Assembly (NCBI GenBank): GCA_020536535.1
Contig: JAHLWZ010000805.1
Location: forward strand, 62,001-126,000
Length of the DNA: 64,000 nt
Origin: Pelomyxa schiedti
Taxonomy: Eukaryota; Protista; Evosea
Direction of reading: 5' to 3'
Program-made: the position numbers and the translations under genes
Shown here: piece by piece, positions 1-64,000 of the stretch
Numbering within the stretch: position 1 is the first letter of the stretch
Layout of the letters: every line of letters starts with the position of its first letter
The notes under the pieces: generated by a model
What the model saw: only the letters and a program-made list of their open reading frames with translations
What the model was told of the DNA's origin: nothing
Database searches by the model: none

Positions 1-1937
1 AACCACACGGGTCCACATGCCTCCTAAAAGGGCTCCTCCTGTGGACTGCCTTCCTGCAAGGAGACCACCATCAGGTCCACGTGTGAGAGTTCTTGTAGCG
101 AACAACTGAAATCCTGGTTGTGCCTCACACATCTAACATAGTTTAGGGATCAACATCTTGTAGAGCAGAGAAACCTCGCCTCTCCCAGGTATAAAAAGCC
201 ACCGAGTTTCTAAAATTGGCAGCAAAACAGACTGGACGTCATGTGGAGCGAGATCTGACAAAACTTTTAGTAGTCTATAATAGAAACAATGGTAGAACTC
301 ACCAATATCTTCAATCAGTATCCACATACCCTCTTGAACAGCCTATTCATGTCAGCCAAAGTTAGATGGGTACTTCCAGACCTGTGTAAGGGGACCAGGT
401 TGCCATTTAAATTCACTTGGTATATCGGTTGCAATGTAACTTCCTAGAAGGGTTTTGGCATCAGCTTGGTCACCCAGGTGAACTTTTATCATATCTGCAC
501 ATGAGAGAAAACAAGTAAGCTCGTGTCTTGGGGCAATGCCAAACCATTGTTTCCTGTTAAGGCAGCCATAAATTCTACTAGGGATGTTTTCCCTGCACCA
601 GTTGGGCCTTCCAGCAGGACTGGTGACCCTTGGCTGATTGCAAGTGCAAGTGCGTGTAGGTTGCTCATTGTTGTTTGAGTTGAAACAAACTTTGGCTGAG
701 TACTTTCAGAGCTGAGTTTTGTTCTAGATTTGGTTGGAAGAAGGACTCCACAAACTTCTGTCAACTGACTCACAAGATCTTCTGTCCCAGCACACCAAGT
801 ATGACAACAGGGTGAACATTCCACCATTGTGGACAAGGGTGTAAGTTTGTCACTCATTGAAGTTACTGCTGAGTGTGCCTGGCACAAAACAGTTCCACAA
901 AGCTGACTGCTCTCTGACGTGAATGGTAATGCTCTGTCCAATGCTTTCTGTTCTGTTCCCAGGACATAGTTGCATGTCTCCAATGGGGTTTGAATGGGGG
1001 TGTGCATTGACCAAGAGTGGCACAAAATGTTGTTGCACAAGGATTGAATTTGAGGTGAAGCAGAAAGTGAGAGCAAGTGACACAAACGCTGGTAATTTGG
1101 AATACTGGTGAGAAACATGGGATTCCCAAGATCAATAAAACGCAGAATGAATGTTAATTGTCTGATAAGGGTTTGCTCCTGCTTGTACGTAAGTTCTATG
1201 GTGGAATTTCGGTACTGTACATCAGCATTGTCTGTGATACTGATTGGAAACTGATGAAGAAACGCCAATGCCAAACTACAAAGGGAGGAAGGGGAAAAAA
1301 AAAAAACGTAAACAGAGCTTTTGCTTGTATGTTGACGAAGTACTTGGTTAAATGAGGTGACAAATACAACAAATGACTCAACATGTCATATACATCGTCG
1401 TTTGTGAGACTTGAAGGGGAGCTATTTCCAACAAGTTTCTGGGAGAGATATTAATTTAGTTCGTGTAAACGACAGTGTACCTGGTGAATGTGTAGCACCC
1501 TCATAGCTAAGTCCAAATGTAATGGTCGGGTAGACCGAGCCACATGTAGGGTGAATTTTGGATTTGCAAGGTGTTGTGCCAGTTCGTTTAAAACCTGGAT
1601 GGATATCACAAAATAACTACATGAGGGGAAAAAAAAAAAGTCAACAAGTGAAAACCTGTTGCCTATCAGCAGCAGTCCAATCTCTGGTCTAGAGGGCATT
1701 AATTAAATAATTTTTTTAAAAAGTCATCAACGAAAATAGGGGAAAAAAACCCAAAAATCAAAAACATACCCCCGAAATAAGAGACCGAGAGTATGTGTCC
1801 ACGGGTACGCCTTTTTCTATCAAGTTGGACAGAGTTTTCTTCAAATCAACCCTCAATGGCAACCACCACGAGCCACCCGTAGCATCTGGATTATGGGAGC
1901 AATCTGCTGTAGACTTCGTGGCACTCGCGGCACTCAT
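1..1937 (-). CDS. MDN1: Midasin (Rea1) AAA+ ATPase, 5' part; runs off the window start; multi-intron
   Basis: Spliced exons give ...AISQGSPVLLEGPTGAGKTSLVEFMAALTGN..DMIKVHLGDQADAKTLLGSYIATDIPSEFKWQPGPLTQ|AVQEGMWILIEDI|DLAPHDVQSVLLPILETRWLFIPGRGE, the characteristic first AAA module of midasin. Likely ATG at 1937 (MSAASATKS...). Confidence 0.9.
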
Positions 1938-2228
1938 CGCCTCCCGGTAGCGTACGGCGAGAATTAATGTTTTGTTCCTTATTTGCCGAGGAGGGGCAGT
2001 TGCTTCTCGGCAAGAAATTGCAGATCTGCTCCGAATTCCGAATGAAACGGTTTCCTTCGGCTTTGCTGAGATTCAAGGATTCTGACAGTCAACTGGAATC
2101 ATTCCGCCTCCAAACTTGGGAGTGGCAACGAGCCACAAAACTAGCGCTCATCTTAGACAATAATCCCCCTTCCTTCTCCAGCGAGGGTGGAACAACAGCA
2201 AGGAAAACAAAACAACAAAATAAAAACG

Positions 2229-3239
2229 ATGGGGTGCGGAAAGAGCAAGCCGCTGGAGCAACGAGTAATGATGGTTGGGTGAGCAACAAAACGAAGAAAA
2301 AATATTCTCTCACAACGACCATCAATCACACGCAGTCCCTAAACGGCGCCACACTCAGTCAATAGGGACCCCACTCTTTATCAAACTTCTCTCTTTCTTG
2401 TTTGCGTTTTTTTGCATTGCCTCTGACAACAGCCATCAAATTTTCAACGAAACTAAGTTAACTAGGCTTGACTCTGCTGGTAAGACAACTGTACTTCATA
2501 GATTGCACAAGTGTGACCATTTTCACACTTAGAACGAAATGTCCTTCTAAAACTTCTTTTGCACAGAGGGGAGAGGGTGGACACAGAACCAACACTTGGA
2601 TTTGTACCTACCCCTAACAGACACTTCAAAATTAACTTGTAATATTAGAACGTGGAAGTAATTGAACACACTGGTGCCAAGGTTTCTCCTTTGATTGCTT
2701 TTTTCCACCCTCCTAACCTGAGGATCTTACAGCTCACGATATGGGATCTTGGTGGTCAAGAAAAAGTATACTTTGTTAATTGACGTTATTTAATTAATTA
2801 TTATATTATATCATTGCTACGAAAATGCCAAATTGACATAATTAATTATGCCATCGCGATACTAATTTTCTTCACTTTTGCAATTAAACCAAACCCGTAG
2901 ATCCGGCCCTGCTGGCGAGAGTACTTTATGCTGGCCAACGGTGTCATATTCGTAGTCGACGCATCCGAGCCGTCTAGGTTCAAAGAAGCCACCAACGAGC
3001 TCACCAAGATCATGCAGGCGCCGTCACTCAAGACCGCACCTCTGCTGGTCTTCGCCAACAAGCAGGACAACCCTGGGGCCGTTACGGCCGACCAGCTGCG
3101 CACAGATCTGGGCCTGGACGACCTGGCAACTGGCAGGCCATATTTGGTGCAGCAGGCAAATGCGAGGGATGGTGTGGGATTATGGGAGGGCATGGAGTGG
3201 CTCATTGATAGACTTAAAGATGCCCAGGCGAAGTCTTGA
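2229..3239 (+). CDS. ARF/ARL-family small GTPase, multi-exon
   Basis: MGCGKSKPLEQRVMMVG|LDSAGKTTVLHRLH..EPTLGF|NVEVI..|LTIWDLGGQEK|IRPCWREYF..GVIFVVDAS..PLLVFANKQD..GLWEGMEWL; Gly2 myristoylation site plus Cys3. Confidence 0.9.
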
Positions 3240-3512
3240 GATCCCTGGCCAGGGCAATAAGTAGCAATCCTCATTTCCATGTATCAAACAAACAACCCAA
3301 CAAAACAAACTTAAATTGTATGGAAAGAAAAAACAAGTTTGTCTAACATCAATTCGTCTCAACACGGCTCCTTTCTTGCTTTTCTTCCTCTCCGCGACTT
3401 GATAGAAGAAAAACAATTGCTTTCTCAGTGTATATATTTAGCTCCTCAGAGATCCGATGATTTGTCTTTCCAGAAAAGAAAGGCAAAATCAAGAAAAAAT
3501 CATAACCCCAAC

Positions 3513-4815
3513 ATGACGCTCGACCCGGACCAGTACCATTAGTGCGTGTTCTGCGTCTTCTGTGTTGTCATTTCATTCCTATACTTTTCTATTACTGATG
3601 CACGTGTTTTTACTCTTGAAGCAAGTTGTTGATATTAGGTATGCTGTTGTTTTTCTTTTTTCCCCCTCCTTGTACGATTGCTTATTGCTGTACGTTTATG
3701 AAGGTGATTCGGGTGTAGGAAAAAGTATACTTCTTTCACTCTTTTGCATTTAACACACACTCCACTTGTGGAACTATTTCCTTAACTCACGTTATTTGTG
3801 CTGTTGAAGCTAGTTTGATGTTTAAAGTGGTGGTAAGCATGCATCCATCCCAATTTTTCACCTGGAAACATTTTGTGGTAGGATAATAATTTTTTTGAGG
3901 AGCCTCCAGAATTAGCCGGTGTGTCATTTCTTTGTGTTGCAATTTCCCTCATTTTCCCCCAAAAAGGAGTCGACTTTGTATTATCCCAGAAGTCGAATTT
4001 ATTCCACCTTACTAAACATTTAGAAAACGAAAGATGTAACTGTTGGTGCAGACTTAGTGCGACTTGATATAGTTTGCATATTCCTTAAACAACTTTTTTC
4101 CTTTGTAATGCCACCTTAGTGGGATACTGCCGGACAAGAGAGATTTAGAACTATTACAAGCTCTTGTATTATCACCAATTTTCTTAATAACTTTAACTCA
4201 TTTAAGATTACAAAAACGCTCATGGAGTGATTGTTATGTAGTGAGTCACCCTCTTTCTTTTCTGGGAGAGGGTGGAAGAAAGCAAAACACCACAATTACG
4301 CATTACACTCAAACTGATTAGTGTGTTAGTGATGCGACAGATCAACAGTCCTTTGAGAATGTCAAGCAATGGGCTACTGACATACACCATTACGCCAGTG
4401 AGGCTGTAAAAATTCTTGTAGCAAATAAGGTTGAAAGGCTTTTACCCACACTTGTAATTGACAGTAGCGCAGTCTGATTTAACCCCAGTTGTTGATAAAG
4501 CCGTAGCTCAGCAATTTGCAGATGATTGGAGTTACATGTCTTTCATGTGTGTCCTGCCTCTAAGCCTTGAGGCTTTCTAACTCACAAGGCAGGGAAATAA
4601 GCTGTAAGACTGGAGCAAACGTTAATGAGGTACTCAACAGTGTAGCTTCCAATATACATTCCAAGTACTTAGATACCTCCACTTGTTTCCAACGCTAATT
4701 GTTTCCAAGGTGGGGAAACAAGCCACCTTCGGAGTCACCCAAAGACACCATCAAGCTTGATGGAAAGGACAAGAAGAAAAAAGACAAGAATGGCGGTGGC
4801 GGTTGTTGTAACTGA
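3513..4815 (+). CDS. Rab-family GTPase (Rab1-like core) built from many micro-exons
   Basis: Exons join to [79 protein letters not shown]-stop (CCX prenylation motif). Confidence 0.9.
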
Positions 4816-4889
4816 ATAAAAACAAACCTTGTAAAAAAGTCTCTGTCAATTAAACTTGTTGGGATTGGGGGATAAAATCCCTGATAGTA

Positions 4890-7363
4890 TTAATTCGTTG
4901 ACTTTTTGGCCTTCTTGCCCTTCTTCTTCTTGGATTGTGTTGGCGCTGCAGGTGTTGCTCCTTTGGGTTCTGTAGTTGCTTCTTTCGTGACTGCGGGTGA
5001 TGTGGCTACCGGCTTTGTGGTGGCTTCCACAGGCTTGGGTGCTGGCGTAGTGGTTGTAGTGGACTCTGGTTTGGGTTTTGGTACTGTTGGTGTTGCCTGT
5101 GGTGGCGTTGCTGTTGTCACTGGGGTTGCGGTAGGTGCTGGTGTTGCAGGTGAAGGAGCTGGATTAGGCTTGGGTGCGGTGATTGTTTCTGGTTGTGCGG
5201 CTGGCTTGGGGCTTTCGGAAGTCTGCTCTGCTGGGTTAGGTGTGTTTGCGGACTTCTTCTTTGGCTTCTTTTTTTTGCCACTGAATTGGAAATATTAGCG
5301 AAACGACTAATAATTGGAAGCCAAACCCTGTTGGAGGCAACTGAGCAGGTTCTTTGGTTGTCTCGGAAGATTTCACTACACTGGCGGGTTCGGGTACAGC
5401 TTTTTCAACATGGGTGGCACTTGGGGCCGACGAGGGAGTTGGAGTAGTGGGAGTGGGTTTAGTTTCTGCCAGTGGTCTATGGATAATAAATTTGGGTGCA
5501 TTTGTAAAACTCGAACCTTGGGTCCACTTTCTGATTTTCCTCACTTTTTCTTGGTTCCTCTATGCCTTGCTCCTCACTTCTTTTACGTTGCTGGGCAAAC
5601 TCGTCACGTGGCCTGTAAGCATACCATTAAACAAATCATTCATAAGTAACATTACATACTTGCCAGATCCAAACAAGTTGACCTGACTGCGTTTAGTGGT
5701 GGATGCCTCTGGAACAGCAGGAGAGGGTGGTGCTTCTGTGGAAGTAGTAGATGAGACACCGGCACTGCGCTTGTATCTGAAATATTGATTAGCCAGGTAT
5801 TTCATTTCTACATCCTTCACCGTTCACGCTGGAAGTTTTGTGCCTTTTCAGACATATAATTTGGATCCTCAATTTCTTTCTTTGGTGCACTGTTTGATTC
5901 TTATTATTATTTTTACTGTTACAAGTCACAAAAACCTTGCCGCATTGTCAACTGCATTGTTTACGGCAGTGTTTACTTGACATTTATTAGAGACTAGTCA
6001 CTGACTATTTGGACAAGTAAACCTGGATTTGGACTTGTTTTGTTAAACACAGTCTCTGAGGGTGGGGGCAGGCTTGTTGCTTCGTCTCGGAATTGCCGGT
6101 TCCTGAATTAGATTTATTGCACAGAAGGTTAGTGAATTAAGCTACCTTCCCCACTCGTTATTGCCGAATCTGGGTTGAGAGTCAAAAGAACGTGGGGGAA
6201 AACCTCTACCAGTGCCATATGCTCGACCAGAATTATAATTATCTCCTTGGTTTAGTGTACTTCTACAAAAAGTAGTACTTACTTCTTGGAGGATCAGCCA
6301 CATCCACAGACAAGGTTCTACCTCCAAGGTTCTTTTAAGCCAAAGCATAAGCAGACAAAGCCAAAAAGGGCAGCATACACACCTGTCCATTCTTTTCCAA
6401 GGCTTTTTGGAGAGATTCTAAATCATCAAATTGAACATAGCCAAACCCCTTGGACTTCCCATCACGCTTAACCAAGAGGGCACTGCGAACCTGGCGCATT
6501 TAAGAAAAGAGAAAATGAAGATGAAAATGAAAATGAAGCTGAAGCTGAAGCTGAAGCTTACCTTGCAATCTCCCCGGAAAACATCTTCCAAATCAACATC
6601 TTCAAAATCATTGAAAGGTAGGTTTCCAACAAAGGCTCGATATGGAGGATTGGTTGGCAAAGGATTTCTAAAAATGTTAGAAAGTAGTTTTACTCCAGAG
6701 GATACTTTTCTCGAGGGGGTCTCGGCTCTCTTGGCTCTCTGTACGAGTCACCAGATCTAAAAGATTCACCACCATTACGATAACCACCCCTACGTGAGTC
6801 TCCATATTGTCGGGAGTCGGGTCCTCTTGGATCTCTGCCCATTTCATAATTCCTGTTCCTGAAGTCAGGCTGAGGTCTATCCTCTGGTTCACTCCTTGGT
6901 GGCATTGTGGCAACTGGAGGTGGTGGGTTATGCACCTCTGGTACTTGGGGCCTTAAGAATGTAAATTATTGAGGAATACTTCTAAATAAAAAATATTACG
7001 GTGGGGCTGGAGGCTCGTTTCGTTTAGCCTGAGAAAGGTAAGAAAGGTTACAAAGTAACGAGTGAGAGTCGACCTTGGACTTATGACCAAGCTGGGGGAA
7101 AGCTGATGTGTCAAGTCCTTGAAGAATCTGAGCCCAACAACAACCAAAAAAAAACATGAATGAGGCATACCACCAGGGCCCGATTTCGAGCCTTGAGTCT
7201 GCGCACCTCTTCCCCACGGATTCACGGCTGGCAACACGCACGATTAGGTCGGTTTTTTCCCGCAGAGAGATCCCCGCGGCGTCAACAAAAATAAAACACA
7301 AGCAATACCCGCAGCGGCCTGATCTCTCTCTACAGCATCTGCCCAAGATTGACCCGGGTCCAT
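4890..7363 (-). CDS. eIF4B-like RRM protein with Pro/Thr/Lys-rich C-terminal tail
   Basis: N-terminal MDPGQSWADAVE; RRM PPYRAFVGNLPFNDFEDVDLEDVFRG..KRDGKSKGFGYVQFDDLESLQKALEKNG; downstream NLFGSGK|PRDE resembling eIF4B 'IFGGAKPVD'; low-complexity tail ending KKAKKSTN-stop at 4890. Confidence 0.7.
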
Positions 7364-7596
7364 TTCGAAAAACGCCTGCTGTTGGTGACGCATCTCTCCC
7401 CCGCACTACCGCTGCACGGCAACAAAAGCCAAGGAAAAAATAAAAGAATGAATGGAATGCGCCTCCAATCAAGATCTGCCGCACTATCGATGTGCAATTG
7501 ATATTTTTTTTCTAAAGGATTTTGACGGGGACTAGTGTCACGTTGTGCTGTGTGAGTGGTGATTGTAGAAAATAGAATTTGGGGTATTTTTCTAAG

Positions 7597-9371
7597 TTAA
7601 GGGACAAGTGTTGGTGCAGATGCAAACATCCCAGAGAACATGAGGTAAGCAACCACAAATGTCAAGAGATAATCAAAGGTGGATCCAATTAAATAGAGCA
7701 GAACAAGGCGGCCTGATTTGAGTTGGCTGACCATTTTTGATATATCACAGCTGAGCCCAATTGCCACAAAGGCACATAGGAAAAACCATGAGCTCATCAG
7801 TTTAACAGAGTTTATTGCCCAAACGACAAGGTAGTCGTTAAACACTATTTTGCAGAGTGGTTAGGAAATAAGGGATGTATTATGTGAAGTGGTTGCGTAC
7901 TCAAAACAGGTGGCTCCACATAAGATACAAGTAAAGAAATGATCAAAAATCCCAACAGGAATTTTGGAAAGCCAACCCATAGCTTCTGAAGCAACTGTCT
8001 AATGGATATATGCACTCTGTGTTTGCTTATCAGGGGGTCTTCTTCTGTGGCATCCGTTCCATTGGGTTTCTCATCTCTACCAGTCCAAACCCAATAAACA
8101 AACACAGCTGCAGTGATAAATCCTTGATGAAGATTCAGTGAGGGAAAGTTGTTGGGGAAAAAGTCGCACCAATAAGGCTGTTTTGTATCATCTTCACTAA
8201 GCTTGCAACCTGGAGACATGGAAAGCTGATACTCTGTGAAGCTACAAGAACAGCCCATGTAGCATCGAGGGAGCCACCAAACCATGCTCCTGCCACTTGT
8301 TCTGACATGTGGACCAACTTGCAAAAACGACTTGACATTTATCAGCTAGCAAAGAGATGCGTTTTACACACGGTAAGAGAATCATCATAGGGATATTCCC
8401 AAGTGTGAGAATGGAGACAATGAGTGTCATATCAGACTTACTGGCTTTAACCACAGGGGATACAGCGATACACGCACTATTTCCGCAAACAGCAACACCT
8501 GCTGGTGTGAATAATGCATTAGACCTGACACCACATACCGCAAGACATGCACATGCTCAGATGTGGTGCAACAGGACGGAAAAAGGGAAGTCTGGATACA
8601 ATCCAAGTAAAGGAAAGAACCACTAGCGTCACGGGCCAGCTAACAACAATCCCTAAAAGTGATGAGTGCCACACCAATAGCAGTGTAATGTACCTGGCAA
8701 ACCCAACCGTAATAATGACTGAAAGTGAACGGCCATGAGAACAAGCCCACACTGATATGAATTAAAGAGGGAGCACAGGCTCTTGCAACAAGACCTTGAT
8801 AAAGAACTCTGCTTTCAGTGAAACCATTCTCAAAAAGGGTGGAAGACGATCTCCCAACAAATTAGCAATCACAATTCCGCATAGTAGTGACCACACTGTG
8901 CAATCCAGCCCAAACCTGTGTTAGGAATGGAACATAATTAACCACAACAAGGAAAATCAGTGAGAAAAATAATAAAAAAATAAAAATAAAGGAAGCGAAC
9001 GTGTAAAAGCCACTCCAAGTTCCCAATATAGCACAACAAGTAGCCAAAGTAAAAACCACCACAAGCCCAAAAGAATAAGTCCTCAGGGTCTTGGCTTCCG
9101 CGTCTTCGCCTTGGACCTTAGCGGAGACGTGCCGGGCCAACGTCAAGCTGCCGACTATGAAGCCGCCCACGCAAAGCACCCCCACCACACTTATGGGTGC
9201 CAGTAGCCACGCGCCCAGGTTCTGAAGCGTGGACCACTGCGGGGGCGTCAGCCACACCCCCTGCAGCGCACTTATGGGAGCGACGGCGGCCACCAACGTG
9301 ATCAAAGCCCACGCCGTGAGTCCAATGTAGCACGGCATCCATTCTTCAGTCAAAAGAGTCTTCCACTTCAT
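7597..9371 (-). CDS. YeiH/UPF0324 (putative sulfate exporter family) polytopic membrane protein
   Basis: Motifs TEEWMPCYIG, AEFFIK|VGLVLM, GVAVCGNSACIAV, AGAWFGGSLDATWAVLVAS, VKMIQNSLIG, FPKFLLGF, WFFLCAFVAIGL match the long-form bacterial family; intron-interrupted. Confidence 0.8.
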
Positions 9372-9457
9372 GTCTCTGGGCAACAGCGGCACAATGTGTG
9401 TCAATTTGCAATCACGCTGCGGGAATGAAATGTGCTGTTTGATTTTTTTTTCCTTGT

Positions 9458-10306
9458 TCAAAGGTGTTCATCGTACAATTGAAATTGCAACTGTTCCTGG
9501 GTTATGGGCTCAGGTGGAGGTGGAGTTGCGTGTTGTTTTGCTGAAAGAACATAGGCCTCTATGTAGTGAAGTGTCAGGACAAGTGCCCACAGGACAAGCA
9601 AAAGCAGAAGAGAGTAGAAGAACAAAAGTGGAGTTGTGGAGGTGGTCAGGAACTGGTATGGGAACCCATGGCTGTGATACATGTACCAAAGCATTACAAC
9701 GACCAAGTAGCCTATTACCAGAATGACCTATGTATAGTTAGCATTATGCTCGTGTGTTTATTGTGCAAAGAATTGGGGAGAACACCAGAGTCACAGAATC
9801 AGCAAATACAGACCCTGTTTCTGCAGTCTTATGCCAAACATAAATCCCAAACTCTGCAACCACCAAAACAGGACATAGTAGATGTTGTAAAAGGTTCTTC
9901 CATACAATCAATGAGCCACTCCAAACGCTCTCTGGATCCATCACAGTCAACCCCTGGGAAGAAGGTTCACAATGAGAAGCTAAGAGAAATAACTTTACCC
10001 AAAAAGCAATCATTATGAAAATATTGAAGGCAGTTGCCAGCCTGAGCATACTCTCCTCGACCCTCATTTCTCCCACAATTTTGTGTGGCAATATGCTCCT
10101 GCCCACTAGTACAACAACCGCCATGACATTAGCCCATGTTGTCCTTTTGGAAAAGTGACCAAATCTCACGTTGAAACCCAAGAGACACACAAAAACTGGA
10201 TCTCAATTCCATCAATTGCCAGCACGATAACCGCGCCAATTGCTCCCATCATTCTCACTATCATCCACCACTGTGCTCGACCAGTGTGAAAGCGCCAAAA
10301 CGCCAT
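9458..10306 (-). CDS. FAR-17a/AIG1/ADTRP-like membrane hydrolase
   Basis: Splicing the first intron gives EIQFLTTWAN (FLTxW, catalytic Thr position); QHLLCP (catalytic His position); GFPYQFL (YPFL-like motif); several TM helices. Confidence 0.65.
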
Positions 10307-10640
10307 TGCTTTTTAGAGAGAACAGGGAGGAAGGAGATCCAGAGGGTTTAATAAGGTTGGAGGCAAGTAGTGTCTAGAAGATGACATAATTGACAGCTAC
10401 CAAAGTGCTTTTCGCCACCTCGCTGCCAACCAATTGTGTGAATAAAATAATCACCAGACCGGAAGGCACTTAAACTACATTCGTTCAGGATCGACGGTGT
10501 TTATTTTGTGCACCCACGGTTTTTCTGTTTTGTTGTTGTGGTCCAAACCAGAAACAAAAAACCAATCATCAAAAATCCAGGGACTTGTTTTCCGCAAATT
10601 GTGGTTGGTGAAAGTTGAAGTTGCTTGCATTGCTTGCTAT

Positions 10641-13564
10641 TTACTCTATTCCTTGCATGCGGTTGGATTCTGCAGACTGGCGCTTCTCCAGTACCAGTTG
10701 TAGTGATTTTCGTGTTTGCAAAAATGTGCTTTCTATGACACAGGCCTCTGATTCCAGGAAGGCCGTGCAGGCTGTGAGCTCTTCTCTGTTTGGCTCTGTG
10801 TGGCTGTCACAAAAGTGCAGAGCCTGACACACCATGCTGATTGGTAGGGTTGGGTTGTATGACTTGCATAGGATGAGGAGAGTTTGTGATCGCATGTGTG
10901 GTATCATTTGGTTCATGAGGTATTTCCCGTGGTTGGGCACGGTACCTAAAAGCCTGGGGGTGGAGTTCATTTAGATGACTAGTAAATTAAGTGATAGAAT
11001 GCACCCAAAGTACCTAAAAAACAGGCAGTAGTCATTCAGATTAACAGCTGAGACAACGGACAGTGCGTGAACAACAGCGGGGGCTGACATCAACTGAGGT
11101 GAAAGGTCGGCTATAACCTTGGTCATATCTGTGTATCACTAAGTCAAGGATATAAGGAATGTAAGGCAAACCAGTGGAGGATCTTCTTGAAGCGGTGAAG
11201 AGAACTCGGTAAGCAGCGAACTCCGCTTCATGCTGGCAATGACTAGCATGGACTTGATAGAGGTCAACAAGTTGCATCTGACACTGGTTGAACTCTCCCC
11301 AGTCATTCTGTGGGTGAAAAAAGTTAGATGACTTTTCTTTGCTCTTTGCTACTAACATTTTTCATGGCCAGTCTTGCATGAAGTTCATATACTTTGACGG
11401 TGAATACATTTTGAATATGTTGGACCATCAAGTCCTGTCTGATGCACTTCAGTTGCTCACATATGTAGGTGTAGTCAGGTGTGGAATGTGCGGGTGTTGC
11501 TGTAGATGCTGTTGTGTGGGCAGCGGCTGTTGTGGCAGCACTCCGAAGTTTTTGGAGAATCATTTTAAAGGATTGCTTGAGAACTCCCTCTGGTCGCACA
11601 GATGCGGGGTCAATGTCCTGTAAAGAAATTCACAACTTGTACTTGACATATTACATTATTTTCCAGTTTTATTATTAGTTAGGAGGGGGGAGGATATGTG
11701 GAGTGTAACTGAAGTTGTTCTCAGGTACTGTTTTTCTAAAGACTGTGATGTCCCAACAACCACAGGTGCCTCAGTTACATCATCAAACCCTACCACACCA
11801 CTGGAACTACCACCCCACCCACTTCTATCAATTTGAATTGATGGATGTTTGTCGATATAGAAGCCATTGAATCTGTCTTTGATCTTTGAGGCTGTTGTTG
11901 TTGGTGAATTCTCGGGGTCTGGGTCATCAAAGCCAAACCTCAATTTTCTTTTTTTTCGGCGCTCGGTTTCTTCTGGTGTTTCCCTAAGTTGGCTTAGAAA
12001 AAAAATCTCCTCTGTTGCTGTGAGGCTTACCATTTTTTCTTTTTCGGTTTATCAATTTTATCTTGTTTGGCCAGCTTCTGAAAGGGTTTCATCCCTTTTC
12101 TGCTGAGAAAAGTTTCAATCTTGCTAGGGGAAGGTGATGGCGAAGATGGAGTTGAAGTGGCGGCATCCTGGGAATCAGTTGATTTGGTGCTCCCCGCTTT
12201 CCTACACATTCTTAGTAACCTTTTCCTCAATAAGAATGGTACACACAGTGTAGGTGTAGGCTCTTTGTCCCAATCGCGGGTCCACATGATTTTTTTTGTC
12301 AGAGCATCGGTAATAATGTGTTTGAGCTGAATTTCTGTTTCATTTCGTTGTTCATCAGTAGAACAGGCCTGTTCCAAAGTTAGGAGAATATGGGGAGGCC
12401 TGCAGCCAACCTGGAAACAACGTTCAACGAAAGCACGAAGTTTTGGAGGGAAGTGTTGTGAATCTTCCTTGCTTTCAGTATTTGCTGGTTTTTCTTTTTC
12501 TTTGTCTTTGTCTGGCTTAATCTTTGGTGTTATTGCCACCCTCATCCTGAAGCCCTTTAATAGTAAGGAAAGGCATAAACAAGAAAAAAAAGTCAGATAC
12601 TCACGCAGCCTTGTGTTTTTGCTCAAGTAGCTGTAGTTGGATGGGTGTTAGCTGTGTGTTAGGTTGCTGTAAAACCATCCTAATTGTTTGTTGAGAGAAT
12701 ACATAAGCAAAAGGTGAACCCATACTGGTAATATGGCGAACTTCCGTATGCCCTGATAGAAAAAATAAGAACTAGGGGTTTGTGTTTGGGAAAAAAGAAG
12801 AGGGACCTACTGGTAATAATACGCTTGGAGGGATGCTGTGGCTTGCGCTGGAAACTGTTGTGATCGAGATGCCTGAGATACATCAGGTGTTGCAGGTTGT
12901 GTAACTATTGCAGGTGCGGCAGGAGAAGTATTAGGAAGAGTACTTGGGGAAGGTGTTGTCACATTCTGCGCGGCGTTGGTAGGTGTAGTTACTGCAGGCG
13001 TAGGAGTGGTGGTTTCGCCGCCGGGGGGTGTTTCAGCCGGGGTACCCGTCGAAGCGGCCGGCGTAGGTGATGGCGTGGATGATGTGTGCGTGGTACTAGT
13101 ACTACTACTAGCCGTAGTCGCTTGCTGCGCAGCAGCCCCCCTGCACATACACAGACAAAAGAAATTAGAAAGGTAATATACATGAATAGTGACGAGAGAA
13201 CCAAGGCCAGCCGACCATGGGCTGCTGCTGCTGCGAAACCGCGGCCGCCTGCTGCCCATAGTACCAATTATAGTACGCCGCGTACTGCTGCTGTTGCTGC
13301 TGCTGATACTGCAGTTGCTGCTGGTACTGCGCCGCCATCGCGGCCGTCGCGGGGCTCGCCGTGGGCGACTGGGCCGGCGAGAGAGGCGCCGCCGTGCTCG
13401 TGGCAGGAGATGTCGCAGCCGCAGTCGCCGGCGCCGCTGCGGGGGTCACTCCCTGCACCATTGGTCTCTGTTGCTGTTGCTGCTGTTGTGCGTAGGCTGC
13501 CCAGTACATGTTTTGTTGTTGCTGTTGAAACTGTTGCTGTTGTTGTTGTAGCTGGAGCTGCTGT

Positions 13565-13596
<32 letters not shown>

Positions 13597-13737
13597 TTGC
13601 TGTTGTTGTTGTTGGAGCTGTTGGGCGAAACCGTACCGAGAGGTGGTGGTGCCTATCGTGAAAGAAACACGGGTGGGTGGTGGTGGTTGCTGCGCGACGG
13701 GTGCCGCGGCAGCCGAAGTTGTCGCCACAGGTTGCAT
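10641..13737 (-). CDS. LENG8: SAC3/GANP-domain protein, LENG8/Thp3 type, with Gln/Ala/Pro-rich N-terminus
   Basis: [95 protein letters not shown]. The start codon is tentative. Confidence 0.85.
13513..13623 (-). repeat. CAG/CAA trinucleotide repeat encoding a poly-Gln tract in the LENG8-like gene
   Basis: Long (gtt/gct)n run on the + strand; translates as QQLQQQQ...QQFQQQQQ on the minus strand. Confidence 0.95.
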
Positions 13738-14875
13738 CACTTTGTATTGTATGTTTTGTTTTTTTTTCTTTTCTTTTCTTTCTTTTTCTTCTGATCTACA
13801 AGTAGATCAGCGGTTCTTTGGACCGACCGTACTCGTGGGCGCAGAGTACATGGTAAGGGTGGCACTTGCAGGTTCTGGCAGTGTCCGAGACTGCAAGGAT
13901 GTAGATCCTGTTGATCACAATAACGAAAAAGGCAGGACCAAAGAAAAAAACGGTACAGGCTTTAAAAGCGACACCATCAGAAATGCGTCACTTGCATATG
14001 TTGGGGACAGTTGTTGGGAGGGATGTTGATGTAAACGTAGTAGTAGCGAAGACTCTGTGACGTAGGAACAACAGTGTTATGGCAATTAACATTACTGAAT
14101 CGTTGATCAAGTATCAACGTTCTTGCAATGAGAGATCCAGCTAACAATTTACAGGTATTTATGACATGTCCTTTCTTTCTTTTTTTTTTATGATGAAGGA
14201 CATGGAATACAGGAGTTGGGATATAACTGTAGTTTCATCCAGTGTTTCTAAGGTCTAAACGTGCAGTTCCCATTGGCAATGTACTAACAAATCTTTAGAA
14301 TCCCCGATTTTTTCCCTTCTCAACTGTACCCCTCCAGCCAGCATTGTCCTGTGGCAAATACGTACACATTTTATTGGCAAACCTGGATTTATGGTACCCG
14401 TACTCCATAACTGGCGCCAAATGGGAGGTTCTTGTCACTACACAGTGTTGTGGGAGGTAGAGAGACTGCCCTCTACTGCACCACTTGACAAAACACTGAC
14501 GTTAGATAGTCAGTGTTTTAGTGTGTAGGCTTCAGGGAATGTAAGCAGTGATGGAAAGACTTTTGTTGTGTAAACGAATTTAAGAAATGCCCAGTTGTGG
14601 GCTTACCCCCTCCTCACACACCCTCTCTCACTCTCAACACTTGATGGAAGAAAACAAAGACCCAGCGTTGCAACACCAAGTTTTTTCCCCAATCAAAAAC
14701 TTTTTTAGTCTGTTCATGAACCCCAGCTTCTGAGCCCTGCCCCTTCCTTCTTGAGAGGAGTTGTAGCGAGGGTGTGGTGAAGTGCTGGCGCTGCTGCCAG
14801 TGATCCACCCACAATCACATGCGTGCAACCACCCTCCTCCGTGGTTTTGCGATAAAGTAGCCAAAAACAATATTT

Positions 14876-17800
14876 TTAACAGGCTTCTGCATCGGTACAG
14901 ACACCAGAACAGTACTGAACAACGTAGCCAGTCTCAAGAAACCGGGTGACTTGTTGTTGTCCAGCTGGTTCCCTGTGTTTTGGTAAGAATCGCACCAGCT
15001 CACTATTATTTGTAGTAGTAGTAGTAGTTCTTGTTTTTTATCTTAAGAAACTTTCGTCTACTATTTACACCATGTGAGGAGGAACTAGGACATACTGTTG
15101 TGGGCACATATGCACCATAGGGGCATCCTTATCCGCTGGAGCACTGACATCTGGCAGAGCCGGGACATCCTCATACTTCCATTCCACCATCCAGACACCA
15201 TTGTCCGGGGGAGGACAACAAGTGGGACGGGCCTCAGCCAACGGCCACACATCCCGATAAGCCGGATATATCAGGGTTGCATTGAGGGAACGGGCGTAGA
15301 AGTGGGTTGCATGGTTGCAGACAACTGGGTCATCAATGGCGGCTGAGGGAGTGAGGGAGGAAGGATGGAAGGAAGACGGGTTGTAATGGGATGGATAATG
15401 CGTGTTGTAAGTGTGGAGAAAGTTTACCTTGAATGAGGATAGGCTTATCCAGAGTATTCAGCCATCCTCCAACTTCGCCAGCATCCCAAATGATCTGGAG
15501 AGCATTAGCACTAAAAGAAAAAAACGTGAGAGAACCTGAAACACACTAAGCATAAGGCGTATGTCCCGTTGATCATAAAACAAGAAATTGATCATTATGG
15601 TATTGAAAATTTTGAACATTGAACTTCTTGGCAGTATAAGAGCAAATGGGGACCCTGCTACATTCGTAATTCCATGGTCCAACATGTCAGAAAGGGCAAT
15701 ATATGCTCCCCCAAGAATTCCACCTTCAGAATTTCCTTGAAAAGGTGTTAAAGTTTTGTGGAATTGGAAGAGTAAACCATAAAACCCAAATGCTGTTGGG
15801 TCAATTAAGGATTCCTCTGACACCTAATACCCAAACCCTAAACAATGCGTAAAGCTACATATTGAAGCATACTTGCAGTTCAGGTTCCCGAAGCATCTAT
15901 ATAATGTAAAGAAAAAAGGTATGGGGAAGATGCAGAATTGTGCAAACCTGATTTGTCATTAAATGGGTCATGAGGTTGGCATTTATAAAGGCTTGTTGTG
16001 TGCATTCAACAATGGAAACAAAATTGTCGGGATCGTTGAAGAGTATGTTCGAAAATACTAATAGATCAAGTCTTGAGAACCCATACCAGTCAACTGCATA
16101 TGTTATCCACTGATTTCTGATGTCGGTGGGCATGTTTATCAGTAGCAAAAGAAATACTTGTAAGCAAGATCTCTAATCCAAGACGCCTGAATTTCCGATC
16201 GATCCACTATTAGATGTTAGTACAATAAATTGAAAAAGGAGTATACTTAGCATGCTGTGGCCATATTGCATGATAAAGGATGGAGAAGGATTAAGAAGAA
16301 TACTGCAAGGCACTTCAATAAGGAATTGCACTTTTAGAGTTTCCCCTAGTGTCTGAATTGTCTGCTCACCAGGTCTGGAAATTAATCTTCCTCCACGATT
16401 TTTGGTAACAAACTTTGGTGCCTCAAAGAAACCTTTGGATAACCAGTTAACATTCAGTGCCTTGAAAGTGGATGTAGACCCCATATAGATTTTCCAATGT
16501 TTGACACGTTCGATTTGCACTCAGAGTTGTCGACACGTTCGATCGTGTATTGAAGAGAAGAATACAATGTTGCAGACTCTTGCAGCATTAGTTTTGCTCT
16601 TCCAAGACTATAGTCCTCACTGATCTATACTGGTGTTAGGGTTTCCAGCATCACTCAAGGCTATTATCGTACTGTTACAAAGTCCCAGGCAAGGAGTACT
16701 TCGTCGTCTGTCCACCCATCATCGTGCAAGAAAGCGAGAACCTGTGAATTCAGGTACTCCCACTCATCCCCAGTTTGATTTGTCATCACAGAATTGAAAT
16801 GGGGGGATCTCAGAATTTGCTCACCAGAATTAGAAATCAGGCCGCGAATCCCCATCACATACCTGGAGTTTTTTATTTATTGTATGGTGCTAAAAGAGTG
16901 GACACCTTGTTCCATGACTAAGGGCTTGTGCAGGTTGAATGATAAGTAGCGGATGCTCCTCATCCATTCCATCAAGTTCAACCCAATGTGCAACTCTCTT
17001 TCGAGTTGTTGTGTCTATGAGTACAGTTGTAGCATTGGGGTCAGTGTAATTCTCTGGATTTGCAGCTGTGATTGTCCCATTTGTGGATACATCTTCAAAG
17101 AAGCAAAGCAGAGGACCAGTGGTGGAAAATCCATCCATCTCGTTGAAAACATCAACCCCGATATGACTGAAGTGGAGTGCCTTGAGCAACGGAGTTGATT
17201 TTTCACCCAATGCAAGTTTCCATCCACTAGGTGTAGTGTTGTCAAGTTTCATGTAAAATGTTGATGGAAACGGGAGCATGCAGACCCCAGGATCATTTTC
17301 ATTGCATGTTGCGTAACAGTCAGGGTCTTGGTCCGAACATTTCCCGTGATCAGTGAACATCCCAATGACTGGCCCAGCAGTCACAATGATGACTGTACAT
17401 ACTAAAGCCACAGCAAAAAGTATAAAAATAACAATCACACAGCAGTGTAGCCGGGAGTAGGTTTTACAACACTTGTGTCTACACTTCTGGCAACGAGTAG
17501 TTTCTTTATTGTGATCGGGTTCCTCAAGGTGAATTTTGGAAAGAGTGCAAGAAAACGCACATGCCACAATGCACATGGTTATTGCAACAAACTGAACAAC
17601 AGCAGCAAAGATGTTGACAGAAAAGGAAGCAATGCAAACTGCATGGAACTCTTTCCAGTCTTCACATACTTGGCCATCGGGCTCCTCTGCGAACCACACA
17701 GATATGCCCATGGAGATGATAGCAAAAGCAGAAGACAGTAGTATATCAAACAATCCCCAAATTGCTGAAACTGCTACAGTGCAAGGTGATACATGAGGAG

Positions 17801-18176
17801 ATAAGAAAACAGGGGACTTTGGAGCATTGTCATCCATATCATAGCTAGCATCATTTGCCCCAGGAAATTCCTCAGCCAGTCTCTGGAATCCAGCATTTTT
17901 GGAATTTGCCCTTTTCAGTCGCTGCCTTTTCTCGATCTCCTTCTCGGAATCCCCCGGCTGCCTTTGGGTGACACGGGTGGGACTAGATGTGGCCAGAGCG
18001 ACGCTCCCATTGACAGTCATTGAGATTACACCCAAAAATCCAGGTATACATGCGACCCACACACGGCCCGTGACGAACCAAGTTATGAAAGCCACAAGAA
18101 GGCCTCGACTGAGACCCACAATTGAGGCGATGGTGTGCATTATCGTGTTGACTGCAAATACCGGACCCAGTTTCAT
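14876..18176 (-). CDS. Multi-TM-anchored protein with a bacterial-type alpha/beta-hydrolase (lipase-like) ectodomain
   Basis: About five hydrophobic segments, then CMLPFPSTFY..NEMDGFSTTGP..HWVELD..LIIQPAQALSHGTR|YVMGIRGL..LAWDFVT..QYGH..AVDWYGFS..GNSEGGILG (GxSxG) ..QQVTRFLETGYVVQYCSGVC-stop. This series of motifs recalls an actinobacterial/myxobacterial secreted hydrolase family. Confidence 0.7.
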
Positions 18177-18672
18177 CCGGCTCTTTCTGTTTGGTTTCCC
18201 CACCCCCAAAGCATCGTGTTTCCAGTTATTCGGCGCCGAGAGGACGAAAAAAAAAAATAAAAGTGAAGAACAAAGTATGGGAGGAATTACGTGGCGCCAT
18301 TGGGAAGAAGTGGGAAGTCGACATCGTCAGAGGCGGAAGGAGATGCCTTCATCAGTGTGTCGTTCTAGTTTGTTTTGGGGAATACTGTTTTTCATAATAA
18401 TTTTGGTCCTTCGTCGAAGATCTCACTGCAGAAGCACTTCTGATTTCGAAATCCCAGACCACGGGGGTTGGAGTACGCACATCTGTACGTTGAGGATTGT
18501 CCCTGGGCATTGTTGCAACCGCAGTACCTTTTTTCCGGAAACAACCTGCAGGATCCATTAGTTGAAAATCTCGTTGTCCTCCATTGAACACCCAACAAAA
18601 AGAAAAAATAAGTAACCAAAAAAACCATCTTCAATGTTGCTACTGGCTAGCTGTTGGTGTGCCTTCCTCATT

Positions 18673-21600
18673 ATGGGAGACCACGCCGTGTCCCACCGGC
18701 GTACCGCCACGTCTTTATCTCCCGCCTTCCTCAGTCTTTATCTCCTCGCCGCGCTCGTCCTCTCCGTTTCCTTCTCGTCTGCGGCGACCTGCTCCATCGG
18801 CGGGGCGCTTTCCGTGAACGCGACGGTCGGCGACCAATCGACGTCGGCCGCAGTCGCGTGCGGCGTGCCGATCGGCGACTTCGCCGACGGGGTTTCGTCG
18901 GGAATCGCGGTCGGCGACGAAGACGACGGCTCCGTGCTTTTCAGCTGGTACGTCTCGCCCCACGAGTCCTCGGTCTCGGCCTACGGCGTCGTGGACTGTG
19001 ACTTGGCCAGATCTCTTGCCCCGCCGTACAGTGCCACGTGGGTCACAAGCTCGCCGGAATCGCTGGTCGGGCTTACTATTATGGGACTGAATGCCAGCGG
19101 AATAGCGCCGGTCGACGGCTGCGATGACCCCGGAAATTTTACCGTTTCATTCGACTGCTCGGCTGACGTCCTGTTCCAGTTCAAGATAACATTCGCTTTC
19201 ACGGAATTAGATGCAACTGCTACTACCGCTTCTGTTTCCACTTCTTCTTCGTTATCTGATGTAGTTTTTCCTGATGTATCAATCACTACTTTTGTGTTCA
19301 ATTGGCAATGCACAGAGCCAGGCTGCACGACCTACTGTGCCGAACACGGCACTTGCCACTATGCAATGGGTGTGTGTGAATGCAACGAAGGGTGGCTTGG
19401 GGATTCATGTGGTGTGATGTTTGTAAGGGACCCTCCTGGATCAACTTATTGCCCGGACGATTCCATTCAAGTGACCTGGGATATTCCGTGAGTCTTCACC
19501 CTCCTTTTACTATTACATGATGACATAGAACTACTCCTTATTGCATTTTAGGGCTTCTATATATGGGCAAGATGGGGCTGTGAATGGAATGTGGTACGGC
19601 ACAACTTACACAACATCCTATGTATACACGGAAGTGGTTTATTTTATAGGGTGGGGAAGCATAAAAGCTGATGATAGTACACCGGGTTACGGTGAGGAAT
19701 CCACAGGGACAAACTACATGATGGGCTACTATTCTCCTGGGACTGTGCGCCTAAAAATTGGAAGTGACACAACAAGTACATTATATTGGACAGAACTCCT
19801 GGAAATACTTAGCTGGGAGGATTGTGGCTATAATTCGACATGTGGAGATGATACCAGCAACACCTGCGGTGAAGAAAGCGGTTGGGGACAGTGCAATAAC
19901 GGTGTTTGTGAATGCAACAGTGGTCATTACTGGTATGACTGTTCGAGAGGTTGTGACGCAATGACGGTCTTGACGGGCAACAATGGCGTTTTTGAAAGTG
20001 ATTCGAATTACAAGCCACAACGAATGCATTACATCACAGCTGTAGAGTGCTGGTGGGATATTCATCCAACCGAGGATTATGATGACATCGAGTTTGGAAT
20101 TCCTTTGTTTGATCTAGCATTTGATGACTACGTCAACTTCTATGCTGTTGATGAGTACGGAAATTATTCTGAACCTGAAGTTACAATGTATGGAGACAGT
20201 GACATCCAAACTGTAAAAATGACCTCAAAGCGAGTGTTTGTGCAGTTTGTTTCCAACATCCAAAACACTCGTGTTGGTTTCAGCCTAAACTACACCACTA
20301 CTGTAGTCCCTCTCCCTGGGTGGGCGTATTTCTTGATGGCTATGGGAGGAGCAATTGTCATTGCTATAGTTGCTATTATTAGCGCTGTGAGAGTCAGCTA
20401 TGTTATGAAACAAAGACAGATTCGAAGAGAACAAGCACTTAACATGCCACCAGAAATCCTTCCTTACGATAAGGAAGCCGAGATAAAACTCAAGTATATT
20501 GCGCCAGATCCAAATCTTCTGGCCAGCCAGCTGGAAGAATTTGGTGTTCAGCTAGCGAAGTTGTCATTCAATTTTAATTTGGCATCTTCTGACGCTTTCC
20601 CGGTAAACCAAGTTATGAATGAAGACATATGGATAGCAAACCTGGCTACACATAACCTCAAATTCTGTTTCTACATTCCTGAGACGTTAGCAGGAAAGTT
20701 CGCAATAAGGCCAGGGCAAGGTGTAATATCACCTGGTAAAGTTACCGAAATCAAGATCGAATTCACGCTCCTGTACACAACCCACTTCTCGCACTGTATA
20801 AACCTCGAGCTAAGCTTCAAGGATGAATCAATGACTGTTCCTTTCATTCTTGACTTGGAAGGCGCAGTCTCTGACAGACTGGATCCTGAAGAGTTTGAAA
20901 ACTATCAAGTTATGGCTGAAGGAACATATAGGTATCTCAAAACTTATGTAATTGTACCTGATGGAAATACACAGTACTGTCTTCAAAGTTACGTACCGCT
21001 CCCAACCTCTTGCGGTGAAAGTGCTGAAACAGCAAGATGAAGAGGCTAAAAAGAGTTTTGAAAAGGAATGTATGCTGCTGCAACAAATAAGACATCGATA
21101 TATAGTGTCTTTTGTTGGTGCTTCCTGGGTACCAGGTTAATATTCCTCTATTTTCCCAAAGTGACTTGAATATAGGAAAATACAGTATTTGCACTGAACT
21201 TCTAGAGAAGGGCTCGATTAAGAAGTTCCTTCATGATGAAAAGAATGTTGTATCATATCCTCTTATCCTAAAATTTGCAAGCAATGTTGCCGAGGCCATG
21301 GCCTACCTTCACAGCAATAAAATTCTGTATAGTACGTCTCTACTGACAACATTTATCCACAATTCTAACGCGAACTCAGGAGACTTGAAATGCGCCAATA
21401 TACTTCTTGTTTCAACAGCAATAAATGCTCCCGTTAACTGCAAACTGACAGGTAGACTAGTTTAAAATTTGAATTTTCCTAATTTGGCCAAGATTTTGGC
21501 ACATCCCGAGCTGTCGACGATGCAGATACCCCTGCAAATCACACACATGGTTTGGGAACTCCCATTTTTATGGTTGAACATCTCCTCTAAGCTTGGTGGG

Positions 21601-22300
21601 TACTAAATTAAAAAAAAAGGCACCAGAAATGTTGGCAGCTGATATGTACTCTTCTAAAGCTGATGTATTCAGTTATGGAGTGGTTCTTTGGGAAATGTTA
21701 TGCAGGCAGACCCCATGGGCAGATGTGAGTGTGTTTGAGTTTCCTGACATGGTTAAGTCGGGAAGACGCCTTCCAATTCCATCAAATTGTCCACCTGGCT
21801 TATCAAAACTTATGACACAGTGCTGGGAACATGACCCGGCTCAGCGGCCAGACTTTGTAACCATAGCCAGTGACATCAGTGCTCTCTGCACTACAGAAAT
21901 CAAGACCGAAGAAGACGAATACAGCCCCGCAGCATACAAAGATAAAGGTGGTCACCTGACAGCCCGCGGCTTGTCCATGCGAGCCAAAACTATGACAGCT
22001 CGCTCTACACCAAGAACAAGGCCTGGAACCATGACATCAAGCGGGACAAACAGAACCAACAGCTCACAAGGTTCACAGCTGGATTCAGCAGCCCGCAAGG
22101 CCGAAATGGAAAAGCAAGTGGAGGATGATGCATCCAAGTTTAAGCACATTGACCTTCAGAGACAGGGCAAGACACTGGCACTCTACAAGCCGTCAAGTGG
22201 AACAGCAACAAGTGTGGGGAGTGTATCAGGTGCTAGTAATGGAAGCACAACTCTATCTGACAAAAGCAAAACTGAAAATTCTCTTTCCAGCAACAACTAA
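18673..22300 (+). CDS. Receptor-type TKL kinase 1: signal peptide, EGF, Ig-like, EGF, CUB, TM, cytosolic MSP/Ig-like domain, kinase
   Basis: EGF CAEHGTCHYAMGVCECNEGWLGDSC; CUB ..VECWWDIHP..GFSLNY; TM WAYFLMAMGGAIVIAIVAIISAV; SDRLDPEE; LAVKVLK, YLHSNKILY|RDLKCAN, |DFGTSR, GTPIFM|APE, KADVFSYGVVLWE. An alternative ATG lies at 18634. Confidence 0.9.
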
Positions 22301-22647
22301 CACAACAGCAACTTTGTCAATCCCACCAGAAAACAAGACACCCACCAGAAAAAGTCAAAACAGAATTGTACAGTTTATCCCTTGTCGATTTTTTTTGGAT
22401 TTCTTTTGCAACATCAACTTCTCGGCTACCTGTTAAAGTGTGCATCAAGGTTCTTAAACGGAAATGAAAAGAATACCCCTTGCGCTACCGATTTTCCTTG
22501 CGGTGAACTCTTACTGTGAAACTCTTTTTTTCGTTTTCCGAACTTGACAAGTGAGCGGTACAAAGCTCGCGCCGCGAAACCCCTTCCTGCCCAACACCAA
22601 CACCGACACCTACACAGGCATTGTGGGACGATAAAAACCCACCCATC

Positions 22648-25600
22648 ATGGCTCTCCGTAGCCACGGTATCCTCGTCGTCATTGCGTTTTCATTCCTCGT
22701 CGCTTGCACATCTTCGCAGTGCTCGCCAACATCGTCAGTCCCCCTCCTCAACGTCATCGCCACCCTCAATCCCGTAATTTCCTCCACGGCCGGCGAAGCC
22801 CTACCCGTCATTGTAGATGGCGGCAGCGCCGAGCCCGATTTCGACATTTCGCGCGTCGATCTGACGCCCGTCGCCGCGTCGGGTTTTCAGCGAAGCGTCA
22901 CGATTTCGTGGTGGTTTTCAAACGACACATCTTCATGTAATAACTCTGGTTCTGATGCATCACCTAATGATGTGGAATTTGCTGGCTCTTTTGGCTATTC
23001 ATCTTCCTGGGTTCTATCTGCTTATTCTTCTCTGCCTCCTGTGGCAGGCCTGGAGGTCACAATGCCTGACTCTGGGGTCATAATCAACACTACTACAGTG
23101 ACTGTCACTGGTTTGCAGCAGACCGGAACTTCCTTCGCTTACTCCCAGGAAACTGCACTCTCTTTTGATGTGGGAGTGGAATGTGACGCGGATTTCATTG
23201 CTGCCGTGGAAATCCATCTCGCATACGCGGCCAGTTACACAGGGGAAACTTCGGCCGCGAGTCCACCTCCTTCAATTGCATCATTCGCAGTAAGATGGCA
23301 GTGTGCTGCACGTGGGTGCCTTGCTTGGTGTGGAGATTGGGTTGAGGATTGCTACGATTACTGTGGCGATCACGGGACTTGCAACCACGATGCTGGCACG
23401 TGCATATGCGACTCTGGCTGGGTGGGACCTTTTTGTGGTTTAGTTCTTGAGACGCCGGAGACCCTCTGCCCAAACGAACTCTTATTCCTCACCTATAACA
23501 TACCGTATGTACCCAAACTCCCAAAATAAGATATCAGTGTGTGTTCCTAACCTCGGGCCTCTGCAGTCCTACCATTGTTGGATACCCGAAAGCACTTGAA
23601 CTGCTGTGGACGGGGCTCAAAGTCCCATCTGATCTGTTCTACACAGAATGGCATTACTTTGTCACTGGGAGTACAGCAACACCTGATCCTTCTGATCCCC
23701 TTATTGAAACCGGATTGGTAGGAAGCGGCTATGTTCTAACCCCATTGCGGCCAGCTATATATAGGCTCATTGTAGCTTCAGATGCTGATACCTCACGAGA
23801 TTACTACATTAAATATTTTGTGGTCAAGACGTGGGAAGAGTGTGGTTTCGCGTTGTGCTCTGACAGTGGGAACAACACTTGCAATAGTGGACAAGGCTGG
23901 GGTACCTGTAAAAGTGGCACTTGTGCCTGTGCGCAAGGAAGGTTTTGGAATGATTGTTCTCGCGGCTGCTCAAAATACAGCACTGTTACTAGTAAATCCG
24001 CGCAAATCCAGAGTGATTTTCCACCCAGTGGACTGATTGAGGATATGCTATATGCAAACTCTGCCAACTGTAATTGGGTTATCGCTCCAGGGGACAACAC
24101 TGATGTCATTGTATTAAACTTCACCTACGTCTGGATAGATCCTGCTGATACACTTTCAGTTTATCTAGTTGGACCAGATGGGGATACTGGGGATTTAATA
24201 ACAACAGTATCAACGCCACTGTTATTGACAGTTTTAAAAAGTTCGGTAATCATTCAATTACGCTCCGATTACGAAGCTGCCAGCCATGGTTTTGTGCTTA
24301 CTTACACTTCCAAAGTCAACCCTTTATTGGATCCCAAAGATTCTGCCATTGTCATCGCTGTTTCAGCTGCAGTTGGAACTATTATCATCCTGAGCATTTC
24401 CATTTCTTTAAGTTGCTATATAATTAAGCAAAGGAAGAAAAAACTGAGAGAGCAACAGAATGCCCCAGCAGAAAGTCTACCAGCAGAAGAAATAAGCCAA
24501 TCTATCCGACGCACTCTCGCCGAGGTTAACAAAGACTTGAAAAAGGTTCACATGGAGGTTGACAGGGTTACATTCAACTTTGGTGTGACTGAGGGAAGTA
24601 CATGCGAGGTCCTGCAGAATTTAAAAGACGAGATCATTCTTAGAAACAATGGTGGACAGCCTGTGCTTTACTGTTTCTATGTTCCCCGTATTGAGCACAA
24701 GTTGGAATTCAACATGTGCCCTGGGAAAGGTCGAATTGATCCCCATCGTGAAATGAAGATAGAGGCAGTTGTCAAGCTTCTCCTCACAACACGCATTGAA
24801 AGTAACATGAAGCTTGAAATAACAAGAGGTGGTGATGGAATTTCTACCCTGTTGCCTTTTAGAATTGAGGGAATGCTGTCATCAAGGCTTGACCCTGATG
24901 AGATCATGCTCAATCACACACCATTGGCTGCTGGTGCTTTTGGGTACCTTAACACCCATTCTACTGTGTGTCTGATTACATTTCACCAGGTCGGTATTCC
25001 AGGGAGTATATAGATCTCAGTTAGTGGCCGCTAAGGTATTAAAGCACCAAGAAGCCTTTTTTGAAAATGGTAGTTCCCTTTACCTGACCTACTGATCAAC
25101 AAATTCCAAAGAATTTGCTGAATTTGACGCCGAATGCACCTTGCTCAAACAGTTAAGACACCCAAACGTTGTAGGTTTTGTTGGAGCTTCTTATGTAACT
25201 GGTAGGATATTGACAATTGGTTTTTTCCCCTAATACTCCAATAGGCAAATTATGTATCTGTACTGAGTTCATGGACATGGGAAGTCTCGAAAAATACCTT
25301 CAAAGTGACCAAGACATCCTTTACGCTTTGATTCTGAAGTTTGCCTTAAATACCGCTGAGGCTATGGCGTACATACACAGCAATAAAATTCTTTACAGTT
25401 TGCTTTGTCGCCATTATCACCTTATCTCACTTTACCAAAGGGGATTTAAAGTGTTCCAATATTTTGTTGGTTTCTGATGATCTAGAAGCAAGTGTGAATT
25501 GCAAGCTCTCAGGTACATTCCAACCCCAATACGGTGGCCTCTCCCTTACAGCTTCTCCCAGACTTCGGAACCTCCAGAAGTGTTGAAGATCCAGGTATTT

Positions 25601-26954
25601 TCCCTTCACTCTTCTTCTGCTTATGTTCTTCTTACCTTTTGCAGATGAAATAATACGAAGAACATCTGGTAAGGGCACAGCAATTTATATGGTAATGGAA
25701 CGCGAAGGTAAATTCACAGTCTAATAACCTCCAACAGGCACCAGAGCTTCTAGGACACCTTCCCTATAACTCCAAGGTTCTCTTCCACATTTTATTTGCC
25801 CACCCAAATCCACTCCATTAAATAAATAATAAATAATAAATACCTCAATCACAAATCAAAGAACATTGCACTCCCACAATTCTCACCCACCACCCAAGGT
25901 TGATGTATTTAGCTTTGGAGTCTGCCTCTGGGAAATGTGGTACCGCACCGAGCCGTGGGAAGAGCTGATGTGCTGGGATGTGCCCAAGACGGTGATGGCC
26001 GGCAACAGGCCCCCGGTGGACGAGGACATACCCCCAGAGTACAGCGCCCTGATGACCCAGTGCTGGGAGCAGAGCGCCGAGTCACGGCCCGACTTCAAGG
26101 CCGTCGCGGCGACGCTGGCGAGCCTGTACCAGGCCGAGAAGGCACAGATGGACGAGCTACGCATGCAGCAGCAGAAGGAAGACAGGAAGAACAGGAAGAA
26201 GAACAAGAAGAAGCACCACAAACACGGCAAGGACAAGGACAAAAAGAAGGGGAAGGAGGAGAAACACAAGAAGGGCAAGGCGAAAAAAGGCTCTGATTCG
26301 GATGATGATGATGATGATGAAGCAGAGGCACACACGGGGCCCACTGCAAGCTCAAGCAAGGCTGACTTGAAAAATGCAGGGGAAGGTACTCCAGTGAGTG
26401 ATGGTGAGGAAAACAGCAGTAGAAGAAGGAAGACAAGGAAAGGAAAGGATAAGAGCGATGCTGAAAGTGGGGCCGGGTCCGCAGAGGAGAAGGCAAGAGG
26501 AGGCAGTGAGAGTGGCAAAAGTAGGAACAGCTCAGGAAACAGCAAGCACCACCATCGCAGAAAGAAGGCCAGGACAAGAAGTGACTTGAGAATTGTCAGG
26601 GTGCCAAGTAAAGTAGACTTGGCTGGGCACAAGAAAAGTGCCAGCAAACTTGACCTCAATCTAGACACTTCTAGCTTCTTGAGGACTGCAAGTAGAACTG
26701 GCAATGAAGGAGAAGGAGGCATTCACAAGAGCTCAAGTAAATTGGAAATTGCAGATCTGATCCAAAAGACTCCTGAGATAGTGTCCTCTTTCATTGGGTT
26801 GAAGAAGAGCTCAAGCAAGCCAGACCTATCATCCACACCTGTTTTGGAGGACAATACAACCGGTGCATCTGCAAAGAAGGGAAATCGAAGGTTTCAGCAC
26901 AGAGCCGCACTATCAAACACAGTGGAAATGAGCACGCTCAAACACTACGAGTAA
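22648..26954 (+). CDS. Receptor-type TKL kinase 2, tandem paralog of kinase 1, with Lys/Asp/Ser-rich tail
   Basis: Same domain order (CGDHGTC..GWVGPFC; CUB ANCNWVIAP..GFVLTY; TM AIVIAVSAAVGTIIILSISI; SSRLDPDE; AAGAFG; VAAKVLK; ILY|RDLKCSN; |DFGTSR; GTAIYM|APE; KVDVFSFGVCLWE), with kinase-domain introns at equivalent positions. Confidence 0.9.
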
Positions 26955-27213
26955 TCTCGATCGAGTTCTATTGTCAATGTTGTAAATTTTTTTTTCAAAA
27001 AACCTGTTAAACTTTTATCTGAGACAGAAACTGTACTTTTTTTTGTGCTTTGTAGTTGGGTGCAAATAAAGGCTAATGTTTGGAGGGTGTGCCTCCAAGT
27101 CGAAGGTTCTTGGTGAATTTTCCAAGTCCCCCAACAAAACCAGCCCCATAAGGCCTCTTCCCTGTTATTTCATTTGTCTTCCAGTGTTAGTGGTTACTAA
27201 AGGAATATGTCTG

Positions 27214-28995
27214 TTATACCTGTGCGTTAATGCTGACTTGATAGAGTGTGTTATTGTATTTGTAAGTACAAATGTAAACTGGAAAATAAACAAGAACAGC
27301 TCTGACGTCATCAAAGGAAGTTACCCAGTCGAACTGGAGGAAGCACTTCAACACCACAGAAATATACATTAAGGGAAAATACCTCTTTGGATGAGTCATC
27401 TATCAAACGTTTGCACTGATCTATTAGAACAGCTTTTGTAAATGGCTGGCATTTCTGCTGCCACGCCTCATCACAGGTCACACCCACTTCAGCTAATTGC
27501 ATAGGCGGGTCCCCCTAAGGTGTTGAGTAGGGTTACATGGAAGAGGATGGAAAACCCGGGTGAAGTAGTAGTTTTTTGGGTCTGTTGTTCCTAGGCTACA
27601 AATTAATAATGCATCCCCTTCAGCTTTATCAGAGCTTGGAAAGGTAGATGGGGAGCTTTGTTGATGGTCAGAAGGAATGACCTTCCAGCGAGTTGTTGTA
27701 TGTGCACTTGCGTGAGTATTTGTGGCTGGATTTTCGTATGATTTGGTTCCTAGAACCCATTCTAGTACACAATTGTGCAATGGCTGTGAAAATGGTAAAA
27801 AAAATTGAAAGAGGATAGCTACTACATGGGCAACATGTTCTAAAGAAAAGTTCCAGTTTCGGAAATGTTTGTCAAAGTGTGCCCTGATATCTGGAAGGGC
27901 ATGTGCACAAGAGTATATATTATAACACTAATAGGATTAAGTTACATCCTAGAAAAAGAGTCATACAACAACGGAGAGAGACGAGTGTTGTGGAGTCATG
28001 TTCTCAGATGAACCAATCATGTAGCTGAATTTAACAAATGCATTGCAGCTGGAGATGTTGAGGTTTGGATAACCTTACTATCTAAGAACCTAAATACCCA
28101 ATACGGGACAAGAACTGCAGACTAGGCGAGTTAGGACCGAAATATGAGAGGCTAAAGGTACCTGTTCCTCTATGGATACTTTTTGTGTCAGACTGTATTG
28201 AAAATAAGAATTATAAAAGGAAATGTGCACTTGAGGTTTACTCAGAAGGAGTCATCCATAGAGTTTTCAGCCAGTTAAAGATAATATTTGCTGGAGGAGT
28301 TGGCCGAGAGCAGGGAGGCAAGAACTGAATTGGTAAGTGCTTGTTGTTGCTGTGAATTCACTCACGAGAACAGGGGTCTTTTGAAGGGGAATATGAGAGC
28401 AGAATGAGTTTGTATCTGTAGTGTCACTTTCCCACCACTGAGCCCCAGAGGATACAGGCCCTCGGCCTCGTAATACTGGTGGAGGATACAAACGTAACTA
28501 GAGCCTTGAATTAGATGTGGAAAGGATTCGAGGTTTACCGGGTCCAGAATAACAGGTAATGGAGGATATGGAACAGGAATTTTCGAAAACGGGGTGGGTA
28601 AATCTTTTGCAGATTCATAATACGGCCCATTTATCTTACAACCACGCTCTTTTTTTTGTATGTTGTTAGGTGTCAGATAAAAACGAGTATTCGAGTCTAA
28701 ACACGGTGGGGACAAACGCATTTCTTCCAAAGTGGGTCTTTTCCTGAAGGGAACAACAGACCAGCACACACTGCACGTAATACCAGTTGCATTAAAGTTT
28801 TCTGTAGCAAGTGTCAAAAAACTAGCCTTCCTTCGCTTTGGGAGAGGCAGGCAGACCAAAAGATGTCAAACAGTCCATGCAAAAAGTGTGCCCGCATCCG
28901 GGCAACACCCTGGGATTTTTAAACGGGCACTCGCACAGGTTGCATATTCCATCCACCGTTCGTAATCCCTCCACCGTCTTTCCAGTGCTATGCAT
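27214..28995 (-). CDS. N-terminal RING-HC zinc-finger protein (probable E3 ligase); C-terminal exons not assigned
   Basis: MHSTGKT..CNLCECPFKNPRVLPGCGHTFCMDCLTSF|ENFNATGITCSVC after removing one ~55-nt intron gives a canonical C3HC4. The 3' end is a guess. Confidence 0.6.
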
Positions 28996-29126
28996 CCCCT
29001 GTCGTTTCCACGCACCCCACCACAAACCAGTTTTTTTGTGAAATTATGAGCAAAAATGAAAACCTCGAAGTGCCCCGTGACAAGGCAGGGGTTTTACTTT
29101 TTTTTTCTTTTTTTTTTTGATGCGTG

Positions 29127-31030
29127 TCAACTTATGGTTTCAAGTTCTATGGACTCCTTGGTTTGCTCTTCTTCTGCTTGTTTGCTTTTTTCTGTTATGT
29201 TGACATAGTCCTCCAATCCTTGCTTGGCCAATTTTGATGCTTTTTCTGCAATGGCATCCCACTTGATGAGGAAAAGCCTTGTCAAGAAGGACAGCCACTG
29301 GCAAAAAACGCCAGCGGCCAGGCCAACGAACACACTGTCTATTCCAAATTCCACAACAAATGCCAGAACGCAGGCCAATGGAATTCCAATAACATAGAAG
29401 CATATAACGTTGCATGCGGCACCGTAGAGCTGAAGTCCGCAACCCCGCAAAGTGCCTCCAATAAACACTTGCATACCGTCGAAAAGTTCCAGCAATATCA
29501 TAAACGGAAAGGATGCGATAATAGCTTTCTCAACGAGGTCCTCTCGAATATTTGAGCTACTGATAGAGCTTTGGCTCCCAGTGATGTTGTCTCCCATTGT
29601 GAAAAGTGCAGCAAGTTGATAGCGAAGGAAAAATGCCGTTGCTAATTCAATAGCAGTGCACGAGTATGACAGGACTTGTATTCAAGGAGTAAGAAAAGAG
29701 TAAAGATATATTAAGTCATACCCAGAAGGAAACGAGAGACGAATTTTGCCAGAATCGGCTTTTGTGCGCCGAGATTGTTTCCAACACATATGCCACTTAC
29801 AACACCCACACTCATTGGTACGGTCCACATAAGAGTCAAAATGTTGTATAAAACTGTATAAACAGAGAGTTCCACAACCCCAAGCAAACCAGCGATAACA
29901 GCAAGTATCTACCAATGATGAGGAAGGGAGTGAAATATTTGATAACTGAGATACTTCGTATCCCCACCAACTCGCACATATCATGAGGTATCCAGGAATG
30001 GCCAATCTCATAACTTCTTTCCATTCTGAAAAAAAAAGTTCCCTCAATGTGTTTCTTTCAAGTGCAATCACATCGACCCGGGCTCTTGTCAACAGAGTAA
30101 AAATAAGAAGGAAGATCAGGTTGATTCCATATGATACAGATAACGCCATAGGGATTCCAACAAAGCCCAAATCCAACACCCGTGGTGATGTGAATAGCCA
30201 ATCCATAAGCACTGTGCTGCCAAGAGCGATGAAGGTTGCACACATTGGAACAACAGCGTGACCTGTAGCAAACAGCACTCTACGCAGTGCTTCACTCCAA
30301 AACATTGGTAAACCACCAGCAAGGAATATCCTCGTGAAAGTGGTACAGTGTTCACAAACGGCCGGGTCAATTCCACAAAGGGCAAGGATTTTGCCTGAGA
30401 ATATCCACAAGGGAGATATGAGAGCCATGTAGAGAGACATCAATACAATCCCCTTTAGCATAATCAGGAATACCTGAATGGCAATGAAGTCGTGAGCTGA
30501 CCCCTCTCTAGCTTGCTGCAAGCTAGAGATTCAGCAATACATTTTTGAACACTGTTATTGTAGTATGTATTGAACATGAAAAAATGCTAATGCTCCAACC
30601 AACCCGTTTCGAATTTTTTGCGCCGTGAGCTTGAGAACAAAGAGTGTCCATTGCAGTTGCAATTCCAAAAGCACCAGCCACACCAGTCACATTGACAACC
30701 ATTTGGCCAAGCCCAATTCCCCCAAAGCAGTATCCCCCAATGTCCCAACAAAAATCTGACTCACATTAAGTTCTAGAGGTCCAAAAAAAAAAAAAAAAAA
30801 AAAAAGCCGGCACCACACACCATATTTACAGTCGATACACCGAACGTAACGAGATTAGTAATCACGATCGGCACCCACAATCTAAACGCGCGCAACACTT
30901 CCCCCTTGGCACCAGCCGGAAGAGCCGGCATCTGCACCAAACGCCACACACGTTCTGTTTTGTACAGAGATACGAGTTCTTCTGTTTTCTGAGAGACTGT
31001 CTGTTCCAATCTCCAAGTGCCCTGGTCCAT
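29127..31030 (-). CDS. MATE family multidrug/toxin efflux transporter
   Basis: WVPIVITNL, WSEALRRVLFATGHA, LAIPGYLMICASWWGYEV, VGNNLGAQKP, FDGMQVFIGGTLRGCG, NVICFYVIGIPLA. Confidence 0.9.
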
Positions 31031-31194
31031 CCAGTCGCAGTTGTGGATGGGAGCACCACAACATCACATGGGGGAATCATTGCTAAGGAGGAGTTGATCT
31101 TTGGTCAAGGTCCCAGTCCGAAACTCAGTGATCTTGTTGGCTCTGCGATTGTGCATTTTCGAAAAAAACAAACCAAAAAAACAAAGCCGAAGCA

Positions 31195-34100
31195 ATGTAC
31201 ACCAGGGCAGTGCGGGTCGTGGATCTGGAGACATGTGACGGTGTTGGCTTCCACGTGGGTGCGGATACGGATCTGGCGTTTTTACTGTTCAAGCCGGTGT
31301 CTTTCTTGTCGCGGCATATTTCCGGAAATGCTAAGATCTCCACGGCTGCACTGCTCACACGACATCACCCTATATTGTTTACGAACTACGCTCCTAAGGA
31401 CGCTTCGTTGCGGTCATCGTCTTCGTTGGGATCTCCTTCTTCCAGAGCATTCAGAGCCTTGAAGTGGTGCGAACCTGGCTCGGGGTACCAGTGTTGCCCA
31501 TTTTATGCGGAGTTGCGAGCTGATAGGCCTGGATTCTTCGAGTTTCGCGTTGTTTGCTCTTGTGAGTGCCCGTCAGAGGAACTGCTTAATGGGAGTGGAG
31601 TGGTGCTCTCCCGATTCTTTTTACATGTTGACGACGTAGCACCCGCACTGACTCTTTCGTCACTACCGGCTATTACTCCACCGCTCCTTGCCCCCAGAAG
31701 TAGTTCTGCAACACAACGAAGTTCTTCAAATGGATGCCCACTTGCAGGAATGTCTGTGCAAACACTTATAGTCAAGTGCCTTGGCATCCTGAGTTCCTGG
31801 CCACAGCATTTCAGAACTGCAGCTGCATGTGGCTACACTGCTGTACATTTCACCCCAATTCAGGTGAATTCCTTCTTTAATTTCTATCCCTGTAACAGCT
31901 TGACAATAGCCCCGTGGCAGCTCTGACTCTTCCTACTGCATTTGCGACCAGCTGGGCATTGAGCCACGACTGTTTGAAGTACCCACTTCTGCAGAGGAAC
32001 GATTTCAGGAAGTCGAGAAAATGTTGACAAAAGCAAGAGAGGAGTACAACCTCGTGCCTCTGGTCGATGTCTTATTAAGCCATACGGCAGAAAACACTCT
32101 GTGGTTATCTGATCACCCTGACGCTGGCTTTTCCTTGAACTCTGCCCCTCATCTCAAGGTTGCCTTCTTTGCTTTCAGAGGGATGACTAAACGTATGCAG
32201 AAAGCGTTTGTACTTGACACTGCCCTCAAGCAGTTTACACACAACATCAAATCTGGTGTTCATGGTAGTATTGATATTAAAGTACCAGCAGACATTGACA
32301 ATCTCATTGCACTTTTTGTTAGCCATTATCTACCAAAAATCCGTAAGCTCCCTTTTAACTTTGACAATTTACATTTTCCAGGGCTTTGGGAATTCTATGT
32401 TTTAAATGCCAGGTTGGAAGTGGAAAATTTTTCCAAACTACATAGTCTAAACCATTTTTGTCATCCTCCTTCATCCCATTCAATTGGGGAAAAAACCCTT
32501 CAAGAGATACAAGGTCTCATTGTTCAGGTAACTGCTCTCTGATATTTTCCCTTTTATAACTCTCATTAGCACCCGGGAAATGGTCGCTTCATGAGACATA
32601 TTTCAAATGTTGAGGAAGCTATTAAAATTTGCCTCTCTGTTGAGGAATATGAAGAAGTTCTAAGCAAGCTCAACCTAGCATTGTACAGAGTCCTTTCTTA
32701 ATCATACACTTACTTTGATCCATAGCTATCAAGAGTATGACTCTGACATTAAAGAAGCCATGAACAACTTACGAAACCGTCTGGCTTATGACCACTTTGA
32801 TCCAAATGGTTTTGTTGTTACCCACCCATACAATACAAAATGACAAAAAAAAAAGGTCCACATCATTCAAACTTTCCCGTGATTCCACGGTATTTCAAGT
32901 TGATGTCTCCCACATCTCCATTTGACGTTAATCTTGTGGGTGATTTATCGGGTGTGATTGCACTTGCCCACCATGGTTTGTACTTCCAGCAAAAAAATCC
33001 AAATTACTGAGCATTTTCCTTCCAGGCTGGGTTATGAATGGTGAACTTATTTTTGGCACTAATGATTAATGAAGCTCACAACATCTAGATGATCCTGCTG
33101 TGGACTTTGCTGGTCCTCATCGAAAATGTTATTTGCACAGGCAAGTCAACGTGTGGGAGGTTTCTGACTCCAAATTTGGTTAAACAAGAATGATTAAAAA
33201 AAAGGATACAATCAAACTGCGTTATGGTGACTTCAACCCCCATGACAGCCAGCCACCATGGCTTTGGGATCATATGGCCAAGTGATGAACAAACTTCAAT
33301 AAAGATAACTGATAAACGTGCAGATATGTTACAGAAATGGCACAACTTTTCTCTGGATTTCGCATTGACAACTGCCACAGCGTGCCACTAGAGGTTCTGC
33401 GGTTCTTGATTGCTCGTGCAAGGTCAGTGAGGCCAGATTTGATCATTCTTGCGGAACTGTTTTCTACATCTCCCGAGGCTTTCCAGGCGTAAGTTTCAGG
33501 CACCAAAATGTCCGTCTCAAATCTATCAGCTATACAGGATCAATTGGTATTCATGGAATCCTGAAAGAAGGGACCCATTACCAATTACCAACTGCCATGT
33601 CTCATCTGTTGTTTGAAAGTGGAGGAGCACTCCTTGGTTTTGAAACAAATCACCTAATATATTCTCTAACGGTTTTGCAGGCCCGATGGGACAGCCACAA
33701 GAAAACTTTGGACCCAACCCCGCAAAACCCTATCCTGTTAAAGGTATGTTCTCTTAACTTTACTCCATTGACACATCATATAATAGGATGGGTCTTTGAC
33801 CTTACACATGACAATCCACCTGTATATCCTTCGACAAATTGTACAGTTTCACCCAGCCACTTTCAATCTTATCTAATCGTTACAGGTCTCGCTTTGGCTG
33901 CGGCTGTTTGCATGAGCAACAGTGTTACAGGTCTGAGTGCATGACGTATGACTATTCTTATCTTCCTTCAAAGGCTCTACAAGAGGATTTGATGAACTGT
34001 TTCCTTTCCATGTGAATGTTGTCACAGAGAAAAGACTCTATGCAATGTATGATTGGGATTTGAGTTCCACAGAGTGGCCAGGAATAACTTTAGCCAAAAC

Positions 34101-37100
34101 ATATTTTAATGTTTTACATAATCAGTTAGCTATCTCTGGGTATGTTGTGGAACAATGCAGTTTCCCGTTAAGACTTCATAGATTTTCTGAAATGTATTCC
34201 TCACATGTCGGACCTCTTGTAAGTCTCGTGAGACATAACCCTCTCTCTCTGGAATCAGTCCACATGATCACCTATCCATCTGTGGGTGGTATTGCAGACC
34301 AATTGCCAACTGTGGAAGTCTTAGGGTTAGCCAAAAAAATGGATGTTTTCCTCACAACTAACCCTCGAAGTGAGATATTCGAGGTTTTATTTGTTGGCAC
34401 ACTTACAGCTGTCCATTCATCTCAAAGCTTCTTTACAAGCTCCAGCACAATGTATGGCTGTAAGTGTGATTTTACTTTCGACACCAATGTCAAGCTTCCC
34501 GTTAACTCCTACATGACACTCACGTCAATACCAGGATCCTACTCTTGTACCCTCAGGTTGTTATCCCGTTTTTGTAGCTTGGTTTTCACCCTAAACACAT
34601 AGCCTTCGAAACTTCCCTCCTGGGAGCGCAATTTGTTTCAAGTCCAGACCTCCTCCAAACACGGCAGTGGCTCTTTCTAAACTCGGTGCTCTTCTTAAGG
34701 AGTGTGATACTCCCGCAACACTTTTTTCTGGTCTTGATTTGACTTCGATGAATTCTCTTCTGTTCCATTGCAAGGAAGAGGAAGAGGCAGAAACTACATT
34801 TGTAAGTATGGAATACAGGTGCATGAGACAATTTACCTCTATGTGCAGGGTCCCTACGAAATTCCTGATTATGGAAAATTAACATTCTGTGGCATACAAG
34901 GCTGGATGGTATGAGGGCGACTTTTCTTAAAATATTTAACATATAAAGTCGGTTATTTCATCGATTACTACAAAATTCCCAATGGACATGGGCCATCCTC
35001 TCCTAGAAAATTTAAGGAAGGGGGACTGGCCTCTGGACTACACTACAAACAGGTACTGGGTTTTCATGCAAAACAACTGTTTTCTGGTGAAACTTAGAGT
35101 CCATAACAGGCTCAACAAGTATAGAGACCTCCACGCAGTAGCTTCATGGTCGGAGGGAGTTATGGATACAATCAAGTTGTTGCCACGATTTTTGATTCCC
35201 AAATTTTTTTGTTTGGCTATCTCTGCCCTCTACAGGTATAACCTCACGCATATCTTAAACTAACCCTGGAACAGAGCAGCAATTGACTACACAATATCTC
35301 AAATGAGCTCTTTTGTACGCAAATCCCCGAGTTTTGTTCAAAGCCTTGCCCTTTCCTCTGTGCAAGTTCTGAGTTGTCTTCAATCCACACCTCTTGTTTC
35401 CCCAAAAATTTTGCCCGCACTTTCTCGTGCACCTTCTTTAGCTGCCGGGTTGCCTCACTTCTCGTATGCACTCATTTTATGGATTACGGAAACCGTTCCC
35501 TAATTCTCACGCAGTGTTGGTTACATGCGAAATTGGGGCAGAGATACCTTTATTTCTGTACCTGGTCTAATGCTAGTTACAGGCCGATTCAAGTGTGGAA
35601 GAACTCTACTCTCATATTGACCAAATTAATGCCAAATACAGTGAGGCGCGAGATATACTCCTTACATATGCCAGTAGTGTCCGCCATGGTCTTGTGCCGA
35701 ACTTATTAGATTCCGGTGTTAAGTACTGCGGTTTTGAATTCTGGTTTTTACTCACTCTGAACTTAGACCTCGCTACAATTCAAGGGATGCGACATGGTGG
35801 TTTTTGAGTTCACTGATGGGTAAGTGTTTTCTTTCTGTCGATCCAGGATCAAATAATACTAGACTACTGTGAGATGGCACCTGCAGGATATGAAATTTTC
35901 CAGCAACCCATCACGAGACTGTTTCCTCACGGTCCTTCCGCTTTAAGGTGAACACGATCTTGGATCCGCTTTCTCACTCCTCTTAGGTGCACCTTGGCTG
36001 ACGTGATCCAAGAAATCCTCACATCACATGCAAATGGCATTCATTTCCGTGAGGTTTTTTCTCGGCGATTGCTGGCTTTCTCTCACATTCACTGCACATA
36101 GATTGGAGCAGGCCCTGACATAGACAAAACCATGCAAGACGAGGGCTTTATTGTTGACATACATCTCGACTCTTCTACGGGCTTTATATTCGGCGGGAAC
36201 CAACACAATTGCGGGTTTTCCTCTACACACTTTTCCTGAGTGATACATTGTTCCTCAATCCAGAACATGGATGGACAAAATGGGGGAATCTCATCGAGCA
36301 AAGAACTTTGGAATTCCTGCCACTCCCCGAGATGGTGCCGCCATTGAAATTATTGCACTCCTTTATAAGTTTCTGGCCATTCCTTTTTATGCTATCCGAA
36401 TTGATTTCTCTCATAGGACCGTAAGTAAGTTGGCCCAATTTCACAAAGTTGGTAAATATCCAAGTGCCGGGGTTGTTATTGGCCACGAGGAGAACCTCTC
36501 TTTCGCGTCCTGGAGTTCACTTATTTTTGCTAATTTCCACAGGCATTGCTCTCTTCTTTTCCCGTTCTAAACGTGTTTTAGACATTTCTATATACCACTT
36601 GCCCCATCTAATGACAAGGACTTCGTGATCGACAAAACTCTGGTTCACAGAAGAGGAGTGAGCCACCCTTTTCACTGGTGACTTTTAATTTTCTTCAGAT
36701 TTACAAGGACACCTTGAAGTCTTCAATAAAGTGGGCAGATTATCAACTGCGGCCGAATATGGCAGTTGCAATGAGTGTGGTGCGGTAGTGGAAAGATCAA
36801 TCAATTTGATAACAAGTACTTTAGGCTCCAGATTTGTTCCGCGCTCACCAACCAGAGTGTGAACATGCCTTAGAAGTAGTTTCCTCTCTTCTTGTGGGAC
36901 CCCTTGGCATGAGGACCTTGGATCCTGCTGACTGGGCTTACCGACCCAACTACACAATGGATGACACAGAAGACTTCCACACTTCAAAGGGATTCAATTA
37001 CCATCAGGGACCTGTCTGTATTCCCTTGGTCACTATCTCCTCATTTACAAGCACGCAGGAGTGGCTGTGGCCGTTTGGACATTTCCTCAAAGCACTCGTT

Positions 37101-37408
37101 TTACACAAGAGATATGCTTCTCTCTCTGAAATGAAAAGTCACATCCTCACACTTCTTGGGCCCCACATTAAATGTACAACCGATTGCAACCTCGTAAAGT
37201 TACACTACTAATTCACGATCCAGGCATTTCCGAAAGTCCGTGGTCCTCCTTGCCGGAACTGACAAATCTGAACGGAAGCACGTGTCACTCTGGCTGCCCA
37301 GCCCAGGTTCACCACAACACCCCAATCTCAACCAATCTAATCCATCAAAAGGCGTGGTCGTGTGCCTGCATGCTCGAGGCACTTTACGCCATGTACAGCG
37401 CGTCATAA
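31195..37408 (+). CDS. AGL: Glycogen debranching enzyme (4-alpha-glucanotransferase / amylo-1,6-glucosidase)
   Basis: [72 protein letters not shown]|[20 protein letters not shown]; many short introns. Confidence 0.95.
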
Positions 37409-37592
37409 ACTCTTCCCATCTGGTTACGAAAGACAGAACGTTTGTAACTAAAAACAAAGTTGGGAACCTGCCTCTCTGGGTTTTGATTTTGTGAAGGAAC
37501 ATTCTTCGCTGCAGGAGAAAACAACCGGGTTTTTAGCGATACGGAAAAAAGGCACAAGAAAACAAACAAAGAAAAAGCTTCGGAAGACACGA

Positions 37593-38128
37593 ATGAAAGT
37601 TATCGTCTTGTTCGTCCTCGTTCTTGCCTTCGTAGCAAGCACTTACGCAGCCACATGCAACCCCAACCCGGTCTATTTCTTGCGTTTTGTTTTTTTTTCA
37701 TGCTTTTCTAACCTTTTCTCAGTGTGGGAGCGCAGCGTACACCGACGTTCGTACGGCCTCTTTTCTTTTCTTCTTTGTTTGACTCCCACTTTAGCTACTG
37801 CGTGCAAGAAGTACACGACGTGGAATCAGGCGAACTGCCAATGCATTGCGAATCACGAAAGCAGCGGCAACTACCACGCTTGCAACAACGTACGGCTTTT
37901 TTCCCCCCTCCCCGCCCCTCGCTCACTTGTGTTCAGAATACCAACGGGAGCCTCGACATAGGACTGTGGCAAATCAATGACGGCAACTGGGCATCATGCA
38001 GCGGAGGTTCTGCTCCTTGCACCGTCGATACCAACCTCAAGTGCGCGGAGTTGGTCTACCAATGGGGTAGTTACACATGGAAATACTGGTCGACATGCAG
38101 CACTTGCGGCTGCTGCAACTCCGCTTAA
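37593..38128 (+). CDS. Small secreted Cys-rich c-type-lysozyme-like protein (about 130 aa, 4 exons)
   Basis: Signal peptide MKVIVLFVLVLAFVASTYA; CIANHESSGNYHACNN|NTNGSLDIGLWQINDGNW matches the lysozyme-C signature. Confidence 0.75.
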
Positions 38129-38186
38129 AACGTACTCTCGAGGTCCTAACTGTGATGTGACACAAAGAAAATAGAATCTCCCTTTT

Positions 38187-39173
38187 TTAAACAAACGTGT
38201 TCAGTTTCGAAGTGAGCCACATTTTGAAAGCGGTAGCCAATGTTGTGGACACAAAAGCAACAGAAATTGCTTTGAGAGCCAACGTACCTGGTTTCTTCCC
38301 GTACGTGGAGATAACTGATGACAGTAATTCACAAATAAGGGCAGGGTAATTCACACCATAAAGAGCAATTGCCATGGAAATCAACGAGTGAACACGCACA
38401 AACCAAAGAAGGGAGCTGGCACTGTTCCAAACAATCGTAAGAAATAAGAGCAGCTTGGGAAATGAAGTCATAACACAAGCACCAATAACTCTGGGTAATC
38501 TATAATGGTTACATAGGAATAGAAAAACCTAGTCACCTCACCGCTCAAGATCACATAGAAAAATGGCAGTGAGAAGGACAACTGCAAGTATGAAAATACA
38601 GAACTCAGAAACTACTTCAATAGCCCTCAAGGAGAATCTAATTGGTGATGGTCAAAACAAAGCCCTTAGAACCTCCAAGTTTACTGTGATGAGCCCCCAG
38701 GAGCAGAAATATCTTTAAAAAGAGGTCAGGGTTAATTCAAGAGTTAATATTTGAGTACATACAGGCCTCAAGGAGGAGAGAAGGCACTAATATTTGGAGG
38801 CAAAAGGCCTTTTTTTTGGTAAATTACGTCTACACGTCGAGGCACATATACTTATATGAAAACACACCACAACGTACTTTGTCGTCAACGCATTCAGCAG
38901 GGCGTGCCTCCAGGCTTGGACCTTCATCAGCGAGATGTCAGTCCACAGCAGCACACTGTCAAACTCAAGGTACTTATCCACCAGCTGCTTGCACTCACAC
39001 TGGCAACTATGGGTCGAAACAAAAAAAAAAAAGAAAAAAAAGTGGGGTCGCAAGGCACTCACGCAACGGGACATCCTGATGCTGCCCATGTGGTATACCT
39101 CGTATGCTGTGCTGTTGGCCGCTCCACACCCCACACACCAACATGATTCGCCCTGTACCCCCTCGACTGGCAT
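38187..39173 (-). CDS. ARV1: ARV1 family ER lipid-homeostasis protein
   Basis: CVGCGAANSTAYEVYHMGSIRMSRC|..CKQLVDKYLEFDSVLLWTDISLMKVQAWRHALLN is the Arv1 homology domain (zinc-binding CxxC pairs); TM-rich downstream exons. Confidence 0.85.
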
Positions 39174-39306
39174 TTATGAGGTTTCTGAGCTCCCCAGTCC
39201 CACTTACAGGGGATTTGATCGATCGTTTTTTCGCCCCCCTCAGTTGCACCGGCCACAATCACACTAATTACGATCTGTTGTAGACCATACACCCTACGTA
39301 GTAGCC

Positions 39307-42300
39307 ATGTTTCGGAAACTAAGGACAGGAGACGCCGCCGACGCGGGCGGGAACACCGCGGGGCTCTGGAAGATAGTCAAGAAGCGCAAGTGCTCGCGCT
39401 GCGGCTCGGACGACCACGAGGCCCACGCGTGCACGCTCCCGTGGTCCGCCGCCCGCAAGCAGCGCGACCGCGCCATGTTCGAGGCCCGGCAGACCGACTG
39501 GCGGGCCCACACCATAACCACCCTCTCCGCCGCCAAGGCCGGCGGGGCCCGCGCCGTCGCCGCGGCCGCCTCGTCCACGGGCGGCCGGGGGGCCAGCGGG
39601 GGAGGGGCCGCCCGCCGGGAGCAAGAGGAGGAGGAGGGGGAGGAGGCTGCCGAGGGGGGCGGCTCCAGGCCGGCGCCGCGCTGCCTGCGGTGCAACGAGC
39701 TGGGGCACTGGGCGTGGAAGTGCCCGCTGGTGAGGCAGCAGGCGACCAAGAAGCAGACGTGGCGCTGCGCCCTGTGCCACGCCACCGGCCACAGCGCGGA
39801 CGAGTGCACGGTGACCGCGCTGCGCAAGGCCGCCAAGGGCGGCGAGCGCGCCCTCGCCGAGTTCAGGCAGAAGCAGGCCCTCGCCGAGGAGCAGGCCAGG
39901 AAAAAGACAGCCGCCGAGGACGGCTTGGTGGAGAAAATTATTATGTCTTCTGCTGCTGCTGCTGCTGCGCAGGCCAAGTCTCAGCCTCAGGCACAGGAAA
40001 CTACGCAGGAGCAGGCACAGGCACCGAAGAAAGGTAAAAAGGGCAAAAAGGAGCAGCTGTGCCGGAGTTGCGGGAAACCAGGGCACATATCGAGGGACTG
40101 CTTGGAGGCTGCATTGAAGGCTTCCACTCCTGCTGCTTCCGAGAGCGGCGAGCCTGGTGCGCGTCAGGATGCTCAGAACGAGTTCCAGCTTCCGCAGAAC
40201 CAATGGGGCAACATTGGTGGCAAGGGATGGGGGTGGACCGGAAAGTTCTGCACCAGGTGCAACCAATTTGGCCACTCTAGCAGTGCCTGCCTTGGTGGAA
40301 AGTTGCTGGACAGATTCGAGGTTTCTCACCTGAAAAGCAGGATCGAGGCTGAATGCCCTCCAAAGGGGGTATCCTAATGCCCAAAACATATTCCTGCACT
40401 CATTTTTACATAGATAAACCCTCTTTTGTATGAAGCCGAAACTATTGTGTCTACTGGAGAGGTTTACTTTCCTCGGGCAACAACATTTATGGAAATGCCT
40501 CTGTCTATGAAAACCCAAATAGGTCAGTACTTCCCCAGTAGTAAGTACATGTCTCACACTTCTCAGCACTTGCTGAATACAACTACGTCGTCATGACCCC
40601 AATTCAACGGGCCTCTCTTCCTCATTCCTTGGCTGGGAGGGATATTCTCGGTGCTGCAAAAACAGGTACTCATTCAGCCTGCCCACTGGGGGTAATTATT
40701 GATAGGCTCTGGTAAAACTCTTGCTTTTGTCATACCACTTCTTGAAACTCTGTTTCGCATACACTGGAACCAAACTGATGGACTAGGTGCATTAATCCTT
40801 GCCCCAACTCGAGAACTTGTATGTAATTTATTCTTTCAACAGGAAATTCTAACCGTTGAGTAGGCTACACAAACAAACAACATCGTGCGCCGTGTAGGAC
40901 GCCGTCACACATTTAACTCAGGCTGCCTTATTGGTGGAAGTGCGGGATATCGTTATGAAAATGCCTTTGTTTCCTCTGTCGCTATTCTGACTGCTACTCC
41001 TGGAAGAATATTGCACCACCTTGAAGCTGCATATGGATTGACCCCCCAAAATTTAAAATTCCTTGGTGTGCTGCCTTCACTTTTATTAAAATATTAAGTC
41101 AAAAATTCACAGACCTCTACAAAACATACAGTTATCGACGAGTGTGACTTGATGCTCGACATGGGATTTGCTCAGCAGCTCAATTCTATTTTATCACATA
41201 TACCAAAAAGCCGTCAGACTTTATTGTTCTCTGCTACTCAGACAAAATCTTTGAGAGACATTGCTCGTGTTAGTCTTAATGTACGGTACATAACATTGTC
41301 ATACCCTATAACAAGTCTCCAGGAACCTGAATATATTTCTGTTGATGAAACGTCTTCCTCTCGGACACCTGACAAATTACAACAAATTGCCGTTTTCGTG
41401 GAGTTTCATAAGAAGTTCAACACGTTTGCTGATTTTGCCAAACGGCACTCTGATATGAAAATGCTACTATTTGTAGCAACATGCAAGCAAGTACGTAGAA
41501 ATAGCAAAACCGAAACGTGCACTTATCTTTCTCAGGCTAAATACTTTTCTGCCTTGTCAAGTAAGATAAAGGCTGTTTCCAGCAGCTTTTGTCTCACCAG
41601 CAAACTCAACCAAGAGAAACGGCTCGATGTTATATATGAATTTGGCAAGAAAACCAAAGGTAGCTCACAATTTTTCCCCAGTCCTACTCCCAAATCCTAG
41701 GCGTTCTGTGGACTACAGAATTGGCTGCTCGTGGACTGGATATTACAGGAGTTGATTGGATCATTAATTTTGATTGCCCAGACACTGTGGAATCCTACAT
41801 TCATAGAGTTGGAAGAACAGCACGGTAATTCTTCCTACCAATTACCACCTTACCCAATGGATATAAAGGTACACAGCATCTGGCCAAGCCATGCTATTCC
41901 TTTCTCCAAAAGAGTCCCTATTTTTGGATAAACTTGTCGAAGCTCAAGTTCCAATTCAGACAGTTCATATAAACCCAACCAAGCAATCTGACATTAAGGA
42001 ACTAATAATTTCGTGCTGCATGCAGCATCACGGGTTCGCAAAGATGGCGAAGAGTGTATCTTTCAACATTATGTTAGAGCTATCTCAACAATACCTAGGC
42101 TTACACTGCATATGTCCGATCACTCTACATGCGCTACCACAAAACATTTTTCTCCACAATAAACTTGCACGATTTGGCTGCAAGTATGGGGTTACCTGAT
42201 CCTCCTACCATCAGCCTTGAAGATGTAATCTGCAACTACCCACTACCTCTCCCTGGGTGCTTACTTTGATTTAGGTATTATCTAAAAAGCCTAAAAATGA

Positions 42301-43439
42301 GACAAGGCAGGAGCAAATCAACATAAACTTACTTGAACCTACAGCACCAAAGGCATTTCCCAGTGCTTCTTTACCCCAAAAACAATTAACAAATTCAAAA
42401 AAAGGAAACAAGTCGCAAACGCCCCAAAGCTACGTCTTCATGTGCCCCACAATACTTCATGGGGGAGTGGGAAGACCCCGAGATTCTAAAGGCACAACCC
42501 ACTCAGGCTAAACCTCGTGCCCGTCCACTCCTACAACCACGAGCTGCTATTGGAGAGTTATCGTTTGAAGCCGGAGGCCTTTTGAAACCCTCCACCACGC
42601 CAGACCCCATTCTACCGAACCTTGGGCAGGTATTTGGAAACAGGAAGAGGCCACCCAAGGAATTCGAAGGGAAGCACATACTCCTAAGTAAGTACTTACT
42701 TCCATTACCAACAAATAAAATCGAAACAAACAAAACAAAACACAAAACCAAACATTCCACAGATGAGCCAACAGTTGGAGAGGAGGAGGAAGAAGATGGC
42801 ATCGGGAAGTCTGCGCCCGAGTCAGAACACTTGGACCCCGCGAACGACCTTCTCGTGCAGTTCTTCCAGCACGGCACAGTGACCGCGCCCGACTCATCGT
42901 CGTCGAGAAAGGCCGCCGCCGCCGCCGCCGCACGGGACGGGCTCGGCAAGGTCTCCACGCCCCGAGGAGGGGAATCGGCAGCAGAGAGCGGCCAAGGCGA
43001 AGGCGGAGGCGCGGGGCCGAGGACCGTGGAGCAGGACATGCTGTCGTTCTACGCCAGGATACGGGCGCAGATCGACGACGAGGACACGGAGGACAAGGGC
43101 AGGGAGAGGGAGCACCTGCGGCAGCAGCGGCTCAAGCGCAAGCTCAAGAGGGAGGGCAAGACCCTGTTCGGCAAGGACGACGTGGACGACACCGCCGTAG
43201 CTGGCAACGTGATCATCCGAGACGAAGGAGAACAAGGTGGAGAAGCAGAAGAAGAATCATCTGCCAGAGTCAACGCAGGAGACTACGACGTGGTCGTGGA
43301 GCCGCTGTCTGCTGACCTGGAACCAGAAGCTACTACTACGACTACTTCTACAACGAGGTCCTCTTCTGCGTCCACGGCAACAAAGGACAGTGACTGGGAG
43401 TATGAGTGGGAAGAAAAAGATGCAAGTGAGTACCATTGA
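39307..43439 (+). CDS. DDX10: DEAD-box helicase of DDX10/Dbp4 type with five N-terminal CCHC zinc knuckles and an acidic tail
   Basis: [28 protein letters not shown]|[65 protein letters not shown]. The 3' end may include one more short exon to about 43525. Confidence 0.85.
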
Positions 43440-43605
43440 AAAGCTTCACCAGAGTACCAACAAAAAAGCAAACAAAAAGAAATGTTGGTTGCCTTGACAC
43501 TTCTTTTTTCAAGAAAACGATATTGACACAGTTGTTTTTACTTCCTCTTTGAGTTTGAGTTGACTGACAACCAGCAACTCTCCAGCACAAAAAAAAACCT
43601 ATTTA

Positions 43606-45541
43606 CTAAGAGCCCAGTGTGCTCTCCTGGAATGAAAACCTGTTTTTGGGGTCAGCAAACACCAAAAAAAGAATGTAACTTGGGGATGTACCCAACAAAT
43701 TGGTTTTGATCGGTAGCCTGTAAAACGACCGGTTTGTCATCAACGGAATCGCCTGTCTGTTTTGTGGGTTGGTAAAATCGTTTTTGTACGGGAGGGAAAA
43801 TTCATAGACATACTGCTTGAGATGTAAAAGTCTCATCAATTTGGCTGACATCGGATGTTGTGTCTTTTATTGGAGGTTTCCATGGTGGAGTAAGGCTGCG
43901 GTGGTACAAGGCATCCCAATCCATTCCAGCAAACCAAGGATGGGCTCTCACTTGCTTAGCAGAAAACCGTTTTTCTGGGTCTTGTTGCAGTAGCTTGGGG
44001 GAAAAAAGTCTAAGTGATAATTTGTTGTGGGTGCATTATTACCCCAGCAAGCAGAGATCTCGCGTCAGGAGTAACTTCAGAGGGATACTTAATATCGCCT
44101 GAGAGTATCCTCTGATACATTTGTGCATGATTGGGATTGTAGAACGGTGGCTTTTTAGTTGATACTGGCGTTAGATTTCTGTGAATAGAAAAAGGAAATT
44201 ACTAATCCAGTAAGCATTTCAAAAATGAGTGTTCCCAAACTCCACCAATCTACAGGAGTTCCGTGCGGCTTCCCTTTCAGAACTTCCGGCGCTGTTTGGA
44301 GGTTTAACTTGTTGTGTTATCACTTTTAATGTAAACCAAGATATTCTGGAGTCCCACAAAAAGTGCTGGTTCCCGCTGTTGTTTGCAGTTGTTTGGACAA
44401 ACCAAAATCGGTTATTCTGATTTCACCTGCGTTGAATGAGATTTGGGGAAGAAGGAGTCAAAAGGGGCTAAACCCTGGAAATCTATGAGAATATCTGCAC
44501 AGTAAAATGTTTAGAATGGCAAACGAATTAGAAACTTCAGCACATACTTTCTGGTTTCAAATCTCTGAGTACCGATTACATTGAAATTAGTGGTTGCATA
44601 GAGACAAATAACCATACCTGTAGACAATTCCCAGTGCGTGCAAGTGCTCCAGAGCAAGAGCGATTTCTCCAGCATACATCTTCACCCTTGGTTCCTCGAA
44701 TTTGTTATCGTTCTTCAGATGGTAGAACAATTCTCCGCCATTGACAAAGTCCATGACCATATACAGTTTTTCTGGAGTCTACTTGAACAATTAAGTTGGG
44801 GAAAAAAAAAAGGAATGATACCTGAAATGCGTAATGTAATTTGACAATGAAAGGGTGCTCAATTTGTTGCATGATAACTTTCTCAGACAGTGTGTGTGCA
44901 ACCTTCACGATTGAGTAAGTCTCAGTTGTAAGCTTCCTATTTACCTGTTTTCTAGCAATGATTGCACTTTTCTTAAGAACTTTCATAGCGTAGATTTGAT
45001 GATCATCTTTCTTTTCAACACGAAGCACCTAAAGGCGGGGTTAATTTCGGTGCACAGAAGCAAAGAAAAAGAACCTTTCCAAAGCTGCCCCGTCCAATTA
45101 AAGTCAGAATCTAACCAGAAAAGGAATTGTCAGAAAGGAAAACGAATGAAAGTTCCAACCACACACCGTGAAGTCTTCCTTGGTAACTTTCTGAGAAGTC
45201 TTGCTGAACAACATTCCAGCAGGTTTGTCTCCTAGAATCTGATCCAGCGGCCCGTACTCCGACTCATCATAACCGTGCAAGTCGCCATCAGACGACGCGG
45301 TAGTTGCAGCGGCCGACGCAGTGCTCGTTGACGACGTCGTAGTGGCGGAAGCCGTAGGCGTCGCCGCCGGGTCGGCTGGCGTCGCAGCGGCGCCGTCGGC
45401 AGATGCGGCGCCCTTTTTGCCCTTCTTGGGCTTCTTGTCGCCCTTCTTCTTGCCGCCCTTTGTCGGTGTTGCTGCTGTTGGCGCTGTTGCGTCTACTGGT
45501 CCCCCTTTGTTCTTCCCCTTGTGGTGTTGTGCGTTACCCAT
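43606..45541 (-). CDS. AGC kinase (Akt/SGK family, PH-less, PkbR1-like N-myristoylated type)
   Basis: [14 protein letters not shown] start; KVTKEDF; [13 protein letters not shown]; [13 protein letters not shown]; [17 protein letters not shown]; [11 protein letters not shown]; hydrophobic motif QFVG|FSF near the C-terminus. Confidence 0.9.
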
Positions 45542-45952
45542 GGGTGGGGCTTTTTCTTTTTTTTTTCTTTGTAAAGAGAGAGATCTTGGGGACAGGTGTC
45601 AAAGGAGTGACAATTTTTCCCCTCCAAGAACAAAGGGAGTGGAAGATGGGTTTTTTTTGTGGTTTGGCCCCCTTTTCCCTCTTTTCTCTGTTGTTGTGGG
45701 TGCTTTGGTGCGACGAAACCGAGGCTTCGGCTTGTTTTTTTTAGTTGTTTGGTTTTTTTTCGTCAGAGGTGCACTTCGCAGAATCTGGATCTTGGTTTAT
45801 TTCTCTGAACAGAGGTCCAGACATTCGGTTCCCGATCCAACTCAGAGTTAACGCTTCATATCCGGCTGGAAGGTTTGCTCTGTGCACAACTGAGACAGAG
45901 GGTTCTGGGTTTTTTCCCATACTGAGATAAGGTTACACGAAACGACTCCAAA

Positions 45953-47686
45953 ATGCAAGACATACTGGACGCGACGGGGGCGGCAGTGAAAGGTACATTC
46001 AATCAATCTCGTGCTACAAGTGACTGTGCCTTTACTCTGTTTTTTCACTGTATTTTGACCCTCTGTACCTTTTTTTTTTTGTTTGCAAGCCAACAAACAC
46101 AAAACCAAAAAGGAGTTGTCAATGTTATTTCCTCGGTTACCCACACGAGCGGCGCCGATTCTTCTTCTCCCACAAGTAGTCCTTCCACAGAAGAGCGCAG
46201 CCGCGACATAAGGATGTGCGCAACCGACCTCGAAAACTCTGACGGGAGGCTCCAAGAGCTAATTGTGGCCACGAAGCAGTTCGAGGTCCTCCTGGTCAAG
46301 ACCCAGAAGGAAGGATTCGCCAAGATCGCCCAGATGGAAAAGGAGTACATGACATACCTCCAGACTCAGTTCAAGACCGTCACACTGCAATTCGACGCCG
46401 CGGTCAAAAAGCAGGCCGCGGAAGCCGCGAAGCAGCGCGAGAATCTCGAGCGCGTTCGCGCCGTCGTCCACGCGTCCGCCGCGACGGCCGCGGCGATCTC
46501 GGCCCCGACGTGCGACGACGCGGCCGCCGACGAGGGCCTCAAGAACCTCAGGGCCGCGTTGGTGGAGTCAAAGTCCATCGACGTGATCAAATCCGCTGAG
46601 ATGCTGCAGTCCCTGCCGCAAATCGTCACGCCGTCGAAGCCTGGTGAGGACTGGGTCAAGGCCATCAAAGATTTGGGGACTATAGCCAACGTCACGAGGA
46701 CAATCACGATCACGAACCGGCGCGGCGTCACCGTGCAGCAGATACTAGATTCAGTCCCTCAGCCTTGCGATCTTCCGGCTGGGAACCCTGACACCCACGA
46801 CGGCGGCGCCTGCTTCGACGCCGTGAGGAGGCAGGTCTTCTCCGTGCACGGAAACGTCAATTATGGGAGGGACGTTTTCGTATTATCTCTGGCCGACAAT
46901 TCCTGCCAGCACCTTCCGGATTTGGTACCGTTCTCCACTCATGGGCAGTATCCAGTCTGGGACCATGGCAACTTTGTTTATGTATTCGAGTGTGAGAGTG
47001 GAACATTCAACAGATGGGGCCGAATCAACTGTACCACTTTCGCATTTGAGGAGCTACCGTCAGCTAAATTCAGCTTCTGCAGGTTCTGCCAGTTTGTAGT
47101 CGATCCAACGAGGAGGGGCCTGCTGGTGATTGACAACGCGTTTTTCTTGCGCGAGTGTAACCTGGATACTTTGCAGTGGAGCGACAAGATTGGCAAAACA
47201 TCACCCTTTGATGGAGAGGGCAAAGGCTTGTCATACTCTTTTGGTGCCGCCAGTCTCCTTGGGTGCTGGGGGCCTGGCTGTTTCCAAGTGAGTGCCATAT
47301 ATGGGAAAAGTGAACTTGCCGGTAAAATGGCTACCGTCGCGGTGACAAAAACTGGTGGTTCAGGCAAGCCCGCTGAATATTCAGTCGCCATAAATAACCT
47401 CCCTGGCATGGAGTCTGTTGGAACGTATAATATTACCCGCTGCAGAGTCACTACAGCGATTCCGGGCCTCCGAGGCCAGTTCATCCCAATAGTACAGGGA
47501 ATTGCTTCTGACAGGAAATTCTATATCTGGGATCCCGAACAGAAGGCGGACAAGAAACTGTGGACACCCCTCTCATGGACCAGCACAAATGACGGTGCTC
47601 ACACCTTCTGGGATGAGGACACAGGCCGTTTCTACTTCCAGACCAACGGCCAAAATACTTGGAATTTTGTGCAACTTAGGGTGTGA
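45953..47686 (+). CDS. Coiled-coil plus beta-propeller-like (kelch/NHL-like) hypothetical protein; long uninterrupted ORF
   Basis: 577-codon open frame; helical heptad region (LQELIVATKQFEV..AAKQRENLERVR) followed by repeated beta-strand motifs (ACFDAVRRQVFSVHG, PVWDHGNFVYVFE, TFWDEDTGRFYFQ). One small 5' intron is possible. Confidence 0.6.
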   Translation: MQDILDATGAAVKGTFNQSRATSDCAFTLFFHCILTLCTFFFLFASQQTQNQKGVVNVISSVTHTSGADSSSPTSSPSTEERSRDIRMCATDLENSDGRLQELIVATKQFEVLLVKTQKEGFAKIAQMEKEYMTYLQTQFKTVTLQFDAAVKKQAAEAAKQRENLERVRAVVHASAATAAAISAPTCDDAAADEGLKNLRAALVESKSIDVIKSAEMLQSLPQIVTPSKPGEDWVKAIKDLGTIANVTRTITITNRRGVTVQQILDSVPQPCDLPAGNPDTHDGGACFDAVRRQVFSVHGNVNYGRDVFVLSLADNSCQHLPDLVPFSTHGQYPVWDHGNFVYVFECESGTFNRWGRINCTTFAFEELPSAKFSFCRFCQFVVDPTRRGLLVIDNAFFLRECNLDTLQWSDKIGKTSPFDGEGKGLSYSFGAASLLGCWGPGCFQVSAIYGKSELAGKMATVAVTKTGGSGKPAEYSVAINNLPGMESVGTYNITRCRVTTAIPGLRGQFIPIVQGIASDRKFYIWDPEQKADKKLWTPLSWTSTNDGAHTFWDEDTGRFYFQTNGQNTWNFVQLRV

Positions 47687-47855
47687 GTCTGCAATAAGTA
47701 ATTTTTTTTAATTCTCGGGAGTTTTTTTTGGTACATATGTTTAGAATCCGTCAAATGAGTTATTATTGAACCACTATTGGTAGGATTAGAGGTGTGAAGG
47801 AACGAGAAAGGAACATACGGGGAATACGTCTTCGTCAGGGTTTGAAGGTTGGTTG

Positions 47856-48909
47856 TTACCTTCTTGTGTTGACAGTTGTGTTGGTGCCCGTTTCCTCTGA
47901 AAATACAAAAGTTAAATCATCACAAAGGGCGGAAATGCAAACCTCACAAGGTACCCATTTGAATAAAGTGAGATGGCCACATTTGACCCAACGTCTTTCC
48001 CACTGTAATTCCGTAAACATAAATTTAAATCATCACACCCCACCCCACCCCGGTCTATGAAGTAGTCGTTGCACACACCCTTTGGATAGAGATAGCTTTT
48101 GTTCCGTCGCCAGCCGGGTGGTATTCCACATCAAGAATCCCAGCCGAAATAGGTTCCTCAATGGAATTAGGCACTATACACAGCGGCGCTGCATCGTTGC
48201 CGTTATTATGGGTGTTGTTGTGGCTGCTGCTATTCACATTGGCTACATGTGCTAATGCCAGTGGTGGAGTGCGAGTAGTGCTTAAACTACATTGTGGGGA
48301 GACGGCATTAGCCGGTTGCTGTTGCTGCGTTGATGAACTTGTGTTCGTGGGCGTGGTGGTCGTTGACAATGGGCTCCCTCGCGGCGTCTGTTTGTTTGAT
48401 GCTCGTTTTGCTGCTGCTGCGGCTGCTGTTGCTGCTACTTTTATTAATACAGGCTGTGATGGATTCGGGACTGCAGAGGAATGTGTATCATCCACAACAC
48501 AGGTCTCCTCACCACTACTGTTACCACTGCTGCCTTTAGTTTTGGTTGTGCGTATGCTGATTTTGCTGTTGCTGTTTATAACACTATTAGTACAGCTTTG
48601 CGGGCGTCCCCCCTGCTGCAGTTGCTTTTCACATTTCGCAATCACGTCGCATCGCGGCAATTGCTGGCATTGCAACTGAGACGGCGAGTGCGATTGCGAT
48701 TGAGATGGAGATTGGGATTGAGGCTGAGGCTGCTGTCGCCTGTAGCGCTTTGTCGCGGGCTCCCTGGGCGTGATTGCGTCGGGCAGCCCGAGTCGGCGAC
48801 TTGGGGGCGCAGACGCCGCCGCGTTGGTTGCGGCGGGGGGAACGTGCTGGAGCACGAGTTTGGCGGCGGCTCCCCCGTGTATGACGACGTGGGCGTGGCC
48901 AGACGACAT
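47856..48909 (-). CDS. Low-complexity protein with a C-terminal BCL7-like motif
   Basis: The phase-0 splice after KAISIQR joins to WERRWVKCGHLTLFKWVP (exon 48002-47948), resembling BCL7 [20 protein letters not shown]. Confidence 0.55.
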
Positions 48910-49243
48910 AAATAGTGGGCGACGAGAGGGTGGGTGGGTGGGGCGCTCGCGTGTGTTATGGGGTTTGGTATTGGCGTTGGTATTGGCGGGCAACGGAGGG
49001 CAGTGCGTTTGTTTAATAAATATGCCACACTCGGACGTTGGTGCAACGACGTCTGGAGGGACGATTTGATTGGAATTGGAATCAGAAAATCATCATCTGT
49101 ATCAGGAGTGGGATCTCCTTTCCAGGCAGCACGAGTCACACGCCCTCGGGTGCATTGACCATCTCCCTTCGAGAGAACCTGCAGCGAGATCCCTCCCCAT
49201 TCATCCAATCTAGAGAGTTGCGCCCCCCATACTCAGTTGTGGA

Positions 49244-50239
49244 ATGGCCTCGCAGTCACAGTCGCAGGAGGACAGCTCGGCCGAGTTCGAGTCCCCAGAA
49301 AGCCAACGTAGGAGGGAGCAGGAGAGGCAGCGGTCGCGTGCGCCGAGCGCGTACGATGCGATGAGGAGGGCGTGCTTCAACGAGGTGTTTGCGCCCGAAG
49401 TTTTGCCGTACAAGGTGGACGTAGTGCTTCCCCTAATTGAAAAAATCGGCCAGCTGGTGTGCACTCCGTTTTTTTTTTTTTTTTTTTGTGTACCTTCCCA
49501 TCATTGTTGTTCTAAGTAATGAAGTGGTGTTGCTTGTCCACAAACTACTATTCATATAATAAAATATATTTAATTTAACCCAACCAAAAGGAAGATTTAT
49601 GTAAAAATGTCAACGACCAAAGATTGTCAAGTGTTTATGAGCTAGATATTGAGCGAGCAAAGTATCTATTGTTGTTGTATCATAAGACCAGACTATTAAA
49701 GGCATGTAAATTCTCTTTCCGTGGTTTCTGTTTCCATCTTACACCCACACAAAAAAAGAAAGATTGAAAAATTCTTCCTCCATTATAGTGTGCACAATGA
49801 AAACCTCTCCCCTGAGGAGGTGGCTTTTACGACACGGTTTGGTTTCAAGTTAAAATAACATGCTTTTGAGATTCTTATCAAAATTAGATTTTGTACACTT
49901 GTGGATACACATTTGAACAAATCATTCTTGCAACACATAGGCCCCAATGCCGACCAGCTGTCTAATTTGGTAAAGCGTGCGTAACCATCTCTTCTCTCTA
50001 TCCACTTCTGATGACTTTTTAGCGCCAACACCCAATCTAAATCACCACGTTTTTATCCATGTTTGTAAGTCTCTCTCTGCTCATATTGATGTTGGAGGGT
50101 ATTGCCCCACCTTGAGCTTTACAATCAATTCTCAAACCGAAACAGGAAAGACATTCTTCTTATCCAAGGTGATATTCACGTTGTTCCCTACCACTGTATA
50201 GCCCACCTCCTATCAACTGAAGAAGTTGAGCTTATATAA
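49244..50239 (+). CDS. GINS4: GINS complex subunit Sld5
   Basis: ACFNEVFAPEVLPYK, ELDIERAKYLLLLYHKTRLLK|IEKFF, LSPEEVAF, PTPNLNHHVFI, GDIHVVPYHCIAHLLSTEEVELI-stop. Confidence 0.85.
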
Positions 50240-50292
50240 CAAACAAACCAAGCGGTTTTTCCCTAAGAAAATTCTCTGAGAGATGTTCCTTT

Positions 50293-50314
50293 TCCCATAA
50301 AAATTATCCCACAA
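50293..50314 (+). promoter_or_regulatory. Tandem upstream elements TCCCATAA (50293-50300) and TCCCACAA (50307-50314) of the U2 snRNA gene
   Basis: Both fit WCCCAYAA (Dictyostelium DUSE consensus). The second starts 64 nt upstream of the U2 5' end, the spacing known for DUSE; the core also resembles plant USE TCCCACA. Confidence 0.55.
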
Positions 50315-50370
50315 TTCTGCTCGCTACCTCGTCGAGGTATTTCCGAGACAAGGGAGGAGTTGGAGACTTC

Positions 50371-50560
50371 ATACCTTCTCGGCCTTTTGGCTAAGATCAA
50401 GTGTAGTATCTGTTCTTTTCAGCTTAATATCTGAAAGCTGCCCATTGGGTAGCATCGATATTAAACTTATTTTTCGTGGGGTCGCCGGGGGCGTCCTCTT
50501 GGTGGTGGGGCTTGCTCCGCCGTCAAGTTGGGTGCCCTCCTGATTGCCCAGGCACTGCAC
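50371..50560 (+). ncRNA. U2: U2 spliceosomal snRNA
   Basis: ATACCTTCTCGGCCTTTTGGCTAAGATCAAGTGTAGTATCTGTTCTTTTCAGCTTAATATCTGA is the near-invariant U2 5' end with branch-pairing GTAGTA (50403-50408); Sm-like ATTTTTC at 50469; 3' stem GTGCC...GGCAC enclosing ATTGC. The 3' end is approximate. Confidence 0.95.
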
Positions 50561-50701
50561 TGCCGCCTCGTGTGGTCAGCCCCACATTCCAAGAAAAAGA
50601 AAAACCACGGAATTTGATGATCACAACGGCAACGAAACGACACGAAAGGAGTGCACACTTGAACAAATTTACACTCAACAAAGTGGGTCACAAACGAAGA
50701 A

Positions 50702-51976
50702 ATGAGTAAAGAGGCCACGGTGGTGCGGCAGGAGAAGATCGCCGGGGTTTTGGCGGTAATTGGGGTACCAACGGTGGTGTGGTTTATATGGGGCGCTGTG
50801 AAATTCGGGCGCCGGAGGGCGCAGTTTGGGTCTGCCCCGGCGCAGCTGGAGGACTTCTGGATGGCCGTGGCGGCTATGTTGGTGATTATGGGACTGAGGA
50901 CGGCCTTGTCGGTGTTCGTGACGAGGAGGGCTGCTGAGAGGTTTGTTGTAAAGCAGCCTGGCTGGGACGAAAACCAATTGGCGGAAAGGAGGGTATGAGT
51001 CTCTATTATGGGTTGTTATTGTGGTGCTAATTGTGTAATGGTATTTGGGTGAATTGGTTTCGTTTGATTTGAGATTGCTTAATAGCTGGAATAGGAAAAG
51101 TTCCAGCATTGTGTTTTTCAGTGTCTATTCTACACTGCTTCCACATTGTTTGGGTGGTGGACTTTGGTGGATAAGTCTTGGGTCCCAGGGATTATCGTTC
51201 CTGGCGCAACTGGTGATGTGGACAATTGTTGGACGAACTTCTTTGATCAAGAAAATAATTTCCTGTTGGTAGGTAATTTGTCCTTTTCTTTGCCCAATCT
51301 CCATCATACAAGGTCCATGTGGTCGAGAGTTGCCCAAGTAATTTAATATTATCTAGGTGAGGTTGTACTATATGATTTCTCTGGGATACTCAGCACAATC
51401 TCTGGTATACCTCATCCTACGTAAACACCGCCGTGATTTCCTGGAAATGGCTATTCATCACGCCTTGCACAGTGGCCTCATTATTTATTCCTTCCTGCAC
51501 GGATACATCAGAATCGGCACACTTGTTCTCGCAGTGCATGACATAAATGATATATTCATAGCTTCTTGCCGATCTCTGAGCGAGGCCGGCTACAAGAAGG
51601 TTCTACGAAGATGGCTTTTTATTACCAAATAACCCACCCCAAAAAGGCCGGCTTTGTATCTTTCTTCCTGCTGATAACATCATGGGTGTGGTTCCGGTTG
51701 TTCCTATTCCCAGCCTATATAATACACAATACCATGTTTGTGGCCTATGATCTAGTGCAGTTGGCGTTTCAAAAGAATAAAAGCCCTATCCAGAATGAGG
51801 GCTATGCATTGTTCAACTTCATGCTCTGTGGGCTTCTCGTTCTTCACTTCTTCTGGTTCTTCATGTTTCTCAGAATGGCCTACAACATGGTCAACAAACT
51901 CAATTGTGACGACGAGATCAACGTACCAAAGAACTCACAGCCGACAGAGCAACCCGAAACCAAAAAAACCAATTGA
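50702..51976 (+). CDS. Ceramide synthase (TLC domain, Lag1/Lac1 family)
   Basis: Lag1 motif RRDFLEMAIHHALHSGLIIYSFLHGYIRIGTLVLAVHDINDIF; SWVWFRLFLFP; LCGLLVLHFFWFFMFLRMA. Confidence 0.9.
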
Positions 51977-52262
51977 CTTCAAACACCTATCAGGCACAAA
52001 AAAGAGACAGTGTTTGACTCTGGAAGTGAAAGTTTATTATTGTTTCACAAAATATTTTCATTTTGGCCCCTCTATTTGTTACCAACAAACATTTAATCTT
52101 AAAAAGGGTTGGAAGTATCAGCAGAAACGGCTGCATTGAGGTTGTCCCATGAAACAGAACAAGGGTACTCGCATGCATGTGTGGCAGCACACAACTTGGA
52201 TGCTTCTACACAGTGCGTAAGGTGCAAGGAAAAAAATCTAGAGGGGAAGGTGAAGGAAAAGG

Positions 52263-53055
52263 TTACACACTCTTGAGCCAAATTCTATCCTCCAGGTGGG
52301 GTGAGGCCACTATGGTTTTGAACTCAGAGTCGCTCAGCCGGGTCATCTCGCATTCAACAAACTTGAATTCCTGCCGAAATAGAGTGTTTGCAATCCCCTC
52401 TGCGGTTCGGCATGGCTGGGCCAATTCTGTGTGGCAGCATCGTTTGGGAAGCTTGTGGCCTGTCCCCATTCCAAGCACACCGGCGTGGAAGAATGCGTTG
52501 AAATCCTTGAACACTTGCTCTGTTTTTTTCTCTGGGTCTCCTGGTCTGTGAGTGGGTTTGCGTTTGTAATTGGCACCATAAAAAGCATACACTAAGGCTG
52601 AGAATCTCATCAGGCAGCTTCCATTACAGACAATCTCTTCACCAGATAACTTCCATGTTCCTCTTGCTAAGGCACACAGGTAGGTGTTTCCATTCCTGTT
52701 AAACCTCAGATATCAGGGGAAAAAGGATGACTGTTTACGATTAAAGGAGTTGAACAATATAAAGAAATGTGGGTAATGGAGTGGGAAATGGTTGTAATGA
52801 TATATCTTTATCATATATGAAAATGTTTTTCTTTATTTTATGTTTGCGGTTATTGCTGCCCCATAAGTAGACTCACAAAAAAAAGACACACCAAGAGGAG
52901 CTCTCGAACATCTCAAAGTTCTTATCGGTGCCATCATCCCTTAGCACCAACAGAATCCCGTGGCTGCGGTCCCCCTTCTGCGAAACGTGCTTCCACGCAC
53001 CGCCCCTTGAACCGGCGCCCCCCGTTGCCGATGCAGACGATTCGCTTCCTCCCAT
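52263..53055 (-). CDS. Small hypothetical protein with an N-myristoylation-like start
   Basis: MGGSESSASAT..FEMFESSSW|NGNTYLCALARGTWKLSGEEIVCNG..; GT-AG intron and a CpG-rich 5' end; no family recognised. Confidence 0.45.
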
Positions 53056-53169
53056 AACAGATAAACGTCGTATCACTTTCTGCTTTGTTTTTTTTCTTTT
53101 TCAATCTGCAGGTTTTGATGAGTGACAGGGTGGCCGGAAGTTTGTTGTGTCGATCACCCTTCCTTTCAT

Positions 53170-56100
53170 GTCGAATAGATAGATCTGGAGTCAGTATATG
53201 TACCTCCTGTGGTGGATCTATCGCGGTTGAGTGCATCGTGAATGCAGAGGAGTAGCGGGAAGAAAACACGGGCTTTAAGCCCGCTTTGACAGGGTCCTGT
53301 CCACACTGAAACTAACACCGAAATTTCCTGGGGCAATGAAGTTGCTTTTTTCTGAATGTCACGCTGCATTTTGATCAACCTCCAAAAATTTGCGCAAGTG
53401 CTCTTTTGCTATTATCTTAATGCCTCCTGATCATCAGTCTAACACAGGCCACACGCCGCGGGAAGAACTTGATTTTTGGTGTCGAGGGTGACTTTTTCTC
53501 CAGTAGTGATGAGGGACTTCATTTTGGATATCATCTCCTTGGGAACCTCGATTCCGGGGAAGTTCCTGTGATTTTGTTTGTGTTTCTGGTTGGGGAGACT
53601 GGGCACTTACTTGTCTGGTCTGAAGTGGACTACCAGAGTGGCAACTTGGCTGGGAGAAAGTACTCCAAATATGCTGCTGCTGATGGCCAAGTCCAGAATC
53701 TGAGGGTCCAGCATGAGCACACTCGCTGCTTGCTTGCAGTGTTTCAAGAAGAGCCTTGATTCAAAAGGATTAAGAAAAGTTAGGGAAAAAGCGGGCCATG
53801 GGGGAGAAGCTGGAGGAATTGTTGCCTTTTTTGTTATTGCGCTGTGTTTTGTTGTGGTTTTTGTTTTGAGGGAGGATAGATACGCTGCTTCGCGGAATAT
53901 GCTGGTTGCTGACAAGTCCTCAAGTTGGGATAGACTCAATTTGACTTGGAACCCAATATTACAAGTACCTGTGGGTGCACATTACATTAAATCGATGAAT
54001 GATACTGAAGGCATACAAAGTTCAGGGTGAGTGATGATGTGATTAAATACACGTGCATTAATCCAGTAGTACACTTGACAGAAAAATTGTATACAAATGG
54101 CCTTTGGGAGGGCCAAATTAGAGTTGTGTGCAAGTTCTGCTAATGTGGAAAAGAGTGTGGGAGCCCCCCTGAAGAGAAGTCACAATAAAGAGAGGGTTTT
54201 TTTGTGTTGGTTACTTGATAATGGAACGCCTATCCCCTTTACTAAAGAGAGCCATGTTTTGCTCAAATATCGAAGGAATAACAAGGGGTTTCAAAACCTG
54301 GCGTGCGTTACGACGATTTTGAGATAGACCAACAAATATTAACTTTCTTCGTTTGTTTCAGGAGATGAGAGTACTGCGCGTAGAGAAGACGAGAGAATTT
54401 GTGCAGATAAGGCGGACTATTATCAGGAAGAGCCTCAGTAGGGTAAATAAAATGCACACAGTGAGATGAGCTAAGGAAGAAATTAATTCTGGTATGAAAT
54501 GAGTTTCTTCTAACCTGGGTGGATTCTTTAGAGTACTGTGGATGGATTGAACGATAGTCCAAGTAACAGCGAGGGAGGACATAGATTTAATTGGAACATG
54601 ATCCTCAGCGGATTTCATCCACTTAAAAACCAGTCATAACAGTAAAGCAGTAAAGGATCATACCCCTTCAATTGCCTGGAAAATTAAACTATTCTCTTGT
54701 TGTACCTCTGAAATATCAGCCTCCTTTTGACGTCCCTCTTGCGCCTGAGCTCTCAAATCTCTATTCTGAGTTTCTAGTTCCTTAATGCGAGCGGAAGAAC
54801 TTTCACTCTCTGTGTGAATTTGTTTTGAGAGAGCTTCAAGATCACTTTTCTGGGACTGAATAAGTGCCTGCTGACTTTGCAGTTCTTCCACGTGTTTTGC
54901 AGTTTTGAGTTCCATATCCTTCTGAGTGGTTTTCCAGCCCTCTCTTTCAGTCTCTAGAACCTTGTTCAGTTCATGAAGCTCCTTCTCGAGGTTCTTCACC
55001 TTTCCGTGTTCTGTTGTTGTTGTAGCTTCCGTATCGTCTTTGGCCTTCTTTAGTTCCTTCAACTCACTGCGGAGCTGGACTTCTTTGGCTTCCGCTTCCT
55101 GTCGTGTTCTGTGTAACTCCTGGATTTCCGAAGCCAGTTGTCCCTCTCTTGCTTGGAGTTGTTGGATTGCTCCGTTCAATTCGACTATTTTCTTTTCGTA
55201 CTCTTTTTCCTTGAATCCCATTTCATTTGTTTGTGAAGAAACTTTTCCCAATGAAAGTTCAAGTTCTTCTGTTCTCTTCTTCATTTGATGGACTTCATTA
55301 TCCGCATTTGTTTTGACAGTGCTCAACTCTTCCTCCAGTTTTGTAACTGTTTCTTCCAATCTTGAAATTTTTTTGGAGGCGTTTTCTTCCCTTTGTTCCA
55401 ATTCTGCTGAATGCGAGGTTGACCGCTCGAGGTTTTTAGATACCTCCAGGCAATTATGCTTCTCGTTCTCTATGTCACGTTCCAATTGCGCAATCTTGTT
55501 TGTTGCTTCCTGCTCTTTCTGCTGGGATTGTCCCAGATTTGCGGAAGTAGTTTTGTTTTCCTCCTCTAGTTCACTAACCCGTGCCTTGAGCCGTTGAGTT
55601 TCTCTCATCATTTCTTGGGCCTGAGATTCTGCTTGTTGGGTTCCTGCTTCTATTTGTAATCTATTCACCGCTTTTTCCTCTTCTAAGGAGGCAGTGAGTT
55701 TCCTTATCTCTGCATTAAGCTGTGTAATCCTTTCCTTTGTCTCGGTAGCTGCTTGTTCCTTGGTAGCTTTTTCTTGCTTCAATTCCAACTCCAGTTCTGT
55801 GAGCCGTTGCTGAAGTTGTTGTGTCTTCTCTTTATCATGTAAAAGTTCCTCGGACTGGGTTCGGAAATTTGCTTCAAGTTTCTTCAACTGAGCTTCCAAG
55901 TCTTCCACATTGTGCTGCAATTGTTTCCCATGGTCCTTTTCTGATTTGCAGTCTTCTTCAGATTTCTTCAGCTTCCCTTCCAGCCTTTCGATTTCCTCAC
56001 ATCGGTGCTGTAACTCGGTCGCTTTGTGCCCCAATTCGGCTTCAATCCGTCTGTTTTCAGTGTCTTTTTGCCGAACCTCTTCCTGGTGTTGTGTCTGCTC

Positions 56101-59100
56101 GTCTGCCCTAGTTCTCAGAGAAGATTGATAGTCTTCTTCTGCCTTTTTTAATCTTCCATCGAGGTTTTGATTTTCTTCAATCTTGTGCTGCAAATCTGCC
56201 TCGAGCTTTTTAATGTCAGATTCCCTTTGGTGGATCTGCAATTGCTCTTCTGACAGAGCATCTTTGGAATGTGCAAGATCTTCTTCAAGTTTTTTTATCT
56301 TGGCTTCTGATTCCTCAATAGAGTGCCGCAATTTTTCTTTATCGTGTGTATATTCTTCCCCACTCTTTCTTACACGTTCCTCTGACTGCGATAGTTCTTG
56401 CTCCTTGTGCTGCAGCTCGGTAGTTTTCTGTTGTAATTCCGCTTCCAAGCGTTTAACGTCCGCCTCTCGTTGGTTTCCGTTCTCCGAAGCCCGTGAGTGT
56501 TCCTCGGTTTGTACTTTGAGCTTTTCCTGCAATTCTTCAATCGTGTGTTGCAATTTTGAACTATTTTCCTGTTCTGACTTGTACTCCTTCTCCATTGCCT
56601 TGAATCGCTCGTCGAGTTGCCCCATTTCCTCTCTTAGGTGCTCAAGCTCTGCTTTCTTGTGTGCCAGTTCATCTTCTCTTTGGTGAATATCCCCTTCTAG
56701 ACCCGTCTTTTGGGAGGACATCTGGGTGGATAATTCCTCCACTTCCTTGCGTTTAGCCTCTACGGCGGCCTCCAGTTGCTCTATTTTGATTCTGGCATTT
56801 TCTTCACTTTTCTCTTTTTCAGCTTGTATTTTGGTGATGTTTCCTTCAGCTTCAGATTGTGATTGGCTAATTCGAGTTTTCTCCTGTGCCAGGGCTTCCT
56901 CTGTGGCTTTGTTTTTGGATATGAGGGTTTCCAATTCACCCTTCTGTTGAAGGATAGTCTTTTCAAGAGTGCCGATAGTTTCTTGGAACTGTGCACTATG
57001 AATTTTTTCCTTTTGAAATGATTCCTCTTGTTGTAAGCCATTAATCTTTTCCTTTTCGCAGAGCTCCTCCAAAGCCTTATGCTTCACAGTTAAGTCATCG
57101 AACGCTTCTTTATGCTGGGTTGCAAGGGCAGTAGCTGATGAGCAGGCAAGGTCTTTCTCAGCAAGTTGGGACTCTAGCCCCTTCACCTGTACTTGTAATT
57201 CCTCAACCCGGCTACCAATTTCACCGGACTGGCCTTGGAGAAGAGCCCGCTTGTCTTGCTCGCTTTTGAGTTCATCTTCAAGATTTTTCACTTTTTCCTC
57301 AAAACCTCCAACTTTCAGTTGTAGTTGCTCTTTTTCTTGTGCAAGGGCTTCTGCCTCTGTTTTGGATTTTTCTGCCATGGTTTTGAATTCTTCTTGTATC
57401 TGGAGAGATTTTGCCACTTCTTTTTTGTGCTCGTCTTGCTCTGTTGTGAGTTTAAGCTCCAGGTCTGTTACTTGTGTAGCTAGGTGTTGTTTCTCGCGTA
57501 TTAGATCCTCAAGCTCATGCTGTCCCTTCTGTCCAGATTCCATGTGAGACTTGTTAACTTCTTTTTCTGCTTCCAAATCTCTTGACAATTGCTTCAGTTG
57601 TTCTGTCAATTCATTGACCTTATCATTGGCTTCCTTTTCTCGTTCTCCCGTTCTCTTCGATTCTGCCTTCTCCGTCTCGAGAGCTACTTTCGTACTCGAG
57701 AGTTCTTCTCCCATTGTCTTTGAATTTGTTTTTTCTTGTTCCAGAAGAGTATGTACTTGAGAAAGTTCTTCCACCACTTTCTTAGACTCCACTTTCTCGC
57801 CTTCAAGAGCAGATTTCAACTGTGACAATTCTTCTCCCATCCTCTTCGATTCTGCCTTCTCCGTATCGAGAGCTACTTTCGTACTCGAAAGTTCTTCTCC
57901 CATTGTCTTTGAATTTGCCTTTTCTTGTTCCAGAAGAGTATGTACTTGAGAAAGTTCTTCAACAACTTTCTTAGACTCTACTTTCTCGCCTTCAAGAACA
58001 GATTTCAACTGAGACAGTTCTTCTCCCATCCTCTTGGATTCTATCTTTTCCTGTTCAAGAGAGGCATTTGAGTGGGAGAGCTCTTCCCCTATTTTCTTAG
58101 ACTCTGCCTTTGCCTCTTCCAGAGCTACCTTCAAACCTGAGAGCTCTGAATTGAGGTTTTCTATAGTTTTATTTGCCTCTGCCTCCTTTAGAGATAGCTC
58201 CTGAGACTTTTCTTCAGCCTTCTTCAAATCACCTTCCAAACTCCCAACTTTCAATTTAAGTTCGTCGGTAGATTTATTGAGCACATCTATTTTGGAGGAT
58301 GCTTCTTTCAATTCCTCTCTTGTTCTGTTGAGCTCTGCAAGGAGGTTTTCAATTCTCGTATTTGCTGCGGACTCTTTATCTTCAGCACTCCCAGTTGCTC
58401 CTTTCAGCTGCAACTCCAGGTCACTTAGCTTTTCTTTAGCACGTCTCTCAGCTTCACAAACTCCTGCAAGTTTTGTGTTGACCTCCTCCAGTTCTGTGTT
58501 CAATTTAAGGCACTTATCGGCGGCCTCTTTCTCCTTGACTTCCAACTCAGCAGTTTTATTCTTCACGTCACCTAGTTCAGCTTCGAGTTCAGTGATTCTG
58601 TGACTCAAGTCGTTGGATTTACTTTCCATAGAATTGGCTTTTTCCGTGATTGCGTCTTTTTCATTTTGCAATTTGGCTTTCTCTTTGTCATGTTCCTCTA
58701 GTTGACCTTCCAATTCATGCAGTCGTTCCTCGCACCGTGTGGCGTTCTTTTGCGACTTCTCTAGTTTAGCTCTTACATCTTCTATCTCCACCTTCAATTT
58801 TTTTTCCATATCTGCAGCTGTGTTATGTGACTGCTCTAGCTGCTCCTCAAGTGTGTCAACTTTTTCTTTGAGGGCATCAGCTTTTTCTTGGAGGTCGGAG
58901 GCATGTTGGTCAGCAGATTTCTGCTGGCGCGCCTGTACGAAATTACTTCCCAGGCTTTGACCCCCACAAACCACTTACTTCTTTATGTGCCTCGTGAAGT
59001 TCTTCTTTTAGTTTTTTAATCTTGGCCGAATCTGAGTCCCTATCAGATTTAAGCTTTGAAATAGTCTCAACACGTTCAGAATCCTTCTTTTCTGAGGCAA

Positions 59101-60335
59101 TCAGTAAACAAAAAGACCAATATAACCACGAAAAAAGAGAGAGAGGAGAAGAGCAAGCAAACCCAGATGTTTCAGTTCGTCTGCTAGTTCATCCCGCTCT
59201 TTTATGGCTGCTTCAAGTTTTTCTTGCAATTCCTCTAGTTCACTGTTATCACTTCATTGATGTAAGTCGAAATCGGGACGCTGGAAGGCACACATTGTGG
59301 GTGCGGAACTGGGAGTCGGAGTAGGAGTAGGAGTGGCGGGAGGGGGAGTAGAGGTTCCTACTTGCTCTTCTTCATCCTCAGGCTCGCCTTCCCTGAAGTG
59401 TATAAGAACTTAATGAAGAAGGGAGGTCTTTGAGAGAAGGTCTGGTGGGAGATTTACTTGGCAACACCCATATTTGTGTCATTTATTACCACCTGGAAGT
59501 ATTATGTTACGTGAAGTTAAGAACTCCGGGTAATACATTGAGGGTTATAGGAGCACCCTTAGAAGACTTGGACATTACTAGTTGTTTGTTTATTGTTCCA
59601 GGCACATCTGCAAAATCTGCAAAGTTCAATTCTGTCTCCCCAAGAGTTGAAGCCTTGATCTTGCGTTCCTTTGGGAATTGAATTAGACAAAACTAGCCAA
59701 GCTCCTCTTAATCCAGTAAGTGTGTCAAACACAGTAACATGCTCCATACAAAGATAAAACCTATAAGTACAGAAAAGTGGCACTCAAAATAGGGGAGGTG
59801 TTTACAAATTCACTGGCTGTATGAAGATATTTTTTGTGGGATTCAATTATTTAAAGAGTGGCGTAGGATGGCATTTGGCATTTTATTTTGGCCAGACACA
59901 CACCTCAGCCACAGACACGTGGAGTGACTTCTCGTTGAATTTTCCCGTAGAACTGTCGCGAAACAGCGTGATGATGAAGTTGACCTGGTGGTTCCACTCA
60001 GCCGAGCCGCGCGTGACCGGGCACGGCACCGTGTGCGAGCGGTCCTTGAGGGCGAGGCCGCGTCGCCATTTCACGATCGCCGGGGCGCCGTCCGAAAGAG
60101 GAAGGTTCTTGGCGAGGACGAAAGTGATCGAGAACTTGTGCTTCCAGCCGACGCGACCGAGGCCGAAAAGCCCGGTCGTGGCGACCCCAGAGGTCGATGT
60201 CGACGCCGAAGTGTTCACGGTGTTGCCGATGAGGCCGCCGCTCCCGCTGGCCATTTCGAGAATCGAGGCGGTTGGGCTGGGACTGGTGTTGCCTGAGTCC
60301 CTCAGGGTGGCTGGGTTGCCTCTGTTCTTCCTCAT
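53170..60335 (-). CDS. NT-C2 domain + very long coiled coil + C-terminal Dilute (DIL) domain protein (headless myosin-V-tail-like)
   Basis: NT-C2: AIVKWRRG..AEWNHQVNFIITLFRD..FNEKSL..LNFADFA; a single exon of about 4.3 kb (54658-58974 frame) of heptads; DIL: QVYYWINARVFNHIITHPELC|TCNIGFQVKLSLSQLED..CKQAASVLML..LSPSQVATLVVHFRPD. The 3' end is uncertain. Confidence 0.8.
57643..58104 (-). repeat. Coding tandem repeat: about seven 63-bp (21-aa) units, including a near-identical 189-bp duplication (57664-57852 / 57853-58041)
   Basis: ESKRMGEELSQLKSVLEGEKV-ESKKVVEELSQVHTLLEQEKA-NSKTMGEELSSTKVALDTEKA occurs twice; matching DNA words are offset by exactly 189 nt (e.g. 57662 and 57851). Confidence 0.9.
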
Positions 60336-60630
60336 GCTTGGTGTGGTGCGATTATGGGAAGGCTAGTTGCTGGCAGCTGGTTGTTGTACTCTCTTGGTTT
60401 TCCAATCGGTGGGTGAGGCCGAAATTACCACTCGCAGGGAACTGCTGCCTCGAGGGTTTTTTTTTTGTTTTGTTTGTTGCTTCGTTTCGCCGAAGACTGT
60501 GTTTGTCATTTCAACAAATGGTGGAAAGTAAAACAATAGAGAAATCACTTTCGTTTCTCTCTTTTTTCTTTCTTTCTTCACGCAAGAGATACAAAGTGGA
60601 ATGCGGAGGCAAAGTAACAATAAACTGTGC

Positions 60631-61977
60631 TTATTCGTGATGATTGTATACAGCAAAGTCCCCAAGCAGGCCACTTCTGGCCACAGTTTCTGCCCATTCT
60701 TCAATAAGATATGCACAGCCTTGAAGGTAATTTGCAAGGTCAGATTCAGTGGCGTTTATGTCCCGGAATCCTTCTTCCACTGTATGTTGTGCATAAATCA
60801 GTCCAACCTGGCAGTAGAGCCGAGTTAGCACTCATTCTCAACCCCGGAAGATAATGTGCGCACAGCTGACTTTGCAGCAGACAGAGGGGTCCAAAGCACA
60901 TGCCAACTGCTGGGGAGGTGGTCTGCAACAAATAATGGTAGAGGGCACGTCCACTTTTCGGCGAGCACTGACAGGGGTCGGGATGGATTGTCTGATGTCA
61001 TGTCGACGACGTGGCGGCACACGCTCGTGATGCTGGACGTTAGTTCCACAATAGGTCCAAGTGAAGATGAAGTGACAATATGAGATAATTCTGAGCTATT
61101 ATTTTCCAGCATAACAGTATCGCCCAAATCAGCAGCATAGCCAATGGTTTGGTGAGATAGCGTCCTGCACCGTAATTTTCCTTTGAATGTACTCCAAAAA
61201 GGGTAAAAGAGGATAGGATTATGAATGATGTGCTCTATTGCAGAAAGCAGGGGAGCGACAACTATAGCCATCCTCCAAAGTAGAGAGAAGATATCGATGG
61301 CAATCATGTGGTCTTCTTTATTCTCCTCCAAGATGGATCTATTCCTGCCCCATTTAGCAACAGAGTTGCCTAACAAGGTTAAATTTCCAGTAGTGTAAGC
61401 AATCTCAAAGTAGGGTAGTGCCATTAATGAAACACCATCTGAAAACGGTGACAATAGCACAGCCACAATGGCCCCAGAATATCCTACAACATTCATAGTT
61501 CCACCAGCAACCTTTCCGATTCCTCCATTTTGGTGGTTCTTAAGGGCTTCATCGGCCCTTTTCCTCATCCTTGCGGCTACATTGTTGGCAACTTCCTTCA
61601 CCTCGCTTGATCCAGTGTAGTGTCCTCCACTAGGGACCTGGTTCCCCGCCACTTCAGCAGTTACAAAAGCCAAACTCGCCATTTCAAATGAATCCAGTAC
61701 ACACTGTAGCATGCTTTCCACACATTCTTTCCCACCAAATTTCCGCACTGACGCCTTATTCCAATAATCTGGGCTCTGCAAATCCGCCAGTACATGGAGC
61801 AGAACAGCCACCTTTGTTGCTGTAGTATCGTGACCAGTATCCGTGATTCCACAGAGAAACGTTGCCTTAAGGGATTCACGTACAGCAAAAATGTACCCCT
61901 TTGGAAAATGCTTGATTTGCAGATGCTCCAGACCTGGAAATTGTGGTGATAGGGGTTCTCCAAGCCTCACAATCCAT
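60631..61977 (-). CDS. Hypothetical protein with apolipoprotein-L-like segments
   Basis: ATG at 61977 splices into the 60825-61970 frame; hydrophobic hairpin GKVAGGTMNVVGYSGAIVAVLLSPFSDGVSLMAL; putative last exon ..ATESDLANYLQGCAYLIEEW. Confidence 0.5.
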
Positions 61978-62591
61978 AATCCCTCTATCCCGCTTGTGAT
62001 AGTGCAATATTAGAAAAACAAGTCCAAACACCCAAAAGAAAATATCACGAGCCAAAACAAACGCAAAAGTATAAACCAACAGCAAAAAGCCAAGGCATAT
62101 CACAGCTCAAAAAGAAAAATCAAAAACATAAACACAATCACACAAATGAAACACACAATATGAGGTCAGCAGCACATGTCAGTATTGATTCTTTCTCCTC
62201 CTTGCAAAGTATGTTGTTCATTTTATGCAATACCACTCGAGCTGGCCAGGCACCCCTCGGGATTGTGGGAGATACCGTCGATGTCATGTCCTCGCTTTCC
62301 CTTTTTCAGGTTTTTTTTTTTTTTGTTGTTTGCTGCTACGAGACACAACGACCTCGACCGGCATCGCGTGTCACATCAGAATAGTTACCAGAAAATTTTT
62401 CGATATCTGAATAAAATAATCAACAGACCGGAACGCTGTCATTTTCCTTGTTGTCTCTCAGGATCGGCGGTCTGGTGTTTTTTTATTTCGCCATCTTTAG
62501 CTACGGTGAAGGGGATTTCTAGCTAAAGCAAACTTTTGGACCAAGAATTTAGATTAAAATTGTTAATGTTGGCACTAGGATGAATGCTTGG

Positions 62592-64000
62592 TTAGGTTTT
62601 CTTCTTTGCCTTGTTGCGTTCAGCACCAATCACAAGCATATCATTGGTTAGGATTGTAGACTTTCCAGAAATGATGTCGCTTAGCTCGGCACCAAAGCCT
62701 GTTGGTGTCCCAGTGACAAAGGCTAGTGGTTCTGTTGGTGTTACTGTTGTTGTTGCGGTTGCGGTTGCTGTGGATGGCGATGGTGGGGGAATGATGGCTG
62801 AAGATGAGGATGTTGTTACGGATGTGCTTGAAGTTTTGAGGCTGTTTGTGGGTGTGGGGTAGGGTTCAGAGGGTAAATTTGGGTTTGGAGTTGGTGGAAG
62901 GGGTTCTGGAACATAATCTTCCTTACGCCACAGCTGATTGTCTTTGCCTGCACGCCATTCCCACAGTATGACAAGCTATTTTTAGGTTAGTTTCCTTTGG
63001 ATTGAATTGTGGTTGTTGTAGATGAAATTGAGATACAAAGTGGTTGGAAGAGGTAGAGAAAATACCTTGGATCCACGGTCTAGATCCATGCATTGTGTTG
63101 GATCAGTGTCAGTACGTAGAACCCCGTCCTGTGCAGTGTTAAACGTGTTTTCAGTGTTCATATACGGGGACATACTCCTCCGAGTTTCCAGTTCTGAGAA
63201 ATGGCATATGTATTTTGAGGCATAACTATGAGCTTGCGCATTCCTTGCAAGTCTGGTGCTGGGGAAATATCGATAGCGAACCCGGTCTTGGCATTGCATA
63301 TGTTAGTACCATTCCAGCGCCACATTTGAAGCAGTCCGGACCGCTCCGCTGCAACACATAAGGGAGTGTTTGGATCCTCGCAGTTACCTTATTCAAAGAA
63401 AGAGGTAAATGAAAACGAATGTGTTAAAGTGGCCTTACCATAGGGTTGAAGAACCCCCACGCCTGTTTCGGAGACAATATAAAAGGCAGATTCATCCTTT
63501 GTGAATTACATAAAAATAGCATTGGCACAAAGGCATACAGGTGGTGTCTCTGTGAAAGGGTTGCATGTTTTGAGTAAATCAATCACTCCATGCATAGTAT
63601 ATTTGGATGTTACACTGTCGAAATCGTACACATTCAATGTTTGTAAAGTTCTGGAACCTGGTTTCGTAGTTACAAGGACAAAAACGGGAAGTAGGTACGC
63701 TGCTTATATTACCTTTGGCTAGATTTGACAACTGGCCTGGGTTTAGTGTAAAAGCACTACGTAAGGCTGAGCAAAACGCAGAGTAATCAATATCCAGCTT
63801 AGCAGTGCCGAATTTGGCGGACCAAAATCTAAGCGCTTCCTTGAGAGGCAGTGTAAGTACAGACTGGGGAAAAAAGGCCAAAAGGAAAGTGCCTTATCAT
63901 GAATATTTGTGGCGGCATTGAAGTTTTGCCCTGCAGTGAGGCTTCTGGCTTTTACTAATAAATCCAACAAGGATTTAAGTTGGGATGTGCTCTCTGTGAG
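62592..64000 (-). CDS. Ricin-B (beta-trefoil) lectin-domain protein with Pro/Thr/Ser-rich tail; 5' end outside the window
   Basis: QxW repeats: LLQMWRWNGTNICNAKTGFAIDI..ISQNWKLGG|DGVLRTDTDPTQCMDLDRGSK|LVILWEWRAGKDNQLW; upstream helical region EALRFWSAKFG..IDYSAFCSAL. Confidence 0.65.

Follow-up and report, generated by a model that had tools for sequence, protein, structure and literature searches.

The window, a stretch of 64,000 nucleotides from the amoeba Pelomyxa schiedti, carries on its minus strand a gene for a 920-residue protein in which an N-terminal membrane domain is joined to a large ectodomain with a predicted alpha/beta-hydrolase fold. No second copy of the gene was found within the window. 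The features of the locus are given below in window coordinates; unless stated otherwise, residue numbers in the text refer to the GenBank product, P0292.

14876..18352, minus strand: whole coding region, GenBank product P0292, 920 aa, 13 exons
14876-18176, minus strand: span named in the first-pass annotation, a portion of the coding region that begins at a probably internal ATG
18291..18352, minus strand: exon 0, Met1-Ala20 plus bases 1 and 2 of the Thr21 codon, start of GenBank model P0292
18187..18290, minus strand: intron 0, GT..AG, 104 nt, implied by P0292 and outside the RNA contigs
16906..18186, minus strand: exon 1, encoding the five TM helices together with the last part of the N-tail and the initial ~125 aa of the ectodomain (PFPS, DGFS, WVELD)
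17355..18167, minus strand: five-helix membrane domain, from the AlphaFold model and hydropathy
17655..17687, minus strand: TM3-TM4 loop EEPDGQVCEDW, predicted extracytosolic side
14879..17312, minus strand: ectodomain coding region including introns, P0292 ~313-920, beta-rich N-terminal part followed by the alpha/beta-hydrolase core
16673..16862, minus strand: exon 2 (LAWDF), from RNA-contig joints and reading frame, as are all exons below
16480..16624, minus strand: exon 3
16247..16432, minus strand: exon 4 (YGH; His618 codon 16257-16259)
16158..16206, minus strand: exon 5
15948..16116, minus strand: exon 6 (DWYG)
15873..15896, minus strand: exon 7 (24 nt)
15778..15823, minus strand: exon 8, ending inside a Gly codon of GNSEGG
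15536..15735, minus strand: exon 9, with the putative nucleophile Ser codon (S720, TCT) at 15728-15730
15428..15494, minus strand: exon 10
15096..15342, minus strand: exon 11 (Asp811 codon 15329-15331, His884 codon 15110-15112)
14876..14972, minus strand: exon 12, with Q..FL..G...C, the conserved C-terminal Cys and the stop codon TAA at 14876-14878

The gene is transcribed and spliced. RNA contigs from two single-cell transcriptome runs contain 11 joints, all of which read CT..AC on the plus strand, that is GT..AG on the minus strand; together with intron 0 this gives 12 introns. The joined exons form one uninterrupted frame of 896 codons, which opens with the ATG at 18176 and closes with the TAA at 14878-14876. 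The encoded protein matches, with 100% identity, residues 25-920 of the GenBank entry "LigA protein [Pelomyxa schiedti]" (P0292), a name that is plainly a misnomer. Exon 1 is covered by an RNA contig at 16904-17028 only, and this contig joins it to exons 2-4. The RNA contigs end at 17028, so that the TM-coding part at 17029-18352 and exon 0 lie beyond their reach. The GenBank model includes exon 0, and the sequence DVDFPLLPN is kept in the paralogue P0001, which suggests that the ATG at 18352 is probably the true start and that the ATG at 18176, from which the first-pass annotation began, is internal.

Read through the joined exons, the motif series that had been listed for the C-terminal region is complete and in order (896-aa numbering): PFPSTFY at 302, DGFS at 348, WVELD at 398, LAWDF at 481, YGH at 592, DWYG at 623, GNSEGG at 694 and Q..FL..G...C at 873-886. 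Intron 8 interrupts the coding sequence of GNSEGG. The open reading frame 16890-18209, in which the membrane and hydrolase parts had been described as continuous and not a product of faulty splicing, runs 16 nt past exon 1 into intron 1; exon 1 itself encodes, in a single continuous frame, the TM region along with the initial ~125 aa of the hydrolase domain, in agreement with that description. That the gene is an artefact of assembly or annotation, or bacterial contamination misjoined to an amoebal membrane protein, was considered solely on account of the strong bacterial homologues of the hydrolase half, and nothing else speaks for it. This explanation has practically no probability, since the junction lies inside a single stop-free exon, two independent DNA-run contigs span the entire 3.7 kb, 11 spliceosomal introns in the hydrolase half are spliced out of the RNA, and the combination of five TM helices and hydrolase recurs in other species. 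Contamination and mis-assembly were thus rejected, on the strength of the RNA splice joints and the open 896-codon frame.

The AlphaFold model places the TM helices at residues 28-60, 63-87, 155-187, 196-241 and 266-298, with pLDDT values of 80-97 over the helices, and the hydropathy profile was likewise used for the assignment. The estimate of about five N-terminal helices made in the first-pass annotation was therefore accurate, but an extracellular position of the Cys-rich loops that it described was rejected: the cysteines are mostly located in the TM helices and in a cytosolic loop, and are specific to the Archamoebae. The sole well conserved motif of the TM domain is E-P-D-G-x5-W in the TM3-4 loop on the predicted extracytosolic side. 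The N-tail and the loops TM2-3 and TM4-5 have stretches rich in K/R, and the TM3-4 loop is acidic, consistent with the positive-inside rule. The ectodomain contains seven N-x-S/T sequons and conserved cysteines at 315, 323, 886, 910, 914 and 920. The odd number of helices, the charge pattern, the sequons and conserved cysteines, and the lipoprotein or secretion signals of the bacterial homologues all point to a topology with the N-terminus inside and the C-terminus outside, in which the ectodomain would be extracytosolic. A search for relatives of the TM domain by Atlas features gave scores below 0.8, which is noise, and identified none.

The fold of the ectodomain was analyzed in two AlphaFold models, one of the full-length window protein (pLDDT 87.6, pTM 0.84) and one of the ectodomain of a paralogue (pLDDT 94, pTM 0.94). 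For the paralogue, Foldseek returned CE7 and CE15 esterases and S9 peptidases, with E-values down to ~2e-10, and VIA-align matched residues 240-600 to about 50 different alpha/beta-hydrolases with Z-scores of 17-20. The model of the window protein matched as the paralogue did, with Z-scores of 16-19 over residues ~540-905. The superpositions had an rmsd of 3-4 Å over 230-300 aligned residues. Thus, both models show the alpha/beta-hydrolase fold (VIA-align Z 16-20, Foldseek E 2e-10).

The nucleophile elbow G-x-S-x-G is represented by GNSEGG at residues 718-723, which follows a strand (709-719) and precedes a helix (721-732). Ser720 and His618 are invariant in the 48 aligned sequences, Asp811 is present in all 42 sequences that are ungapped at this position and His884 in 44 of 45; the window protein has all four residues. 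As judged from the alignment, the Ser720-Asp811-His884 triad is intact and in the order nucleophile, acid, histidine, and His618 in YGH belongs to a putative oxyanion-hole HG motif. The assignment of the C-terminal region to the alpha/beta-hydrolases with a GNSEG elbow is thereby upheld for a domain of about 600 aa, with both the fold and the Ser-Asp-His triad. Beside the nucleophile and in the oxyanion motif, the window protein does not follow the family consensus: it has GNSEGG instead of GxSQGG, and YGHS instead of YGHG. These deviations, and the Asn that replaces the catalytic His in the closest paralogue, P0001, would fit a receptor, adhesin or other binding protein that keeps a hydrolase-like fold without catalysis. 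The loss in P0001 indicates that non-catalytic roles exist within the family, but for the window protein itself such a role is highly unlikely, given that Ser720, Asp811, His884 and His618 are all retained at invariant or nearly invariant columns.

Searches against family models and solved structures gave little at the sequence level. There was no Pfam match to full-length P0292 at E<=1, and exon-by-exon scans of Pfam and NCBIfam returned nothing, as was also the case for the bacterial members. A sequence search of the PDB with the exons gave nothing significant, and the best match of the family profile in the PDB, to an enol-lactonase at the elbow, was not significant (E 0.38).

Among characterized enzymes, the CE7 acetyl xylan esterases/cephalosporin-C deacetylases (AXE1; PDB 1vlq, 3fcy and 7xmj) are the best Foldseek matches (E 2e-10) and align at Z 18-19 over ~295 residues, yet the identity is only 11-13%. 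The family consensus GxSQGG resembles the GxSQG elbow of CE7, and in the bacterial members the catalytic His is part of an H-E pair, like the 'HE' motif of CE7. However, CE7 enzymes, which are cytosolic hexamers, have neither the additional ~230-aa beta-rich N-terminal part nor a membrane anchor, and AXE1 (PF05448) gave no match to P0292 at E<=1 and matched only two of 54 relatives, at E ~1.5e-3. A second resemblance is to the lipases of Lipase_bact_N (PF12262), with sub-threshold matches to the N-terminal part of the ectodomain in four of the 54 members (best E 7e-4). As with these lipases, many bacterial members of the family are alpha/beta-hydrolases that carry a lipid anchor or are secreted, and that have an accessory domain at the N-terminus. 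The best-scoring relative reached 18.9 bits against a gathering score of 22.3 and the window protein gave no match, and any kinship is tentative.

The structural neighbours also bear on the possibility that the ectodomain, in the same architecture and topology, is a serine exo- or oligopeptidase of the S9/S33 kind, with proteins or peptides as its substrates on the cell surface or inside phagosomes. In VIA-align, an S9 carboxypeptidase ranks first for both models (Z 19.9 and 18.9), ahead of many acylaminoacyl and prolyl peptidases, and the GxSxGG elbow is typical of S9 enzymes as well. Sub-threshold matches to Peptidase_S9 were obtained in three of the 54 members, only at E>=1.6e-3. Nevertheless, we regard a peptidase as rather unlikely. 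The beta-propeller domain is missing, and none of the top 50 solved chains aligned the ~230-aa beta-rich pre-domain as a propeller. Moreover, esterases follow within one Z unit of the peptidases, so that the ranking is tied, CE7 and CE15 esterases come first in Foldseek, and the Lipase_bact_N and AXE1 hints point to an esterase or lipase. With peptidases, carbohydrate esterases, lipases and thioesterases all at Z 16-20, the flat list of structural neighbours singles out no substrate class.

The ectodomain has clear relatives in bacteria, namely in Myxococcota (Polyangiales, Nannocystis), Actinomycetota (Streptomyces and others), Halioglobus and Kiritimatiellia. These proteins are ~640-710 aa long and are all named 'hypothetical protein', apart from some with the automatic name 'RecG'. 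Residues 280-896 of the window protein (896-aa numbering) match them in BLASTP at E 1e-116 to 1e-152, and profile matches to the family reach E 1e-190 to 1e-230. The likeness extends over the whole ~600-aa ectodomain at 33-37% identity and includes CDPLD..C.LPFPS, DGFS, LAWDF, YGHGLFG, DW.GMS, GxSQGG, GD..V and H.C.R, as well as the pattern of C-terminal cysteines; in predicted structure, bacterial clusters superpose on the fold at TM 0.92. With its full-length ectodomain homology, ordered motifs and Cys pairs, the window protein belongs to this uncurated PFPS...GxSQGG hydrolase family. Actinobacteria and myxobacteria had been named by the first-pass annotation as sources of the motif series, and bacterial affinity was found in addition to the fold. 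The bacterial proteins differ in that they begin with a lipobox or signal peptide (many are lipoproteins), have no TM domain and no introns, and are separated from the eukaryotic sequences in the tree by a fully supported branch. A GDSL-lipase gene overlaps the copy in Streptomyces, and an acyl-CoA dehydrogenase gene adjoins a second bacterial copy, but the neighbourhoods of four bacterial loci contained no conserved partner gene.

In eukaryotes, the membrane-bound form recurs. With exon 1 alone, phmmer retrieved 700 representatives at E<=1e-3, of which 117 reached E<=1e-10, which argues that the family resemblance is not due to chance, and a multi-TM N-terminus was present in about 40 of the 110 clusters sampled at 50% identity. 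A word-indexed protein search with a eukaryote-only profile gave 10 proteins, with search words drawn from the variable first 500 residues, and the same type of search with exon 1 residues 290-439 gave no match. Homologues with the 5-TM form were identified in P. schiedti itself (KAH3760200.1, KAH3766727.1 and KAH3732857.1), Mastigella eilhardi, Echinamoeba exundans, Ectocarpus siliculosus (CBJ27425.1), Triparma (GMH73986.1) and on many environmental contigs whose neighbouring genes are eukaryotic. They share the N-tail, four to five TM helices, the E-P-D-G-x5-W loop and the hydrolase ectodomain, and fall in the same clade. Identity to the window protein is 63%, 47% and 46% for the Pelomyxa paralogues and 23-39% for the other eukaryotic homologues. 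Conservation does not extend to the N-tails or the TM4-5 loop, only the Archamoebae have the Cys-rich cytosolic loop, the paralogues P0002 and P0003 carry 230-400 additional N-terminal residues, and the catalytic His is missing in P0001. By its helices, its E-P-D-G-x5-W loop and its place in the eukaryotic clade, the window protein is a member of this 5-TM subfamily.

In the unrooted tree, the 5-TM forms constitute one clade opposite all bacterial sequences (SH-aLRT 100), within which the Archamoebae are monophyletic (support 99). No bacterial sequence is nested with Pelomyxa, and the branch separating eukaryotes from bacteria is short. At least three intron positions (424, 760 and 865 in the 896-aa numbering) coincide with HSP breaks in the comparison with a relative that is 34-50% identical. 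The recurrence of the 5-TM form, its grouping in one clade against the bacteria and the shared intron positions place the gene in an old and widespread eukaryotic family, of which we found no description.

These data bear on the proposal that the gene arose by recent lateral gain of a bacterial secreted hydrolase and its de novo fusion to a multi-pass anchor unique to amoebae. The identity and structural similarity to the bacterial homologues over the entire ectodomain would fit such an origin, as would the short branch. However, with the same architecture in three Pelomyxa paralogues, Mastigella, Echinamoeba, Ectocarpus, Triparma and environmental contigs, the fully supported split, the Archamoebae grouped among eukaryotic sequences, and 12 introns of which at least three are at shared positions, a recent acquisition by Pelomyxa is very unlikely and was largely refuted. 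The hydrolase-domain phylogeny thus contradicts the first-pass annotation on lateral acquisition as a recent event. Of its "novel architecture", the fusion itself is real, but it is peculiar neither to this gene nor to amoebae; it is widespread, and we found no description of it. The short branch makes some transfer between the domains at some time plausible, and an ancient one is possible.

Taken together, we consider it likely that the gene encodes a multi-pass membrane protein of an old eukaryotic family with an extracytosolic, catalytically competent serine hydrolase, most likely of the esterase or lipase type. A short cytosolic N-tail and five TM helices would present the ~600-aa ectodomain, which is predicted to be disulfide-bonded and probably N-glycosylated, outside the cytosol, on the cell surface or facing the lumen of an endosome, lysosome or phagosome. 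Catalysis would use Ser720 of GNSEGG as the nucleophile, Asp811 as the acid and His884 as the base, with the HG-type oxyanion motif at YGH618. The most likely activity would be hydrolysis of carboxylic esters in extracytosolic material, and candidate substrates are the envelopes or lipids of ingested bacteria or the outer-leaflet lipids of the host membrane. The evidence leans weakly towards an esterase or lipase, and consists of the GxSQGG elbow consensus, sub-threshold Pfam matches in relatives (Abhydrolase_1, Lipase_bact_N and AXE1), Atlas feature neighbours with Lipase_bact_N (PF12262), and the GDSL-lipase and acyl-CoA dehydrogenase genes beside bacterial copies. As for location, exon 0 encodes the acidic dileucine-like motif in DVDFPLLPN of the predicted cytosolic N-tail, and [DE]xxPLL or DxPLL occurs in the N-tails of all four Pelomyxa paralogues, one environmental relative and Ectocarpus. 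These motifs hint at an endolysosomal location, although by our rough estimate a generic dileucine pattern occurs by chance in about one in seven tails of such length, and the motifs could be due to chance.

In the eukaryotic proteins, a conserved 5-TM module takes the place of the signal for lipoprotein formation or secretion that the bacterial sister family carries. Membrane-tethered serine hydrolases such as ABHD6, ABHD12 and PGAP1 act on lipids at the membrane surface, and ABHD6 and ABHD12 have a single N-terminal TM helix. These enzymes share no sequence family with the window protein and, to our knowledge, none has the 5-TM module or the 230-aa beta-rich pre-domain. One helix is enough to tether a protein, yet the five-helix module has been kept from amoebae to brown algae, and its one invariant-like motif, E-P-D-G-x5-W, adjoins the ectodomain. 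The high pTM of the full-length model further suggests a fixed packing of the two halves. From these observations we tentatively propose, as a speculative extension with a minor chance of being correct, that the module is more than an anchor and cooperates with the enzyme. It could feed membrane lipids, or lipid-linked substrates from the cell's own or the phagosomal membrane, into the active site, or gate the lid. If so, the eukaryotic proteins would constitute a new class of lipid hydrolases integral to the membrane, whose bacterial sister family is soluble or made up of lipoproteins.

The family is large, with ~700 clusters at 50% identity in bacteria and at least two eukaryotic supergroups, and has neither a Pfam or NCBIfam model nor a characterized member; the public names "LigA protein" and "RecG helicase" are plainly wrong. 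The finding is not evidence for recent bacterial gene transfer or for an amoeba-specific invention, and its value thus lies less in surprise than in an uncharacterized family that deserves an enzymological look. The eukaryotic branch appears to represent a conserved and unusual display of a serine hydrolase on the extracytosolic side of the membrane. In P. schiedti, a bacterivorous and symbiont-bearing anaerobic amoeba with four paralogues, the protein is a reasonable candidate for a role in prey digestion or in the remodelling of membranes around endosymbionts.

The hydrolase gene is spliced and eukaryotic, and lies on the minus strand. Its raw open reading frames comprise a 439-codon frame at 16890-18209, followed downstream by short frames in shifting phase. 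We placed contigs from four public sequencing runs on window positions 14700-18400, of which two were of DNA type and two were single-cell RNA. Each of the DNA-type runs spans the entire region with a single contig. The RNA contigs from the other two runs displayed 11 joints, all of which read CT..AC on the plus strand and GT..AG on the minus strand, giving introns of 40-123 nt.

Features of the gene in window coordinates (introns 1-11 from RNA contig joints, the first two features from the GenBank product P0292):
18291-18352, minus strand, upstream exon with ATG 18352, outside RNA contig coverage
18187-18290, minus strand, GT..AG intron after the upstream exon
16863-16905, minus strand, intron 1
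16625-16672, minus strand, intron 2
16433-16479, minus strand, intron 3
16207-16246, minus strand, intron 4
16117-16157, minus strand, intron 5
15897-15947, minus strand, intron 6
15824-15872, minus strand, intron 7
15736-15777, minus strand, intron 8
15495-15535, minus strand, intron 9
15343-15427, minus strand, intron 10
14973-15095, minus strand, intron 11

When the exons were joined by script, a single open frame resulted that starts with the ATG at 18176, runs for 896 codons and ends at the TAA at 14878-14876; these are exactly the limits proposed in the first-pass annotation (14876-18176). Residues 25-920 of P0292, a 920-aa entry named "LigA protein [Pelomyxa schiedti]", were 100% identical to all 896 residues of the joined model in a local comparison. 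The RNA contigs cover positions 14876-17028 and connect the 3' end of exon 1 with every exon after it; the 5' part of exon 1, which encodes the transmembrane (TM) helices, lies outside this coverage and forms one uninterrupted exon with the covered part. The longer start at ATG 18352 is probably the real one, since the peptide DVDFPLLPN of the upstream exon is also kept in the N-tail of the paralogue P0001. In the published P. schiedti genome, genes have 7.4 introns on average and 98% of introns are GT-AG (PMC8887013), and 12 introns are therefore ordinary for a resident gene. Just downstream of the hydrolase gene, a GC-rich (62%) patch holds a reading frame at 13165-13740 on the minus strand with very long poly-Q and Q-rich runs, probably part of a neighbouring gene. 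The window also contains a complete U2 spliceosomal snRNA gene at 50371-50585 on the plus strand (Rfam RF00004, 141.7 bits, E 6e-29).

Exon 1 alone, searched with phmmer against 1.84 billion representatives, matched 700 of them at E<=1e-3, including 117 at E<=1e-10. The matches fall into two architectural classes. Members of the first class are about 640-710 aa long, carry the PFPS motif 35-90 residues from the start and have no TM helix; all named members are bacterial (Myxococcota, Polyangiales, Nannocystis, Streptomyces, other Actinomycetota, Halioglobus and Kiritimatiellia). Many start with a lipobox, L-[AT]-[GA]-C (for example the bacterial homologues P0180, P0215, P0304, P0217 and P0295), and others with a signal peptide. 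Thus, membrane tethering is common in bacteria too, with a lipid anchor instead of TM helices. Members of the second class are about 800-1100 aa long, with 4-5 predicted TM helices ahead of the PFPS motif, and all named members are eukaryotic: Mastigella eilhardi, Echinamoeba exundans, Ectocarpus, Triparma and P. schiedti, which has three further paralogues at 63, 47 and 46% identity. For unnamed members of this class, the neighbouring genes on the contig are eukaryotic (LCIB and split genes, Ndc80, SNF2-bromodomain, Mpv17 and tRNA-intron endonuclease).

No Pfam or NCBIfam model scored above threshold on any family member, and the sub-threshold Pfam matches were to Abhydrolase_1, Lipase_bact_N, Peptidase_S9 and AXE1. 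The GenBank names given to the four Pelomyxa paralogues are all spurious, being 'LigA protein' for P0292 and P0001 and 'ATP-dependent DNA helicase RecG' for P0002 and P0003. The latter error probably spread from an Atlas cluster of actinobacterial homologues, since that cluster is likewise auto-named RecG. A literature search found no description of the family. GenBank already lists the window gene, wrongly named, and the family is large, uncurated and uncharacterised.

In a maximum-likelihood analysis (IQ-TREE, LG+C20, quick search, unrooted), 110 ectodomains separated into two sides, both with SH-aLRT 100. The first, with 41 rows, contains all 32 rows with at least three TM helices and all the named eukaryotes of the tree, in addition to eight rows with one or two called helices and one without any. 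The other, with 69 rows, contains every named bacterium and not a single multi-TM protein. Pelomyxa and Mastigella form a single clade (support 99). An uncultured relative on a 165-kb environmental eukaryotic contig (L008:5001-8155), 34-50% identical, has a long first exon as in the window gene, encoding the TM module and the start of the ectodomain. Its alignment breaks at residues ~424, ~760 and ~865 of the window protein, which coincide with introns 1, 9 and 11, suggesting that intron positions are conserved between the two genes. A recent acquisition from bacteria by Pelomyxa is very unlikely given the tree split and the matching intron positions, which show the fusion to be old and widespread rather than an invention unique to amoebae. 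An ancient inter-domain transfer is plausible and, the tree being unrooted, could have run either way.

The AlphaFold model of the full-length window protein (pLDDT 87.6, pTM 0.84) displayed five long helices at P0292 residues 28-60, 63-87, 155-187, 196-241 and 266-298, in agreement with hydropathy. The N-tail and the loops TM2-3 and TM4-5 are enriched in basic residues, with an acidic loop between TM3 and TM4. Together with the odd number of helices, this charge pattern predicts that the N-terminus is inside and the hydrolase domain outside. Sequence conservation in the module is low, with the sole exception of an E-P-D-G-x5-W motif in the TM3-4 loop, retained from Archamoebae to Ectocarpus and Triparma. 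The Cys-rich loops of the first-pass annotation were correct as to cysteine content, but the residues are sited in the TM helices and the cytosolic TM4-5 loop and are lineage-specific: the ~310 N-terminal residues contain 14-18 cysteines in Archamoebae, as compared to mostly 3-12 in others (up to 15 in two sequences). Each of the four Pelomyxa paralogues, as well as Ectocarpus and one environmental relative, has an acidic dileucine-type motif in which Pro precedes LL (DFPLL, ESTPLL, EADPLL, DQAPLL) in its cytosolic N-tail, a mere hint of endolysosomal sorting.

The ectodomain of a paralogue, modelled with AlphaFold from an alignment of 54 sequences, gave pLDDT 94 and pTM 0.94. An exhaustive VIA-align comparison matched model residues ~240-600 to about 50 different alpha/beta-hydrolases at Z 17-20 (rmsd ~3-4 A, 230-300 residues aligned), and the window protein model had the same neighbours at Z 16-19. 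In an ESM-Atlas shape search, all 600 ectodomain residues matched bacterial hypothetical-protein clusters (Myxococcota, Actinomycetota) at a structural TM of 0.92. The alignment columns of Ser720 (GNSEGG), His618 (YGH), Asp811 and His884 are invariant or near-invariant, all four residues are present in the window protein, and the triad order in the alignments is the canonical Ser-Asp-His. The conserved cysteines 315, 323, 886, 910, 914 and C-terminal 920 and the seven N-glycosylation sequons of P0292 fit an extracytosolic domain. In P0001 (KAH3760200.1), the closest paralogue (63% identical, on a different P. schiedti contig), Asn replaces the catalytic His (PKVNDC versus PMVHMC), with Ser and Asp kept. 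This copy may be a pseudoenzyme, and some family members may accordingly be non-catalytic.

Foldseek placed the paralogue ectodomain near CE7 and CE15 esterases, S9 peptidases and a PETase (E ~1e-10 to 1e-8), and because the list of structural neighbours is flat, the fold leaves the substrate class undecided. A peptidase is a serious rival. We lean towards an esterase or lipase, based on the type of nucleophile elbow, the carbohydrate esterases ranking first in Foldseek, the sub-threshold Lipase_bact_N and AXE1 signals, and the gene neighbours of bacterial copies: the Streptomyces copy overlaps with a GDSL-lipase gene, and another lies beside a gene for an acyl-CoA dehydrogenase. At the Streptomyces locus (L007:5112-8016), the homologue start overlaps the end of the same-strand GDSL-family lipase gene by 14 nt, with possible co-translation as a lipolytic pair.

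The window protein is a membrane-tethered alpha/beta-hydrolase with a distinctive, conserved five-TM module. The best-supported reading is that of a multi-pass protein that would display a predicted active Ser-Asp-His hydrolase outside the cytosol, either at the cell surface or within the endolysosomal or phagosomal lumen.

Follow-up and report, generated by a model that had tools for sequence, protein, structure and literature searches.

Dbp4/DDX10 (Hca4) is a universal, essential and poorly understood early helicase of small-subunit ribosome assembly, and it is an open question how it locates U14, U3 and the 5' domain of 18S as its RNA substrates. In yeast and mouse, this protein acts in the release of the U14 and U3 snoRNAs and in 18S rRNA maturation (PMC3950691, PMC10783500, PMC11603299). 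Non-animal DDX10 orthologs have in common the motif E[IV]xxLxxRIxxExPxxGxNPL, situated 35-60 amino acids before the Q motif. Zinc knuckles and RNA helicases are also found together elsewhere: Air1/Air2 of TRAMP is a separate, compact protein with five CCHC knuckles that acts in trans with the Ski2-type helicase Mtr4, and DDX41/Abstrakt, a DEAD-box protein of another clade, has a single C-terminal CCHC knuckle. DEAD-box helicases with a knuckle array are known for invertebrate Vasa homologues (PMC12787238).

Here we analyse a locus of the anaerobic amoeba Pelomyxa schiedti contained in a window, meaning the whole stretch of DNA under analysis, of 64,000 nt (assembly GCA_020536535.1, contig JAHLWZ010000805.1, positions 62,001-126,000, forward strand). 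All positions given below are those of the window, and all features of the gene lie on its forward strand. We consider it likely that ~39307-43439 is a single DDX10/Dbp4-type DEAD-box gene, whose N-terminal tail carries five CCHC knuckles. As modelled from the sequence, this gene would have at least 14 exons and encode a product of ~1,150 amino acids. Exon 1 (39307-40368, 354 codons) contains the knuckles, low-complexity Ala/Gly/Glu/Lys linkers and, at its 3' end, the first half of the Dbp4 motif. It is part of ORF1 (39307-40377, 356 aa), which runs uninterrupted from the first ATG after a stop at 39265-67. The predicted intron 1 (40369-40413; 45 nt, GTATCC...CATAG, phase 0, GC 0.36) is a GT-AG intron similar to ten introns downstream in the same gene, and its retention would bring translation to in-frame stops at 40375 and 40411. 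Exon 2 (40414-40522) opens with INPLL..., which completes the motif, and continues with a spacer and the Phe upstream of the Q-motif. The helicase core and C-terminal extension domain (CTE) occupy exons 3-11 (40567-42224), namely 40567-40665, 40706-40818, 40864-41065, 41132-41280, 41323-41490, 41536-41659, 41701-41824, 41869-42055 and 42099-42224, which are stop-free and separated by introns that are all GT-AG and 40-66 nt long.

Further downstream, exons 12/13 (42275-42687) would encode a C-terminal extension with one intron within ~42363-42506; between 42275 and ~42510, seven GT-AG solutions leave the frame open. A late intron (42688-42762; 75 nt, GTAAGT...CACAG) is absent from an RNA contig that splices 42687 to 42763. 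The last exon (42763-43439, stop codon at 43437-39) corresponds to an acidic and basic C-terminal tail, to which ortholog C-termini show a weak tblastn match. The sole RNA run, from a single cell and consisting of contigs, spans only 42647-43163 (covering 42647-42687, 42763-42994 and 43031-43163) and the neighbouring gene. For this species, a transcriptome assembly of 43,993 contigs has been published (PMC8887013), along with 19,876 predicted proteins. At the DNA level, three runs of one sample, each assembled on its own, show the sequence to be continuous across the exon 1/exon 2 junction.

The downstream exons are best read as DDX10/Dbp4-type, judging by their best matches and the N-terminal motif. 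Motifs Q, I (GSGKT), Ia (PTRELA), Ib (TPGR), II (DECD), III (SAT), V (ARGxD) and VI (HRVGRTAR) follow one another in order through exons 3-9. Pfam and PDB searches were run on exons taken singly or on stop-free references, rather than on the joined spliced protein. They placed DEAD and Helicase_C matches on exon pieces downstream of intron 1, and CTE_SPB4 (PF13959/DUF4217) on exon 11 alone at 25.9 bits (E 9.9e-6, profile positions 11-52), the cut-off being 27 and the domain being split by an intron. In a phmmer search of 1.84 billion representatives, the top matches were DDX10/DBP4 proteins of Mastigella, Mastigamoeba, Entamoeba ('DBP4') and Acanthamoeba ('ddx10'); the DDX10 of Mastigella eilhardi is 58% identical to this helicase, and tblastn with the same ortholog supports the exons of the core. 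Among PDB structures, exon 5 is closest to the DDX10 N-domain 2pl3 (E 1.7e-8, vs 3e-4 for HAS1/DDX18), and exons 6-8 place DDX18 slightly ahead in a database that holds the N-domain of DDX10 only.

Two other clades were considered and rejected as the source of the helicase core. The Vasa/DDX4 structure 2db3 reached 3.7e-4 on a piece that DDX18/DDX10 matched at 4e-16 to 2e-14, and the PDB domains of DDX41 scored far below those of DDX10 and DDX18. The protein shares with DDX10/Dbp4 its helicase core, a long charged C-terminal tail, and the Dbp4 motif with F..lPlS and the Q motif coming after it. Unlike its relatives, of which 233/236 have DEAD at motif II, it has DECD, and TS takes the place of 'HG' ahead of QxxR. 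A further difference lies at the N-terminus, where a tail of ~335 amino acids with five knuckles contrasts with the 20-100 basic residues of relatives.

The five CX2CX4HX4C knuckles lie in a single frame, are spread over ~300 residues of the tail, and are the only matches to this pattern in a six-frame translation of the 64-kb window. In 20,000 shuffles of ORF1, the mean number of such patterns was 0.0006 per ORF, and 15 of the 16 cysteines of ORF1 fall within knuckles. Scanned against the whole ORF, Pfam zf-CCHC (PF00098) gives E 4.5e-11 and 42.7 bits (cut-off 20.8), a match from which zinc binding by the knuckles is predicted. Each knuckle is 14 residues long, and their individual quality varies. 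Knuckle 1 (39391-39432) is a pattern match only, with no Pfam match when scanned alone; knuckles 2 (39682-39723), 3 (39766-39807) and 5 (40249-40290) score 19.4, 14.1 and 16.0 bits, respectively; and the canonical knuckle 4 (40060-40101), at 31.6 bits, is the sole one above the cut-off when scanned singly. Disorder is predicted for most of the ~335-residue tail; the AlphaFold model of ORF1 made without an alignment, with a mean pLDDT of 51 and helices at 47-79, 169-214 and 340-349, is mostly disordered and uninformative. Look-alikes in the ESM Atlas were limited to generic zf-CCHC clusters, with scores of at most 0.88.

How much of this array is translated depends on the start codon. The only in-frame methionines of ORF1 are residues 1, 57 and 213, and translation could begin no later than at the codon for Met213 (39943-39945), beyond which exon 1 has no in-frame ATG; at least knuckles 4 and 5 are therefore part of the helicase. 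A shorter protein would result if the mRNA started within ORF1 and translation began at Met213, retaining knuckles 4 and 5 only and leaving the GC-rich 5' part with knuckles 1-3 as a 5' leader or a minor isoform. This reading would account for the sharp shift of GC3 at ~39907, from 0.96-0.98 to 0.56-0.66, and for the Lys-rich stretch after Met213, which is akin to the basic tails of canonical orthologs; that knuckle 4 alone passes the Pfam cut-off also fits it. However, knuckles 1-3 stand in the same unbroken frame in a window that has no further knuckle patterns, and GC3 periodicity peaks precisely over the part that contains them, GC3 in the ORF1 frame being 0.88-0.98 over the first 600 nt. 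Moreover, such high values recur in the RNA-supported last exon, where GC3 climbs back to 0.72-0.96, so a mixed composition appears normal for this gene. We hence regard the shorter protein as unlikely, and all five knuckles are most probably part of the helicase.

Note also that long ORFs arise easily at 75% GC, and the antisense strand of ORF1 is open as well. The antisense ORFs of 416 and 227 amino acids and an ORF in the +2 frame were rejected as coding, none of them having a Pfam match. A word search with ORF1 residues 240-356 found no homolog among proteins of 196-623 amino acids, nor did one with the whole ORF in the same length range, a query saturated with low-complexity words. Metagenome scans yielded no relative of residues 213-354, and exact-sequence look-ups drew a blank for ORF1, for the 326-aa C-terminal ORF and for the Mastigella protein. 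Because no homolog of ORF1 is detectable, it is not possible to show that the knuckle region is conserved.

As to where the knuckles came from, one proposal, compatible with the single-gene reading, is that knuckles 2 and 3 were captured from the Gag nucleocapsid of a retroelement and became a coding exon. In favour of such an origin, the pair aligns with the Gag nucleocapsid of Rous sarcoma virus, which also has two knuckles (PDB 5a9e/2ihx, E 2.9e-4). The likeness goes no further, however, than the generic knuckle consensus; nothing left of a capsid, protease or reverse transcriptase was found nearby, Pfam detecting knuckles only, and neither related DNA nor any other knuckle pattern in the window came to light, which leaves this proposal doubtful.

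The assignment of tail and helicase to one protein is supported by the Dbp4 motif, which reads E-I-x2-L-x2-R-I-x2-E-x-P-x2-G-x-N-P-L in DDX10 orthologs and is cut here by intron 1. Its first half corresponds to the 17 residues at the end of ORF1 (40318-40368), as located with the ortholog profile and MAFFT. Searches of the window by tblastn with orthologs are blind to this short N-terminal motif, and a motif profile of 64 positions, built from 31 orthologs, was used instead on the 2394 six-frame segments of the window. The best of these segments was exon 2 (HMM positions 22-64, E 9.5e-4) and the second best was the end of ORF1 (HMM positions 4-21, E 0.024), so that the two pieces abut in profile coordinates; the shortness of the motif keeps the E-values modest. 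With shorter motif profiles the end of ORF1 was the best match in the window, and MAFFT sets it and the start of exon 2 on the motif columns as adjoining rows. It is thus well supported by comparison with orthologs that intron 1 joins the knuckle ORF to the DDX10/Dbp4 helicase. The earlier note on this DNA had described a first exon with five CX2CX4HX4C knuckles, united with the helicase by a phase-0 GT-AG intron at 40369-40413, and had placed a PPxGxNPL segment before the Q-motif of non-animal Dbp4 proteins; the knuckles hold up in one frame with their zf-CCHC match, homology supports the intron in that the motif is split exactly there, and the segment proves correct when compared with actual orthologs.

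The same evidence bears on the view that two genes are present, in which a knuckle protein of 356 aa stops at the TAA at 40375 while the helicase is encoded separately. ORF1 does reach a stop unless intron 1 is removed, and the RNA contigs (42647-43163) do not bridge the junction. In that case, however, a Dbp4-specific motif would have its first half as the last 17 residues of the knuckle protein and the rest at the opening of exon 2, and a mere 45 nt would have to accommodate the terminator of one gene as well as the promoter and start codon of the next. In addition, the first ATG of exon 2, at 40489, comes after residues that are already conserved and ortholog-like, and translation from it would drop the Phe that is conserved in the Q-motif region. 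We therefore consider two genes very improbable. Scarcely credible, too, is a cryptic structure in which an alternative first exon of small size is spliced to the motif region across an unseen intron in ORF1, with few or no knuckles translated, since, despite AG dinucleotides between knuckle 5 and the motif, out-of-frame ATGs at ~40168-40230 and RNA contigs that do not reach ORF1, it requires an intron of odd GC content or far beyond the 40-75 nt of this gene, and would make five in-frame knuckles a coincidence with the expectation given above.

Returning to the single knuckle-bearing helicase, no counterpart was found among its relatives. Knuckles occur in 0 of 263 DDX10-family proteins, including those of Mastigamoeba and Entamoeba; the nearest relatives with complete N-termini, from Mastigamoeba balamuthi and Entamoeba, are knuckle-free. 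Among family members, the Walker A motif lies at a median residue of 108 and a maximum of 182, vs ~424 here. Knuckles are likewise missing from two distant helicase loci in metagenomes (35% identity), and a literature search found no report linking DDX10 or Dbp4 to zinc knuckles. The earlier note's suspicion that a knuckle array is new for Dbp4 is borne out by these family and literature searches. We regard the knuckle-bearing DDX10/Dbp4 as a real, lineage-specific variant of a known helicase. The Mastigella ortholog (Trinity transcript DN6726), being 5'-truncated, gives no date for the origin of the tail.

Vasa/DDX4 and the GLH proteins of Caenorhabditis elegans resemble this protein in having a CX2CX4HX4C array in a low-complexity N-terminal tail with the DEAD-box core behind it. 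They differ in that the core here belongs to the DDX10 clade and there to DDX4, and in that the implied process is nucleolar 18S rRNA maturation here and germ granules there; the resemblance is therefore convergent. The Pelomyxa protein would represent a second, independent knuckle array on a DEAD-box helicase, otherwise reported for Vasa/GLH. With Air1/Air2, it shares five knuckles tied to an RNA helicase working on nuclear or nucleolar RNA. The knuckles here are, however, dispersed over 300 residues and placed in cis on a DEAD-box protein, and no Air2-specific Pfam model gave a match in the scans of ORF1 and the exons. DDX41 likewise has a zinc knuckle on the same polypeptide as its DEAD-box core, with one C-terminal knuckle as opposed to five N-terminal ones.

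By orthology, the Pelomyxa protein would be expected to function in U14/U3 release and 18S maturation. The usual short basic N-terminal tail may have been replaced by, or expanded into, the ~335-residue knuckle tail, which would lead straight into the Dbp4 N-terminal motif split by the 45-nt intron. The knuckles may serve as extra modules in cis for binding single-stranded RNA or stem-loops and for chaperoning, and could anchor or pre-load the helicase on pre-rRNA or snoRNA substrates; the site of action would be the early 90S/SSU-processome step at which Dbp4/DDX10 releases U14 and U3. It is rather unlikely that the gene is instead a diverged copy (DECD, HG lost, five knuckles) with a new RNA-targeting role, distinct from the housekeeping Dbp4. 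As such a copy it might combine in a single polypeptide a surveillance or chaperone function like that of Air plus helicase, or its knuckles might stand in for a lost Dbp4 cofactor in an unusual Pelomyxa ribosome assembly. Extra contigs in the DNA runs match the gene in part, at 40594-40897, and would be compatible with a second DDX10 copy.

An environmental relative (P0038) has an RGG box where the knuckle tail sits here, which suggests that this position readily gains RNA-binding modules. While the scope is narrow, being that of the predicted gene product of a single little-studied amoeba, the natural knuckle-array variant and this RGG box point to the N-terminal tail of Dbp4 as a substrate-recruitment platform, and the knuckle-tail variant provides a construct allowing a direct test of this idea.

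The DEAD-box gene of the window lies on the forward strand, probably at about 39307-43439 (stop codon 43437-43439), within a eukaryotic sequence in which short introns are abundant. Its exons 2-11 could be reconstructed as stop-free pieces, separated throughout by GT-AG introns of 40-66 nt, and motifs Q, I, Ia, Ib, II, III, V and VI are readable in them. A 75-nt intron (42688-42762, +) is removed in one RNA contig, so that transcription and splicing are established for the 3' part of the gene; one further intron falls somewhere between 42275 and ~42510 (+). The predicted product has ~1,150 aa, and its exon pieces match Pfam DEAD, Helicase_C and CTE_SPB4. Comparison of a 188-aa stop-free piece with 1.84 billion representative proteins gave DDX10/DBP4 proteins as the best matches, led by that of the pelomyxid Mastigella eilhardi (58% identity) and including those of Mastigamoeba balamuthi, Entamoeba ("DBP4") and Acanthamoeba ("ddx10"). 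Among PDB structures, exon 5 matches the human DDX10 N-domain (2pl3, E 1.7e-8) better than HAS1/DDX18 (3e-4), while exons 6-8 place DDX18 slightly ahead in a database that represents DDX10 by its N-domain only. Motif II (41137-41148) reads DECD, compared with DEAD in 233 of the 236 DDX10-family proteins retrieved, and TS replaces the usual HG ahead of QxxR ([10 protein letters not shown], 41590-41620); the helicase core is thus intact but derived.

The 5' part of the locus is occupied by ORF1 (39307-40377, +; 356 codons), which encodes five CX2CX4HX4C knuckles, K1-K5, at 39391-39432, 39682-39723, 39766-39807, 40060-40101 and 40249-40290 (+); these are exactly the knuckles whose sequences the earlier note quoted. 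A six-frame translation of the 64-kb window contains no other CX2CX4HX4C pattern, and shuffled ORF1 sequences yield a mean of 0.0006 per ORF. Whole ORF1 matches Pfam zf-CCHC (E 4.5e-11); knuckle by knuckle, K4 is canonical (31.6 bits), K2, K5 and K3 score more weakly (19.4, 16.0 and 14.1 bits) and K1 is supported by the pattern alone. ORFs overlapping ORF1 in other frames and on the opposite strand are without any Pfam match.

Whether ORF1 and the helicase are one gene or two was decided by homology, the single RNA run (X1, single-cell) covering 42647-43163 and a neighbouring gene only. Non-animal DDX10 orthologs carry the motif E-[IV]-x2-L-x2-R-I-x2-E-x-P-x2-G-x-N-P-L some 35-60 residues ahead of the F..lPlS/Q-motif region, which bears out the PPxGxNPL segment that the earlier note gave for non-animal Dbp4 orthologs. 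Its two halves are found at the C-terminal end of ORF1 ([17 protein letters not shown]) and at the start of exon 2 (INPLL; 40414-40522), on either side of intron 1 (40369-40413), whose 45 nt and GC of 0.36 are typical for the helicase gene. Entered as separate rows in a MAFFT alignment with the orthologs, the ORF1 end and exon 2 abut on the motif with gap 0 and overlap 0. A 64-position motif profile from 31 orthologs, applied to all 2394 segments of the window's six-frame translation, ranked exon 2 (positions 22-64, E 9.5e-4) and the ORF1 end (positions 4-21, E 0.024) as its two best matches, the third reaching only E 0.72. The proposal that knuckles and helicase are joined through intron 1 into one protein is thereby supported. 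Three runs of one sample, each assembled separately, show the DNA unbroken over the junction.

The resemblance of exon 2 to the orthologs begins ahead of 40489, where its first ATG stands (e.g., ..YFPRATTF.. vs ..YPDAKRF..), and therefore the start codon cannot lie in this exon. As ORF1 has methionines at positions 1, 57 and 213 only, and as the motif is split across intron 1, the helicase reading frame is predicted to reach into ORF1 and to take in at least K4 and K5. K1-K3 lie in the same uninterrupted frame, where codon periodicity is strongest, so that a five-knuckle protein, begun at Met1 rather than at Met213, is the most economical reading. If intron 1 were sometimes retained, the product would be a knuckle protein of 356 aa without the helicase.

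The mixed composition of the locus is not an argument against a single gene, since the RNA-supported last exon of the helicase gene has a GC3-rich stretch akin to that of ORF1, in whose frame GC3 is 0.88-0.98 across the first 600 nt and ~0.6 beyond 39907, and since short GC islands (56-79% GC in surroundings of 40-45%) recur across the window at 13201-13800, 18601-19200, 39300-39900, 42750-43200, 46201-46800, 48601-49200 and 60001-60600. Those in the helicase gene coincide with low-complexity coding stretches with GC3 up to 0.98. Relative to the window, DNA run X4 has a synonymous T>G change at 39951 (third position of the Ser codon after Met213) and a G>C change at 39252, upstream of the ATG.

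A knuckle tail of this kind is unfamiliar on Dbp4, as the earlier note had suspected: the pattern CX2CX3-5HX4C occurs in 0 of 263 DDX10-family proteins (the best 150 representatives and 113 further members), "absent" here meaning absent from these sampled members, the nearest sequenced relatives included, of a family of thousands. The domain-architecture check proposed with it agrees, precomputed Pfam lists giving PF00098 for none of 120 family members among the matches listed. The Walker A position is ~424 here; in full-length relatives its median is 108 and it never exceeds 182. The N-termini of the Mastigamoeba (769 aa) and Entamoeba (694 aa) proteins are of the usual basic kind. Among the papers searched, no literature joining DDX10 with a zinc knuckle was found, nor any mention of "CCHC" in the top-ranked literature on Dbp4/DDX10; a 2026 review (PMC12787238) names invertebrate Vasa homologues as the DEAD-box helicases known to have CCHC fingers. 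Judged from sequence, what is new is a lineage-specific variant of a known helicase family, equipped with a putative knuckle tail. The record of the closest ortholog, from Mastigella eilhardi (P0002, EukProt EP01105), begins at the internal Met of ..VMTPIQ.. and lacks the true N-terminus, the sequence able to show whether the tail predates Pelomyxa.

Dbp4/DDX10 acts in early 40S assembly, where U14 release in yeast and U3 release in mouse ES cells depend on it, and has Bfr2/Enp2 and Efg1-Bud22 as partners (PMC3950691, PMC10783500, PMC11603299). CCHC knuckles bind RNA that is single-stranded or in loops (PMC12787238). The helicase N-terminal tail is predicted to be disordered; with five knuckles it would let the protein bind pre-rRNA or snoRNA with higher local affinity, and might serve as an RNA chaperone beside the helicase core. 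An environmental relative (P0038, JGI metagenome, 816 aa) has at residues 20-50 an RG/RGG-rich box directly ahead of the conserved E-I..L..R-V motif, and is alone among full-length relatives in having at least five RG pairs in its N-terminal tail. The position of this box, the same as that of the knuckles, suggests that the tail has repeatedly taken up modules for RNA binding. K2 and K3 together resemble the two-knuckle unit of retroviral nucleocapsid (E 2.9e-4), which could reflect either a retroelement origin or generic knuckle similarity.

DNA runs X3 and X4 contain extra contigs at least 95% identical to 40594-40897, 42325, 42796, 42929 and 43098 that then diverge from the window. The two runs share the same loose ends, none of which is found elsewhere within the window, and in one contig ...CCTTTAG replaces the sequence upstream of 40594. 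These contigs could stem from a second DDX10 copy or allele that has partly diverged, or from chimera formation when the single-cell libraries were amplified. Downstream, a further RNA contig (X1 record 3) spans 43506-43640 and resumes at 43693, a GT-AG intron (43640-43691, -) having been removed. The stretch 43506-43700 (-) is the 3' end of a convergent kinase-like gene (~43800-45030), whose end and the stop codon of the helicase gene are ~70 nt apart.
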